This document shows, piece by piece, positions 1-64,000 of a stretch of 64,000 bases of DNA. Within the stretch, counting starts at the first letter, position 1; each line of letters starts with the position of its first letter. Source of the stretch: Guillardia theta CCMP2712. Its lineage: Eukaryota > Protista > Cryptophyta. The notes beneath the pieces were generated by a model, which was not told the origin of the DNA, did not search any database, and saw nothing but the letters and a program-made list of their open reading frames with translations. The translations under genes and the position numbers were made by a program. The stretch is taken from contig NW_005434647.1 of the NCBI RefSeq assembly GCF_000315625.1, positions 229,132-293,131 on the forward strand, written 5' to 3'.

Positions 1-2585
1 GCTTGATAGCATCGAGGCTGAAATCTTTGGGGGGACGCCGCAGGAGGCGAAGGGGGTGCACAGGGGAGGAAGGGAGGACGACGGAGGAGGCTCGCTGCTG
101 ATGAAGGTCGAGCACAGGAGGGGGCCTCCGATCCTCTCGCCGTATCTGCAGCACCACAGGGTGGTGCCGTCGAGCAGGAGGGCAGATTTTGAGAGCAAGT
201 GGATGCCCAAAGAGGTTAACGGCTCGGTGATGACGAGGCTGAAGAAGGAGCTGGGAAGCAAGGCCGTCCCTCGAACCATGTCCTTCCTCAAGTCGCTCAT
301 GAGGTCGCTGAGCCGCCTCCTCCCGACGGAGGGGAGGATGGCTCTCATCGAGGCACTGCAGAGCTACGAGGCTGGGAAGCTGTCAGAGGTGACCCTTGCG
401 GAGAGGATAAAGGGGCTGGTGGACCAGTACAGGATAGTGGTGCCACTTGAGGATGGGCACGGTTACCTGCCATGGAGGAGGTCGAGCAACGATCCCCCTC
501 CCCTGTCGTTTGATGAAGCTTCTCCTGCCAACGACGGGATGGCTGAAGTTTCTTTCACTAAGAAGGGGAAGCGGAAGCTTGACGATCGTGACGAGTTGGC
601 TGACATGCAGGATCCTGCAAGGCGAGCAGGGTTGAAACAGCAGGAGGACGAGGAAGGAGAGGATGGCTGCATGGAAGAAGGAGGGTCTTCAAGCAGAGGG
701 GCAATGCAGGGGGAGACGTCTAGTGAGCAACTCGAGGACACGCCGATGGCGCAGCATATTACGGGGAAAGTAAGGAGCGTGTACAAGAGCAGCATGCCTG
801 TGAGGGTACGGGTGGTCGGGGAGAAGGTCTCAACGGCAGGAGGGTACCTGCATCGCTCTAAGGCGATCATGGCGTTCCAGGAAGCGAGAGGGGGGAAAGA
901 GATCCTGCTGTTTGCCATGTACACCAACGAGTTCGGAGCAGACGCGCAGGCCCCCAACACCGGGAGGGTCTACATCGAATGCATAGACGGGCTGCCGCTG
1001 AGGCCGAACGAGAGGGGGGAGGAGAGGGAGGAGCTGGTGCGGGGGATCATGTACGGCTACCTGGAGTACATGAAGCTTTGCGGCTTCTCCTTCATCCACC
1101 TGCGGGTCCCTCCTCCCCACGACTCCAACTGCCAGATCTTCTCGAGGAGGCCGGCGGACGTGCGGCTCCAGTGGTCCATCAGGATGTCCCTGTGGCTCAA
1201 GAAGCTCCTGCGAAGCGCCGCGGCCGCCAAGATCATCGACGCTTACCAGTGTGGAGCCCATGGCAGCATCCTCAACTACCCCCCGACGCTCCTCCCCGCC
1301 CGTCACCTCTACCTGGAGTGCACCTTTGCCAAAGTGGAAGCAGCAAGTGCCAACCGTATCTCCTTCGCATCCCAGCAGCAGGTACTGGACACTCCTTCCA
1401 ATCCCCTCCCTGCTCGCCTACCCCCTCGTATGCTTCTCTCGTTGTCTGCGCCGTGTACCCCTGCCCTCTGTTGCTTGCTATGGTATATCGTTTAACGCGT
1501 TGGCAGCTGCGAGAAAGACTGTTTGTGGTTCGTCTGCACCCGGGTCCCAGGACAGGAGGAGGAACAGGCGTGCGCGCCATCGATCGCTCTCCCCTCGTCC
1601 CAGCGACCACCGCAGCCTCTCGGCAGGACCTCATGTGAGTCGAGGGGTAGCGCATCCTCAGGCCGCTGACGAGGAGAACGAGCAGCAAGACGTTGACGAC
1701 GCGGCGCTGGTCGTTTCACACTCTTGCTCATGCTACGACGACGACAACGGGACTGTGAGCTGGCACAGGAGCATGGGCGGCGTCTGATGGTTGCGAGCAG
1801 GTTGCAGATGCTGATCAGTGAGCAGCGAGCGGCGAGAAAGCAGGTGGGTGGGAAGAGGAAGCTGTTGTAAGATGATGACGCACCTGCAGGAGGCGACAGA
1901 GGCGTCATCCTCCTCCTATCCTGCTGCAGACACCTCGATGGCTGCTGCTTCGAGCTCTTCCTCCAAGGATGCATTTAGGACTCCTGAGCGTCTATCCCAG
2001 CAGCTAGCAGCCATGCTCGAGCGATCCGCCGAGACCACACCGGTTGTTGAGCATGCAGCGGTTCCTCTCAGTGACGGGGAGAGCGCAGAGTGGATCAGTG
2101 CCAACGCCAGGACAAGAACTTGCTGAGAACCGATCGGAGTTCCTGGTTAGGGAGGCAGCCTGTGCATATCCTGCTCTCCTTACTCCCCTTTCAGGATTCC
2201 GTATTTGAGGTCTGGGAGAAGCCAAGGGAAGAAAAGCTGGTAAGCCAACGCATCTGCCTCCTCCTGTTCCTCTTCTGTTCCCCTCCAAATCTGCTCTATA
2301 GCCCCTTGCTTTCCTTCCTTTCCTCTCCTTGTGTCCCGCCAGCCGCCATCTGACTTCCGGGCAGTCTGCCATCACTGCCAGCACCGTCTCGCCGCTCATC
2401 CAGCCTTCTCCGAACCTCCGGCACATGCAGGTGAGGACCTGCTGCAGGAGGGGACCTCACCGCTGACTCGCTTCAGCATGAGATGCAGGAGCTGGGGCAG
2501 CAAGAGATTGACGATGGCTCTTCCCTGTTCTGCATGGACACCCTTCAGTTGTGATCGGGACGTCAGGGGCCTTGGGAGTAGCTAG
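1..2585 (+). CDS. p300/CBP (KAT11)-type HAT-domain protein, 5' truncated, multi-exon; catalytic residues degenerate
   Basis: The frame is open from the window start. KAIMAFQE..LLFAMYTNEFG..PNTGRVYIECID..IMYGYLEYMK..GF..IH..PP matches the p300 HAT core. The exon from 1507 (LRERLFVVRLH..DRSPLVP..RQDL) and the next exon (RRWSFHTLAHA..T) match the HAT C-terminal part. The 3' end is uncertain (about 2480-2585). Confidence 0.8.
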
Positions 2586-3959
2586 GAAGGTCTCCTTCCC
2601 GTACAGCTGGGATGTTCTTGGGGCTGCGTTCTGCTCAGAACCCTTCCTCCTGCACACTTGCGACTCTCACTTGCTTCTTGGAACCTCTCTTGTTTCTTTG
2701 CCATGCGCCCTGTGCTAACTTTGACTTGTCTGTAAGATATGAATGCAATGAATGTAAGATTGAATGAATGCTCCGTTTAACTCAACCCACGTTTGCAGAG
2801 TATGTCACATACCTCGCTGACTTCACAATCATAAGAACCAGCGGGAATCGTTACAATTTCATGTACCCTTCTTGTATCGGTTTTGACTAGGATGTCGTTT
2901 TTGACCGTTTATTCATTTCCTACCCTTCCTACCCATTTTCATCCTTCTATACAACCTGAAGCTCCCTCACGAGCTCGTTTCACCTGCAGTCTGCCTTGCA
3001 ACCACAACCCAAGAAGTTCCCGTCTTGATTTATGGATGGGCCTAGCGATTTCTCTGACATCTTCAGCACTTTCATCGCTCCATCTTCAAGGACATTTCCG
3101 TTATGATCAATGCATGGCCTCCTGGTTATTTCCAGGTTGATGATACTAAAGGCGACACAGCCTGAAGCGCTGCCGCTGACTTGTCGATCATTGAAATCGT
3201 CCTGGACTTGACTGTAGATGGTGTTGCGTCGCACGCAGAAGCTGGCAGCGTGTGCTCGTGCACATGCAGTTGAGACCACCAGACTTGCTCGCCTTCGACC
3301 AGCGGAACATGCTGAGGGGCTTTGCATCACCAGGGCCCCATGCGAATCTCCAAAACTCGAGCAATGCAAATGAGGTCTGAGATGAGACGAAAGGAGGAGA
3401 GTTGAGCTCTGCGAAGATTGTTCGATCATGTCGCAGAAATATCTGAGGAAAGTGCGAGAAATGTGCACTAACGAGCCACAAAACAATGTGCGAAGCAACA
3501 AGAGCTGAGAATGAACCAGACACAGCGAGGAATTCAAGGTAGGAGGCGGAGAGAAGAGAGGAAGCAAGGCTGGGGGATGGAGGCGAGGAGGTTGCAAGGA
3601 GAGGAATCAATCTTGATCTATCTGCAGGAGGAGACGCTTAAGACGAGATTTCTTTACGGGCTTAAGAGGAGTGACAGGAGGAAAGGCAAGGCAAGGCATC
3701 GCTTCGAAGCTGCAAGGTCGCATCCCCTGCACCACCCTACCCCCAACTTTCCTCCATTTTTCGGGTACTTGACGGAGACCGGAGCGTTAAACCGCCGTGA
3801 CCCCCGTCAGCCGTCACGTTACCGGACCCTCCGGGATGGCTCTTAACGACTCCCAACTGGTGAGCGTATCTGAAACGAGGGGGTCAAATGCCCTTCTGAG
3901 TAGGGGTGGGGTCGAGCATTTATCTGCTTCCACGATAAGACCTGGTTATTCGCGTTTAA

Positions 3960-5480
3960 ACTTGAAGTACCGTACAAGTTGTCACGTACTGATTTTTAAC
4001 TTAACTTTGAGTAACTAAACTGTCCGCCGCTGCCACGGTCAGCCTGTCGTCGTGACAGATTCTACCATCGCGCGGCGGCGCAGCGATCGGACGGCGGTCA
4101 CTGGGCGGCCACGGGTGCGCGGCGAGCTTCGGAACGCGAGTCAACTTACGGTTCGGTCCGATTACTGAGTGACGGAGTGACGGTGCCTGCCGGCCGCTGA
4201 GCCTGACTTTGAAGTCAGTCAGGCTCAGCTTTACTAAACGGTTTACAACTTACTAACTTAAGTTACCGTTAAGTTAGCCTTGACTCAGTGAAGCCGGGCC
4301 GTCCGATCGGAACTTTGCCCGTCCGGTCGGCCCCGGTGTGCCCGGCCGATCATGCCAGTGCCTACCAAGCACGGGGCCGCCGCGCGGGCGTGACGGCGGC
4401 GGTCCGTCCCGGTCTGCGGCGGGGGCGGCGTGACTGAGCCCGAGGTGACTCGGGCCCGACTGGCAACCGTTGGCCCTAGTAGTGCCACCGACTCAAACCG
4501 TTCAACGGTTCAACGGGTGACCGAACTCCCGGTCCGTCACCCGGCGGCGGTGCCGTCCGACTCAGTCGTCATCAGTCCGATCCGATGCCGCGGCCCTGGC
4601 CCCGGGCCGGGCACTGATCATTGGACACTTGAGTTATTACGGTTAGCCTGTCCGATCACGATACCGTGAATCAAGCCTATGCCATCATCATGGCCGGGCT
4701 TCAGTGATACAGTGATCATGCGGACCGTCAATTGAACTTGGCAGTTACCCGGTAATACCGTGCCGCATGCCGTCCGTGACGGTCAGCCACGTACCCGGTG
4801 ACCGGTGGCCCTCCGACGGTTCAACGGTTGGCCCGGACTCCGGGAACGGCCCGGCCGCGGCCGGGGCGGCCGGGCCGGGTTCAATGGTTCGAGCCAGTGA
4901 CTTTCCCTCAGCCTGTCAAGTTACCAAAGTTAAGTTCAACGGTTAAAAATCAGTACGAGGACACTGATTGAATCAGGAGAGTATCGGACTCAGCAGGCTT
5001 GGCACAGGCCATACGACGAGAAGAGAAAAGACAGCGAGAACCAACCCTTATCCGGGCCTGCCGCAGTGCCGACTGTGCTGTCCCCTTCAGTAAGTTTCCG
5101 ACAGTGACTCAGTGACTGTCACAACTGACCGTACCGTCGGACGGTTGGCAGCGCAGTCCGAGGCGCTGAGGCCGCGAATTCAGTGCCGCAGGTTCTGAAG
5201 CCGCCTGAGGCCGCTGAGAACGAGCCACGGGGGCGGTCTGACTCAGTCGTCACGCCACGCGACTGAGCCTCCGTCACGGACTCGGAGTCCGACCCGGTAC
5301 AGTTCTGAGAGGCTGAGGCTGGCAGTGAAGGCCGGTGCCGGAGGGGCCCTGGCAGAACCCGGGCCGGCGGTCAGCGTCACGGGCGAGTCGCAGCCGCGCC
5401 ATCACCATGCGGTACTAGAGGGCCCTTACAGGCTGAGCCACGTACGGTACGGTAGTGGCCGCGGTGACTCCGACCTGATC
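3960..5480. repeat. GC-rich palindromic-word mosaic island (intergenic)
   Basis: Dense CCGATCGG, CCCGGG, TGACTC/GAGTCA, AACGGTT and TAACTTAAGTTA words, with no credible coding frame. Confidence 0.6.
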
Positions 5481-5667
5481 AAGTTGATGATTGAGATGAT
5501 GGATATGAGCCAACCATTTCGAGCTAAGTCCGGGCAGCATCCCGGCATACCATACAAGCTTCTCTATTGCTCCACTAGGAGGTGAAGTAAAACAACCCTC
5601 ACATCGAAGGTGCAAACAACCATTATATCGAAGGTGCGATGACACAAGAACCGTTGTGTGGAACATG

Positions 5668-6504
5668 TTACGCGGATGAAGGAGTCTGGTATTCGTGTGT
5701 GCACGTATAGGCAAAGTATCCGTCACTGCAATACAGACCTGACAACTAGCAGATAGAAGACTTCATGGGGAATTGCACCTTCGTACTGCCACAAGCCATA
5801 AAACGAGTTGGATGATTGATCGTAGCTGCGTTGAACAACATGATTCGCTTGACTGGGCTCGATCCTGAACGTTCAAGTAGAGGCACACCATTGATCGTTT
5901 TCATCGTGTCTAGCCTGGTTTGCTTGTCCCGCCCATGGGTTTTCTCCCCATCTTTTCCAGCACTGATGACCCCTGGTGAGATAACGCGCTGCATGTTCTC
6001 TTGCGGCTACGCCGAGAAACTCCGGGCTGTATTTGTTAGCACGCATACCTTCCAGAGTCTTCCACTAGCTATAGGCTCTCATGTTCTCCGCTGCCATCAT
6101 GGCGGTCGTCGTTCGCTCTCCTTGTCACTCCTCTGGTGACTAGAAGGGCAAACCGGAGCAAACAAAGGAGGGGGAGGATAGAGCCTACAAACCCGCCTCA
6201 ATAAAATACTAGGAAACGAAGGAGGCAGCGAAAACCGGCACTCCAACCACGTAAGCGACGGCATGCACGACAAGCAGGGGAACAAGGATCAGGACAAAGA
6301 GCAGTAGCGCAAGGCCCCTGCGAGGAGGACGGATAGTGAAACACGCGCAAGGGGCGGATCTCCTGAGTTAACTAAAGATATCAGTCACCCCGTGCACGAT
6401 AGGTGGCCGGGTGCCGCCTGTTTTACTGCGGAGCCCCCGGGTCTGAGCGGGAAGGAGGGGTATCTGTATGAAATGCACACCACACAAACTTGACGGGGGG
6501 GCAT
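5668..6504 (-). CDS. Hypothetical small single-pass membrane protein with Cys/aromatic-rich C-terminus (spliced, not in the ORF track)
   Basis: Manual splicing gives MPPRQ|IPLLPAQ..|..RRGLALLLFVLILVPLLVVHAVAYVVGV..|WKTLEGMRANKYSPEFLGVAAREHAARYLTRGHQCWKRWGENPWAGQANQARHDENDQC|YDQSSNSFYGLWQYEG|LYCSDGYFAYTCTHEYQTPSSA*. The last three exons join in phase through GT-AG introns. Confidence 0.5.
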
Positions 6505-6757
6505 GCAGAGCGAGAGGAGGGGAGGGAGAGGTATGGAGATAGTCAGAGAGCACACCACACAAACTTAGGGAGAGGGAGGATGAGAGGATAGGTAGATAGA
6601 GTATGAGGTAGATGGACGGCCTGCTAGACACCCTGGAAGGTGATTGGAGGCGATGGCGCCGAAAGCAAGGAACGAGGGTTGCGAGAGTGCAAGAGTACAA
6701 GAGAGAAGGACAACCAGAGATAAACAGTCAGAGAGGGAGAGATTGGATTCATCTCGA

Positions 6758-9677
6758 ATGACGTCTTGTTACAGGCCAGCCTGCACTCCCATGAAGGCCA
6801 AATCTGTGTACCTCACTGGGAAACTCATATGTGGCGGGACAAGCGTGTCGAGGAGCATGCGCGTAACGCCACAGTTGACTGCAATTGTGCACCCCAAGTG
6901 GATCAGGTCCGATGGACTGACGCATCAGCTTTGCCTTCATGCCCGGAGCAGACAGCTGCAGCTGGTAAGCAGCCAGTGCTATACCACATGTGCAAGGGGA
7001 GGGCGATCGCGGCCGCAGGAGGCAACTAGGGAGCGATGGTTTCACTCTAGCAGAGTCTTGGGTCATGACGTGCGGAAGATTAAGGATGTTGCTCGTGAGG
7101 ACGCCAAGGGCGAGGAGGGCAAGCCGGACGACGAGGCCAACCACCGAGAGGCGCTCAACGTGACGTACCTTGGACTCGGGAAGAACATTGTGTTGTGCGT
7201 CGGGAAAGGTAATTGTGGCGTGTTGACCTTGTGCTCTTGCTCCCGTGTGGGCGCCCCACTGCTCTACTTCCGCATCCTTCCTGTCTCTACATCTCTCTAT
7301 CTCTCTGTCTCTCCCCCGCCCCCCCCCCCTTTCCCCCACTTTCTCCTTCTCCCTCCCTCCCCCCCCCCTCCCTCTCCCGGCGATATTGTCCTCCGGTGTC
7401 GTCCTACATCGCACTTTGTAATGTCCCTTGCTGCTGCTTCCCAGGCGTTTTCGGCGTCACCGCCAACTCCTCGGCTCTCATAGCCGACGCCATTCACTCG
7501 CTCTCCGACATGGTCGCTGACCTTGTCGCCCTCGCCACCCTCAAAGTTGCACATCTTCCAGCAGACAAGAAATACCCCTACGGTCAGCTGCCCCCCCTCC
7601 TCCTCCTTCATCTCCTCCTTCATCATCTCCTTCCCCTTCTTCCTTGTTTGTTGAGCCACCATGATGATTCCAACTGTCTTTCTGCTCTTTTTTTCTCTCC
7701 TCCTCTTGCTCTTGTGGTTTCTCTCTTCTTCTTCTTGATCTCTCTTCCTCGGCCCGATATTGATCGAACCGCAGGGCACGGCAAGTTCGAGTCCATCGGG
7801 GCCCTGTGTGTGAGTCGTGCTAGCGAATAGGTCGATGACAGCTGGGGTATGACTATCTGTCAAGGTGTCGAGCATGCTTGTTGCTGCTGGCGGTGGGCTT
7901 GCCTATCACTCTGTCGAGCTGCTGCAGGTCTGCCATTTCTTGCTTGCACGAACGAGGGACGTGACTCGGGCAGGCGGTGGAGGGAGCAGCGGTACCCACG
8001 GCTGCAGCGCTGTGGATCAGCATGGCGGCGATCGGGCTCAACGAGGCTCTGTTCCACATCACGCTCAAGGCTGGCAACCGAGCAAGAAGTCAGACAGTGA
8101 TAGCCAACGCCTGGCATCATCGATCAGACGCCTGTCAGACCACTTGCTCCCCCAAGCTTCTGTTTGACAAACCCGATGATCCCCCCGCTCCTTCTCCCTC
8201 TCTCACGTTTGCTGTTCATGTCTTCAACATGAAATTCCTTCCTCCTCCCCTTCCTCCTCCTTGCCCACTCCCCTGCTCGAACTCATCTTTTCTGTCAGTG
8301 TCTTCTGTGGTTGCCATGGTCGGTATTGGCGCAGCCATGTCCGGCTATCCCATCATGGACCCGATCGCTGCTGGAGTCGTTGGACTCATGATAGCAAAGA
8401 CCGGTATGTCCTTCACTTCCTTGTGCGATCTCATTCATCTGCTTTCGCCTTCTCTCCTCCTTCTTGTCATCATCCTCTACCTCCTTTCCGTCTCCTCCTC
8501 GAGTAACTCGTTTGATTGCTTTCCTCTGTCCCCTCTCTTTCAAACGTCTCTGACGCAACCAAGGAGGAGAGATGGTCCTTCAGAGCGTGCGGGAACTCAC
8601 TGACGCCAACGAGGAGGATTTCATTGAGGTACTCGGACCCGACAGTCCCCCCTAGCTCCTGACTTGCTGTAGGCTCTGGCAGAGACCATAGGAGCAGTTC
8701 CAGGTTCATTGTCTGTCTTGCCTTCTTGTTGCCTGCTGCTCCCTGCGCTAACATGCTCTTGTTGCAATCGCCACTTTGTTTGCTGCTTCGTCGTGGATGC
8801 TCTCGAACTCCTGAAGGTGTCTCGAGGATTCAAGCTGTCCGCCATCGCCGTATGGGTCCTTATCACATCGTCGATGCTCAGATCGAAGTTCAGTGCGAGT
8901 TGTCTGTGTCTGCTGCGTCCCAGGTCTCCCCTTCCATCTCCTCCTCCTCCTCCTCATCATCATCATCACCACCACCACCACCACCACCACCTTTCTTGAG
9001 CTCTTCTGGCTCTACTTTCTCTTCTTCTGCCCCTTCAGTAGCTGACTTCCAGCCGCCAGGTCGCTGACTCGGCTCGAGCTGCAGTGAAGCGCGAAATGCC
9101 GGAGGTTGTTTTGCAGGCTCTGCTCGCACGACTGACCTGACACTCTCTCGTCCTCCGCCTCCTGGCATCCGCAGGTAACAGAGATGATAGTCCATATCTC
9201 TCCAGNNNNNNNNNNNNNNNNNNNNNNNNNNNNNNNNNNNNNNNNNNNNNNNNNNNNNNNNNNNNNNNNNNNNNNNNNNNNNNNNNNNNNNNNNNNNNNN
9301 NNNNNCGGACATTCACCTTGAGCTGGAGGACCATTGCTGGGGTCAGTGCGGCCAGTCGCTGGGGTGAGTCCTGGGCGGACCTGACCTTTGCCCCGAGTTC
9401 CACCTCCTTCCTCCTCCCTTGTGCGCTCCTTCCTTGCATGCTTCCCCTTCTCTGCATCAAATTTCATCCCGGGGTCCTTCCGGGCCGACCTCCCGCGCCA
9501 CCCCAGGCCCTCCTTTTTCCCATCCGATGGCTCTCCTTTGCCTTGCTTACTTGCTCTGAGTTGCTCGCACGCAGCCCAACATGCGCCATCGCTGCCAAGG
9601 CGGAGAAGCTGAACAAGCCCAAGAACAGCGAATTGGCTGCGAGCACCTTAAAGGAGAAGAGAGCGGCAAGCGTGTAG
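6758..9677 (+). CDS. Cation diffusion facilitator (MTP6/MMT-like metal transporter), multi-exon, spans an N gap
   Basis: Motifs: NSSALIADAIHSLSD, PADKKYPYGHGKFES, IANAWHHRSDALSSVVA, MDPIAAGVVG, VRHRRMGPYHIVDAQIEV, VTEMIVHISP. The Arg-rich N-terminus suggests a mitochondrial presequence. The 3' end is approximate. Confidence 0.85.
9206..9305. other. Assembly gap (N run)
   Basis: N run. Confidence 0.99.
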
Positions 9678-9699
9678 CCGATGATTGACGCCGGGCTGC

Positions 9700-10490
9700 T
9701 GATAGCCTAACGCGACTCGCCCGGCCGAGTAGCGCATGCGCGTCATGGTAGGTCACCAGTGGTAGTCTAGACGATGATCGGATCAGTGAAGTACTGGCCG
9801 CATGTAAGCCATTGAAAGATTCTCCAGCCTGGCAGGCTCGCCGGACTGACTCGCTCTCGGCCGGCCTGCCATTCCGGCCCGCCGGCCCGGGTTGGAGTTC
9901 ACTGTCCGACAGCAATCCGCCGTCACTGTGACCGCGGAGGGGGGGCGCGCCGCGGCTGAGGAGTCGGGCTGCCACTGCCAGTCCGACGGTCAGGAGTCGG
10001 CACCGACGGTGAGTGCCGCCGCGCGGCCCGCCGTGATCGGATTCCGCGGCGCCGTGACAGTGAATCGGACTGGCAGCGCCAAGTGACTCAGTCGGAATGG
10101 CCCCGGCCGGTACTAAATTCAAATGATTTGTGACTCAGTCCGCCGATCATCATGCTAAGCCCGGGCCGCACCGTGACTCGGACCGTCACCGGGTGATCGG
10201 ACCGTGTGACCGTGCCACTGCCAGGAAGTTCAATTCCGACATGATCCTCCGAGGCGGCTCCCCCGGCGGGCCCAACTTGGCCCCCGGGCGGCTCGGTCCT
10301 GACTCGCCGCGGAGTCCGAGTCCGGGGCCGGCGAGAGGCTGGCCGCGGCCCACTGCCAGCCTGGAGTGCGGGCCCCCGGGCCGGGCCCGGCGCTTCAGTT
10401 CAGAGTCGGAAGGCTTCAACCGGGACTCAGCCGACGGGCACTGGAGTGTGACTAGTCACAAGTTTTTCAGACGGTCACTTGAAAGTTTCA
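9700..10490. repeat. GC-rich palindromic-word mosaic island (intergenic)
   Basis: Same word vocabulary as 3960-5480. Confidence 0.55.
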
Positions 10491-10596
10491 GATGCGCCTC
10501 CATGATTTGTAGGCGGAATTGTTGACGAACAAACAAGTCGTGGAGGAGGGCGTGCAATCCGTTGCTCCTTCCGGGCAAGCTTTTCCGTCACTCTCC

Positions 10597-11888
10597 ATGA
10601 GCATGCGTAGCAGAAGCGTCAGGATCTTGCTTCTTGCACTACTGCAGTGTGCTTCATGCTTCATTCTGCCGGGCCCGGGAGGTGTCAGCCAGTGCTCAAC
10701 AAGATCGTTCTTGACATGCCGCAGCATGCACGATAACAACGAGAAGGAGATGTGGTACGAAGAAAGAGTGTCTGAGAATCCCTCCAACGTAGAGAACCTG
10801 ATCAAGTTTGCTCATTTCCTGCAAGGCATTGGTAAGTACGATCGAGCAGCGAAAATGTACAGCACAGCCCTGCAGTTCGATTCGGAGGAGGCAAGGAGGC
10901 AATCGTACGAAATTACAAACAGCAAAAATGCCTCCATCGAGATAAGATCCTGGGAGAAGACAGAGATCGCAAACTTGTTGGAATACAACACACTTTCACA
11001 AGAATGGTCAGCAAGGAAGGTCTTGCTAAGGTGGGAAAGTAGCAAACCGTACTCTGTGGGCGGGCAACGGGAATGTAAGAGGCTCAAGCTTTCTCAACTG
11101 GATGCCCTTAACTTGGTTGAGAGCGAGCAGCTCTCGAAACAGTTCACGACCGGGCTGACCAGTGGAGGAGGCGAATGCGAGGAGCATGTCAGGGATTACT
11201 TCCGGGAGGTGTTGCAGCAGGTCAGGCGAGCATGGATACTTTCAACCATTTCTTAATAGCTGACTCGCTCCCAGCATGTCGCGCAGATGTTCGCGGACGA
11301 GTTCAACTTGCAGTTGGGGCAGGAGGGAGCCAAACAGGAAGTGAATTTTCTTCCGGTGAAAGTGCTCAAGCTCAAGGACGGGATGGCCTCAAACGTTGAG
11401 GCCTTCTTGGAAGGGGACTACAGGAAGCACAACGACAACTTCGGACATGTAATGCCGTAGCTCTCTTCATCTACTGTCATCTACCTCCCTTCATTTAATC
11501 GATACCGCCTTCCTGTTGACAACAGGAGCAATGACTTCCCACGCAGGTGCTGACGACTGACATCATCCCTCCTGCCCTCTCCCACTTCTCCTGGAAGATT
11601 TCAAGCGGGCGGCTCATGCTTTGCGATATACAGGGTGTGGACTGCACTTACACTGATGCGCAGATCCATTCCAACCTCACATCAATGAACTTTGGCAGAG
11701 GTGATTACGGGGAGGTTGGCATGAAGAAATTCTTTGAGAACCACGAATGCAACGAGATCTGCAAGATGCTAAAGTTGGACCAAGGAGAACGTTTTTCTCA
11801 TCCAAGCTTTTTCTCTTCGGGGGAGGGCTTACAAGCAGCTTTTGAAAGGATTGTGTTGCGGGGAGTAGATCTGTTTGTGAAGTTCTAG
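10597..11888 (+). CDS. Alpha-kinase (eEF2K/MHCK family) with N-terminal targeting peptide and one TPR-like repeat; exons 10597-11220, 11287-11448, 11547-11888
   Basis: Motifs: VEAFLEGDYRKHNDNFG, ALSHFSW..SGRLMLCDIQGV..YTDAQIHS, FGRGDYG..GMKKFFENHECNEIC. The TPR-like segment is NPSNVENLIKFAHFLQGIGKYDRAAKMYSTAL. Confidence 0.88.
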
Positions 11889-11919
11889 ATCGCTGAGAGA
11901 CTGGAGACTTTCGAAGTTC

Positions 11920-13080
11920 AGTAATAGACTGTACGGCGGCCCCGGCCACGTGTAGCATCATAGAAGTACTGCAAGTTCCGATGTTTGGATCACCGTGACG
12001 GTACGGCGTGGACTCGGGGGGGCGGCCCGGCCCTCCGAGAGGCTCGGAGTGACTGTGACGGTTCATGGTTCAACGAGACGCCGGTACCGTAGTACTGCGG
12101 CGGGCAGGAACTTTCCCAACTGAGTTCCGAACTTCTTTCCGAATTGTTCAATTCATGAGTCACCCCGCGGCCGCGCCGGCCGCCGCCGCCGCCGCCGCCG
12201 GGCGCGGCGTACTACTCAGGTGACGCCCGGGGACGGTCCGATCCGATCCCCAGGGCCCGGCGTTGAAGGCTACTAGCGGCTACTACTCAGTGTTGCCACG
12301 TGACTCTGATTGTCCTCGCACCGACGGTAGTACTGATTTTTAACTTAACTTTGAGTAAAAGGCACCGTGCCTCAGCGAGTGACGGAGCCTCGCGGCGGAA
12401 CCGTTCAGGAACGGTTGACTCGGGCGGCCCCGGAGGCTCACTGACTGCCGTGGCCGAACCGTTCAGTGACTCGTGACTTGAAGCGGAACCCGGCGTAAGT
12501 AGGCTTTTGGCGAGTCAGTTCCGGATAAGCGGCCAACCTGCCTGAGTCACCGACTCGAGAGTCGGCGAGTCGGCCCTAGCCTCCCGAGTCCGACCTCGGA
12601 GTCCGGCCCCCGACCGTCGTACGGGAGTCATTCCATGTGATCGGAGTCTACCGTACGGTGCCACGGTGCGCGGCTCAGCCGCTCGTCGGGCCCGTTGAAG
12701 GCTTGTGACAAGCACTGACCGTCGCCGGACCAGCCCAGGCTACCGTACGGTACCGCCGGCGGGGTCGGCGGCCGGGGGCCGGTGCCGGGCACACGGTCCG
12801 ACCGTCCGATCACAGGGTCCCGACTCGCGACTCCCGATCACTTCGGATTTGTGATTGGACCGCCGCGGCCGTCAACTGTTCGGCCGAGCCAACGTTTGCT
12901 TGGGCCGCCAATACTGATGAGTAAAGAGTCGATGACTGACTCTGTGAGTCGATCAGCCTGGATGCGGCTCAGCGCCGGGCCGGGGCGGCGGCGGCCGCCC
13001 GACTCGAGGCGGCGGCGCCCGGCAGCACTCAGTGCGCAGTCACTCAGGCTCCGGGCCCGGGGCCGGCTACGCCGTTACAG
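11920..13080. repeat. GC-rich palindromic-word mosaic island (intergenic)
   Basis: CCGTACGG at 12651 and 12743. It shares a 29-mer with 3986-4014. Confidence 0.6.
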
Positions 13081-15229
13081 TTTGTGGAGATCTTGCGAGA
13101 TATTGTAACCGTGAAGCACTTTTTAAAACTTAAAAGAGATGTGGTCCTAGCTTGCTCTTTTTACTCGTAGACATTCTAGAACCAGGTCGTAGAAGATTTT
13201 TATAACCCCGAAAAAGGGGTTAAAGGTACCCACCCCCTAGATCTGAGATAGACCCCACCCATGAAATTCGATTAAAGGACCCCTCTGATCACCGGTACCA
13301 AGACTGTACCTATGAAATCACGCACCTGCCTATATGCCAGACTTCGGTACCCCCACCTACATCCGTGCAAGGAGAACTTGAGGCCCCCGCCAACACCACC
13401 CCCACCCTCAAGACAATTCTGCTCTAATTAAGATCACCCCCGCTTACGTCAGCACACTGCAACCAAGTTGAGCACCCCTACCATTGCACCATTGAAACCT
13501 CTGGATACGGGTTCAATTTCATTGAAGCAGACCGGTAGGAAGAGGATTTTGAAGCACCCCACCACGATTTCCAACTCAATAGAATCCGTCGGGGTAGGCG
13601 GATTGCAGGCATCAGAGCTACTGAGGGGTCCTCTTGCTCTTTGATTCATGCTTGCAGCAGCCTATGCTCGATTTTACCCTGGTCTCACTCGATGGAAAGG
13701 TTACCCTTGGTATGCCAGGTTGCAAAAACTGGGATACACGTGAGGGGTGAGGTGGTCTTAATTATCATCTTCGGAGGCCGCAGCAACTACCTGGCCTCCA
13801 AGGGAAGCCCTACCCCCGACACCCCTTTCAAAATGACCTAATGCACCCCACCCTTTCGTTGCGGAACTCTCTACCCCTTTCGATTTCTTCCAGCCCCCCT
13901 TTTCATTAAGGCTTCACAGGATCCCTTGTTCTATTGCCACCCTTCATAATAAATCTCAATTCAAACCATAATCAATTCGGCATCACCCCAAACCATACGG
14001 CTTTGCCCGAGTACTCAGCATCATGGTGTCAGCACTACCCTTTTCTTTTCTTCCAGTACCCCACCCTGATCACCTCACATAGCCCTCCACTTCAGATTCT
14101 CCATCACCCTACCCCTATTTCCCTAATAAGTCTCATGGGTCCGATCATCCCCCATCTCCCCCCCATTTGTGCATTGTCCTACCCTACCTCGTTGTTGCAT
14201 GACACCACCCTACCTTAATCCTCAACACTACGAATTCCAGCACTGAAGTACCCCCACCCTCCCCTTAGAGAAATTCTCAATCCTGTCCGAGCATATGCAT
14301 TCAAGCGCCTTCATTTCAATGTTCTTCGACTAGGAAAATGGAGATGACCTGTGTCCTTTGAATTGATCACTACCCTTTGTGACACAGACCCTTTTTTTGT
14401 ACTACCCCACCCAATGTGACCATCTGGCTCTGGAATTCTACTACCCTACCCTGAGAGATCGTTCAGATGTATAGTACCCCACACCTCAGACACGAATCCG
14501 TTCAGGGACCCGCATAAATCACTGCTACTACCCACCTACATCAGCGATTTCCAGCGTAGAGAAAACACCCCACCCTTACGTCTCCACCTACCCCTACACA
14601 GTGCGACTGCAGGGTGCAAACTTCCCGCGTCGCACATGCGGTGAGGCCATCTCAAGGGCTACTACATGGCCCCGCGCAATGCTGCCCCCTCCCGCGAATA
14701 CCTCATCCTCGCTTCTCTTCCTTCGTCTCTTTGCGCTAAGATTCCGTTTTTGAAGTGTTTCCTCTCTGAATTATCTCTGACTGGACTTTTGGTTTGCCAG
14801 TTTTCGCTCCCTTTTGTGGACCGCAGCTGCCTCGTAGTAGATCAGTGATCCGCCGCTTCACCTTGTGCTCCTCCAATCAAACTGAAGAGCATTGGAGTCC
14901 GATACAGTCTTCCTTTTGAATATTGATCTTGGCCCCCTCGCCTTCGTTCCACGTGGCAAGCCCGTAGCTCGCACTCTTGCGGCCCCCCAACCCGTGCGAC
15001 AAGAAACGTAAGTGGAGGCGCGCACATTTCATGGTTGTGGTTGTCCATAGTCGTGTGACCAGTCTCGCATCTTTCGCTGACAATGTATCCCTCTCGTCTC
15101 CCCGTTTTTGTCGAGATGACCTGTGCTTGCCTGGTGATGACGTGTTCCTACAGGCAGACTTGAAACCTCGAAGGTTGTCCTCCTTTCACCCGCCCTCCTT
15201 CGCTGGCCCAGGTTGTTGTTACCGCTGCA

Positions 15230-15959
15230 ATGACACGACCTGGGCCAGCAGAAGAGACACCGTCACGCCTCCGTGAATCCTCAAGAAGGGTGAGGAGTTC
15301 CTCTTTGAAAACGCGGCAGTCCTTCTGATGCTGTATTATAGGTTAGCCGGGGTTCGCCGAACAAAAACCTCCCAGTCAAAGCCAAGGCAGAATATGCCAG
15401 CAAGAATTTGTTGATGTCAACAGAAGAGGATCGTACAAGCAATGCGTCCACTGCGGACAAGCATGACTCCGACTTCTCTTCTGGTGGCAGCCAGCACAGT
15501 GACGGGGAAATGCCTCGAGGCGATTACCGTGGGGATGAGATAGACGCAGCTTCCTCGTTAGCCACCATAATACTCGCAGGAAATGGGAGCAAGAAGCGAG
15601 GCAGCTCTTCCATCATGTTTTCACCTAAGGATAGTCAGCACGACTCAGACGCTGATCCAGTCTCGGTCAAGAAACAGCGCCGCAGGGAGAAGAACCGTGC
15701 TTCAGCTCAGCAATCCAGGCAGCGCAAGAAACATCATCTTGAGACCCTGGAGTGTCGAGTCGATGTTCTTGAACAGGAGAAGGCTGCTCTTGCTTTGAGG
15801 CTTGAAAGCCTGTTGGCAGAGAATAAGAAACTTCGCGGTCAGTTGGCTTTAGCAACTGACAGCGACCCCGATGTTTGCGACATCGACGAATCAATTGGAG
15901 CTGGACTGCTTGCCCAACTTGCGCAGACTGCTCATGCAATGATCCGTGATGAAAAGTAA
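15230..15959 (+). CDS. bZIP transcription factor (exons about 15230-15289 and 15342-15959)
   Basis: Basic region KKQRRREKNRASAQQSRQRKK is followed by a leucine heptad repeat. The upstream exon joins in phase 0. Confidence 0.9.
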
Positions 15960-16422
15960 TCGACGAACCAGAAGTGATTTTTCTGTTCGTAGTTCATGGT
16001 TCAGTCGCACGTGATCTTACTGAAGGACTCAGGAGGTTTGATCTGAAATTCGATGAGCTTTTTCATCAATCAGGGTCAAGTCCTCAAGAAGATTCTTTTG
16101 AAACATTTATCTGTAGCTCTCAGGAAAGAAATATACGTTGTGTACATAGCAATCTTTAAAAACAAAGAAAAAATTAAATAAAGAAAAAAAGTTCAATTTT
16201 TTAGAGGGACAGTGACCGATTTCACATCTTCCTGTATGCTCGGAACGTGGGCTGGGCGAGTCATTGGTTTCATGTTTATTATTCTTCAACGATGAAAATA
16301 CTCCCGTTGAACACTTGTAATGCCACAGAATGTGTTCGACGGAAAGCTTCCTCTATCGTTTTCTGCTTCATCAAAGCCTCGCTGTGAGTTGTTGGATTTC
16401 TATTTCATCTACACATCTTGAC

Positions 16423-17100
16423 TCAATGTCTTTCCCAAGGCCAGTGCCCAGTTCGATCCCATATATGAAAGACAACTATCGCACTTGTTGCGACTGAGAT
16501 GGCAAACATCAAGACAGATGCCTTTGCTAGAATTCTAACATTCCTGCTCGGGCTGTCGATGTAGCAACACCCCAGGAGCCATATCATTGGCATGGAGAAA
16601 CCCAAAGCAAACACAATGAGCGGGCAGCACATGCTCTCTTGAGGTTGGGCGTGGTTCGGAAAGAGATGTCGATGGCTGTGGACATGGACAATCACATTCC
16701 CTTCCTGGTTGCTTCTGTTTTGAATCCTGTGAGCCAGCAAACAATAAGATCTTCGTCGAAACAATATGATATCATGATGGCAGAATTCAAAATAATGGAG
16801 ACGTAACATCAGGAAACAACACTTACATGCTTTCACGCAAGTCTTCCGGCGCAGCAAAGGTGTGATGGATGGTTGTTGCCTGCTTTGTCGTGTACTGGAC
16901 ATTGACGGCAGGAGTGGGCTGAACTGTTCCAGCATCAGGGTTGAATGGAGGTGGGCGTCCATGTGCTGCTCCAGGAAGGTCAGGGCAGTTGGACAAGCCT
17001 CAACTTCTTGCAACAATGGGGTCTTCATTTGTTCCTGAGCGAAGCAGCAGTCAGGTCGGTTTTGGGATATCACATTCAGGGCAAATCCTGTAAGATATCG
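16423..17100 (-). CDS. Hypothetical membrane protein (Pro-rich N-part, two C-terminal hydrophobic segments)
   Basis: Spliced reading gives ..GRPPPFNPDAG..|MIQNRSNQEG..CCPLIVFALGFSMPMIWLLGCCY..NVRILAKASVLMFAISVATSAIVVFHIW. The 5' end is uncertain. Confidence 0.5.
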   Translation of the reverse strand, partial: RYLTGFALNVISQNRPDCCFAQEQMKTPLLQEVEACPTALTFLEQHMDAHLHSTLMLEQFSPLLPSMSSTRQSRQQPSITPLLRRKTCVKACKCCFLMLRLHYFEFCHHDIILFRRRSYCLLAHRIQNRSNQEGNVIVHVHSHRHLFPNHAQPQESMCCPLIVFALGFSMPMIWLLGCCYIDSPSRNVRILAKASVLMFAISVATSAIVVFHIWDRTGHWPWERH

Positions 17101-17573
17101 ATAAATGCCATTATGGAATCTTCTCATACGGAGAATAATGCATCTGCTTCTAACCCCATTCTTTTCTACCGAGCAGCAAACATGTTTCACTCGTATCAAC
17201 GTGTTTTCTATGAGCCACAAACAGGCAGGCGCACATGTGCGCCTGGATAGATCGCAAAAGCTTCGCACTGAAGCATGCCCACAACTACTCTTCGTCTCTG
17301 CCCTCTTTCCCCATCTTTCCAGTCATCGTCATTGCACGCATGACCGGGGCGCATTTGACCAGGTTCCCTCTTGATAATGAGTACCCCTACCCGTCATTTA
17401 TTCTTTATTTTCAGCATTAAAGGACCCGTACGATTCCAACCCCACCCTGGTATTTTTTTTAAAACCTTTTGAGTTAAAACAACAAGACCAGGCCCGCACC
17501 GGCGCACGAAGATGAATAATTCACGAGGCGGGCCTGGTACCAATCATCGTTCAGTTTCAAACATGGCGAGAGG

Positions 17574-19611
17574 GTGGAGGGCAACGAGAGAGGCGATGGT
17601 GATGGGGAGGATGCGGCAGAGCAGCCGAATGGTACTGGAAGGCATGGAGAAGACAATGTAGATGAACATTACCTGTTGTTGATGAGCATGTTGGGCAAGA
17701 AAGACTTTCTCCGGCAGGGAGGAGGGAGACTTGGGTCTTCCTACTCAAGGAAGGTTGAGATCAGTGCTAGCACGCAAGGAAGCAGTGTGAAAGGACGGCC
17801 AACAAACAGGACATTAAAACTTACACATTCGAAGACAAGAGAAGACTGCGACGACTATGACGAGGAGGAGGAGGAGGAGGAGGAAGCCGGTTCAATCAAC
17901 GGAGATGATACTCTGTATGATCAGGACGACATATACCCGAGAGTGTCCTACGCCTCTATGTATCTCAAGAAGGGTGATAGGAAAGTAATGCAGAGGGGAC
18001 GGCAGAAACAGCAAGAGAGACAGGACTCATTGGAGTCGTGCAGGACTGTGGATGCAAGCTATGCATCCTGCCCAGAGGGGAAAAGGATGTCGGACTTACA
18101 GAGGCCAGTCCTGCTCGCCAAGGGGAAGAACCTTGGAAGTCCAGTGAGACCAGTGATGTCAGTGGAGCAGATCCGCTCCCCCTCCTCCCGTGGTGTGATC
18201 GAGGAGAAGCAGAGAGCCCTAGAGAACACGCGAGACCTGGGCGACCACAGCAAAATTGAAGCCTCTGCCATCGACTTCTCTCCCCTCCTCCAGGTGTGGA
18301 GGGAGCAGGAGGAGGAGACGATGGAGGGGATGACTCTGTCGTCAGGCGATCCAAGGGCAGCTCGCGTCATCCACACAAGAGAACATCGTGCTCAAGGAGC
18401 AGGTGGAGACGCTCAGGACCCAGCTGGAGCAGCTGGAGCAGAACTACGAGATGAAGTGACGCTGCTGCGGGGGGCTGTTTGCCATGCTCACGTAGTCTGT
18501 GTGGCAGGTTGGCGGCGGCGGAAGCGCGGATAGAGAATGAGAAGGGGAAGGAGATGGAGAAAGTGATTCAGAGGATGAGGATTCGTGACAGACAGAGCGA
18601 TGCGATCAACAAGCACAAGGGAGTCGAGAAGCTCAAGAAGGAGGTCGAGTACCTGACGGTGTGGCCTGTGCAGCCATGCCGTATCGTGTCTGACATGTGT
18701 GCCAGGGCGAGCTGAGGAAACAGAAGCAAGAAGCGTACGCGAGAGAATCTGTCCTGAACATGAACATCGACAAGTTGAGGAGGGCGGTTGATAGACTTCA
18801 GGTCTGACAGGATCGTTGGGACGCTTGCATACTGACGGTGCGCAGGAGGAGAACGAAGAGCTCAAGTCGAAAATGGCGACAGGGGATGAGCCGATTCTGC
18901 TGGACGGCAGGATGCGGCGCAGGGAGCAGGAGCACGATGTTCGACAACATGCCCACTCCTTGTCCTCCTCGACCCAAAATCCGCAGGCAACAGCGGGGAA
19001 GGTGAGGAAATCGACGCCGCCCAACATGTCTATCTCCTCATCAGAGCAGAGGGGCACAGAGAGCATGCTGGAAGCGCAAGCGAAACTCAACGAGCTGGTG
19101 ATGGAGGGCGAGGAGGAGAGAGGACAGGAGGCGTCCAATCGGGACGTGAACTCCATCACCTACCGCAATGGCAGTGTGAAAGATTTTCTGCCCGATGGGA
19201 GGAGGATCACCAAGTTTCCCAACGGAGACATCAAGGAAGATTGTCCTGACGGGAGCTCAACTTACTTTTACCGGTGAGATGACTTGATTACCCCGCCCAT
19301 TCTCAACTCTATTCCCTCCCTCCCTCCATCTCTCCCTACCTCGCTCCCTACCTCCCTACCTCCTTGCAGTTACCTGTACTTCTTTGACCAATCAGGTTCT
19401 CCTCTCACTGACCCCTCCCTCCTCTCACTGCAGGGACGCAAACACAACTCACATCACCTACAAGGACGGTACCCAGCTCATTCACTTCCCCAACAACCAG
19501 ATGGAGCGACACTTTCCCGACGGCTCGCGCGAAGTTGTCTTCCCAGACAAGACAAGATGCCGTTTTGCTCCCGATGGGACCAAGACAGTGACGTATGGCA
19601 AGGGAGAGTAG
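17574..19611 (+). CDS. SAS-4/CENPJ/TCP10-like centriolar protein (coiled coil plus C-terminal TCP/G-box domain), multi-exon
   Basis: Repeated beta-hairpin motifs YRNGSVKDFLPDG, FPNGDIKEDCPDG, TTHITYKDG, FPNNQMERHFPDGSREVVFPD, with coiled-coil exons upstream. The start is uncertain. Confidence 0.8.
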
Positions 19612-19831
19612 ACCACATTGGGTGACTGATGTTCTCTCTCATATTCATAACATCATAGCGGATATTGGGTAGCAACGTGAAAGGCTGGTCAGGCTTCCGC
19701 GCATTTGATAGAGTTTTTCTTGTTTAATCTAATATAACCAAAAGGAAGCAAATCTCTCAAGCAACTGTACAAACGATGGATAATGTCGGGCATCAGCAGT
19801 TCTGGTCTTCCACCAACAACACAAATTGGCA

Positions 19832-20877
19832 TCAATTGCCGTTGGCGTTCTCCTCCTCCTCCTCCTCCCGCCTCTCAGCCTCCTGCTCCTGCTCCTGAGC
19901 AATCGCATCCTCCTCAGACGGGATGCTCGACACGAAGCACCATCGGTTGCACTCTTCCAGCATCGTCCTGTCCCTCGTGCCCAGCTGCCCCTTCATGATG
20001 TCGTTGAACGTCTTGCAGAACATCTCGTACTCAGTCCCAAAGTCATTCCTGTACTTTACCACGTTGGACGCCAAGTGCTGGTGGGTGCTGCAGTGCAGGA
20101 TAGCAAGAGGGGCGTTGGTAGGAACCGCCTGACCCTCCATCTCCATCTTGAACTGGGGGTCCAGGTACTGGATCTCCCACACGGACGACCATCCTCCGTT
20201 GAGGCTCATGGCCACCTCCTGGTTCCGCGTGTACCTTGAGTAGGACGTGGGAGTCTTGGGGTAGGACGTTAGGAAGGCGTTCTCCCCCCCGGTGATGAGC
20301 GGGTTGCACTTGATCTGGATCTTCTGCCCGAAATGCACTATGTCGTCCTGGAAGTCGAACATCGCGTCCTTCTTGTCTCCCCTCCCCTCCCACCTGCACA
20401 TCTTCCATCACTTCCTCTCCTCCTGCCCGCACGCACCAGCTCCCCCTCACCTCTTGATCTCGAACGTGTTCCTTGCACATGGCTCAGTGTACCACGTGGA
20501 GGTCGTGGCGAAAGATTCGTCGGAGAGATTCTCCTGGGGGTCGCATGCCAGGCACCCGTCGGTCGCCTGGTTGAAGAGCATGATGACGTCACCGAAGTGA
20601 ACGTAGCCATCATTCGCCTTGGGCTTTAGCTCAACTGGCTGCAGCGCATGCGCGAACCGCTGCTCTGCCTGTGTGCTTTTCAGCTCCCCCCTGTCCTTCT
20701 TCAACAGGAAATTCTTCAATCTGGCCTGCAAGAGGTCTATGAGTCCTTGAAACAATGTTATCCTCCCTCTCTCCATACCGCTTCAAGCTCCATGTCTTCG
20801 CTCCAGTTCCCGATCTTCACCCTGGCATTGTACCCCTTGTACCCCTCCATCTGCTGCCTTGTGTATAGGAATTCCAT
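19832..20877 (-). CDS. CFAP161: Cilia- and flagella-associated protein 161; exons 20877-20779, 20725-20451, 20393-19832
   Basis: Motifs: YNARVKIGNWSED, DGYVHFGDVIML, PCARNTF, VHFGQK, LDPQFKMEMEGQAVPTNAPLAILHCSTHQHL, NDFGTEYEM, NRWCF. Splice phases are consistent. Confidence 0.88.
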
Positions 20878-22464
20878 CTTGGTGTTGCTGGAAAAACAAC
20901 CGTTAAGCAAATCTTGTGGTCACAAGAATGTAGATATTTTCTAATTGTCGTGTTTGGGAAGGGCGCTGGTTGTTAGCTACTCTTTCATTTTCCCCGTTGA
21001 GAAATCTCATGCCTATGGGAACAAGCAAGCCAAGTAAAAGAGTCACATCTGCTCCACTCATTGACACAATTGCCTATCTTCTTCGATTATCGCAGATGGC
21101 TATGCGCAAGTCTATCTGCAACCACCAACCTTTCATGCACCAGATTACTCCGGTCTAACTTTCGAAAGCATCCACAGGCTAATCTAATTATTCTCCCTCG
21201 ATTGTTCTAAGAGCATCTCAACTTCGGCACACCAGCTCTCTTGCTTCAGGGTCAATGTTCACTTGTCACTGCACCGCCCTGCATGACTTCATTCATCTTC
21301 TTGTACTTCTCCTTCGCGCATTTGCTCGCCCTCTGCACCATTCTCGCTTCAGTTGAATCAAACGCTGACCACCCCCCACCCCCTTGGATCTCAAACGATC
21401 TGGACGGCACCCCCCTCGATTCCACAAAACTAGCCTTGGAAGTACCGGTTCATCCGCTGGACAAGCCTTTTAGAAGTTCATGGCTCTAATAAGGGATCAT
21501 GTAACGTATTACCAACGTACTTCTGTAACGGCAATGCCGGTTGGTTTGTAACGTTTAGTCCAACGGTTGTAGTTTCGAAGTGCATCGTAGGTTATGTGGC
21601 TGATAGCTTCCAGAAGGGGTGATTTGACGATTGATTCCAGGGGTACTTGAGGATGGGGTACTGTTTTTTTTTCTTGGTGGCATTTCGAAAGATCCAAATT
21701 GTGGTAGGGGTAGTGAAATTACACGGGTAGTATCATATAATTTGAGTATTTTTCGGGGTATTGTCATATACATGCCCATTTTGAGTAGTGATTGAGATAT
21801 CATATTCGATAGGTTGTACCATCATGACTCTCCATTTGACCAATACGGGGGTAGGGTACTTTTTATGAGGGTGGGGGTGATAAAGTTTGTGCCAGCGGCT
21901 TTCCGCCAGGTGGCGCCAGTCGCGTCAGGGGGCGCGGGTCCAGAAGGGTAAAGTTTTTGTCGACAAGGGTATTATGAAATCTTTGGGTGGTGAATTACTG
22001 ACTAAACTTTGTAGTTAAAATTTGAAATTATATATATAAATTATTTACTTAACTATTATTTTGTATAATAGCGGTTACAGCTGATGGCAGGCTCCATGAA
22101 TTCGTCTAGAAAGCATACCCCCCCAGGCAGCCCCCACCCCTTCTTCCAAATCGTGTGCCCTCCCGTTCGAGAGGGCTCTTCCTCCTTCTCCGCTCCCTCT
22201 GCTCCTCCTCAGACAACCTCATCCTCGTCCCACAAGCTCATCTCTGCCGTCTCCAGCCCCCTGTCACAAGTGGATCGTTGAAAGGCGCCTGATACCGCCT
22301 CCATGCACTCGCGAGCTCGTGCTGGCCTCCTGAGGACATTTGGCTGAGTGAGGATTCCTTGTCTCTTCCGCGCCAACAGTCTACTGCTTGAGGCACTAGG
22401 TAGAGCTATAGCCGTAGCACGAGAAGTTGTGTTTCCTTTCTGCTGCTTGCCTCTCGGCATTGGG

Positions 22465-24397
22465 ATGGAGGGAACTACAGGGGATTGCACATCCATCCAT
22501 ATCAAGAGGAGTAGCGTGGCTCGCAGCTCGCAGCTGAGACCTCGAGCACAAACCAACAGTCAGAGAGACAATTCGGCATCAGGGGACTGCGAACGCCCTC
22601 TCGAGCGACTGAAGGGAGGTAGGTTGACGTGCAGCAAGAGGGTCTTTTGGCTGGCTCAGCTCAATGGTGAACTGCTGGTCCAAACTTTCTTGACCCTCAG
22701 TCCACGAGAGGCATCCCGCGCCTCGCAGGTGTGTCGATCATGGCAGCAGACTGTCAGAATGAGTTGTCGGCTGACGTCGCGTTTGGAACTCGGGCAATAC
22801 GATTGCCCCTGGAGGAGGAAGAACCTGGGTAGTCTTTTCAAGAGGTATTGCTCACTTGAAGAGCTTCACTTCTGCACCGAATTTCTCTTGCCCCTCGAAG
22901 CTGTGCAGGCGATCTCGAAGGCTTTTTCTCAGAGCCTTAGATCCTTCACTGGATTCCTCATCTCGAATTGTGTGGAGGGAAAGCAAGTGGCGATAAGTGA
23001 GCTTGCTAAGATCTCAACGCTCGAGTCTCTCACCCTGGAGGGTACACTGATATCGGGGCACAGTCTCGTCGAACTGGCAGACAATTGCCCAAACCTGAGG
23101 AGCGTCTGCTGCCACGAGATACTAGCAACACACTCTCAACTCGCCTACTTATGGGATCGTTGCCCAAACTTGTCGTCTCTGAGTGGAGTGAATTTGTCTG
23201 TTCACAACGAACTCGACGGAGTAGCCAGGGAGCCTGCTAGTCTGATTCTTTCCCAGCTTTCCAGTTTGAATTCGTTGGGACTTAATCTTTTCACAGAATA
23301 TGTACGTGTCACAGACTGCATCGCTAGCATTGATCGTTTCGCAGGATCCACAGATTCTGGACTGCATCTCCAAACTGTCCTTTTCCAACTTGACGTCATT
23401 GAGGCTGCGCGCCTGCACCTTTCCTACTGAAGGAGTCTTGAATCTCTTCACACACTGCACCAGGTCAGCTTCTCTCCATCTTGTGCAGGGCCGGCTCCTG
23501 CTCACCATCCATCACAGATTGGAATCTCTAAGTCTTGTCGCATCCGAAATTCCTGGTTGTGCAGATGAAGTGTTTCGGAATTTAAGCTCGAGTCATTTGC
23601 CTTGTTTAAAGAGCTTGGATCTAGACGAGGACCAAGTACATTTTTTTTCTGAGTTGTTTTTCCCCCTGATTTCAAACAGATATCAGATCGTGGCTTGGCA
23701 GCCCTTGCTCGTCACCCAGTAGCCATGCATTTGACCGCCCTGGAATGTCTCGACTTGAAAAACGCTTCAAGAAGCACGTTCTTTGCGTTGATGGGTTCAC
23801 TTTCCAGCTTGAGCAGGCTGAGGGTCGGAGTAGCAAGGAACACTCCGTGGTTGCAAGGACCCAGCAAGGATTGCCTGATGCTGCCCAATGGCAGCTGTGG
23901 CGAATTCCTGGACGTCTCTAAACGGACTGCGTTTGACTCAGTTGACAACCTGGCTGTTTGCTGGTGCGACGACTTTGGGCTGACTGAGGTCGAAGAGATT
24001 CAACCTCGATGTAAGTACGTGCGTATAGGACAACTCGGCGAGTGGCCCAACCTGTCGCACTTGGAGTTGTGTGACTGGCCAGCCCTGTCGTCCATGGACG
24101 CGGCTATCTTTGCCTCAAGATCTCGGAAGATCAAGCGTTTCACGCTGTCGCTGCCACACGAGCTATCAAGTAACAGAGCTGTTTTTTTTGTGGCTGCATC
24201 ACTGACCAACCGGTTTGACAGGTGACACAATCCGAGTCATTGCCAAAAACTGCAGGGATCTGGAGATGTTCCGGCTGTTCATGTTTTCGGACTCAATGTC
24301 CCTCACTGGAGTTAACGGCAAACGTTGGCAGCAGAGCATCAAGAAGATTTTTTCGAGGTGGCTCCCTTTCTGCCAGTGCTCTATCCATGTTCATTGA
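22465..24397 (+). CDS. F-box/LRR-repeat protein, multi-exon
   Basis: F-box-like LAQLNGELLVQTFLTLSPREASRASQVCRSWQQ is followed by CPNLRSV/CPNLSSL, LESLTLEG and CRDLEMF leucine-rich repeats. Confidence 0.8.
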
Positions 24398-24513
24398 TGC
24401 CACCGACTCCATTGTACATGTACAATTTATTCTTTCCTGCCCCTTGAAGGAGGGGTTGCCTTCTTGTGACAATGTCTTTAATTAAAGAAAGTTGAGGTCT
24501 TGCGCTAGGATAG

Positions 24514-26024
24514 TCACTCTGTGCGATCCTGATCTTCAGACTTGTTTGCTCCCTCCTCTCCGACAACGCTTCGTATCCACCGGCTGTAAGCGCGCAAGTT
24601 CTTATCCTCGGGGACGAAGGTCTGGGCTTGCCCGCAGCAGAACATGAGGTACGATTGCTGCCGAGAAGTGTCATCTCATACGCTGAGGGAAGGAAAAGGA
24701 AGAGGAGCAGTGGTGAAGGAGGAAGACTTTACATAGGTGAACTGTCCGACCCCAGCAGGCTTGTAGTCTTTCTCCAGACCAATCTGCCATAGTAGGTTGT
24801 CCAGTCAGACGCTGCCGTCGTTGGCCAGTGAGGGACGGCAAACTCACCACGAACTCTGACATGGAGAGAAAACGGTTGGTCACGTCTCGGAGCCCCTTGA
24901 TTCTCGAGTCGAAAAGGCCCAGGGGCTTGATCATCTCAAAGACCTGCTCGTCGTCCGATACCTACGGTGGGAAAGCATGAGAGAAAGAGCGAGGGGAGGA
25001 GGGAGGATTGAGGAGGGAGGAGGGAGGAGGGAGGGAGGGAAGAGATCGGCAAGAACAAGGTGATGAGATGAAGTCGAGGAAAGAAACTTCAGGTATAGAG
25101 GGGGAGAGAGAGACAGACGAGGAGCTCGCAGGGCAAGAAGAGATAGAACAGCAGGGATCTTGGGGACGAAAGGACAAAGAAGACGGGATATGGATTGCTA
25201 CGAGCAAAGGAAGAGCGGATCAAGAGAGGAATCAGGAAGGACGAGGAAAACTTCACTGCTCTCCATCACCTTGAAGGCCGAGGGAGTGGGGAAGAGATCA
25301 AAGAACCCGTTGATGCACTTGTCTTTGACCTGTGCGGAGGATACCCTGCTCATCAGGATGCACGCCACAAGCAACCTCCATGTGTCGTGGCAGTATCTCT
25401 CCTGGAGCATCTCGGACCCGGAGGCTGCGGGAACGACTGAGATCCTGCTGGCAACAAACAGCTCCCAGTCCGCCACGCTCGCCCTGCCCACAAGCCTTCC
25501 CCACTTGTCCTCGGCGAACTCCTTCCAGTCCGCCACACCCGGGTGGTTCCGGGCAAGCACCTCCTTCTGCAGGCCCCTCAGCGTGACGAGGAAGTCTGAC
25601 ATAGAAGGAGGAGGTTCGAGGCTGTCAAAGTCCGGCATCTCGACCTCCGTCTGCCCCTGCGGTCGCGCCTTTCCGGGATGCTCCTCCCTCTCGTCCCAGG
25701 TTGATGGCAGCTCCATGAGCTTCACCGGCGTCACCTGCGCTGTTCGTCTCGATGATCGTCTTAGTGTTACTTCCCCGTCCCTGCAACACAGCGTCAGTTC
25801 CCCATGACAGACGAAGACTCAGCTCACTCTGCGTCCTCGTTCCTCCTCCTCTTCTTGGCAGTGCTCTGCGCAGACAAGGCCTCGTCCTTGGCTTCGTCCT
25901 TGGTGCGATCAAGCTGGGAGGCAAGGGAGGGGATCCCAAGAGAGGAGAGAAGAGCGTTGTTTCTTTGAATGTTCTCCTCCCTCAGCCGCTCATATGCAGA
26001 CGCGTCGTCAACCATTCCCGCCAT
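24514..26024 (-). CDS. MBD4-like HhH-GPD DNA glycosylase without an MBD domain, multi-exon
   Basis: Motifs: MLQERYCHDTWRLLVACILMSR, FFDLFPTP, MIKPLGLFDSR, GVGQFTY|QSYLMFC, and VPEDKNLRAYSRW, which retains the catalytic Asp. Confidence 0.85.
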
Positions 26025-26355
26025 GCCGCCAAGCAGGGGCCTTGGTTGATCTACCCCTGCAACTCCCACCAAAAGTACCGGTACTGAGTGATAGGACTCA
26101 GTAAAGAAGCTTGCAAGTACCAGGGAGAGCGGGAGGAGAAGGCGGATAGGGTGGAGAGGAGAGAGGAGGGTAGGACAGAGAGGAGTGATAAGCGAGGAGT
26201 CAGGGATGTACGTCAGGAGGGCTGGGGACTATCCGTACGATGCATCACGCATGGTCGCCTGATGCTTACAGAGGAAGCGAGGGAACGAGGGGTAGATTCA
26301 TAGCGTTTCAGAGGCGCATCGGCCGCTGATGCTCTTCCTGCATGGTTGAAGTAAG

Positions 26356-28014
26356 ATGGCTCGGCGTCAGGAGCATGATATCAAGGTGTCGGTGGAGGAG
26401 AGAGTGTCCTCGGCCTCCCGCTGCTCGTGCCACAAGGCCAAGGAACGGATCATAGCTTCCCTCGAGCAGGCCTGCGGCCATGACCTCCCAGCGACCTTAC
26501 CCGACGACCTGAGGGATGTTGACGAGGACGATCTCGAGCCCCTGCCGCCCTCGTGCTGCTGTGAAGGGTTCAATGCTCCCGATCTCCATGAGGTCGTCGA
26601 GGCCGTGAAGCGAATGAAGACCAAGGATGTCTCTACGATGCTTGACCACCTCCTCTGCCTCAAGTGCGAGCATGAGCTCAAGTTTCATCGTCCCCTGCTG
26701 GAGGTCAGACTCCTGCTCGTCTTTGATTGAATGTCAACTGTCCCACAGGTGGAGCGTTCGCTGTGGGATACGGTGAGGAGGGGCCGTTCGCAGTGGGCAT
26801 GCGATGTGAGCAGAAGACTTTGGGTGCCAGTTCCATCTTTGTTCAGTGTCAAGGACGAAGAAGGAGGAATGCTGAGTAGACCTGCGAGAATCTTGAAAGA
26901 TCATAAGGCGACGGAAGCGCTCGAACTGCTATACTGGAGGAGATTCGACTTGCCTTCACCTCGCGGCCTCAATGTGCCAGGGGAAGGAGCAGCTGACGCT
27001 GACTTCTTCCTCATGGTGATGAGCGAGGAGTTGACGAGCGACTGCGTGGCATGTCTGCTGCTCTTGACCGGCCTTGACGCGGTTCTTGTGATCGACGGGC
27101 AAGGGACCTTGAAGCTTTTTTCGCCCCTTGCGCAAGGTCAGCCATCTTTTCTTGAGCTCTCCTCAATATGCCTGACCACCTAGCTCCTCTTCCCCATCAG
27201 ACGATCCATCCAGCTGTGCGAGATGGTTGGAGTGGAGCCCAGCAGTGACATGGCACCCTCCTGCTGGAAGGCTCTTGTGCGCTGACTGGGACGAGGATCG
27301 GTACTCGTGCTGCTCCTTTTTCTTCTCCTCCTTCCTGTTACCTTGCTCCCCTTCGCTCTCCTGTGCCGCCCGGCGCTGCTAAATGGCCTTTCTCACCGTG
27401 ATAGAGCAGGCTTCTGACGGCTGCAGGAGAGGATGGGATGGTTTACGTTGCCCGGCTTCCCCAACTCTCGCCCAACAGCTGCCCCTCCCCTCCCCTCCTC
27501 CTCTTACCCGATGCTGCCGGTGAAGAGCATCGTAACTTCGTCATGGATGTGCGCTTCATTCAGGTGCTGCACTGCATGCTCCGACTTTCTGTGCTGCTGA
27601 TTCTCTTCATGTTTGCTCCTCTCCTTCCTGCGATCATCTCGGTCTTCCCAGCAAGAGGCAGCCAGGCAGGCAGGAGAGCAACTGATCTGCAGCTGCAGCC
27701 TCGACAGGAGGATTGTCGTGTGGAGGTTCAACGCAGTCAACTCGGACTTGACAACTATGTTCTCCATCAATGTCGGCCAACAGATTTTGAGCATCCACTG
27801 CTCTCCTCCCTCCTCCTCCTCCTCCTCCTCCCCTTCATGCTTACCCTCCTACCCTTTCTCATCTCCTTCCAGCCCTTCTTCCTCAACAACGTCCAAGGAT
27901 CGGTACGCCGGATCATCAGTCTTCATGCTCAATCGGGCGGGACAACTCGGACGAATCCTCCTGCCACAGTTTGCGCACAATGTGTCCGTGGTTCCTCTCA
28001 TGTGCAATCCGTGA
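26356..28014 (+). CDS. Hypothetical protein with a degenerate WD40-like C-terminal region, multi-exon
   Basis: Chained ORFs with GT-AG boundaries. LVIDGQGTLKLF and LICSCSLDRRIVVWRF resemble WD40 strands. Confidence 0.5.
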
Positions 28015-28690
28015 GGACTGGCCTCAGACTCGAACCTGGCGCCCCGCACCCGCGAGCCCGGCCGGGCGCGGTCACCGGGCGGGGCCCCGGGGCCTCCGCC
28101 CGGGCCCGGCGGCGCCGCCAGCGGCCCTTCCGAGTGACTGACGGTAGCACCGATTCAAGGGATGCCATCGGCGCCGACAGTTATCGGACCGTACGGTTTC
28201 AGGTACGGCGTAGTCACGGCCCGGGGGCCCCGGCGTACGGTACTAAATCCGATCAGATGCATGCCACTGATGATTGAACTTCCGAATCAAGTGAGGAGTC
28301 CGCTTGCCACTAACGGTCCAACTTCACTCGCCTCACAGAGTCAGTCACTGTGACTCCGTGACTCCGGCCCACTGGCATGGTCCACACCACGGCGCGCGGG
28401 GCCGGCCCCCGGGGCCCGGGGGCCCGGCCCGGCGGGCCGGCGCGGCCCGGGCCCGGGGGCCGCGCCCGGCGGCGCTACGGCGCGAGAGTCACCGCCCTGC
28501 CTCAGGCGGATCACTGCCGTGATCGGCCGGCCCGGTACCGGCCATGCCACGGTACGGTACGGTCCACACCACGGCGCGCGGGGCCGGCCCCCCCGGCGCG
28601 GCCCCGGGCCCCGGGCCCGGCGGCGGCGGTGAACTACCAACGACGGTCTGATGCGGCAGTGGCACGGGTCTGCCTCAGCCTCTGATTGTC
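28015..28690. repeat. GC-rich palindromic-word mosaic island with an internal 32-nt direct repeat
   Basis: ggtccacaccacggcgcgcggggccggccccc occurs at 28379 and 28561. CCGTACGG is at 28189. Confidence 0.6.
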
Positions 28691-29293
28691 ATGGAGGGTG
28701 GGGTGGTCCCGTCACTTTTGCTCAGTAGGTGTCATAGTCTGTCCTAAATAGGCTATGACAGGAGGATGCCTGATTGAGACTAATGCACCACTTATAGAAA
28801 CTCATAGCAGATGCACTAGGCTTAACAAGCTCGGATGGACGAGGTACAGGATCGGTACACTGGGTGGGTTGGAGAGATATAGGCAGGGGGGCCGATGGTG
28901 GGGATAATGCGGATCCGAGGAAGGGTGGCGCTGTTGGCGGTGATGGCGGCGACGACGACAGGATCCATGGGCTTGCAGATGTTTCATGAACAAGGTGAGA
29001 AACAGAGATGATGTGTTCTGTTGGAAGTTAGACCGTGGTGGAGGATGAACGATGGTGGAGGGTGGGATATGGAGGATGAAGGAGAAAGGAGTGGAGGACA
29101 GGGAAAGATGTTGGGATTAAGAGCGGGAAAGGATGGACGCAAAGGTATTCAATATACAATGCAACAAGTAGAGCATCTCATTGGGTGTACTATGATATGA
29201 AAGTTGAACACAGAAGGAATGAACTCTCTTCAGTATGTACATTTCAAGGTTTCATAATGCGCAAACAAGTGGTCATGGCATACATGCGATCGC

Positions 29294-31379
29294 ATGGCAA
29301 TGACGAGTTATAGGAATAACAACTCTGCTGATGCCGTACTGATGTATCTCTTCGGCTCTAATATCCGCATGGCAGGGCGCGGTCCGCTTCCGTTCCTCAG
29401 GGCTCCGAGAACTGCCCTCTGCTCCGTTCAGCTGCCGAGCATGAAGAGCATCCAGCACGACGTTAAGCACATGTTTGACTTCATCCCCGACGGTCTTCGA
29501 ACTCCCATCGTCAACGCCTGGGCCGCCACCCTCGCAGGTCTGGCTGCCTACCTGGTCGCGACCCCCATCGAGGCGCTCAAGACCGGGCTGCAGACATGGC
29601 CGGGGAGCACGTGGGTGGGAGTGGCGCAGAGGATCGTGGAAAGGAGAGGGCCGGCAGGGTTCCTGTACGGGCTGGACGCGATGTGGTGGGCGGGGGTCCC
29701 GTACTCGATCGTCATGTACTCCATCTATCAGCCCATCAAGAACAGAGTCAACGAGTTGCTGGGAGGGAAGCAACCCATGGTGGGACAGACGATGGGAGCT
29801 GCCATAGCTGAGATCATCGGACTCACCGTCTTCATCCCCGGGGAGCTGGTCCGCATGGTGAGAGGAGAGGAGGGAGAGGAGGAGGAGGGAGAGGAGGAGG
29901 AGGGAGAGTAGAAGAGAGGCAAGGAGAGGGCAAGGATGTAAGATGGTCAGGCGGGATGGAGTTATTTACAGGAGGGCAGTGAGAAGAGGGGGGCGGGGGG
30001 GAGGGGGGGAGGGACAGAGTCTCCTAGACAAGAACAGGTGAAGGCGAGAAAGAAGGAAGGAGTGACGGATGGTGGAGGCAGAGCTGATACCTGACACGGT
30101 ACTTCAGAGGATGATGAACAACCCCGGGTTGTACGCGTCGTTCCTGCAAGGGCTGCCGGACTTGACAAAGAACGTGAGTCACTGGGATGCTGGAGATGAG
30201 AGGGAGTGACTGCCGTGACCAGGGGTTCGGAGGGATGTACAGGGGCTTCAAGGTCACGATGATCCGGGATGTGCCGTACACAGCCTTGCAGTTCGTCTTG
30301 TTCGAGAACATCCGGCAGTGGTGCATGCGCCAGTCGCCAGACGGTGCGAGGAGGAGATGAGAGATGGTAGTCGATAGGTTGTCTTTGCCGGATGTCGTGT
30401 CGAGGAGCAGGATAGATCTCTTACGACCTCTCTTTTGCTGTTGCTGCGTGATTCAGATGTTACGAGTTATGCTCTAGATGATGGAGGCGATGGTGATGGT
30501 GTTGTTGATGACAGGTTCCGTCACGTTCTTGGAGAGCTTGGGAGTTGGAATCGTTTCTGCCATCTTTGCATCGACTTTCACGATTCCGCTCGACGTCCTC
30601 AAGTGAAAGATTCCCAGTACCCTTAGAGCTGAAAGAGGAGGAAGCAGGCAGGAAGAACAAAAAAGGAAGGGGAGGGGCAGGGCCAACTGATTGTGGGGAG
30701 GCGCACAGGAGAGACAGTTGTCTGGAGTGGCAGAGGGCAGAAGAGAGTTGAGCTCAGGGAGCGACGATGGAAAGAGCCGGAGGGCGCAGGGCGGAGGAGA
30801 GAGCAGGGAGGAGGGGAGAAGGTGGAAGAGGGAGGAGGGAGGGATCTGACTGTTATCGGCAGGTCAAACATCATGACATCCTCGGGCTCTGCCTCTCTCC
30901 GCAAGATGTCAACGACCCTCATCAAGAACGTGAGCCGATCATCCCCAACTTCTTCTTCCTCCCACCCTGTCCACTCTCCATTCCCGCTGCTGCACCCATC
31001 CTCCCCACTCCCCCGCCTCTCGTCATTCGCTCGCTCCCTTCCCTTGACTTCACCTCCCTGCTTCCCCTCCTTCTCTTCTTCCTCTCCTCCCTCCCTCTCT
31101 TGCCCCCTCATCTCCCTCCGCTCCTGCACCCCCTCCGCTCCCTTGCTCGCACGCTCACTCCCTCGCTCCGTTTTCTTCTCTTCTCTCACCCTGGTGATGC
31201 AGGGAGGGCTGTCGAGCATGTTCAAGGGGTTCCTCCCCTACACAGTCATCAGTGAGTGCTGACTTGAGTGTTGTCGCCGTAACGATGAGGCAGACGGCGC
31301 TAAGTGGAGCTCGTCCATGGCAGTTTACAGCACCACGAGAGACTTCTACGGCCTGAAGAGCACGGGAGGTGCCCACTGA
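29294..31379 (+). CDS. Mitochondrial carrier family (SLC25, SAM-carrier-like) protein, multi-exon
   Basis: Three carrier signature motifs (PIEALK, PGELVR, PLDVLK), plus GMYRGFKVTMIRDVPYTALQFVLFE. The last exon ends GGAH*. The start is uncertain. Confidence 0.88.
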
Positions 31380-31752
31380 GAGGAGAAAAGGAGGGGTAGG
31401 AGGAGAGGAGACAAGGAGGAGGAAGAGGGAAAGGGAAGAGGAGCGCTGAGAGAAGCGCTAGAGTGAGGATTGCGGGTTGAAGGTCTCGACGGGGAGAAAT
31501 TTGTTGAGGAAGAAGACATCAAATGGATGTGAAAAATTCCACCACCACCACGACATCCTCCTCCACCACCTTCACCTCCACCACGACCTCCTCCTCCTCC
31601 TCCTCCTCCTCCTCCTCCTCCCCTCCATTTTCTCCACCTCCTCCTTCTCTTTTCCGCCCTTCATCCTCCTCCTTCGGCATCAACTTTAATTCTCCTGTCT
31701 TTCACCTCCCACTTCCTGTCCTTCACTTGCCCTGCCTTCACCTCCTGCTGCC

Positions 31753-33422
31753 TCACAACTTCTTGAAGACCAGCGCCGTCGCTGTCCCCCCGAGCCCAAC
31801 GCTGACGCTCAAGGCGACCTCGAGGTTCTGCCGCGCCTGTCAAGCTCCTGTCGCTGGCGCCTCAAGTCTCTTACCTTGACCTCCTCCTTGGCCGACGTCA
31901 CAAACGAGACCCCGTCTACGACCGCATGCTGGAGATTCGAAAGTATCACTGTGAGTTTCAAAACGAGGAGGAAAGATTGAAGGGTAGTGGTGGAAAGTTT
32001 CCAAGGCGGCGTGAAACTTGCTTCTTACCTTAAGGCTCGTCATGCCAGGAACGACGCCATCACGAAGAGCTCGAGCGCAGACAGCCGCGTTGATGCCTGA
32101 GCGTAAGAGAAGAGACAAGTGAAAAGATAGTGACAAGTGACAAGATTGAGAGAAGTGTGAACGAGAAGGAGAACGACAGAGGGAGAGGGGAGGGGGACGA
32201 TGGGGAGGAGGATGGGAGGGAGGGGAAGGGAACAGGGCAGGGGAGGAGAGGAGAGGAATAGAAGGACTGAGTGAGAATGGGAGGGACAGGGAGAATATGA
32301 TGTGAGAAGAGAAGGAGGGTAAGAAGAATCAGGAAGAATTTGAATCATCAGGACAAGGGGAGCAGAGGACGGAGCGGCAAAGAGCACCAGCACCCACCAG
32401 ATGCAGCAGCTAGCGAGTTTCCAACCCTGCTGCTGACAGAAGAGATCTGACAACGAAAGGAAATCAGATTTCAGATTTCACTAGTTTTCACGACGAAGGC
32501 GATCATCATCATCATCATCATCATCATCATCGTCGTCGTCGTCGTCGTCGTTTCCATCCCCATCCCCATCCCCATCCCCACTGTAGTCATCACCATCACT
32601 ATCACCATCATTCTTGTTTGTTTTATCCTCGTCATCCCCATCCTCATCCTCATCGTCGTCGTCATCATCATCATCCTCATCCTCATCGTCATCGTCATCC
32701 TCCTCCCCACGCACCCTCCTCCTCCTCCTCCTCCTCCTCCTCCTCCTCCTCCTCCTCATCATCATCATCATCATCATCATGAGAAATCGTCTTGATTCCT
32801 CGCTTCTCACCTTTGCTCGTGACATGTTGTCACCAAGAGCTTGTCTGATTCCTTCGATCTCAACCTTTTGTTCTTGGTTACAGTCGCTCTCACTCAACTC
32901 GCCCTCCTCCCCTCCTTCCCCTCGCTTCCTTCTTCCTTCCGATCTCTTTCTCTTTCCCTTCTCTTTCCCTCCTCTTCACCTAACCTTGTCGAATTTAGGG
33001 ACGCCAACGCCATGAGCGCAAACAAAGTCAACCTGCAAGACGTCAGGAAATCATCGTCCTTCTACCTTACCAACATCTCCCAGTGTTAACCAATCACATC
33101 GTTCAAAAAGGTTCATATCATCGAATTCAGCATCGATTGTCTCGACGAGACAACATAAACCATTGGAGCAGCTTCTACTTCACCGATCAAACCTCAACTA
33201 CATCATATCTTCTGCACGTCCACATTTTCTCATTAACCTCCTTCACATTGTTGTGCTACATTTACAACTCTCACCGCAGAAGCTTCAACTTTCGCATCCT
33301 TCAACGCAAGATTGATCGATTGCGCAATAGCTTCGCTCGATGGCATCCCTCCCAACCCGAGCTGTCGGGATAGTCAGATCATCATCATCATCACCACCAC
33401 CACCACCACCACCACCACCACC

Positions 33423-33477
<55 letters not shown>

Positions 33478-34885
33478 GCACCACCATCACCATCACCATC
33501 ACCATCACCATCACCATCATCATCATCAACAACTTTGTCAGCACCAGCATCATCAAGGAGAACTACGATGATAGATAGCAACATCTACTATCACCTCTTC
33601 GTCCATCTCAACTCCCTGCGCCATTCCAACTCCCGCGACCTCACAGTACATCTTTGCTCCACGAGCCTTCGCGTGTTCCTCCGCCTCCATCAGCAGCACG
33701 CCGCTGCCTTCAGAAAGCAGAAATCCCTTGCTCTCCTTGTCGAATGCATTGCTGCCGATACAAGTTACCTTTGCGCTCCCTTCCCTCCCCCCCCCGCTTC
33801 CCTATTCTGCCTCCATCCCGTCTCCCCAGCGGTTCTCATACGTCTCTTGCTTCCTTGAGTTGACCATCCTCCTCCTCCCCTCTTTCTTCCCCCTCCTCCC
33901 TTCCTCCCCCCTTCCTCTCTCCCTCCATCTCCTCCTCTACTTACTTTGCATGCGTCTGATCCTCATTGCAGCCCTTGGCGAGCGTGGAGAGCTTGTTGTA
34001 ACCCGCAACGATGCACTCAGTCAGGCAGGACTCACTTCCTCCTGCCGCCATGATCGTCGCCTCCCCCGACACGAGGAACCTCCGCGCCTGAGCGATCGAC
34101 AAGGCTCCTCCTGCCGCCTCTCCCCCGTAGCCTCCGATGCAGTAGTTGGGCCCCTCCGCCCCGAGCTCAACAGCAGCAACGCCGCTTGCGCTATTGAGGA
34201 TGAAGGAGGGGACGATGAAGGGGGAGATCTTCTTGAACCCCTCGTACGTCAGCTTGCACCCGTCAACAAACAGCGGGCCCTTGTAGATGCTGTTCCTTCC
34301 TGCGAACGTCCCGTCCCCCCACGCCGCGCCTGAAGGCAACTGGTCGTACTCCGTGTGCTTCTGCCACTTGCTCCCTGCCTCCTCGAAGAACTCGGAGCCG
34401 CCGATGGCGGAGGCGATGAGCACGCCGAACTTGTCCTTGTCTGCCACAGTTTCTGTGTTGAGATTCGCGTCCTGGACGGCGAGCTTGGAGGCAGCGATAC
34501 CCATCTGCATGTACCTGCTCTGTCTCTTGGCTTCCTTCTTGTTCTTGTACCATTCCTCGGCCTTGAAGTCGCTGACGACTCCGGCAACCTTGCAAGGGAA
34601 CTCCTCAGCCCAGGAGGGAAGAGACGTAAAGCTCCTCTTGTCTGCGAACACACTCTCGAAGAACTGGTCGCTTCCTGTTCCCACGGGCGATACGATCCCC
34701 AGCCCCGTCACGACCACCCTAGGGTTTCCTCCACCCGATGCTGCCATCCTGAGCTGTCCAGCGCTTCTCCTCGCGGTCCGACGTGGAGCTACTGAGAATC
34801 TCGTTCCCATCATGCTCGTTGTCATCCCCTGGAACGCCAGCGCCGCATGCAACGTCGCCGCCGCCAAGAGCAGCGTTCGCACCAT
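31753..34885 (-). CDS. Plastid-targeted FabF/KAS II-family ketosynthase paralog lacking the catalytic Cys; about 9 exons
   Basis: Presequence [20 protein letters not shown]. Core motifs: [95 protein letters not shown]. Confidence 0.88.
32500..32780. repeat. Compound trinucleotide microsatellite (CAT/CGT/CCT) in a KAS intron
   Basis: Read directly from the sequence. Confidence 0.9.
33378..33532. repeat. Compound trinucleotide microsatellite (CAT/CAC/AAC) in a KAS intron
   Basis: Read directly from the sequence. Confidence 0.9.
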
Positions 34886-35273
34886 GGCCACCCTTGAATG
34901 TAGGACCCTACCCCCTCAACAGCCCAACTCTACCCCAAGGGCCTCTCAGACCGTCTACTGAGTCATCTTCCGGAGATGACTGAGGCTGTCGGCCCGCCGA
35001 GCGACTAGACCGGCCCGGGCCGGGCCGCCGCCGCAGTTCGAGACTCAACTGACCGTCAACTAATGTTATGAAGTAGACGATTGTCAGTGGAGTGAAGGAT
35101 CACCAAGTGTGGCTGGTAAGTTATGACGGAGAGCTGAGTCAGCCTCGGAAGTTTAATTCAATCAGTCATTCAATGTACTTGCTAATCAATGAAGGCTGGC
35201 ACTTGGCAGCCGGCGCGGCCGCTCGCCTCACCTCCGCCCTTACTCGAAGGCGGAACTTGCAGCTTGTAGCTTC

Positions 35274-35425
35274 TCACTTGCTCTCTTCGTCCACGTGGTT
35301 TGACAGCAAGGTCTCCTCGATCACGCACGCGTATCGCTCAAGAACCTCCTTGCTCACGTCCGCGTTGCTCAGCAGCCCAATCATCTTCTGCTCTCGTGCA
35401 GACAGGATCAGCACGGCAAACGAGG

Positions 35426-35463
<38 letters not shown>

Positions 35464-36448
35464 TGGAGAAGAGCAAAACGATGATGACGAGGATAAGGAG
35501 GAGGGAGAAGGAGGAAGGGGGAGGAGCAGGAGCAGAAGGCACATGAACATTGAGCAGCACATCTCACCCGTAGAGCTGTTTTGGACGTGTTGAGATCTCG
35601 GACAGCGTCCATCACCTTGTCCAGCAGCTCCGGGGCTCCCCGGTTGCCCTCGAAGTGTTTGATCTCCTGATGAGAAATGAGGAGGAGAGGAGAAGAGGAG
35701 CAGAGGAAGAGGAGAGGAGGAGAGGAGTGAAGATAGTTCACTTCGATCATCGGAGGAAACTCGTAAGGTTCCATCACCGAACACTCCTATCAGGGCAAAA
35801 TCAGAATGAAGGGTAGAAGGATGAAGGAATGAAGGTGGAGCAGGGAGCAGGCAACAGGGAGCAGGGGAGGGGAGGGGGGAGGGAGGAGGGAGGAGGGAGG
35901 AGGGAGGAGGGAGAGAGGGTGGCATACATCTAGCAGCGTTCGATATTCTACGATCTTGTCCATGGAGCAGTCACTCATTCGGCTCAATTTGACAACCTGC
36001 GGGAGGCAGTAAGAAGAGCGCAGGGAGTCTGACAAGAGATGGCGGGGCGTTGAGGAGGAGGGCAGGAGAGACGAGGGAGGCGGGGCAAGAGGAGGAGGGA
36101 CGAGAGGACAAGAGGCAGGGAAGGGGAGTGAGAAAGAGACATTGCGGAGCGCGAGGTGGGTCGTGACAATCTCATCATTCGCATCTTCCAAGCAATCCTC
36201 CATAGCCCGCAGCAGCTGCTCCGACCAGTTCCTCCTCCCTGGTAGGAAAGCATCACAACTTCGTCTCCCTCTGCTGTCCTCCCTGCCTTCTTCAGCATGC
36301 GGCAGTTTAGGAGAAGCCGGCGCCTTGTCTCCTGCAGAGAAAGAGATCATGATTGGGCAGGCAGAGGACGAAGCATGCTCACCTGCTCGCTTCCCGGGGC
36401 TTCCGCTCACTCCTCGGGGAGATTCTCTTTTGGACGCTCGCAAGTTGA

Positions 36449-36486
<38 letters not shown>

Positions 36487-39221
36487 GCTCCATGTCTTGC
36501 AGCACCAGCTCCTCCAGCGGCTACTACAGCAGTTGGTGGCTGGTTGTGGGGAGCAACGAGAGACTTCTGAAGAGGGGCAGCACGGTCTTCTACTCTCGGA
36601 GGTGCAGGAGAAGGAGCCCGTCTCTCTTCCCTTACAGCCTTCCTGCTCTCACTCTCCTCTCTCTCCGGTGCAGCCTTTCCCTCCTCCCACCTTCGCTCAG
36701 CCGCCTGCTGCTCATCGAGTTTTGTCCCCAAGCCCTCTTTGCCCTCCTCTGCTCCTCCAAGGAGGCCCTGCCCCGCCACCTCCTCCTTGAACTTCTGTGC
36801 GACCTGGCGTCATGCCAACAACAACCAGGTCCTCTGCCCCCTCACGCACCTGGTAGGAGGGGTTGCGGAGGTTGTCAGAGGAGGCGTCGGCGTACGCCAG
36901 TGCTTTCTTGAGAGCAGCCTTGACGACGAGGAGCGACTGGTTGCTCTCAGCGAACTCTAGGGCGAGGAGGGAGAGCTCTTCGTTCTGGTGCTGGGAAGGC
37001 CTCGCCTCCTGCCGACTCAGAGAGGAGGTGAGGTTGGAGACGTCCTGCTTGAGGGTCTCGACTTCCTTCATGAGCTTGCGGATGATGTCCTTCGGATACA
37101 GAGAGAGGAGGAGAAGAGGAGGAGGAAAGATCAGAGGAACAAGAGCAGGGGCAGGAGAGGTGAGCAGGGCGAGGTGCAAAAAAAGCGATCAGAGTCATGT
37201 TTTCCACCATCTCGCTCCTCGCTCTCTACCTGATGTTGATTGATCGTCTGAACTTCAGCTTCATGGCATTCCTGCAGATGCTGCACGCGCTGCGACAGCT
37301 GCGCCACGTCGACTCCTGCATTCCTCTCCAACTTCGGCTTTTCCGCGTCAAGCACTTTGGGCTTGTCTCCCTCCGCCTTGTTGGCGGCAGGGGCGGCAGG
37401 CGTGAGCTGATTCTTCGACATCACTGCAAGACTGCGATCAAACGCTTCTCGCGCTCGGTCCTCGTGCGAAGACAGCCCTGCCTGCTGACCGGGTTACACT
37501 GGCAAGGCAGTGGAGGAGGGTTGCAGGCGCCAGGACGAAAAACAAGGGGCAGAGTAAGAGGGAAAAGGGAGAGGAAGAGGAAATGGGGCATAGGTTGGAG
37601 GGAGGGGAGGATAACGACCGCCATGCGAGCAAACTTGACGTCTTGTCTCTGCATGCTCGGACTGCTGGGTCGCATCCCTGCGACGACAACTCAATCAGCA
37701 TACGTCGCTATGGTGTTAGCTTGCGTGCAATCAAGTGAAACAATGATGGATTCATCCAGTTCGAAACAAGAGGAGCATGGCGGTAAAGGATTGCAGGTAT
37801 CAGAGGCGTCACTTGCGTCGCTATCAAAGAGCACCTGGACTTGCACTTCGAGGCCTCGGATGGGTGGGACCTTCTCTACTTCCTCCCTCGCCGCTACTCC
37901 TCAAGCTCTTTCCTTGCGGCGTGCTCCTACTTTGAGGACCTCAGGAGATCCCGCTGACCAGTCACGACCTGACCTGCTCACGCTGGCAGACGTCCAGGGG
38001 CTGAGGGGAACGTCACGTGTCTGCTGCATCTACAAGTGCGTCACTTAGCAACACTGACATGACAGTCACTCGCTCACTTGCTCCTCCTGCGGCTGCGACG
38101 GCGCCTGGCTGAATGCACGCATCGGGCCCCTGGAGGCGGAGAGGACGCCGTCGCGCCTCTTCTCCTCCTGCCCTCGGCACCATCAACATCACAGTCCGAG
38201 GAGACGAAAGTCAGGGAGCTCACAGTTATCTTCAATGGCCTGGCAGGTGAGGAAGGCCTATGGTTGTTCTTTGGCATTCTGACCTGCGTTGAGAGCATGT
38301 CAGACACTGCGGTTCTGCCCATTCGTGCTTACGTTGTCCAAGATCAAGAGCTGCGGTAGCATGCCTGTCAGTCTGTGCCGATACCTGAACGAATTGGTGA
38401 GAGACAGGAGGGGAGCAGAGAGACGCGGGGGGAGGGGGGGGGGAGAGGGGAGCAGAGAGTAAAATCAAAAAGCATGGGAAGGCATGATGCTCCTACTGGG
38501 GTTTCTGCGCGCATGGATTTCCCTTCAACGACATCCAGGCCAACTTTGAGTTGAGGGAAAGGGTTCGAAGAGCTTCGACCTATTGGAATTCATCAACCAT
38601 CCTTGTTGCGGGCCGGCAAAGCAGAACAGACAGTGCTGATCATGTTGTTGGACACATCCAAACGCTCGAGGTCCATGTTGCATTCAAGGTCGGAGATCAC
38701 TTTGATCTCATTGTTCTGCAGTCTGTTTCGCATGCGTGAGTTGCAACATTAAAACATCACGTCAAGCAATCACGAGAGCTCTGTCAACGAGGTGCAGTGG
38801 TCTAGTCCTCGGAGGCGGGTGAGGGAGTTGTAGGCGAGGTTGAGGGACGTCAGGTAGAAGAAGTTTTCCAATCCTGAGATCTCACGGATGAGGTTGTGAG
38901 AGGCGTCCAAGACTACTAGAGAGGGCGGAATGCTTTCAAGCCTTGAGATGGAGTTATTGGAAAGGTTGAGTGCTGTAAGGGCCACGTAAGTGTTTGCCAG
39001 CCCAGTGGAGAAGGATAGGTTCCCTGAACACAGATCAGACCGATCTCTCCAGAGGACATACACTCACGTCCAGACAAGTCCAGCTCTGTACGATGGTCGA
39101 CACGTGCCAGCAGATTGCCTTGAGCACGGAGGTTGCCCGAATGCCTCCGCTGTAGGGACTCATCTTCCTCCTCGTCCTCGTCTTGATAGCTTCCACTGTC
39201 ATCAAAATTGTGTAGGACCAT
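35274..39221 (-). CDS. LRR (SDS22-like) protein with long coiled-coil/low-complexity C-terminus, multi-exon
   Basis: LRRs: LTALNLSNNSISRLE, LVVLDASHNLIREISGL, LTSLNLAYNSLTRLRGL, LERLDVSNN. A downstream coiled-coil exon reads DIIRKLMKEVETLKQDVSNL. A single gene is assumed, and the 3' end is approximate. Confidence 0.65.
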
Positions 39222-40155
39222 ACTTCACGTTCAATATGCCCGGAACTGATCTTCTCTTCGACCCGTGTGTGTGACGCCCTTTCGTGGATATATTGCAGTA
39301 CTATTCGAGCATACAGGAAAACCTGCTAAAAGCGATCCGATCATTTATCTGAGTTGAACTATAAAACGTGGTGGATTGAACGGGACTAGTCACATTCTGG
39401 CATGGATCGTTCTACATTCTGTTCTGAAGAAACACTCGTCTCCTATTAGCCGTTGGCTTCATCACTTTTGTATTTACTCCTATCCTTCTCTTGAAAGCCC
39501 TGAAACAACCTTCCCAGATCTATCCCTGTGTATCACCATGTCGCAACGTCCTCCTACGCTCTGCTCTCTGACACCTAACTGTAACCTCGCTCTTGATTTC
39601 CCCGTCCCTGCTCCTTCCCTCTCCTCCCCCATCCTCCCTCTCCACTCCCTGTCCCATGTTCGCTCTTCAAACTGAACTACCCCCACCCTCTTCAAACAAT
39701 ATGGCGTGTAGAGACTAACAAATAACGGTAGAAGTAACCGATAAAGGAATCACTGAGCCTGCCGCCCGGTGGCGGGCCGGGCCGGCCCAGTTGACGGTTA
39801 CATTGAAACGGATGGATCGGAGCCAGCCGCCGACAGTCGGTCACGGGCCAGTCAGCAATGGATTCTTGACGGTTATTGAACCGTTTTGAATACAGGGAGG
39901 GGTGGTGGGTACTACCCCTTGCCGACGTGTGTAGTATGGAAATGGAAATTGATGCGAATACCCCGTGGTGATATTACAAAAGTTCCCTCAAAAGGTGGGT
40001 ACTTTGTGACCACCCACAGGATATAAATTGTTGGGGTGGGTACTTTTCAAGGTGTTCTCCAGATTCGTCTTTTTCAATGGGGTCGGGAGATAAGGGGTCT
40101 TGCTCCTAGGGGGTAGGGGTGGGGTGGGAGTGAATTCGCAAGGCCAAGGGACGCC

Positions 40156-40859
40156 ATGGGCTGCTGCGAAGGAAGGCCTGAGAAGCCTCCCCAGGAAGTG
40201 GCGGTGGTAAGAGCGCAATGGAGGATGTGATGACGAGAGGATGTGAAGTAGAGGCGGATGGTGGAGGATGGAAGGACGAGGGAACAGTGGTAGAGAGGCA
40301 GTAGGAGAGGAAAACTGGGCGGCAGGTCGCATCGCCACTGTGAGCGTGGAAGATGAGGTGGGGAGAAAAGAGGAGAGGAGATGGGACAGATGATTTAAGG
40401 CGGACATTAGATGAAAGCAAGTAAGTTTGAGGCAGTGATGAGTGCGAAGCTAGCATCGAGTCACATGATGAGAATGGAGATGCGATATTGTAAAAATGTC
40501 AAGAACTGCAATCTTGTTTTGCGTACTGCGTAGCACAAGATATTTATGCACTCGAACTTACTGGTGTCTTTGTGTCGACAGGATCCGGAGGAACGCAGAA
40601 AAGCGGCGGTAGCGGCTGCTGAAGCGAGGAATAAGCGCTTCTCAAACATGTCATCTGGATCAGGAGGGGCCCCTGCAGCGAAACCTGCTGCTAATGTATG
40701 CATCCTCCTCCATTCCGATGCTTCATGGTCTAACTTTGCTGCAGTCGTCAAATGAAGAGCAAAGGATAGATAGACTTGCAAAAGCGGGTGGATGTAAGAT
40801 TTTCAATTCCTCCTCCCACCAGGAGATTGACGCCTTTCTTTGCAGCGGGCTGGGACTAG
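40156..40859 (+). CDS. SVIP-like small VCP/p97-interacting protein (4 small exons)
   Basis: Spliced reading MGCCEGRPEKPPQEVAV|DPEERRKAAVAAAEARNKRF..|SSNEEQRIDRLAKA|AGWD* has an N-terminal MGCC acylation motif and a VIM-like R-x5-AA-x2-R motif. Confidence 0.7.
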
Positions 40860-40970
40860 CGGTGCAGTGTATAGGAAAACCCTGGCACCGAAGAGCAAAC
40901 ATGATATTGTGGATGTTTAAAAGAAGTTAGAGATGCGATAGCAACCATGATCTCCTCTTGTCTATGATGC

Positions 40971-43900
40971 TCATGTGTCTTGTGGTGGCTCATCTAGCAG
41001 CTCAGCGACGCGGTCCAGAACTTCCTGCAGCATCAAGAGCTGCATTTCCTGTAGAGAGCAGAAAGGAGTGCAGTCAGGGACGATGTTATGGATGACAAGC
41101 ACTCATTGGCTCACCGTGTCTAAAGAGAGCGGTTCGGTAGGAGCATGCGAGCACGTTAGCGGGCGTGTCAGGCGGAGGGTTGCAAGACCTGAGATGTGGC
41201 AACAACCTCCCTCAGACGCCTCCGGTGCTGAGCTCCTCGACAGATGCTCCTGCGCATCATCCTTCAGCTATGCAGATAGATCCTTGACTGAAACCGCACC
41301 CGCGAGACACTCCTTGACGGGTTGACGATCTCGTCTAGGAATTTTCTTCTTATGTTATGCTCCCACACTCCAGTCAAGTTGCTTTGCCGATCCTGCTCCA
41401 CAGGAGCATGTTACACATTCGCACCCACTAGCTGTCCCCAGAACTCCACAACCTTGATGAGAATGAAACGGAGGACGTTGAGGCCGCTCATGAGGATGTC
41501 GAGTCTGATCCCGAAGCAGTCACGTGCGTCCGAGGGCAGGCAGGCAGGGGAAGGAAGGGTGGGTGATTGGCGACCTGTGTAGGAGAAGAGCCTTCTGGCT
41601 TGAGGAAAGGACCTCAAAGAGCAGAGAGACGGAGAGAGCGATGAAAGGAGTCCTCTTCGTGTCATGCTGGTATTGCTGCAACAGCAGGTCAGCGATGTTG
41701 ACGTATCGTCGTGGTTTTCTTTGGTCACATCGATATCATGCTGTGACGTTGGCCACGAGTGCAGGATTTCGTCCTTGACGATGTTGAGAGCCACGGAAGT
41801 CACTGACGGGTACGGACATCGAGTGATCAAATCCTTCATCACGGCGAACCCTGAGGGAAAAAGTCAAACTTCAGCGACACGCCTGAGGGCACAATGACGT
41901 GGCTCCGGGGCCAAGACAGACGTGAACAGTCTGAGTAGCTTGTACGCCTTGTGCCTGGAGTGCTGCCTGTTGTCCGTCATACACCACCCTTGAGGGGGGG
42001 AGGAGGATCGAAAAGGAGACAGAGTAAGGAACCTCCCCAAAACAGCGAAGGGAACGGAGGGAGAAGGGATCCACGTACTCAGGCAGCTGCGTCATCGCTG
42101 TTGCAAGACCTTGAACGATCTGCATGCAAATCTGTCGATTCTTGCCATCGATGCCTGGCGTCCCCAGTTCTAGGTCTGTCTCAGCGAGCAGTTGACCATG
42201 CTCTTGCAGCACTGAAATCGGATCAACGACAAGGCAAGCCAACGCACGGACAGACCTTTGATGGTGAACTCAAGAAGCATGATCCCTGCCCGGACATGGT
42301 TTGACCAATGAGAGCTCAGCAGCTCTGAGATGCCCGGGAGGATCAAAACCCCTCGGAATCTGGATAGAGCATCAAGACATGCTGATTGAAACAAAGAAAG
42401 ATGAAGTTTACCTTGCCGTCAAGAAGGGATGAAAGAACACCCGGTGGTTCGCATCGCCCAATTTAGACGATGATGATAGATATATGAAAAAACTGAGCGA
42501 TCCAGCTCCTTCATACAGGTACTCCTTGTGATAGATGGCACAGTGACGAAGAAATCAAGGATCAACACGATGGTACCTTTGATGCTGGCAACTCCGTCCC
42601 CTCCGCCTCTATGCCATCATCAACATCCTCACACTCGTCAAGCTCTGCAAGAATTTGCTCCATGCTCTTCGACTCATCCATCATCCAAAAGGGCCTGCAT
42701 ACAATGTCATTGCTATCCCTACCGTGAAAACGCAGAGAAAGGCTAGGAGGTACCTCGAAGGGGGAAACAAAACGAACAGGATACCATTGGGCAGTGAGGC
42801 TACCAAGTCCAGCACCTCCAGAACCCTGTTTGACAGATCTTCTGTGTGGAAAACATTGGTCTTCTTTTTTTCAGCTTCCGGCATGAAGAACTCGGTGGAG
42901 ACGATGGAAGACGTCCAGTACCTGCCAACTCTTGAAGTCACTACCCGGTCACAGGACGTAGCCAGAGATACAAGGCCTTCAGAAGGTCCTTGAGCACTTG
43001 GCAGATCATCTCATAACTTTCAGCATTCATGTCATCCAGAAGCCTCTGAAAGAACGTCTGGCAAGCTGGCAAGACAGCGTCAAAGAAGCCCTTGTTGAGG
43101 GTGAGGATATCAGCCGGAGCCAGCACATCGTGCAGAGCACTGTTTTGATCGCAGTGCATCTGGTCGGGAGAAGCAGGAGTTGATCGTTCTGCATTCAAGG
43201 ATGAAGAGGCAGAAGAATGATCATCCATCTTGTCTGTTCTTGTGGAGAGACCGACAAATCGCCTATGGAGCATGGAGAGCAGGTCCTTCACAAAGATATG
43301 AAGTTTCCCTTTTGCCAGCTTAGGAAAGACTTGAGCGAGCATTTCAAGCAGTAATTGCTGCTGCCTGACATCCTTACATGCAATGTCATTTTTAAATCAT
43401 CAACCACGTCACTGTCTCCTGACCTCGTACACGGCAAACACTTCCATCACCATCGAGAAAACTTCTCTTGGGTTTCCCAGACTTGCAACGAGGCTGCAGT
43501 CGGTTCAGCACTAAGAACGAGAGCATAGATCAAGCAATCATATCACATTAGGATGCCCCGTGCAGCCTCGCAGCATCGTCTGCACATTCTAGTGAGCACT
43601 GACAAAACCCCATCAAAATACGTACGGCTCGCCTATGACAAATGGGATCAGCACATGGATCAAGTCCCATCCAATGGATCTCAGGATGTCTAGCCTTGTT
43701 TTCAAGAAGTTGCATGCTTCAATGCAATCTTCGCACTTCCCGTTTCCCTGCAGTCCATCCTGAAGGCAATGGAGTACCTGGAGACTGTCGGGTGAGATGA
43801 ACAAACCTAGACTTGAAGGACTCGCCTTCTCAAAATCCTCTTGTTCGCATCGCTCTGCGACTTCTGATAGTCTTGTGAGCAGCATGCAGTCGGTGAGAGT

Positions 43901-44154
43901 TATATGGCTGCGGAGAGACGAGCAACGAGAGCAAGTGCTGAGGGGACTGATACAAGAAGTCTATCATATTGGGGACTCAGGACGTGCTCGCTTCGCATCT
44001 TCGCATAACCGCAAGTGATCATGAATTCGAGGATGGTCTACATCAGCAAGTCAGTGCACAAGTATCTTCACCTCCATCAGCCTCTCCTGCTTGATCCTCG
44101 CGCCCCCCTACTTGCCTCCCCCACCTCTCCTAAGCTCGATCCTAACCTAGCCAT
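40971..44154 (-). CDS. Glomulin/ALF4/Ybp-like helical-repeat protein, many exons
   Basis: Motifs: ILRSIGWDLIHVLIPF, LGNPREVFSMVME, KDLITRCPYPSVTSVALNIVKDEI, LDILMSGLNVLRFILIK, LMLQEVLDRVAELL. The start is approximate. Confidence 0.75.
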
Positions 44155-44649
44155 GATCGGGCACCTCAGCTAAGATTTTTGTCGCCTTCACTCAAACTCG
44201 GACCGCATCCCGGCCGGGCCCGCCCGCCCGGGTGCAAGAGGTGGCGATGCCGACGGTTATATTTTTGATCTTTTGTAACGCCCGAGCTCCGGGCTGTCGG
44301 CTGTCGATTATAGAGCTCTTTTTAAGATTGAAAAAAGCTGAAGAAACACTCCACTATTTTAGTCATAGTCTGAGGTGGACCCGTAAGGATAGAAGAGGTT
44401 TTGCCATGTTCCTATATGAGTAAAACTCTCTATTAGAGCAATAGATGTTTGAAGCCTGACTCGATTTAAAATTTGAGGGTGGGCCCCAAATATTTCAATG
44501 GGCCGTGAAGGAGCAGGGAACATTCGACGAGCAGCGGCGAAGGAGCTGCGGGGGGTGCGGAATGATGGGGCCAGCAGGGGAGCGATGGGCGGGGTTTGAG
44601 CAAGAGTTAGGGAGCTGACTGGGTCTGAGTCATCAAAATGCAAGACGAC

Positions 44650-47600
44650 ATGAGTTGGCTGCCAAATTTCAAGGAAGAAAAATTGCGGAACCATGTGTTC
44701 TTCATCTTCAAAGAGGAACGTTTCAATCTAACTGCAACATTTTTGGGCGACCAGTTGTTGGTATCTGTGCGAAGCGTTTTCAGGTAATTATGCCATGCTA
44801 GATCACTTTTGCACCTGTGATGCTAATTTGGCAGCCATTGCATTGAGGGTTTGAATAGTCGTGCGAACATTGATTGTAGTTCCTACATGCGAATTCCGTG
44901 TATCTCAGGAATGGTTATAACACATAAGGTTGCTCAAGGAAAACAGCGTGGTCCTGAATCAAATAAGTCTTGGTTTGATATCAGACAGCTGAAAAAAGTT
45001 TTGATGCGATATCAAGAGTTCATCCGCCAACATCAAGAACACAATCTCGAACATTTTGCTTTGAGAGATTGGGTAGCTGAGTATTTACAACGAAACAACG
45101 ACATCTTCGAAGGAGCTACCTTGCGAATTGAAAGAACCAAAGTGATAAATGAAGGGCTGACAAGAATTTTGATACAAGATGTATTCAAAGACGTCCATGA
45201 CCCATTGCCTGAAGCCTCATCAAGTATGAACATGTTTGCTGCAGGTTTGCTTGCATTCCTCGCCATGATTTTGTTATCAGATGACAAAGAAATGTTTGGA
45301 AAATGTTTCGACAAGCTCCAAGGATTTCATAATCACCCTCAAAGCACCTGCTCCATCACAGGTAAGGCCGTACTTTGCATCAAGTGAATGCTCCACACAC
45401 CCCGGTTCAAAATAAATTAACTGTTTGACTGCAGGCCCAGTTGAAATTTCTGGAACAGATGATAACAACACCGGCTCCTCAACGCGACAAGATCAAATCG
45501 ACAGGAGACAAAAGAAAGTTTGCACACAAGCGGTACTTGTTTGTACAATTCGCGATGGATGTGATTAACCCTGAGTTGTGCAAGGTTGGAACGATTTTCA
45601 AGCAAATTCGTTCTAGCCACGTGTCAAGGGCAATAGAAAATGATCCCGATTGTGATGATAGTGACGACGAGGGTGACAAACACCAATTCATCCAGCAAGA
45701 TGCTTTGGAGTACACAGGTGCTGTGAATCAAAACGATCAATTCTCCGACTCTTCGGCTTCAGGGAACGAAGAACAGGATGGTGAATTTTTGGCTCTGTTT
45801 TCCTCAACCATTGTTCTAACACTGCTTGATTGAAGAGGATTTGTCGGTGACAGTTGAAGATTTCGATCTTTGGGGCCGAAAGAAGACTTCGTTTTATCGG
45901 GTGATTGAAAAAGGAGATTGTTCAAATCAAGTCGAGCTGCGACTTGACCGATCAGTCGATGTCAATCTGAAATGTCATCAGCATGCGGGAGAATTTGCCA
46001 TCAACCTGAAAAACCTACTTACTATTGTTTTTTCAACTCCAGATGATGCCAAAAAGAATGAGGAAGAAATCAAAAATCGGGGCTGTGAATATTTGAATAA
46101 TCCATGCCCTATCTCAAACACGATTTGTGTCAATTTAAAAAATATTCCAAGCCTCATGGCACAGCTAAAGGAAAAATCAGAAATTGCATCAAAATTCTGT
46201 GAATTCCATAGGTCTGTTCAAGAAATAGACCGTTGCATAAATGTCAGCGAGCATTTCGAGCGATTTGAGGCACCTTGCCCCCCTGTGTCATTGATGTTCG
46301 GTGGACCTTGTGGAGATCTTGTTGAATGCGAGTTATCAAACAACGCCGAAAACAATTCTAACATTCCAATCCACCAGAACCACGACACAAATGGATTCAA
46401 TCAAAACAAACGTGTTTCAAAATCAAACACAGGGTCAAGGCAAGCTCGCGAGGTCGACAGCGTGAGGGAGCAAGAACCCAACTCTGAGGACGCCGCCGGG
46501 CTAGGACAGCAGACCCAAGGCGGCTTGTCTACAGAAGCCTCGACAGGAGCTGCGTTGAAGCCTGCTTGCGATGCCCGAGTCGGGGGCGTGAGTGAGCGAG
46601 GACGTGAGGCCGATTCAGGGCAGCCTGGGTCGAAGAGCCAGCGAGAACCCGAAGCTGGGCCAGGACAGCAGATACAAGGCGGCTTGTCCACAGGGGCCAC
46701 TTTGGAGCATGCTGAGAGGGTTTGTCTGGGTACCGGTTCCGTAATGATGGAAGACAGTACATTGATAAATCCCCCTGCGGAATTCTTTCAAGATTTGTCA
46801 AAGCACCATCACGGAATGCAACATTGGATTGCGGGTATTGATCGAATGGTGAAGCAAGGATTGGGTAATGTCTTGCAAAAATTGAAATCGATGGAACAAA
46901 TGCTTAATGAGAGAGTGACCTCAGCTCAAAAGGAGACGAGAGAACTAAGACAAAGACTGGAGCTCCAAGAATCAAAAGAGCGTGTCAAAATGAAAGCAAT
47001 TCAAAATCTGAATCAACGTCAGGGAGCAACAGAGCAGAAGATCTGTGATCAAACAGCTGTAAACAATGATTTGAGCAACAAGATTGAGACAAATCTTGAA
47101 AAGATAAATAACTTGTCGCAAAGGCAACAAACAATACATTACAATTGGTATACTTTTGAGAACCAAATAACTACACGAGTACAGGCATCAGAGCAGACCC
47201 TGCAGAGCTCGCTCCAGACTGCAGAGCGGACGATCCGGGACGAGGTCACCAGCAAGCTACAGGCGTCAGAGCAGACCCTGCAGAGCTCGCTCCAGACTGC
47301 AGAGCGGACGATCCGGGACGAGGTCACCAGCAAGCTACAGGCGTCAGAGCAGACCCTGCAGAGCTCGCTCCAGACTGCAGAGCGGACGATCCGGGACGAG
47401 GTCACCAGCAAGCTACAGGCGTCAGAGCAGACCCTGCAGAGCTCGCTCCAGACTGCAGAGCGGACGATCCGGGACGAGGTCACCAGCAAGCTACAGGCGT
47501 CAGAGCAGACCCTGCAGAGCTCGCTCCAGACTGCAGAGCGGACGATCCGGGACGAGGTCACCAGCAAGCTACAGGCGTCAGAGCAGACCCTGCAGAGCTC

Positions 47601-50089
47601 GCTCCAGACTGCAGAGCGGACGATCCGGGACGAGGTCACCAGCAAGCTACAGACGTCAGAGCAGACCCTGCAGAGCTCGCTCCAGACTGCAGAGCGGACG
47701 ATCCGGGACGAGGTCACCAGCAAGCTACAGGCGTCAGAGCAGACCCTGCAGAGCTCGCTCCAGACTGCAGAGCGGACGATCCGGGACGAGGTCACCAGCA
47801 AGCTACAGACATCAGAGCAGACCCTGCAGAGCTCGCTCCAGACTGCAGAGCGGACGATCCGGGACGAGGTCACCAGCAAGCTACAGGCGTCAGAGCAGAC
47901 CCTGCAGAGCTCGCTCCAGACTGCAGAGCGGACGATCCGGGACGAGGTCACCAGCAAGCTACAGGCGTCAGAGCAGACCCTGCAGAGCTCGCTCCAGACT
48001 GCAGAGCGGACGATCCGGGACGAGGTCACCAGCAAGCTACAGACGTCAGAGCAGACCCTGCAGAGCTCGCTCCAGACTGCAGAGCGGACGACTCAGAACG
48101 AGGTCACCAGCAAGCTACAGGCGTCAAGGCAGACCCTGCAGTCCTCCTTAGAGTCTGTTTTCAAGAACTTCTTTCAGACCGTGTTTTCATCCCAAAAAGC
48201 ATCGTCAGAATCTATGTCAGAACACTCGCTTCAACGTAGCGTGCAGCATTTAGTGCGAATTGCTTTTGAGCAGGTGCAAACAGCAATTTTGAATCAGGAA
48301 AGTGAGCAATCGTTTGTTCTACAGTCGGGATTTTCTAGTGTTTTGCAAACAGACGAAAGCAACCGTTATGGACATGGTCGAGATATCTCTGGAGACGGCG
48401 ATGCGTTGCACGACGGAGGAGAAGGCTCATCGCGGGACCGACCGCATCTGGGGCGGGAGCAGGGCCAGTCATTGGGAGAGCCCCCGTCTCCCGTCGCCTC
48501 AGATCAAAGGCAGGCTCCCAGCGTCGCACGGCCGTTGCGCGAGATCCCAAGTTCCACCCCTGCCGTCAACGTCAACGGGGCATCTACGGAGGCAGCTGTG
48601 CCGGCAGGGGCGGAGGTGCAGACGGCAGCTGCAGCGTTCCTATCTACCCCGGCAGGGTCTGGACAAGAGGGCGGTGATATTCGCTGGTCGGAGCTGCTTG
48701 AGTGGACTGATAGTCTTGTGATCAGGTGACAGGTCGACACGATCAGCCAGTCCGTCAACGTTGGATCCATCCCGACCAGGTGACTGTCACGTGCTATGCG
48801 CTGAGATATCTGTTGAACTCTCGTCTGGTCCATCAGCAAGTCAACCCGTCGTCGCTGAGGTTGCGAGCTCACCGCCTGTCGGAGGGGAAGCGCTCAGGCG
48901 ATCAGCTCCTGTCGAGCAGCGAGAGGGTCATAGTGAGCATGGCAGCACGAGAGGACACGAAGACACACAACATCGGAGGAGGCGAGGGAGGCCGAGGAAA
49001 ATACAAACTGAGAGCAACGATACCACAGCAGCCATGAACAGAGTCGACCCCAGCAGGGTATCTAGCAAGGCGATCAACAGAGACAACGAAAACAACCGCC
49101 ACCGTGACCTTGCGGAGGAAGGAGATATCTCTGGAGACGGCGATGCGTTGCACGACGGAGGAGAAGGCTCATCGCGGGACCGACCGCATCTGGGGCGGGA
49201 GCAGGGCCAGTCATCGGGAGAGCCCCAGTCTCCCGTCGCCTCAGATCAAAGGCAGGCTCCCAGCGTCGCACGGCCGTTGCGCGAGATCCCAAGTTCCACA
49301 GCTACTGACATGAATCTTGATACTCGTGTGAAGCGAAGGAGGATCGATGGACATGGCAGGCTCAATGGGTCGACGAGCCGTGAAAATACTGTAACCGTGA
49401 GGAAACGAGGGAGGTCGTCGGACTGTGATGAAGGCCGAGCTGGCACTGAAAATGCATTGCCATCCCAAGGTCGCGGCAGGTCCATGAATTTCAAGAAGAA
49501 GCAGTCATCGGGTAAGTGCCGATCGAGTGAGGCGTGGGTGTTTTTCTCTGACATGTCAACCTGGGCAGTTGTGCGTGAGGAAAGCTGCTCCAAGGCGTTT
49601 GTGGATGAGCTGAGCAATGAAGAGGTGGTCATGTACCTTCTGGAATGCTTTGTAAGAGCCAAGAAGAAGCGGCGTACAGTCGATCACTTCTACAATCACA
49701 GCTGGTCGCCGAACCTCGAACAAGTTTGGAAAACCAGGTTCAAAGACACGCACCCCAGGGAAATGAATTGCAAGTTTGTGAGCGGCTCAGTGGTCGGAGT
49801 TCTTTACCAGGAAGAGTGGAGGGAAGGGAAAGGAGAATGGTACATCGGGAGAAAGATCAGGTCAGATTGGAACCATTTCCAAGCCATATTCACTGATTGC
49901 GAGGTAGAGACGTTTAACCTTGCGGAGGAGAGCACGATTCTTGAGAATGCTCCACGCAATGAACAGAAGGGTCAGTTCTTCGACGTCTACCGGGATGATA
50001 AAGTAGCAACCTTGTTGCCTTTTGTTTCGGAAATTCGTGAATTCTTGATCGACTCGTTCGTCCTGAAGGAGATCCACGAATCTGAATGA
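44650..50089 (+). CDS. Large hypothetical protein: possible Bro-N-like N-terminus, 26-aa tandem-repeat coiled coil, disordered region and Tudor-like C-terminus
   Basis: Exons 44650-44783, 44835-45361 and two short exons join in phase to the 45826-48729 ORF. A phase-compatible intron ending at 48778 can link it to the 48761-50089 ORF. Confidence 0.7.
47182..48141 (+). repeat. Coding minisatellite: 78-bp unit, 12 full copies plus a partial
   Basis: The unit encodes Q[A/T]SEQTLQSSLQTAERTIRDEVTSKL. Units start every 78 bp (47182, 47260 ... 48040, partial at 48118) and are near-identical. Confidence 0.97.
48380..49299 (+). repeat. 178-bp direct repeat (48380-48557 and 49122-49299), two mismatches
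   Basis: Both copies encode DISGDGDALHDGGEGSSRDRPHLGREQGQS..PLREIPSST. Confidence 0.93.
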
Positions 50090-50899
50090 TAAAGATAATG
50101 TACAGCATTACTGAGTTAGATGATTACTTGGACTGTGTAAGCTGGTGAACAAAGGAGCGTTTGCAAAAGCTTCGTCATGTTAACGTGTGCTCCGACCACA
50201 TTCCTTATATTAGCCCTCCCGACTAGTCACCCTCCCTCCCAGACAAACGTCGATACAAGGAGTCGTCGAAAGGATGAGAAGGAAGTTCTTGCCATCCTCG
50301 GCTGTCGATCAGGCGAGAGAGGACTGATCGAGCAGCGGAGAGAACGAGTGGAGAGAGGAGAGGGCGAAGAAGAAAAGGAGCAGGAGAGGGCAGATGGACA
50401 GGAAAAAGAAGAAGTGCTTCAACTGCTAATGTCATAGTGAAAACGCAGGAACGATCATAGTGCTAAAGACAAGAAAGAAACAGACTCTACCTGTCCTCCT
50501 ACCTGCTGCAACAAGAGCTTCTCAGATTGCACAGCGTTCTGTCCTCCCTCCTCGCCCCCCTCGGGCCTTCCCCTTAACTTCGCCCTTCCTCTCGCCTCGC
50601 CTCTCGACTGTACTGTATGGCACTCGCTTATAGACCCTCCTAACTCTAGACGCGTTCCTCCTCTCGCCTCCTCTCCTCTTGCCTCGGGCCGTCTCTCGCC
50701 GCTCGTCTCCTGTCACGGTTCACCGCACCTTCTGCCTCTTTTGCCGGCTGCGCCGGGCCTGACGCGGCGTCAAAAGTAACGCTTTTAGCCTCTCCTTTCC
50801 TCTTCTCTCCTGTCCTCTCCTTTGCTTTCCATTCCTCTCCTCTCAGTCCTCTCCTCTCCTCCCCTCCCCTCTCCTCTCCTCTCCTCCTCTCTGCTCGCA

Positions 50900-51605
50900 T
50901 CTCTCAGTCATCACAGAGCCGCTTGAGTCTCACAGATCCGGAGAGCCCAGCCACTGAGCTAAGCTGGGCCCGAGCGCGCGGCTAGCAGCCCGAGCGCCAG
51001 CCTGACATCCTCAGGCAGGCTGGGGTGCCTGAGTTCCGCCCCTCACCGTGGCATAGTAGTGGCCCGCGCCGAACCGCACTCAGCGCCAGGCTGTGACAGT
51101 CGAAGCGGCGCGGGGTCGCGCCTCAGGGCCTTGGTCGGACTACTCAGTGACTCAGCCGCAAGGCTACTTCAACAGCCCGGCCCGGCGGGGTGACAGTGGG
51201 CTGAGCCATCAGTGATACTTGAAAGAGAAGGTGACTAGACTGCCTGACTTTCAGTCTGAAAAGTCAGAGAGATCGGGCTGAGTTGCCAAGTCTGACTCCC
51301 CCGGCCCCGGCATCGTAGTAACCCTCCGAGGCTCGGCCTCATTAAAGCGTGACTGACTCGCCGTGAGCCTCGGATGATCCGCCTGACGGTCAGCCGGGGG
51401 GGCCCGCTGGAGCCCCGGGCCCCGCGGAGCACGGTCCGACTCAGAGGGCCTGAGGTTACCCAATCATTCCGATCAGCCAGCTCGTACTGATCTGGTCTTC
51501 AGTAACGAACTCGGAACTTCCAGTTCGGAAGGCTCTGAGACTCAGCAACTTGGCAAGTTGCGGCGCTCCGGGGCCCGGGGCCCACATCCCCAGCCCGGGC
51601 CTGCC
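50900..51605. repeat. GC-rich palindromic-word mosaic island (intergenic)
   Basis: CTACTCAGTG, AAGGCTACT and GGGCCCGG words are shared with 12200-12300. Confidence 0.55.
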
Positions 51606-53688
51606 AAAATTATTATTTTTATTTTTATAAAACTATTTTATTTAGGGGGACATGTCATAGAAACAGAATCTTCAAAATTGTTTTAAGTCATCCTAGGAAC
51701 CTGGAAACGATGCGATTTTGGGGTCGTTTAAAATGCTGCAAACATCAAATAATTATTTTTGGCTTCCAAATATAGAAACTATTTATCGATTGCGACACAC
51801 TTAAAGGCCGCTCAATCCTTATAGTCAAGGAGAACTTTTTGTAGTCAATCATCTAACGGCTAGAAAGTGAAGGTTTTTACAACTTGGAGCTTTAAAACTC
51901 AGGAGAATGGCAAGCTCGCCTCAGAAACGCTGCGCAGGTTTCATAATGAGCTCTATGCGGAGCAGCGAGTCTGACATGTAACGAGAGCCTTGGGGATCCG
52001 ACTGGGGGCTCTCATACCTGGCAGCTGTACGAATAGAATGCGAAAACCTTGGTGATTTCAATCATCACCAAGTTGTACAGAGCTGATGCAGTTCAGCGAT
52101 GTATTGATTACAATGAGTTGACTGAAGCCTTTTCTCAAAGGACGTTACTGATAATAAGGCTGTTTGTTTCGGGGCCTTGACAGGCTGATGCCGTGCTTTC
52201 TACACCCTGCCTTTGAAGTCCATCAGCAGCCTGGAGATTGTCTTTCTTTTTTAAGTCAAGAGGTCAGACTGCAATATCAATTCATCTGGTCAAAAAAACT
52301 TGCTATGGTCGTCTTGCTTCAGTAAATGTGGGAATCGTTATCTCGCTCTATCATGGGGATCGTATTCGAAATCACAATTCTCCTTTTGATCATCTTCCCT
52401 TCTGTTTCTGCTCCACGTGCATCTTCATGGCACCCTCCATGCACCCGGGCAAGACGACGCTGAGTATGTCCACGTCAGTGTTCACCTCACGTCGCCTCCC
52501 ACTGCTGCACAGGGTGCTTCCTCTTCATACACACTCCAGAAGCATCTCCTCCGGGTAGTCCCTATATCTCACTTCCGCCCTCCCCTTCCGCGTTCCCTCC
52601 CTCCTCGTTTTCCCCTGCTCGCCCTCTGCTCCTCCCCGTTGCTCAGCCCTCATCCCCCCTCCTCCTTTTCCCGCACTGCTAAGTTCTCTAAAATAGTTTT
52701 AATTACTACATATTTTTAAAGGCATTTATAAAACTCGCTGGCAACCGTCGCTACTCGTCGGACCGGTGGTATATGTTTTCGGATGGGGTGAAAGTAACAA
52801 CAGGGTACTCCAAACAGGTTCTTGAGGGCAAATAATTGCAGTATCGCCTTATTTATTATAGGAAGAATTAGAAAACTGCGAGTATGTGAATATGATAAAT
52901 CCAACTACCTAGAGATCAATTCATAGTACCCCGTATCTTCTTCAGTAAGGGTTTGGGGTAGTTGAACAGAGCGAAAAGACTTTATTTCGATCAGTGCGAC
53001 CCACATCTGTAGCAAGCGAGAGAGGGACAAGAATGCAGCAAGGGATGCGGCTCGAGCAGCACGATGAGGGACAGGGGCGGGAGAGGAGGACGAACGGAGG
53101 GAGGGAGGGAGGGAGGGAGGAGGGGATTGAAAAGGAGTCCATAGAGACCATGCGAACCAATATGAAGGAGGGAGGACGAGACAGGACGAGACAGGACAGC
53201 ACAGGATGGATGGTAAAATGCAAATGGCGACTGAGCAGCGCAAGAAACCTTTGAAGGCTGGAGGTGATTTTTAGGTCAGGACTAGCGTCGAAGGAAGTCA
53301 TGGCAACAGTTCGATAGTCTGTGCCAACAAACAAGGGAAAGAAGAAGTTTGCTTGCTTGGAGCAACGAACTCGATTTTTATGTTTTGGCAAAGCAATCAG
53401 CTAAGATAGATGGAGATGGGTGGTCATTCGATGAAGAGGAGATGGGATGATAATACAATTCTTCTGATAGATCCTATCAACGCAAGAGGTAGCTTGTCTG
53501 GCGAGTAGATGTTGATGAGAAGAAAACGACTCTGAAAATAGCCATTGTGGAAATGTATATGGTACCTTATTAGACTTCTGACGATGTCACAGATGATATC
53601 ATAGAGCCATGAATTGACATCGCCAAAGACGCATGACTGTCATGCTGTTGCGCAACACTTGCACTTAGGCCACGAGGGCGTCAGAGCG

Positions 53689-55522
53689 ATGGGAGGGAAC
53701 AGGTCTGTCTGCGAGATCTCAACGTCGGACAGTCTCTTTCACGGCTACTCTCACATCACCAGCTGCAAACCTCAGGCTCTGCCTATCGCGCCCTCCAAGT
53801 TGGAAGGCTGCACCAAGGGAAAGAGGAGCAAGGAGTTGGATGGCACCGCCGCCGCTGGCTCCTCCGCCTCCACCGTGCCCTCCCTCGCCTCCCTGCTCAA
53901 CGGGGGGCGGAGCCAGAAGAACACGAAATCTAAGAAGAGCCTTGCAAGGGAGGAGGCGGATGTACATACAATCGGCGATTCCGCAGGTCATGCGGATCAT
54001 GAGGAGCTGGGTGAAAGCAGATCCCGAAGAAGCAGCGGAGGGTTGAGCGTGGCTGAGTTGACCCAAGAGGAGAGCAGGACTGAGGCGATCTCCAAGAAGG
54101 AGCTGCATGAATGGTTCGGCGTCGGGCAGAAGAGAAGCGCCGAGGATGCGGTTCCCTTGCAGAGCAAGAGCTTGCAGTCTGGCGGGCAGGAGGGAGCAGA
54201 GGATGCAGGTCGGCCGTTAAAGAAGTTCCTGTCTGCAAGCGAGGGGGCAACTACCGTATCGGATGCCCCGGTGAAGCTTGAGGCGTCGTCCTCCTCAACC
54301 TACTCGATGCTCAAGGACGTCCGGTGGGAGAGGAAAGGACAGCCCTTTGAGTTCCTCAAGGCAGAGGAAGCAGCTGCTGCGAGCATGCCGAGCAACTGGA
54401 ACCCTCGGCCATCCTTCGGTAGCGACCCTGCGAGCATGGCGAGCTATGGCATGAGCGCTTCTCTTGCCCATCAAAGGTTTCACATGCAGGGCATGGGGTT
54501 TTCTCAGTTCCAGGGAACCAGCAGCTTCCCTTCCCCGCACAGTCAAGAGCAGCAGGCGTATGCGATGCGGGGGGGGCAGGGGCATGTTTCCTATGGGGTA
54601 CCTGAGCTCGGGCAGATGCTGCCGATGCAGCAGTCGTTGACTGGCCCAGCTGTTCGCAGCATGCAGATGCCCTGGATCAGCTCGCAGTTCCTGCACCCGC
54701 AGAGCTTCTCCTACGGCTCGACCGGGGGGGCGCCGATGGCCATGGCTAATGGGCCCGTGCGAGAGGATGTGTTCGTCTCGCGCCCCTCCCCTTCTCCATG
54801 TGGCAAGATTCTGCTGTCAGCTTTCAGGCTCCTCCTTTGAGCTCTACCACACAGGTAAGATAGTACAAGACACTCCCTCCCTCCTCCCTCCTCCCTCCTC
54901 CCTCCTCCTCCCTCCCTCCTCCCTCCTCCCTCCTCCCTCCTCCCTCCCTCCCTCCCTCCCTCCCTCCTCCCTCCTCCCTCCTCCCTCCATCCATCATCTC
55001 ACTTCCCTCTCCATCTCCTCCGTCGCTCAACTAACGACGCATCGCAGCTCCCCAAAGATTCTGCCCAGCAGGAGCTGGGGCGGCACAGCAAGTACTGTCA
55101 CTTCTGCCAGCACGTCAAGAGCACCATGGCCGCCTGCTCATCTCCTCAGTGTACCTTCAAGTTCTGCCACAACTGCATCAGTGTTCACCTCATGGAGGAC
55201 TGGGATGCCGTGCTGAGAGCTGAGCGAGACAAGTCATGGAAATGCCCCTGCTGGTACTTTGGGTCTCCCGCCTCTGCCCTTCCCCTTACACTCCTGTTGC
55301 CTGCTGCTGCATCTCCTCCTCCTCCACCCCCTCCTCCTCATCTTTCTTCGCACTCTCCAAGCTTATCGCTTGTCTTGCGTCCCAATGGCTTGTTGACGTT
55401 TTTGCAGCCGGTACCGATGTTGCTGCTGCTCCTCCAAGGCATGCACAGCCAAGCATCCGCACTGCAAGGCCTACAGGAAGCGGCAGCAGACGCGAGTGAA
55501 TGTGGTGGAGGGAGGAGAGTAA
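53689..55522 (+). CDS. Protein with C-terminal zf-4CXXC_R1 (CDCA7/JPO-type) zinc finger and low-complexity N-terminus
   Basis: KYCHFCQHVK..ACSSPQC.FKFCHNCI..WKCPC|CRYRCCCSSKAC..HPHCKAYRKR. The start is uncertain. Confidence 0.75.
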
Positions 55523-55817
55523 GAAGAAGAAAGTTAGTCTGCGAGGAGGAGAGGATGTGGAACCGAGCAGATGAAGGAGAGGAGGCGACGCCCTCAGATG
55601 TAAGTTTGATGTAAATTACGAGCTTGTGGCCTTGCGGTTGTTCTACTTGTAATGAAAGGATAGAATCCTCGATCAGCTGCTGTGCACGGGGAGGAGAGAA
55701 AGATGGGCGGGTGAGGTTGAGACGATGAAATTGGAGACGGTGTGGAAACATGGAGGAGAGAAGAGATGAAGGGGGCCTAGGAGGAGTGACCAGAAGGAAG
55801 AGGAGGAGGGGAGAGGG

Positions 55818-56330
55818 TCACATGTTGAAGCTCTCGCTCGTCTTCTCCTTTGCCTCCTGCACTTTGCTGATCAGCTCCTTGTACACTCGATGAGCCTGCT
55901 GGGTCCTCGGGTGGAGGAGACCTTGAACCTGGTCAACACGCGTGAGGGGGGGGGGCGGGGATCACGGAGGCGTGTAGGGGCTGCATAGAGCGCTCAGGAA
56001 GCCAGAAAGAGGAGAAATTACGAGGAAGAGGAGGAGGAGGAGGAGGAGGAGGAGGAGGAGGTGGTGGTGGTGGTGGTGGTGGTGGAGGAGGAGGAGGAGG
56101 AGGAGGACGAGGAGGGGNNNNNNNNNNNNNNNNNNNNNNNNNNNNNNNNNNNNNNNNNNNNNNNNNNNNNNNNNNNNNNNNNNNNNNNNNNNNNNNNNNN
56201 NNNNNNNNNNNNNNNNNNNNNNNNNNNNNNNNNNNNNNNNNNNNNNNNNNNNNNNNNNNNNNNNNNNNNNNNNNNNNNNNNNNNNNNNNNNNNNNNNNNN
56301 NNNNNNNNNNNNNNNNNNNNNNNNNNTTCA

Positions 56331-56379
<49 letters not shown>

Positions 56380-59300
56380 ACAACAACAACAACAACACAC
56401 TCTTCCACCAACCACCACTCACTTGTGGTGAGTTAAGTTCATCTCGCAGTGCTTGACACTGGTTCAGCGACTGCAACGCTATCTCATGCGCTTCCTTGGA
56501 CCCCCAACTTCCTCCACCTGCCAGTCGCATCAGCCGGAGGAGGGGGAGGAGGGCGCAGCTACCTCCTATCCTACACAACGTGCCGAAGTTCAATCCCATC
56601 CAGTAGAGCGAAGTGGCATGGTCCTCCTTCGCCTCCTCGGATCCGATCTCGGCAAAGAGATCTGCCGCCTCCTTGGCGTACTGCGCCGACCGCACCATCA
56701 TCTCCTCCGTGTACTCGGGGGAGGACGCGGCCCACTTGTTGAGCAGCTCAGCGCATCTCAGCGACACTTCGGCCACGAGCTTGTGATCTCCCCCCAGCTC
56801 CTTGGTGAGCTCGCGAGCCTGAGAGCGCGTGAGAGAAGAAAGCGGAGGGAGGGAGGGAGGGAGGGAGGGAGGGAGGGAGGGAGGGAGGGAGGGAGGGAGG
56901 GACTAAGTTCACCTTCTCAAGGATGTTCTCTGCCTCCTTGAATTGCCCTGCATCCCCAAGGAATCGTGCAGTGATGAGACTGCTCTGCCACAACATCTAC
57001 ACCAGGCGATGAGTCCCTCCCTCCCTCCCCCTCCCCTTCTCCCTCCCTCCTCCATGGCTCCCACCTCCCCTCCCTCCCTCCCTCCTCCCTGCATTCTCCA
57101 GCTCCCCTCTCGTCCTTCTCACTCTGATTTCCTTCCTCCTCCGTCCAACTCTCATTCACTCCCTCCTTCCCTCCTTTATCCCCGCCCTCCCCCTCGTCCT
57201 CAAGTGCTCTCACCTGGGGCGCCATCCCCTCTTGCTCAAACTTCTGCAGCCTCTGCACGTAGCACTTGGAAGCTTCCTGGTACCCGCTGCTCTCCAGGTC
57301 TCCTCCTTTCCGCCAGAAGCGGAGGAGATCACCCTTGTCCTTGTCATTGTACAGCTGGTACAGCATATCCAGCGAGCTGGACAGGCATCTCCTCAACCTC
57401 GACCACTCCCCAACGCTCTCCAACACGTAGGGCAGCTCGCTCGCCGCCCTCCTCACGTCCTGGTCGCTCCTGCATCTCCATCGTCATCCCCTCGTGCCCA
57501 CACCCTGTCTAGCATACTTGTGCTTGTGCTCGAAGTACTCCGCCAGCCGCAGCTGAGCCTTCCGCACGTCCTCAGGGTTGCCCAGGTACCTTCGCTCCAC
57601 TGCGAGGCGGAAGGCGGAGTAGACGAACCCAACGAGGCCTTCGCTTCTCACCGCCAGGTCAGCGTTGAGCGCCTCCTTCAGCTCGGCCCACTGCTCGCCC
57701 TTGCCGCTGCAAGAACTCCCGTCAGGCTTCCAGGCTGCTTCATCGCCCTCATTCACCTCTCTGAGATGTTGAGGATCTCTTCCAGCTCCTGCAGTGAGAG
57801 GCCCTGCCGAGAGATGCAGAGGAGACTGAGGCTGTCCCTCACCAGCTCCAGCCCCATCTTCGCCTCCCACCTCTGCAGCATCTTTGCGTAGAGGGTCTCC
57901 TGAGCCAACGAAACACGGAGGGGTAAGGGGTTCGGAAGCAAAAAGACGAGAAGGTCAAGAGCGTTGACGGGGTAGTCAGGGATGTTCAACGGATGGAGTT
58001 CGGACGGGACTCGCGCACGTCGAGTGGAGGAGAGGAATGCAGAGGAGGAGAGAGGGGACAGACCTGCATGAGCACCAATCTGAAGTACTTGAACTCCTGG
58101 TCCGGCATCCTTGCGATGTTGTACTTGAGGGTCTTGGATGAGCTCGACTGCTCCAGAGCAGCCACTTGATCGGAGATGGCGCCGGGGTTCTGAAGGACCA
58201 GACGATCAGCGCAAATCCTTCCCGAGTTGATTCACAATCACAATCCGCGGCATACCTGGGACGGGACCACCAGCTCTCCACCGAACACCGAGAGGTCCTG
58301 AGAGGAAGGGAAAATCACCGTGTTTGACCCGGCATCACATGCTGACTCACGTCATCTTGACTTTGGATGATACTCAGGCCGTCTCGGTTGTCTTTGTTTG
58401 AAAAGGCTCCAGCCAAACCCCCGAATTCTCCACTCTCCGTTTCCTTCTTGACCTGCCACAGTTGGGAATCAGCCAGGTGCACATTGAAACGAAAAGGGAG
58501 GGGAAAGGGGGGGGGGGGAGGAGGTGGGAGAACTCACAGGCACAAGTTGTTGCTTTTGTGCGTGTTGCTCTTTGAGATGCTGTATCGCCTCCTCCAGGAC
58601 CGTGTTCATTGTTAGACTCTCCTGTTCCATTCATTCAGTCCGAGACATCTCATACCTCCCCTTCAAGAAGGGAGGGTAACCATGTCAGCGTTCCAGGGAA
58701 CTCACCTCTACATTCTCAACAGTCGGGATCAAAGCTTGAAGCTCTGACATTAACTCCTTTGTCTTCTCTCTCCTCTTGCGCTCCAACACTTTATGCTTCT
58801 CCATCCTCTCAATGGTGGCGGCCAGCGATCGCTTCGGTCCTCGCTTTGCGGGCTTTTCTTCGACTTTCTCTGAGACATCAAGCTCAAAAATTTCGAAATC
58901 AAAAGTCGCCGGCTCGACCTGCGGCAGGAGCTTCTCTCTTGCTACTGTGAGACGTCACTGCTGCGCTCTGCACCTTGGCTGGCTGTGAAGGAAGCGACTT
59001 GCTTTTGTCCATGCTGGGAAAGGGATCTTTATATCCCATGCCGTCGTTTCCACTGTCGGCAGCATGCAGGGCTTTTGTCGGCTGCACAAAGCCACTATTC
59101 CTGATTCACATCAACGATAAGTCAGAGGTCATCCTAGCATCGTACAAGCAAAGAGCAAAGGGAAAAGATCGTTACATGGCGGGTTGCATTGGTGGATAAC
59201 TCTGAAAGTCCTGTGCTGGCATCAACATGGGGTTGTTGACGTTGTTGTTCATGCTCAAGTCATTGCTGTACGGCTGACCGTACGGCATGGAGATGTTCTG

Positions 59301-59645
59301 AGGAATCGCATTGCCGCCACCAAACGGGCCTTGAGGGAAAGCGTTGAAGCCCGCGCTCTCGCCGTATGGGGCCATGGGGACCTCATTGACCATGTAAGGC
59401 TGAGACATGATGCCGGGAGCTCTGGGGAAGTTGGAGAAGGTTGATTGTGAGGACTGAATGTTATATTGGTTGTAGGGCTTGTTCGCGACATACGCGTCTG
59501 AAGTTAGGCCCTGCCCGAACCCTTGCAGGATGTCCACGTCTTGTCCTCCATTGAAAATCGATTCCGGCCCGTCCTGCGATGCCTCATACCTGAGCACGAG
59601 GTTGTGAGGATCGGACGCGACTAGAGCATTGCTTTACCATTCCAT
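55818..59645 (-). CDS. bHLH transcription factor fused to an NPHP3/TEP1-like post-NACHT helical domain and TPR-like repeats; many exons, spans an N gap in an intron
   Basis: bHLH: MEKHKVLERKRREKTKELMSELQALIP|..LTMNTVLEEAIQHLKEQ (58869-58538). Later exons: LLCISRQGLSLQELEEIL, GLVGFVYSAFRLAVERRYL, RRAASELPYVL..WSRLRRCL, DLLRFWR, GLLHPRT. Confidence 0.78.
56022..56396. repeat. Compound trinucleotide microsatellite (GAG/GTG ... CAT/AAC) around an assembly gap (N 56118-56326)
   Basis: Read directly from the sequence. Confidence 0.85.
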
Positions 59646-60189
59646 ACTGAGCGTCAGGCAATTCAGCAATGCAGAAGATCTCGAAAATCTGCACAACTTT
59701 GCCAAGAATACTTTCTAAACCAGAGAAGACTTGATTTCTCTGCTGAGGTACAAGCCGAGACGCAATCTCATCGAGTTTGATCTGAAGAGAGAAAATGAAA
59801 GAATGTCAGTCAGAGTCAAAGATGCGCATGACGCGGTCGATCTACTTGAGCCCAAGCATGCGAAATGGCACTATAGGACACCAGGGTCATAAGGAGTTGA
59901 TGCATGCTGGCTACCATTAGTGGATGGAGCAAGAAAAGCAGATGAAGAAAGAGAATCTCATTGGGGAAGGTTGAAGGACTCAGGGACATGAAGCGATCGC
60001 AATCCGAAGGAGAGCTTCATGGCGAGCAACCAACGAGCAGGTCGGTGGAGCGCAAGGATAAGGTTAGGAAGCAGCGAGGGGAAACCCAGAAAAGGAGGAT
60101 ACGCAGGCATAGTAAGGAGAAGGAAGGTGTGTAGGGATGGAGTTGGAGCTAGTGGGGGGAGGGAGGACTGGTGGATGGAAAGGGGGGGA

Positions 60190-60429
60190 NNNNNNNNNNN
60201 NNNNNNNNNNNNNNNNNNNNNNNNNNNNNNNNNNNNNNNNNNNNNNNNNNNNNNNNNNNNNNNNNNNNNNNNNNNNNNNNNNNNNNNNNNNNNNNNNNNN
60301 NNNNNNNNNNNNNNNNNNNNNNNNNNNNNNNNNNNNNNNNNNNNNNNNNNNNNNNNNNNNNNNNNNNNNNNNNNNNNNNNNNNNNNNNNNNNNNNNNNNN
60401 NNNNNNNNNNNNNNNNNNNNNNNNNNNNN
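60190..60429. other. Assembly gap (N run) flanked by poly-G
   Basis: N run. Confidence 0.99.
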
Positions 60430-60719
60430 GGGGGGGGGATGGTAAATAGGGGGCAGAGAGGCAGCCATGTGGAAGTCGCCGATACGACGGGGGGTAGGGG
60501 TAGCCGCGAGGGATGGGTATGAGGGAGTGGGGTACTTTGAAACACCGGTGCTTTTCATTGCCAAAAACAGAGAGATAGGGGTGGGGGGGTGAGAAAAAGT
60601 CTTTTTTGGGGCTAGAGTGCCTTGGGAGGTGGAGAGGGTGGGGAGATGGTGGGTCATTTGGTATATTATACGGGGGTGGTCATCAGCTTTAGAGATAAAA
60701 TAGTTATATAATCGACGTC

Positions 60720-61340
60720 GAGCGCGCACTGTTCAGTGCCATCAGCCGCTCAGTCACTCGGCCCCCGACTTAGGCTCGGCCCGGCCGGGCCGGCGGGCCG
60801 GGCCGCGCGCCGCCGGTCACCGGGTACCGCACTCAGTCGGTTCGTCCACTGTGGTCCGAAGTACGGTAGACTTAGTAGATGGCAAACTTCAGAACCTGGC
60901 CCTAGTAGGACTCCAATCAGGCTACCGGGACTCTGACGCTGCCGCAGCCTCCGTGCGCCCGGCCGGGAGGCTTCAAGGAGGCTTATCAGATCGGACACGG
61001 TACGGTCAGTCGATCTGAGGTCAGTGTTCAACTTGGAGACGGTCACCGGCCGCAGTGAGTTAAAAATCAGTCCGATCAACTTAGGCAACTTGCGGCAAGG
61101 CTGCCAGGCCCGGATCATGGCACCGTTCAAGTTGCGACTGACCATGTGACCCGGCAACAAGTTGCATGGCAATCACGGTTCATGATCACCGTACGGTACC
61201 GTACGATGATTCAACTTACTGACACGGTCCTGATCTACCTTACAATGAAGTGACTGAGATCATCAGTCACGGTGTTTGTCAGGGTGAACTTAGTTCCACG
61301 CCGGCCGCGCCGCATCATCATCCATGGCCGCATGGCAAGG
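60720..61340. repeat. GC-rich palindromic-word mosaic island (intergenic)
   Basis: 16-bp palindrome cgtacggtaccgtacg at 61190, and gttaaaaatcagt at 61059. Confidence 0.6.
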
Positions 61341-62239
61341 TGAGGGAGTTTTCTCAGGCTGGGACTGATCGGATCGTTCTATCTCGGGTGCCACAGCAGC
61401 TCTCGGGCAAGTTTCATCTGACCCATCGCTCATGAGCTCGGCGAGTCGATTTTTAGAGATGCGCGCTCACCTGCTTTTTCTTTTTGGATCCTCCCATGAT
61501 AATTTTTTTTCTCCACTGTTGTTTGTTTGCTTTCAAGTCATTGGGGATACAGTTCACGGGCGAGGCTTGTTGTTGTTTTTGTTGATGATGATGATGATGA
61601 TGAGTCTTCAGGTCAGTCACGAACGAGCAATCGTGCGCTCTAATACAACAAAAGGCTCAGGTTTCGACCTGTTTACAAACTCGGATGAACAAATCGCTTC
61701 AACTCCATGAACGTCACGCGAAGCCCAAGAGGAGGAGGAGGGGCAAGGGAGAGTCCATGCCGAGAAGGACGCCATGGCACAGCATCTGCGAGCTGCCTGC
61801 TCTGATGCCTCGCACCATGGCGAGGAGTAGGATAGGTTACTTCTCCGTCAGCCCAGCAGCTCCAGACTTCCAGCTCGTCCTACAAGTTGACGACTAAAGT
61901 GTCGTACGAGGAGGAGGAGGAGGAGGAGGAGGAGGAAGGGAAAAGGAGGCGGGGGGGTGGGAGGAGGAGGAGGAGGAGGAGGATATTCTTCCTGAGCTCC
62001 TCCGCTTGATTACCATTCAATCTCCTCCGAGGAGATCGAGGCAGATGGAGTGGAGAGAGAGAGGTGGAGGAGAATGAACCTCTACAGGCTCACAACCCCC
62101 CAATCGCTGTCCCATCGCTCCTCCCTCCCCACCTCCACCTCCTTCCGCTCCTGGTCACGTTTCTTAGAGCCTCGCCGTCATGACGTTTTTTCTTTTTGCC
62201 GGACTGTTTGGGAGGGAAAGTAAATTCAGGAGGCGGATC

Positions 62240-63922
62240 ATGGCGGGGGGGGAGGAGAGGGAGGAGAGGGAATGGAGGGGAGAGGACATGGAAGCGGCGA
62301 GGAGAGAGGAGATCGGGGAGTATGACAGGGTCGCCTACCCCTTCGACCACCTCTTCAGGAGGATGATGCAGGTGACCGGGGGGGGGAAGGGTGGGGGGGC
62401 GGTCGTGCAGGGCGCGGCGCTAATGGCAAATGTGGAAGATGGAGGGGAGCGAGCTGGAGCTGAAGGAGGTCCATAGGATGCTCATGACAGACAAGGTCCC
62501 TCTCATGCCCTCCCTCCTCCACGCGTTCCAGGCGCGACTTCGCTCATGCGCCAACTGCCGGCTGACGCCCTGCCATGAGCAGGTTGCTGGGTACAAGTGC
62601 CCCAAGAGCTGGAACAAGGCGAGGTCGAGGAAGAAGGAGAGGTGAGACGCATCTCCCTTCCTCCTCCTGCTGCTGCTGCTGCCTGCTGCCTGCTGCCTGC
62701 TGCTGCTGCTGCTCCTCCTCCTCCTCCTCCTCCTCCTCTCCCCGCCCCCCCAACGTTTCACTTCCTCCTTGACTTCATGCCCCTACAAGGCTGCAGAAGT
62801 TCGTCGCCACCAAGGCCTTCCGCGACTTCCAGGAGGTCTTCAGCAGCTTCGTGCAGGAGGTGGTGGTCCCCTGCGTGGGAGATCGGGAGGGCGTCATGTA
62901 TCAGTTCCCTCCTACCTTCAGGGTCCAGGTTCCCTCCGACAAGCCCGTCGGCATCCCGCACAAGGACGCGGACTATCCGAGCCATGTGGACACAGAGATC
63001 AATTTCTGGGTACCGGTGACCAGTGCGTCCTGCGTGCTGCTGCCGTGCTGCTGCCTTGACGCTGCGCAGAGGTGTGGGGAGCAAACTCTCTGCATACCGA
63101 GAGCGCGCCAGGTAGGGAGGAGGCGTCGGCCGGGGTGATCGGGGAGGGAGGGAGGAGGAAATGGAGGAGGAAGATGAGTAGCTGATGATGGAAGCTGCGA
63201 TGGGGAGGACCAGGAGCAGGAGGAACGAGCGTGTGCGAACAGCCGACTCTGCCCTGCAGGTCTTGGCGACTTCCACCCCTTCGAGTTGGAGTTCGGGCAG
63301 TTCGTGCGGTTCTGGGGCAACCAGTGCCATCATTACACGGTCATGCTGAGAAATCTGCCGATGCGTGTGGAGGTTGGGAGAAAGAGAGTTGCAATACGGA
63401 AAGATGAGAGATGAGAAAATGAGAGGAGAGAAGAGAGACAGAGACAGAGACAGAGACAGAGCGAGAGAGAGAAAGAGATGATAAGAGATGAGTTTTGAAT
63501 TTCAAGGCTCTTGACGTGGCTACCTGAGGTTTGATCTCTATGATTGACTTCGTCCCCTCAGGTTGCAAACACCACTGACTCCACAAGAGTTAGTTTCGAC
63601 TTCCGTGTTATCCCGGCATCAGTTTACACGTATTGCTACTCCCTCCTCTCCCTCCTCCCGCTCCTCTTCCTCCTCCTGTGTTTCCTCCTCGCACTCTCAG
63701 GCTCTTTGATATCTTCTATTAGTCTTTTCGCTCCCTCATCCTTTCCAGCCCTCCCCTCATGCTGCCTGTAGCAACCAGTTCAAGGGCTACATTGGCGACT
63801 ATCCCACGCGACTCGCCAGGGGGACGAGAATGCATGTGGCGAAGGTGAGGTGGGTGAGTTGGATGTGTCAACGTGACATTTGCGATAAGAAAATGTTCGA
63901 GGAGGTTGTCGATAGGATGTAA
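62240..63922 (+). CDS. StrG-like 2OG/Fe(II)-dioxygenase-fold protein, multi-exon
   Basis: Motifs: YQFPPTFRVQVP, PHKDADY..HVDTEINFWVPVT, WGANSLHTES, FWGNQCHHYT, NTTDSTRVSFDFRVIP (HxD...H...R pattern). The 3' end is approximate. Confidence 0.75.
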
Positions 63923-64000
63923 GTAGCCTCCGTCCTCCATCTCGATCTGATACTTCACTTCTCTTTCTCTCCTCCTCCTCCTCCACCAAGGGGGGGGGGT

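Follow-up and report, generated by a model that had tools for sequence, protein, structure and literature searches.

A plastid-targeted cryptophyte FabF paralog without its catalytic cysteine, a candidate chain-length-factor-like partner of plastid ketosynthases

Type II fatty-acid synthesis in algal plastids is usually pictured with homodimeric, catalytically intact KAS I, KAS II and KAS III enzymes. The Cys-His-His triad of these enzymes was stated to be conserved in a survey of 213 protist transcriptomes (PMC5029157). The closest precedent for the protein described here is bacterial, namely the anammox heterodimer of FabF2 and FabFmut (amxFabF2/amxFabFmut), which is active only in that paired form (bioRxiv 10.64898/2026.05.19.726425, preprint). 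Lid residues of its inactive subunit line the substrate tunnel of the active one, ACP contacts both subunits, and the triad of amxFabFmut has lost both histidines, with Val or Thr in place of Cys and Asn, Glu or Cys in place of His (bioRxiv 10.64898/2026.05.19.726425). A ketosynthase (KS) fold without the Cys nucleophile is also shared with the chain-length factors (CLFs) of type II polyketide synthases (KS-beta; actinorhodin CLF 1TQY_B, Iga12, AntE), and with two malonyl decarboxylases, the KSQ loading domains and the Cys-to-Gln mutants of FabF.

The window, a stretch of 64,000 nucleotides from Guillardia theta CCMP2712, carries a nuclear FabF paralog whose coding length of 1533 nt is divided by eight introns, all with GT..AG borders in the gene model. 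The gene and its features, in window coordinates, are as follows.

31753..34885, minus strand: whole gene, ATG to TGA, nine exons and eight GT..AG introns, 510-aa product
33945..34885, minus strand: exon 1 (residues 1-314, last codon split), presequence and most of the KS N-terminal domain
34835..34885, minus strand: signal peptide, residues 1-17, ending in ALA, read from the sequence
34511..34540, minus strand: [10 protein letters not shown], residues 116-125, ACP-docking region 1 (K65, R68, K69) by alignment
34253..34366, minus strand: family-specific 38-residue insert, W174-K211, in the helix-loop-helix lid/dimerisation loop
34127..34135, minus strand: GGY insertion, residues 251-253, a phmmer gap just before the former nucleophile position
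34115..34117, minus strand: Ala257 at the FabF nucleophile Cys163, the Cys being placed by phmmer opposite the first Ala of GEAAGG
33595..33751, minus strand: exon 2 (residues 315-366), from the model and transcript junctions
33275..33361, minus strand: exon 3 (residues 367-395), degenerate gating loop 2, from the model, transcripts and alignment
32985..33032, minus strand: exon 4, AHGVGVP instead of AHGTSTP, from the model, transcripts and alignment
32811..32864, minus strand: exon 5, from the model and transcript junctions
32398..32446, minus strand: exon 6, Ser434 at FabF Lys335 and Asn439 at FabF His340
32029..32096, minus strand: exon 7, Asn448 at FabF Glu349 (codon 32091-32089)
31875..31928, minus strand: exon 8, from the model and transcript junctions
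31753..31827, minus strand: exon 9 with the stop codon, GLGG instead of GFGG

Spliced contigs of 1612-1667 nt from three runs belonging to three studies (X1, X2 and X3) matched all eight junctions exactly and showed zero exon mismatches to the genome; the transcript spans from a 5' UTR reaching at least to 34935 to a point past 31700 at the other end. All eight introns are absent from these contigs, which answers the call of an earlier note on this DNA for a check of the exons by RNA, and every coordinate and residue given in that note holds on the nine-exon model. The raw RNA of a further run (X19) gave five reads at the gene, which do not suffice to tell the strand or the expression level. 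The neighbouring genes in the window encode F-box, mitochondrial-carrier and CFAP161 proteins, and there is no lipid gene or KS gene among them. On a marine metagenome contig, an enoyl-ACP reductase gene adjoins an ortholog; this linkage was given little weight because it is not conserved, the FabI genes of the window's genome being located on other contigs.

Stromal import in cryptophytes is marked by a signal peptide and, behind it, a transit peptide whose first residue is Phe. The presequence junction of the window's protein reads ...HAALA|FQG, with Phe18 (codon 34834-34832) directly after the signal peptide, and the sequence from there to about residue 50 is transit-peptide-like. In all six N-terminally complete homologs (the window's protein, P0002, P0004, P0005, P0006 and P0010), an AXA-like site is immediately followed by this Phe. 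The ALA-F plastid presequence noticed before is thus present in the sequence, and by its signal peptide and the Phe rule the product is predicted to be plastid-targeted.

The protein is FabF-like by domain and sequence: exon 1 matches PF00109 (E 4.3e-22), the best phmmer hit among solved FabF structures has an E value of 9.5e-28, and the orthologs carry both PF00109 and PF02801, in common with FabF/KAS II (TIGR03150), at about 32-40% identity. The TIGR03150 equivalog model has a cut-off of 493.75 bits, which lies above the 285-322 bits reached by three full-length orthologs. The family differs from FabF/KAS II in having no Cys163, Asn in place of His340, the 38-residue lid insert and the GGY insertion, the last being present in all family sequences covering that position. 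At position 163, Gly or Ala is found in 20 of the 20 covering family sequences, the window's included, and Cys in none; position 162 is Glu here instead of Ala. His is kept at FabF His303 (codon 33014-33012), as in every other covering family sequence except P0007, a member of the sister branch that has Thr. Asn439 (codon 32419-32417) occupies the His340 position, where Asn is invariant in all covering family sequences. At the four positions of the Cys-His-His triad and Lys335, the window's protein hence has Ala-His-Asn-Ser; the family shows Gly or Ala at the first, His with a single Thr at the second, Asn at the third and, outside the window's protein, Lys at the fourth. Most members keep His303, Lys335, Asp311, Glu314 and Glu349; the loss of Lys335 (Ser434, codon 32434-32432) is specific to the window's lineage and the change of Glu349 to Asn occurs only in the window's protein, the other members keeping Glu, while Asp311 and Glu314 are unchanged.

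The pocket around these residues has been altered as well. Both gating loops are replaced. Leu498 (codon 31794-31792) takes the place of the gatekeeper Phe400 and Ala that of Asn403, gating loop 2 has L, L and G for FabF H268, T270 and P272, and Thr305 and Thr307 are both Val. Across the family, Phe400 is Leu or Met, Thr270 is Leu, Glu or Asp, Thr305 is Val, Ala, Ser or Leu, and Thr307 is Val, Ile or Asp; Arg206 is replaced too, and the pocket has gained in hydrophobic character (Thr replaced by Val, Ile or Leu; Asn by Ala). Altogether 50 of 100 FabF-conserved columns are changed, including A162, T270, P272, N301, T305, S306, T307, H340, F400, N403 and R206. The substitutions previously read from the motifs, i.e. 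Cys to Ala with the first His kept, the second His replaced by Asn, the Lys lost and GFGG turned into GLGG, agree with this FabF alignment, and together with the gene model and the transcript contigs they bear out the description of a full-length, spliced and expressed FabF paralog whose active site has been rewired.

Could another residue have taken over as nucleophile? The Cys of GPNYC is invariant in the family, and the three-residue insertion lies between it and the old position; the earlier note had named a nucleophilic role of this Cys as a finding that would overturn its reading. The alignment speaks against it: the FabFs of B. subtilis (GVNSC) and Synechocystis (GPNNC) have that Cys beside their own catalytic Cys, the nucleophilic-elbow helix has Gly/Ala at its N-terminus, and His340, Thr305, Thr307 and Phe400 are also gone. 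The GPNYC Cys was rejected as nucleophile, and a condensing enzyme that works with this or any other nucleophile appears highly improbable. Judged from the aligned residues, condensation by the known Cys-dependent mechanism is no longer possible.

Orthologs were found in named Rhodomonas and Cryptomonas sequences and in unnamed marine metagenome sequences. The family members group as one clade nested within algal plastid-type KAS II (98-100 SH-aLRT), and the stem leading to it measures 1.06-1.25 substitutions per site. The tree groups it with ochrophyte KAS II (98 SH-aLRT), and the AU test does not reject a placement as sister to the canonical FabF type of cryptophytes (p 0.25), so the parent paralog could be of either type. 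Word-index and exhaustive profile searches returned no family members beyond the cryptophyte-type cluster, in lists whose top is full of multi-KS megasynthases that may hide distant members, and a feature search of the ESM Atlas returned generic bacterial FabF clusters only. On these sequences the family is cryptophyte-only so far, and it appears as a descendant of algal plastid KAS II that was remodelled on one long stem branch. A similar Ser/Asn variant was observed in a haptophyte-type clade. One sequence, P0269, which seemed to combine Gly at the nucleophile position with an intact HGTST motif and its His, was set aside as a chimeric contig, its first ~115 residues being of the family and the rest of another KS type.

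The lineage of the window's gene is under purifying selection: comparison of the first 366 codons with those of a 94%-identical relative gave a dN/dS of 0.21 and a dS of 0.118, and intron 1 diverges by 12%. The further catalytic losses in this lineage (K335S, E349N) would suit a pseudogene in decay, or an error of assembly or sequencing. Against such an origin stand the intact frame, the spliced mRNA without a single mismatch in runs of several studies, the dN/dS of 0.21, and the occurrence of the substitutions in orthologs across cryptophyte genera. Conservation in related algae, for which the earlier note had asked, is complete at the key positions: every covering ortholog has Gly/Ala for the Cys and Asn for the second His. 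Sequencing error and recent decay are excluded because the orthologs share these substitutions, and with the transcripts and the selection estimate also against it, the artefact or pseudogene explanation was rejected and deserves practically no credence.

Descent also separates the family from the polyketide chain-length factors. Its motifs may resemble the EQAGG and DGAGVP motifs of CLFs, as the earlier note suggests; locally, Glu precedes the lost Cys and AGG follows it. In contrast to CLFs, the family has Ala/Gly where the CLF has Gln, is not clustered with a KS-alpha and belongs to plastid primary metabolism. Neither the common descent nor the adjacent KS-alpha gene that define type II PKS KS-beta was found, the family lying within algal plastid KAS II, and 1TQY_B matches exon 1 weakly (E 8.3e-10), no better than 1TQY_A. 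The phylogeny indicates that the family arose inside algal plastid KAS II, separately from the type II PKS CLF clade. What was found is a KS fold without nucleophile, conserved as such, one of the properties of the inactive-KS-partner class. Among the profile matches, bacterial tandem KS proteins have C-terminal CLF-like domains with Gly, Ala, Gln and other residues at the Cys position.

The AF2 model (pLDDT 87, pTM 0.90) retains the thiolase fold and has FabF structures as its best Foldseek matches, with target-normalised TM-scores of 0.92-0.94 and B. subtilis FabF as the closest neighbour. The cryptophyte protein thereby resembles amxFabFmut, which is likewise a FabF homolog, belongs to a fatty-acid-type system and combines an altered triad with the FabF fold and B. 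subtilis FabF as nearest structure. It differs in that its nuclear gene is unlinked to a KS gene, His303 is mostly kept, the lid insert is large and charge asymmetry is missing: between the family and its candidate partners, no asymmetry of the anammox kind was seen in the lid or in helix 196-206. In addition, the bacterial amxFabFmut gene lies beside that of its partner and the heterodimer and lid role were shown by experiment, whereas the cryptophyte protein is known from its sequence and a model.

ACP-docking regions 1 and 3 are kept as sequence segments in the FabF alignment, as are the FabF dimer-interface segments. The docking residues retained are K65, R/K68, R/K69, R/K127 and S130-P131-F132; the basic residues at K65/R68/K69, which act in ACP docking by FabF (bioRxiv 10.1101/2020.07.09.196451), are unchanged in 7/7 full-length family members, the fragment P0020 having Asn at 68, and lid residues 129-135 are equally unchanged in 7/7. 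The 38-residue insert lies directly upstream of [11 protein letters not shown]-docking regions 2 and 3, in the helix-loop-helix that serves as lid and in dimerisation (bioRxiv 10.64898/2026.05.19.726425), and more than doubles the length of this lid. It is found in all family members with 59% mean identity and in none of the FabFs; its pLDDT in the AF2 model is under 50, so that its position is not confidently modelled. Identity at FabF positions 61-72 is 0.94 within the family versus 0.50 among FabFs and is also higher at 109-180, and it falls below that of FabFs at 205-228, 301-312 and 325-348. In these alignments, constraint has moved from the catalytic motifs to ACP-docking region 1 and the helix-loop-helix lid/dimer motif.

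The pattern would suit a homodimeric pseudoenzyme that works without KS pairing, be it in binding or sequestering ACP or acyl-ACP, in scaffolding, or with some other partner bound through the 38-residue insert. The ACP-docking residues are kept, the insert sits in an ACP-contacting loop, the pocket is more hydrophobic, constraint is strong on surfaces rather than on catalytic motifs, and no feature of the interface segments forbids a homodimer. To our knowledge, no binding-only role exists for a KS-fold protein, and the Cys-less KS paralogs that have been studied (CLF, anammox FabFmut) are heterodimer partners, which counts against this proposal. We regard it as possible, though rather unlikely.

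The His-Asn pair of chalcone synthase (CHS) and FabH serves in decarboxylation, and condensing enzymes in which the Cys has been mutated to Ala retain some decarboxylase activity. A malonyl-ACP decarboxylase, in which the retained His and Asn would make acetyl-ACP and thereby prime or regulate plastid fatty-acid synthesis, could draw on both of these precedents. It also agrees with a His303 that the window's protein retains and that only one covering family sequence lacks, an invariant Asn340, and unchanged Asp311, Glu314 and ACP-docking regions 1 and 3. The likeness to FabH and chalcone synthase (Cys-His-Asn) is limited to the His and Asn at the two oxyanion-hole positions; these enzymes form a different branch of the thiolase superfamily, and the window's protein matches FabF-type models only. 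KSQ domains have Gln, both His and Lys335, unlike the family with Ala/Gly at 163 and Asn at 340 and the window's protein with Ser at 335, and the malonyl-binding Thr residues and gatekeeper Phe have been replaced in the cryptophyte family. In animal FAS, Witkowski and colleagues reportedly found in 1999 that decarboxylation is boosted by a change of Cys to Gln and not to Ala or Gly, the residues found here, which tells against a decarboxylase. So do the replacement of all of Thr305, Thr307, Thr270, Phe400, Asn403 and Arg206, the lower constraint on the 301-312 and 325-348 motifs than in FabF, and the absence of Lys335/Glu349 from the window's protein and of His303 from P0007 although the window's gene is under purifying selection. 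A priming decarboxylase is moreover not obviously needed, because a FabH gene is already present in the genome, and the anammox inactive subunit alone gave no decarboxylation (bioRxiv 10.64898/2026.05.19.726425). We consider decarboxylation an improbable function.

The earlier note had left the choice between a chain-length-factor-like subunit and a malonyl-ACP decarboxylase open, and the evidence leans towards the former. It does so because the residues that bind malonyl and phosphopantetheine (Thr270, Thr305, Thr307), together with Phe400, Asn403 and Arg206, are replaced, and because the window's protein lost Lys335 and Glu349 (K335S/E349N) and P0007 lost His303 (H303T) while the window's lineage stayed under purifying selection. 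That the protein is a CLF-like, non-condensing partner of an active plastid KS has, on its sequence, an about even chance of being right. Three intact KS genes in the genome, of FabF type on contig C2 and of FabB type on C111 and C218, supply candidate partners; the protein would pair with a catalytically intact plastid KS of the same genome, of FabF type on contig C2 or of FabB type on C218. It would supply its enlarged lid and ACP-docking helix to the substrate tunnel and entrance of that partner, and the outcome would be an altered chain-length preference or ACP use, with no condensation by the Cys-less protein itself. As counterpoints to the CLF-like role, no KS gene lies next door, the 38-residue insert is modelled without confidence, and a homodimer is compatible with the data, the anammox inactive subunit having also crystallised as a homodimer (bioRxiv 10.64898/2026.05.19.726425). 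The catalytic site is furthermore more conserved than that of bacterial CLF-like domains, and some residual chemistry could persist. A heterodimeric KS/CLF-like module in cryptophyte plastid type II fatty-acid synthesis, which would be the first in a eukaryote and would have evolved independently of the bacterial CLFs, is proposed more tentatively, as something short of an even prospect; the haptophyte-type Ser/Asn variant hints that such a module may have appeared more than once.

Literature searches returned no description of a Cys-less KAS II paralog in algae or any eukaryote, in line with the earlier note, which called the algal module it proposed undescribed. A whole algal lineage retains such a paralog, expressed and under selection. 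In food webs, cryptophytes are an important source of polyunsaturated fatty acids. If the protein is CLF-like, it would provide a handle on how these algae set acyl chain length, and the KS/CLF principle of bacterial secondary metabolism and anammox lipids would extend to eukaryotic primary lipid metabolism; were it a decarboxylase or binding protein, it would caution against taking each 'KAS II' annotation in algae to mean an active condensing enzyme, and would still offer a clear example from nature of an enzyme recruited to another role.

The FabF/KAS II paralog on the minus strand at 34885-31753, whose coordinates in the earlier note all proved correct by phmmer and multiple alignment, is composed of nine exons (1533 nt, 510 aa) separated by introns that are all of the GT..AG type. 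The frames of this part of the window are:

19832-20401, minus strand: open frame matching CFAP161 (E 1.1e-15)
22348-23430, plus strand: open frame matching an F-box domain (E 1.2e-4)
29294-29911, plus strand: open frame matching the mitochondrial carrier repeat (E 1.3e-10)
31753-34885, minus strand: Cys-less FabF/KAS II paralog, predicted to be plastid-targeted

No lipid-synthesis gene is present among the three neighbouring frames. When reads of public RNA runs were mapped on 31700-34950, leaving out the intronic repeats 32490-32789 and 33372-33539, all eight introns of the gene model were exactly absent from contigs of 1612-1667 nt in three runs, which belong to three studies and carry two organism labels. 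The exons match the transcript contigs with 0 mismatches, one contig extends 50 nt 5' of the ATG, and approximately ten runs contain 0.42-0.45 of the stretch's sampled words, compared with an exonic fraction of 0.47. The intron-less contigs and the word fractions close to the exonic fraction therefore establish that the gene is transcribed and spliced as modelled. The two excluded repeats, in introns 5 and 2 respectively, are dense, long trinucleotide microsatellites, (GAT)n, (GAG/GGA)n, (GGT)n and (GTT)n on the gene strand. Purine-rich parts of introns 4 and 1 (32955-32972 and 33867-33890) are matched by contigs of the RNA runs X1 and X2 at depths of 23.5 and 365.6; these contigs, which join 32972 to 33867 via 13 other letters and end loosely at either side, probably derive from a similar GA-rich repeat in a different locus or transcript.

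The product of exon 1 hits the ketoacyl-synthase N-terminal domain of Pfam (E 4.3e-22) and, by phmmer, solved FabF structures (best E 9.5e-28), with the FabF nucleophile Cys aligned to the first Ala of GEAAGG (residue 257, codon 34117-34115), immediately preceded by a three-residue insertion, GGY. The other positions were fixed by multiple alignment with 37 FabF-type sequences, and are numbered after the protein P0043, whose C163, H303, K335 and H340 line up with the same positions of E. coli FabF.

Residues of the window's protein at FabF active-site positions
His303: His, kept
Thr305, Thr307: Val, Val
Lys335: Ser
His340: Asn
Glu349: Asn
Phe400: Leu
Asn403: Ala

Because the nucleophile is absent, Cys-dependent condensation by the known mechanism is excluded. 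The invariant Cys of GPNYC, named in the earlier note as a possible displaced nucleophile, was rejected for this role, as the canonical FabFs of B. subtilis and Synechocystis have a Cys there in addition to their own catalytic Cys. The protein falls short of an active FabF on two counts: the catalytic triad is absent, and the TIGR03150 score (three full-length orthologs, 285-322 bits) lies below the 493.75-bit cut-off. In a broad survey of protists the triad was described as conserved (PMC5029157), and full-text literature searches brought up no account of a plastid KAS that lacks the Cys.

With exon 1 as the query, 5.8 billion proteins yielded approximately 20 relatives (53-96% identity), followed at about 37% by ordinary FabFs; nothing beyond fragments of the same cluster came from two more searches or from an exhaustive profile search. 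Taxon sampling of this family is shallow, the only named sources being Rhodomonas salina and Cryptomonas curvata; the remainder are marine metagenomes and metatranscriptomes, some from Tara samples. Every family sequence covering the respective site has Gly or Ala at position 163 with Glu or Asp before it, Asn in place of His340, the GGY insertion, and an insert of 33-39 residues between FabF 121 and 122, so the substitutions noted earlier are conserved in orthologs and not a one-off. Cryptophyte proteins bound for the plastid stroma are marked by a signal peptide with Phe right after it. The six N-terminally complete homologs, the window's included, carry a hydrophobic signal peptide and then directly Phe, and import into the stroma is predicted. 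P0269 (258 aa, from a 1364-nt metagenome contig) is near-identical to the family member P0005 over its first ~115 residues, while the remainder is of an unrelated KS type with the His/Lys/His set intact; it was discarded as a chimeric assembly, which would mimic an intermediate form in an automated survey.

Among the columns with a conservation of 90% or more in FabFs, half (50/100) are altered in the family, and the altered columns cluster at the catalytic centre.

Altered and unchanged positions in the family ("unchanged" judged on seven full-length aligned sequences, 7/7)
Altered: A162, C163
Altered: R206
Altered, gating loop 2: H268, T270, P272
Altered: N301
Altered, HGTST motif: T305, S306, T307
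Altered: H340, G343, G346
Altered: PTIN 364-367
Altered, gating loop 1: F400; also N403
Unchanged, ACP-docking region 1: K65, K68, R69 (inside a 12-residue stretch; the fragment P0020 has Asn at 68)
Unchanged: K127
Unchanged, ACP-docking region 3: S130-P131-F132
Unchanged: D265, D311, E314

A mutational study ties R206 to turnover, not to ACP affinity (bioRxiv 10.1101/2020.07.09.196451). Conservation exceeds that of FabFs at 37-48, 61-72 (0.94 vs 0.50), 109-180 and 349-360, and falls below it at 205-228, 301-312, 325-348 and 361-384; as read from these alignments, selection has shifted from chemistry to surfaces. Sister lineages display further catalytic losses: K335 together with E349 in the window's protein, and H303 in the family member P0007.

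Maximum-likelihood trees recover the family as a single clade (SH-aLRT 100). Its stem measures 1.06-1.25 substitutions per site, compared with 0.05-0.5 for neighbouring internal branches and ordinary lengths within the family. The family is nested in the algal plastid-type KAS II clade, nearest to the ochrophytes Fibrocapsa and Mallomonas (SH-aLRT 98), which keep Cys/His/Lys/His, and was not placed in the actinobacterial CLF clade. Descent from plastid KAS II is supported by these trees with more than one candidate parent paralog, since a placement of the family as sister to the canonical FabF type of cryptophytes is not rejected by an AU test (p 0.25). The metatranscriptome proteins P0316 and P0376 (453 and 479 aa), which group with Chrysochromulina and Pavlovales inside the haptophyte-type clade, read VSESATG (Cys to Ser, Glu before it), ANGAAE (His303 to Asn, both Thr lost) and GHGG (Phe400 to His) and keep Lys335 and His340; they appear to be a second non-condensing KAS II paralog, of independent origin. 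P0126, P0131 and 14 similar ~800-aa proteins among the profile hits, used as comparators, have Cys/His/Lys/His in the N-terminal domain, and in the C-terminal domain Thr, Ala, Arg, Tyr, Gly, Gln, Glu, Val, Trp or Pro at the Cys site with a mostly degenerate His; they look like bacterial tandem ketosynthases with a CLF-like C-terminal domain.

Compared with a 94%-identical relative (contig L025, from a metagenome), exons 1-2, which cover no more than the first 366 codons, gave dN 0.024, dS 0.118 and dN/dS 0.21, with 12% of intron 1 positions differing; purifying selection thus acts on the gene in the same lineage from which Lys335 and Glu349 have gone. This bears on the earlier note's proposal of a dedicated malonyl-ACP decarboxylase, to which the conserved His303 and Asn340 would be suited: selection on the gene can persist when Lys335 or His303 is lost, neither the residues that bind malonyl/PPant nor the gatekeeper are left, and the genome has a FabH-type gene (C22:37.5-38.9 kb). 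Nor is Ala or Gly in place of the Cys known to favour decarboxylation. The decarboxylase reading is disfavoured and appears quite unlikely.

The other proposal, a non-catalytic, CLF-like partner subunit of an active KS, would account for what is kept, and on sequence and analogy we give it about an even chance. A retained fold, interface and ACP-docking helix, together with an elaborated lid and an eroding catalytic centre, are expected of such a subunit. The AF2 model of the ortholog P0004 (pLDDT 87, pTM 0.90; the insert alone below 50) has FabFs as its best structural matches, and the helix-loop-helix lid/dimer motif, whose loop holds the insert, measures 64-70 residues in the family vs 28-31 in FabFs. 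The closest precedent is the anammox pair FabF2/FabFmut, active only as a heterodimer. There, the motif is reported to bind the partner subunit, to form a cover over the substrate tunnel and to be in contact with helix II of ACP; substrate length is tuned by lid residues on the inactive side, and ACP makes contact with both subunits (bioRxiv 10.64898/2026.05.19.726425). A homodimeric binding pseudoenzyme is a tentative possibility, and all remaining readings together have a very slim chance.

Three intact ketosynthases, candidate partners, are encoded in the same genome: one of FabF type (C2, 464.5-466.9 kb) and two FabB-type KAS I with Cys/His/Lys/His intact (C111, 131.3-132.4 kb; C218, 37.8-38.9 kb), the C218 product having a signal peptide and then Phe. 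With two FabI homologs (contigs C99 and C7), the duplicated KAS/FabI set may serve two compartments. On the 42-kb marine metagenome contig L035, the intron-less ortholog P0381 (10001-12963) lies tail to tail with an enoyl-ACP reductase gene ~410 bp away (NF004957, 398.7 bits, above cut-off), a linkage that the locations of the FabI homologs on C99 and C7 show not to be conserved. Inactive KS-fold partners are a kind of protein already known; the window's family would represent one that has arisen independently in a eukaryotic plastid pathway.

What the first reader, a model, noticed from the sequence alone, without database searches (positions are those of the whole stretch)
55818..59645. bHLH transcription factor fused to a STAND-type sensor module that lacks its NTPase
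Seen: a bHLH absent from the ORF track (exons 58869-58706 and 58621-58538) has the H..E..RR pattern of CACGTG binders. It follows a Q/N/P/M-rich activation-like region. It joins through three short phase-0 exons (58452-58351, 58297-58256, 58189-58064) without stops to a region from 57899. That region resembles the helical/winged-helix part that follows NACHT in NPHP3/TEP1-like proteins, then TPR-like helices ending G..HP.T. No Walker A/B motif lies between them. Inference: an unusual one-component regulator with a DNA-binding dimeriser plus a ligand/protein-sensing superhelix. I do not recognise this architecture from characterised proteins.
Basis: partly seen in the sequence, partly recalled or inferred. 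Interest (0 to 1): 0.78.

Follow-up and report, generated by a model that had tools for sequence, protein, structure and literature searches.

The report
Cryptophyte bHLH factor with STAND-derived tail
This is a real, expressed gene of the alga Guillardia theta, conserved in related cryptophytes, that joins an E-box-type bHLH DNA-binding domain to the winged-helix and TPR half of an NPHP3/NACHT-type switch protein whose ATPase is missing; what the tail binds is not known.

Summary
On the minus strand, 59645-55818, lies one spliced gene. Single transcript contigs from three studies carry every predicted splice junction, including the chain that links the bHLH exons to the winged-helix/TPR exons.

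There are two corrections. One exon starts at 56996, not 56984. The assembly gap (56118-56326) hides about 297 nt (99 codons) of coding sequence that the transcripts contain. That gives a protein of about 850 aa.

Pfam finds HLH above its cut-off. It finds HTH_NWD1 and TPR_NPHP3 below theirs.

The closest relatives outside the family are DUF4062-NACHT-TPR proteins. They align from the winged helix onward, exactly after their NTPase. No Walker A motif exists in the readable exons or in any orthologue.

The same architecture occurs in:
- a second G. theta paralog
- Hanusia phi
- Teleaulax amphioxeia
- two metatranscriptome proteins

Amino-acid change between the two G. theta paralogs is low although synonymous sites are saturated.

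Function is inferred: a dimeric E-box factor whose TPR superhelix binds a regulating partner. I found no paper describing it. I rate it a new variant of known kinds, moderately interesting.

The parts
59646..59783 (-). 5' UTR; holds a short upstream ORF (ATG 59771, stop ending 59715)
   Evidence: Transcript contigs reach about 59714-59783; sequence read; ORF list.
59638..59645 (-). Exon 1, start codon; the protein begins MEWYEA
   Evidence: Joint 59586/59635 in three contigs. The MEWYEA start is shared with P0001 and P0032.
59176..59589 (-). Exon 2, low-complexity S/P/G/Q/N-rich N-terminal region
   Evidence: no Pfam family.
58919..59100 (-). Exon 3, rest of the low-complexity region
   Evidence: Joints 59099/59175 and 58869/58919; translation.
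58706..58869 (-). Exon 4: basic patch (KPAKRGPKR), basic region with H-E-R, helix 1, start of loop
   Evidence: Pfam HLH 27.3 bits, cut-off 20.7; own-genome HLH match at C27:287846-287932; joints.
58538..58621 (-). Exon 5: end of loop and helix 2 of the bHLH
   Evidence: Translation; aligns with helix 2 of BMAL1/MITF through orthologue P0032; joints.
58351..58452 (-). Exon 6, linker with the conserved motif GLAxAF...RDG
   Evidence: conserved columns in A2.
58256..58297 (-). Exon 7, 42-nt linker exon
   Evidence: Joints 58296/58350 and 58189/58256.
58064..58189 (-). Exon 8, linker ending in the invariant PDQEFKYFRLVLMQ helix
57757..57899 (-). Exon 9, first part of the winged-helix domain
   Evidence: HTH_NWD1 E 8.7e-4; aligns with the winged helix of P0037; joints.
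57518..57706 (-). Exon 10, wing and following helices (LVGFVYSAFRLAVERRYL)
57214..57469 (-). Exon 11, start of the NPHP3-type TPR region (ELPYVLE...LLRFWR)
   Evidence: TPR_NPHP3 E 1.1e-4, profile positions 18-87; phmmer hits.
56913..56996 (-). Exon 12, TPR helix; its acceptor is fixed by RNA at 56996
   Evidence: Joint 56996/57214. The orthologues' 'ILWQS' matches MLWQS.
56563..56818 (-). Exon 13, TPR helices
   Evidence: 80% identical to P0001/P0032.
56423..56517 (-). Exon 14, TPR helix; ends in phase 0
56118..56326 (-). Assembly gap hiding about 297 nt (99 codons) of exon sequence; flanked by (ATC)n and (CCT)n/(CCA)n microsatellites
   Evidence: Contig arithmetic in three runs. Orthologues have 100-106 residues here, with a TPR_12 hit.
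55818..55928 (-). Last exon (VQGLLHPRT...), stop TGA at 55820-55818
   Evidence: 77% identical to the paralog over 22 residues.

Best explanation
Window 59645-55818 (minus strand) is one expressed gene of Guillardia theta. It has at least 15 exons plus hidden exon sequence and encodes about 850 aa. From N to C terminus the protein has: a low-complexity S/P/G/Q/N-rich region; a basic patch followed by a bHLH with the His-Glu-Arg basic-region pattern of CACGTG-type E-box binders; a linker of about 100 residues; a winged-helix domain; and a TPR superhelix of about 370 residues. The winged helix and TPR are homologous to the part of NPHP3/NWD1-like DUF4062-NACHT-TPR STAND proteins that follows the NTPase. 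The NTPase and its first helical domain are absent. Shown here: the gene structure, its expression as one mRNA, the domain homologies, the absence of a P-loop, conservation in at least three cryptophyte genera, and constraint on amino-acid change. Inferred: the protein dimerises through the bHLH, binds E-box-like DNA in the nucleus, and its output is set by a peptide or protein held in the concave face of the TPR superhelix. Without an NTPase there would be no nucleotide-driven oligomerisation. On this view it works like the DNA-binding-domain-plus-TPR regulators PlcR/NprR, or like the sensor domain III of MalT. It is not a STAND switch.
For: One mRNA: contigs of 4.2-5.0 kb in X1, X2 and X4 (three studies) carry 13 listed joints, 12 with CT..AC ends. 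The lengths between the bHLH and winged-helix exons fit exactly (354 letters = 126+42+102+84). bHLH: Pfam HLH 27.3 bits on one exon. Orthologue P0032 scores 30.6 bits, and its best PDB relatives are BMAL1, MITF, TFEB, Max, ARNT and USF with H, E and R aligned. Tail: HTH_NWD1 and TPR_NPHP3 hit the same places in the window exons and in four orthologues. BLASTP of P0032 388-634 against P0037 470-740 gives 4e-24; P0037 carries DUF4062, NPHP3_N and NPHP3_hel. The Mytilus DUF4062-NACHT-TPR protein P0024 gives 1e-20. The AF2 model of P0032:330-860 has pLDDT 82.8. Its top Foldseek hit is the STAND-TPR protein 6mfv. Its ESM-Atlas neighbours are NPHP3_N/TPR and DUF4062/NACHT/TPR clusters, TM 0.64 over residues 43-526. 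The TPR part resembles APPBP2, TSK, Rap/NprR/PlcR, LGN, KLC1 and MalT domain III, Z 16-25. The winged-helix-only model is a winged helix. It matches the post-ATPase winged helices of 2fna, 2qen and 6mfv at Z 7.5-8.2. No Walker A in any family member. Conservation: paralog on contig C217; Hanusia, Teleaulax and two JGI proteins. Paralog A versus B has pN 0.17-0.18 with synonymous sites saturated.
Against: There is no experimental evidence for DNA binding, nuclear location, dimerisation or any ligand. The HTH_NWD1 hits (at most 19.6 bits against a cut-off of 27) and TPR_NPHP3 hits (at most 46.7 against 100) are below Pfam's curated cut-offs. The structural matches of the isolated winged helix are middling and shared with many unrelated winged-helix proteins. 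The 297 hidden nucleotides could not be read, so an in-frame stop there is excluded only by comparison with orthologues. The runs are labelled 'RNA?' (a guess). The one certified RNA run of raw reads showed almost no depth on the gene at 6% sampling. Structures were predicted for the Hanusia orthologue of the paralog, not for the window's own protein. A TPR domain can be a constitutive scaffold rather than a sensor.
Confidence: 0.6

Rival explanations
1. The architecture is the same, but the winged-helix/TPR tail is a constitutive scaffold. It would recruit co-regulators or build higher-order assemblies of the factor, and it would not respond to any signal. The STAND ancestry would then be history, not mechanism.
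For: The best structural matches include scaffolds such as LGN, KLC1, APC/C subunits and CCR4-NOT NOT10. Nothing here points to a ligand.
Against: Relatives of this TPR type serve as sensor arms in STAND proteins. The same search also returns peptide-gated regulators (Rap, NprR, PlcR, MalT domain III). The strict conservation of the tail fits either reading.
Confidence: 0.27
2. The tail works in trans with NTPase-bearing NACHT/NPHP3-like paralogs of the same genome. It could pair with their winged-helix/TPR parts, so that activation of a STAND receptor is passed on to, or titrated away from, transcription.
For: G. theta encodes several large proteins with HTH_NWD1 and many TPR_NPHP3 loci. The tail is homologous to their post-NTPase part.
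Against: No evidence of any such contact. The nearest NACHT-bearing relatives found are from other organisms at 30-34% identity. No complex was predicted or tested.
Confidence: 0.08
3. These are two neighbouring genes (a small bHLH gene and a TPR gene), or an assembly chimera, joined only by misassembled transcript contigs.
For: Logan contigs can merge overlapping transcripts. These contigs do run 1.2-2.5 kb past 55500 into a neighbour. An assembly gap lies inside the gene.
Against: Four consecutive splice joints link helix 2 to the winged-helix exon through exons of 102, 42 and 126 nt, in frame and without stops, in three studies. The same fusion is found in transcript-derived proteins of Hanusia and Teleaulax and in the gap-free stretch of contig C217 (L001) that holds the paralog.
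Confidence: 0.02
4. The gene is a decaying remnant of a STAND gene that captured a bHLH exon and has no function.
For: The paralog on C217 shows a one-base loss in its basic region in this assembly. Further paralogs keep only a helix-2-like remnant.
Against: The reading frame is intact over all readable exons, and the gene is expressed. Between paralogs pN is 0.17-0.18 while synonymous sites are saturated. There are long runs of invariant residues across four orthologues in both the bHLH and the tail.
Confidence: 0.03

Closest known systems
NPHP3/NWD1-like DUF4062-NACHT-TPR STAND proteins (for example Mytilus 'TPR repeat-containing protein DDB_G0287407-like' P0024/P0048; metagenomic P0037; P0030/P0049 'nephrocystin-3')
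   Same: They are homologous from the winged helix through the first TPRs to the C-terminal 'GxxHPxT' repeat. They are also the nearest predicted structures.
   Different: Those proteins have a DUF4062 domain, a P-loop NTPase and a first helical domain ahead of the winged helix. Here a bHLH and a linker of about 100 residues stand in that place, and no Walker A exists.
MalT and LuxR/GerE-type STAND transcription factors of bacteria
   Same: A DNA-binding domain and a TPR-like sensor superhelix sit in one polypeptide. MalT domain III and 'AAA ATPase + GerE + TPR' clusters appear among the structural neighbours.
   Different: MalT keeps the NTPase that drives oligomerisation, and its HTH is at the C terminus. 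Here the NTPase is gone and the DNA-binding domain is an N-terminal eukaryotic bHLH.
RRNPP regulators PlcR and NprR (HTH plus TPR, gated by a signalling peptide)
   Same: They have the same logic as proposed here: a dimeric DNA-binding domain joined directly to a peptide-binding TPR superhelix with no nucleotide switch. The TPR fold is similar: NprR Z 18.1-18.5, PlcR Z 15.7.
   Different: Only the general TPR fold is shared; sequence identity in the structural alignments is 11-14%. They are bacterial, the DNA-binding domain is of another class, and peptide gating of the cryptophyte protein is not shown.
bHLH-PAS factors (BMAL1, ARNT; diatom RITMO1, PMC6600994)
   Same: A bHLH is followed by a sensor or interaction module. 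BMAL1 and ARNT are among the best PDB matches of this bHLH.
   Different: The module after the bHLH is a winged helix plus TPR, not PAS. No Pfam PAS hit was found.
Group B bHLH factors MITF/TFEB, Max, USF
   Same: The His-Glu-Arg basic-region pattern and helix-loop-helix register are shared.
   Different: No leucine zipper follows helix 2. The partner domains are unrelated.

Membership tests
bHLH (Pfam PF00010) | Profile match above the curated cut-off | tested here: met
   27.3 bits on exon 58867-58706 alone, cut-off 20.7. Orthologues score 22.5-30.6 bits.
bHLH (Pfam PF00010) | Basic region with His5-Glu9-Arg13 (E-box CACGTG class), then helix 1, loop and helix 2 | tested here: met
   'KHKVLERKRR' in the window. 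H, E and RRR align with BMAL1 and MITF through orthologue P0032.
bHLH (Pfam PF00010) | Dimerisation and sequence-specific DNA binding | not testable with these tools
STAND NTPase (NACHT / NPHP3_N) | P-loop NTPase with Walker A and B | tested here: not met
   No NACHT, NPHP3_N or AAA hit in the exons or in four orthologues. No G-x4-GK[ST] in any orthologue. Only about 100 residues lie between the bHLH and the winged helix.
STAND NTPase (NACHT / NPHP3_N) | Winged-helix domain following the NTPase | tested here: met
   HTH_NWD1 at E about 1e-3 in the same place in the window and in orthologues, below cut-off. BLASTP 4e-24 to P0037 covers its winged helix. The AF2 model is a winged helix, Z 7.5-8.2 to the post-ATPase winged helices of 2fna, 2qen and 6mfv.
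STAND NTPase (NACHT / NPHP3_N) | C-terminal repeat (TPR) sensor arm | tested here: met
   TPR_12 above cut-off and TPR_NPHP3 at E 1e-8 to 1e-12 in orthologues. The model is a TPR superhelix.
TPR_NPHP3 (Pfam PF24885) | Profile match above the curated cut-off (100 bits) | tested here: not met
   The best score is 46.7 bits, covering profile positions 2-155 of 239. It is related to, but not a full member of, the curated family.
RRNPP (PlcR/NprR) | HTH (Xre-type) domain and a cognate secreted peptide | tested here: not met
   The DNA-binding domain is a bHLH. Only the TPR fold is shared. This is an analogy of mechanism only.

The most novel reading that the evidence does not exclude
The tail is the sensor arm of an immune-type STAND receptor that cryptophytes rewired directly onto a bHLH. 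Binding of a specific peptide or protein in the TPR groove would then switch E-box binding or activation without any nucleotide cycle. The ligand could be endogenous, viral or symbiont-derived. That would make it a eukaryotic one-component transcription factor derived from an NLR-like receptor. The paralogs without a basic region (contigs C52 and C158) could act as non-DNA-binding modulators of the same signal.
Probability: 0.2. Interest if true: 0.8.

Novelty: new variant of a known kind. Interest (0 to 1): 0.6.

Why it matters
Eukaryotic transcription factors that carry their own sensor are few: nuclear receptors, bHLH-PAS factors and aureochromes. STAND/NLR-type sensor arms are normally coupled to an NTPase switch and to death or immune effectors. 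This family shows that a lineage of algae cut the winged-helix/TPR arm off its NTPase and put it behind a bHLH. It then kept that arrangement under constraint in several genera and paralogs. If the tail does gate the bHLH, it gives a simple, testable model of how NLR-like recognition modules can be rewired to transcription. It would also give a handle on gene regulation in cryptophytes, where almost no transcription factor has been studied. It also corrects public annotation. The window's gene has no full-length model among the proteins my searches returned, and GUITHDRAFT_121221 is mis-modelled.

Tried and rejected
- Exons were searched one by one by reference, and orthologue proteins were used by id. 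Exon translations were laid end to end only inside local scripts, for the frame check and one tree.
- Raw-read RNA run X19: almost no depth on the gene at about 6% sampling, so it gave no transcript ends or strand.
- dN/dS between the two G. theta paralogs: not computable because synonymous sites are saturated (pS 0.87 or more). Only pN 0.17-0.18 is quoted.
- Tree of the family: the place of the window's gene relative to paralog B/Hanusia, Teleaulax and the JGI pair is unresolved.
- Foldseek of the winged-helix-only model against PDB: no match at E <= 0.001, only weak MarR-type winged helices. VIA-align gave middling Z values that do not separate STAND winged helices from ArsR/MarR ones.
- phmmer hits with many stretches (P0008, P0013, P0017, P0021, P0023) are generic TPR_12 repeat matches. 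I did not use them as evidence of kinship.
- Search of the own genome for the hidden exon on an unplaced contig: it found only paralogs.
- Literature: searches for bHLH in cryptophytes, for HLH with NACHT/TPR architectures, for GUITHDRAFT_121221 and for NLR/TPR in cryptophytes found no description of this family.
- No complex prediction was run. bHLH dimerisation rests on family knowledge, and the window's own bHLH is split over two exons with no single reference.
Full report
**Organism and locus.** The window is contig C27:229132-293131 of an 87.1-Mb, 669-contig genome. A paralog of the gene lies on a 67,834-bp contig. Its public model is 'hypothetical protein GUITHDRAFT_121221 [Guillardia theta CCMP2712]'.

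**Gene structure.** I read the minus strand and built an exon model with GT..AG introns. The exons are 59645-59638, 59589-59176, 59100-58919, 58869-58706, 58621-58538, 58452-58351, 58297-58256, 58189-58064, 57899-57757, 57706-57518, 57469-57214, 56996-56913, 56818-56563, 56517-56423 and 55928-55818, with the stop codon at 55820-55818. The protein start, MEWYEA, is shared with the paralog and with the Hanusia orthologue.

**Expression, and the gap test that was asked for first.** Eleven runs hold about half or more of the sampled words of the stretch, as expected for spliced RNA. I laid four runs on 55500-60189.
- In X1, X2 and X4 (three studies) a single contig of 4.2-5.0 kb carries 13 joints. 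Twelve have CT..AC ends on the plus strand, which is GT..AG on the gene's strand. They fall at my intron borders. The intron 56819-56912 has no listed joint, but the contig lengths fit it.
- One correction came out of this: the acceptor of exon 12 is at 56996, which adds MLWQ.
- Between the winged-helix exon and bHLH exon 4 the contigs hold 354 letters, exactly 126+42+102+84. So helix 2 is spliced to the tail through the three short exons in one molecule.
- Across the gap the contigs jump from 56421 to 55930 with non-canonical apparent ends. They hold 388 letters between window places 55930 and 56561. After subtracting exon 14 (95 nt) and correcting for the true exon boundaries, 297 letters remain that are not in the assembly. 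That is 99 codons.
- Both flanking exons are phase 0. Orthologues have 100-106 residues at that place, carrying a TPR_12 hit.

The gap therefore hides coding sequence. The two sides are one gene and stay in frame. The full CDS is about 2,553 nt, or 850 aa. I could not read the hidden letters, and no other contig of the genome holds them. The certified RNA run of raw reads (X19) had almost no depth on the gene at about 6% sampling.

**Domains, exon by exon.** Exon translations were laid end to end only in local scripts.
- Exon 4 alone scores 27.3 bits on Pfam HLH, cut-off 20.7.
- Exon 9 hits HTH_NWD1 (E 8.7e-4).
- Exon 11 hits TPR_NPHP3 at profile positions 18-87 (E 1.1e-4).
- The basic region reads KHKVLERKRR, which places His, Glu and Arg at positions 5, 9 and 13.
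- Through the orthologue P0032 the best solved relatives are BMAL1, MITF, TFEB, Max, ARNT and USF, with these residues aligned. From established knowledge of group B bHLH proteins this predicts CACGTG-type E-box binding by a dimer. That is an inference, not shown here.
- The first 197 residues are low-complexity (S, P, A, G, Q and N each 9-12%; Q+N+P+M 34%) and have no family.

**Relatives.** A phmmer search of 1.84 billion representatives with exon 11 found P0001 (80% identity) and cryptophyte fragments. After those came DUF4062-NACHT-TPR proteins matched once, at the equivalent place. Word and profile searches with P0001 and with an alignment of four full-length members found only six family members:
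- G. theta P0001
- Hanusia phi P0032 (860 aa, transcript-derived) and P0036
- Teleaulax amphioxeia P0033
- two JGI metatranscriptome proteins, P0034 and P0035

All full-length members have HLH, a sub-threshold HTH_NWD1 hit, TPR_NPHP3 (E 1e-8 to 1e-12, below the 100-bit cut-off) and TPR_12. None has a Walker A motif.

The next hits are NTPase-bearing. P0037 carries DUF4062, NPHP3_N and NPHP3_hel; its residues 470-740 align with P0032 388-634 at 4e-24, starting at the winged helix. The Mytilus protein P0024 gives 1e-20. So the tail begins just where those proteins' NTPase and first helical domain end.

**Structure.**
- AlphaFold2 of P0032:330-860 gave pLDDT 82.8: a long helix, a winged helix, then a TPR superhelix.
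- The top Foldseek hit is the STAND-TPR protein 6mfv.
- ESM-Atlas neighbours are NPHP3_N/TPR, DUF4062/NACHT/TPR, nephrocystin-3 and TTC41-like clusters, with TM 0.64 over residues 43-526. The list also holds bacterial 'AAA ATPase + GerE + TPR' regulators.
- VIA-align puts the TPR part beside peptide- and protein-binding TPR domains: APPBP2 (Z 25.5), TSK, Rap, NprR, PlcR, LGN, KLC1 and MalT domain III.
- The winged helix folded alone has pLDDT 85.5. It matches ArsR-type winged helices and the post-ATPase winged helices of 2fna, 2qen and 6mfv at Z 7.5-8.6. That is consistent but not discriminating.
- These models are of the Hanusia orthologue of the paralog, about 76% identical to the window's protein over the aligned exons.

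**Paralogs and constraint.**
- Contig C217 holds paralog B, with the same order of parts and extra introns.
- Between the window's gene (A) and B, nonsynonymous difference is 0.17-0.18 in both the bHLH and the tail, while synonymous sites are saturated. So the duplication is old and both modules are constrained.
- An alignment of four orthologues has long invariant runs in the basic region, both helices, the PDQEFxYFRLVLMQETLYA helix, the winged helix and the TPRs.
- A tree does not resolve where A sits among them.

**Interpretation.** The protein is not a STAND NTPase, because the defining P-loop was tested and is absent. It is a bHLH factor carrying a STAND-derived winged-helix/TPR arm. The most likely mechanism is a nuclear, dimeric E-box factor whose activity or partners are set by what the TPR groove binds, without a nucleotide cycle. 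By analogy it would work like PlcR/NprR or like the sensor domain of MalT. The main rival is that the tail is a constitutive scaffold. The two-gene or chimera reading and the pseudogene reading are largely refuted.

**Novelty.** Searches of the held literature found no description of this family. The sequences exist in public databases only as 'hypothetical protein', 'BHLH domain-containing protein' or 'TPR repeat protein'. I rate it a new variant of known kinds: real, conserved and lineage-restricted as far as searched, with its function still inferred.

Noticed in passing
L001 (G000:C217:5000-14999), about 3978-7916, plus strand; basic region near 4870-4900: This is paralog B of the gene. 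The public model GUITHDRAFT_121221 (P0001, 768 aa) skips the basic region and part of the helix before the winged helix. The assembly has a run of four A where five are needed (ATGGAAAA-CATAAG), which shifts the frame in the basic region. The Hanusia phi orthologue is intact there. It is either an assembly error or a real frameshift.
   Followed up: partly
L006 (G000:C52:231000-240999) about 7860-9990 plus strand; L008 (G000:C158:66000-75999) about 5900-3500 minus strand; P0050: Two further G. theta paralogs and a metagenomic relative (P0050, 511 aa) have a Q-rich N-terminus and only a helix-2-like remnant (VLEEAxEFLKQQKK). No basic region or helix 1 is recognisable before the same winged-helix/TPR tail. 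They may be non-DNA-binding members of the family.
   Followed up: partly
L007 (G000:C11:775000-784999) about 1980-3950, minus strand; also C177:10582-10758 and C247:31786-32067: There are two tandem copies of the C-terminal TPR part alone on C11, 41-45% identical to P0032 over residues 583-849. Weaker tail-only matches lie on two more contigs. What lies upstream of them was not examined.
   Followed up: no
window 56015-56117 and 56327-56405; also 56835-56910 and 57020-57200: (CCT)n/(CCA)n and (ATC)n microsatellites flank the assembly gap and probably caused it. (CCCT)n and GA-rich tracts fill two other introns of the gene.
   Followed up: no
window 59715-59771, minus strand: An upstream ORF of 18 codons lies in the 5' UTR, inside the stretch that the transcript contigs cover.
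   Followed up: no
window 53614-55656: The transcript contigs run 1.2-2.5 kb beyond 55500. The raw-read RNA run has depth 24 at 55500-55656 but almost none on the bHLH gene. ORFs on the plus strand (53614-54840; 55126-55614, with a weak zf-4CXXC_R1-like match, E 0.023) suggest a more strongly expressed convergent neighbour whose 3' end overlaps this gene's 3' UTR. The strand was not settled.
   Followed up: partly
window 58351-58452, minus strand: A short linker motif, GLAxAF followed by RDG(F/L)x(L/I)I, is conserved in all orthologues between the bHLH and the tail. No family or function is known for it.
   Followed up: no
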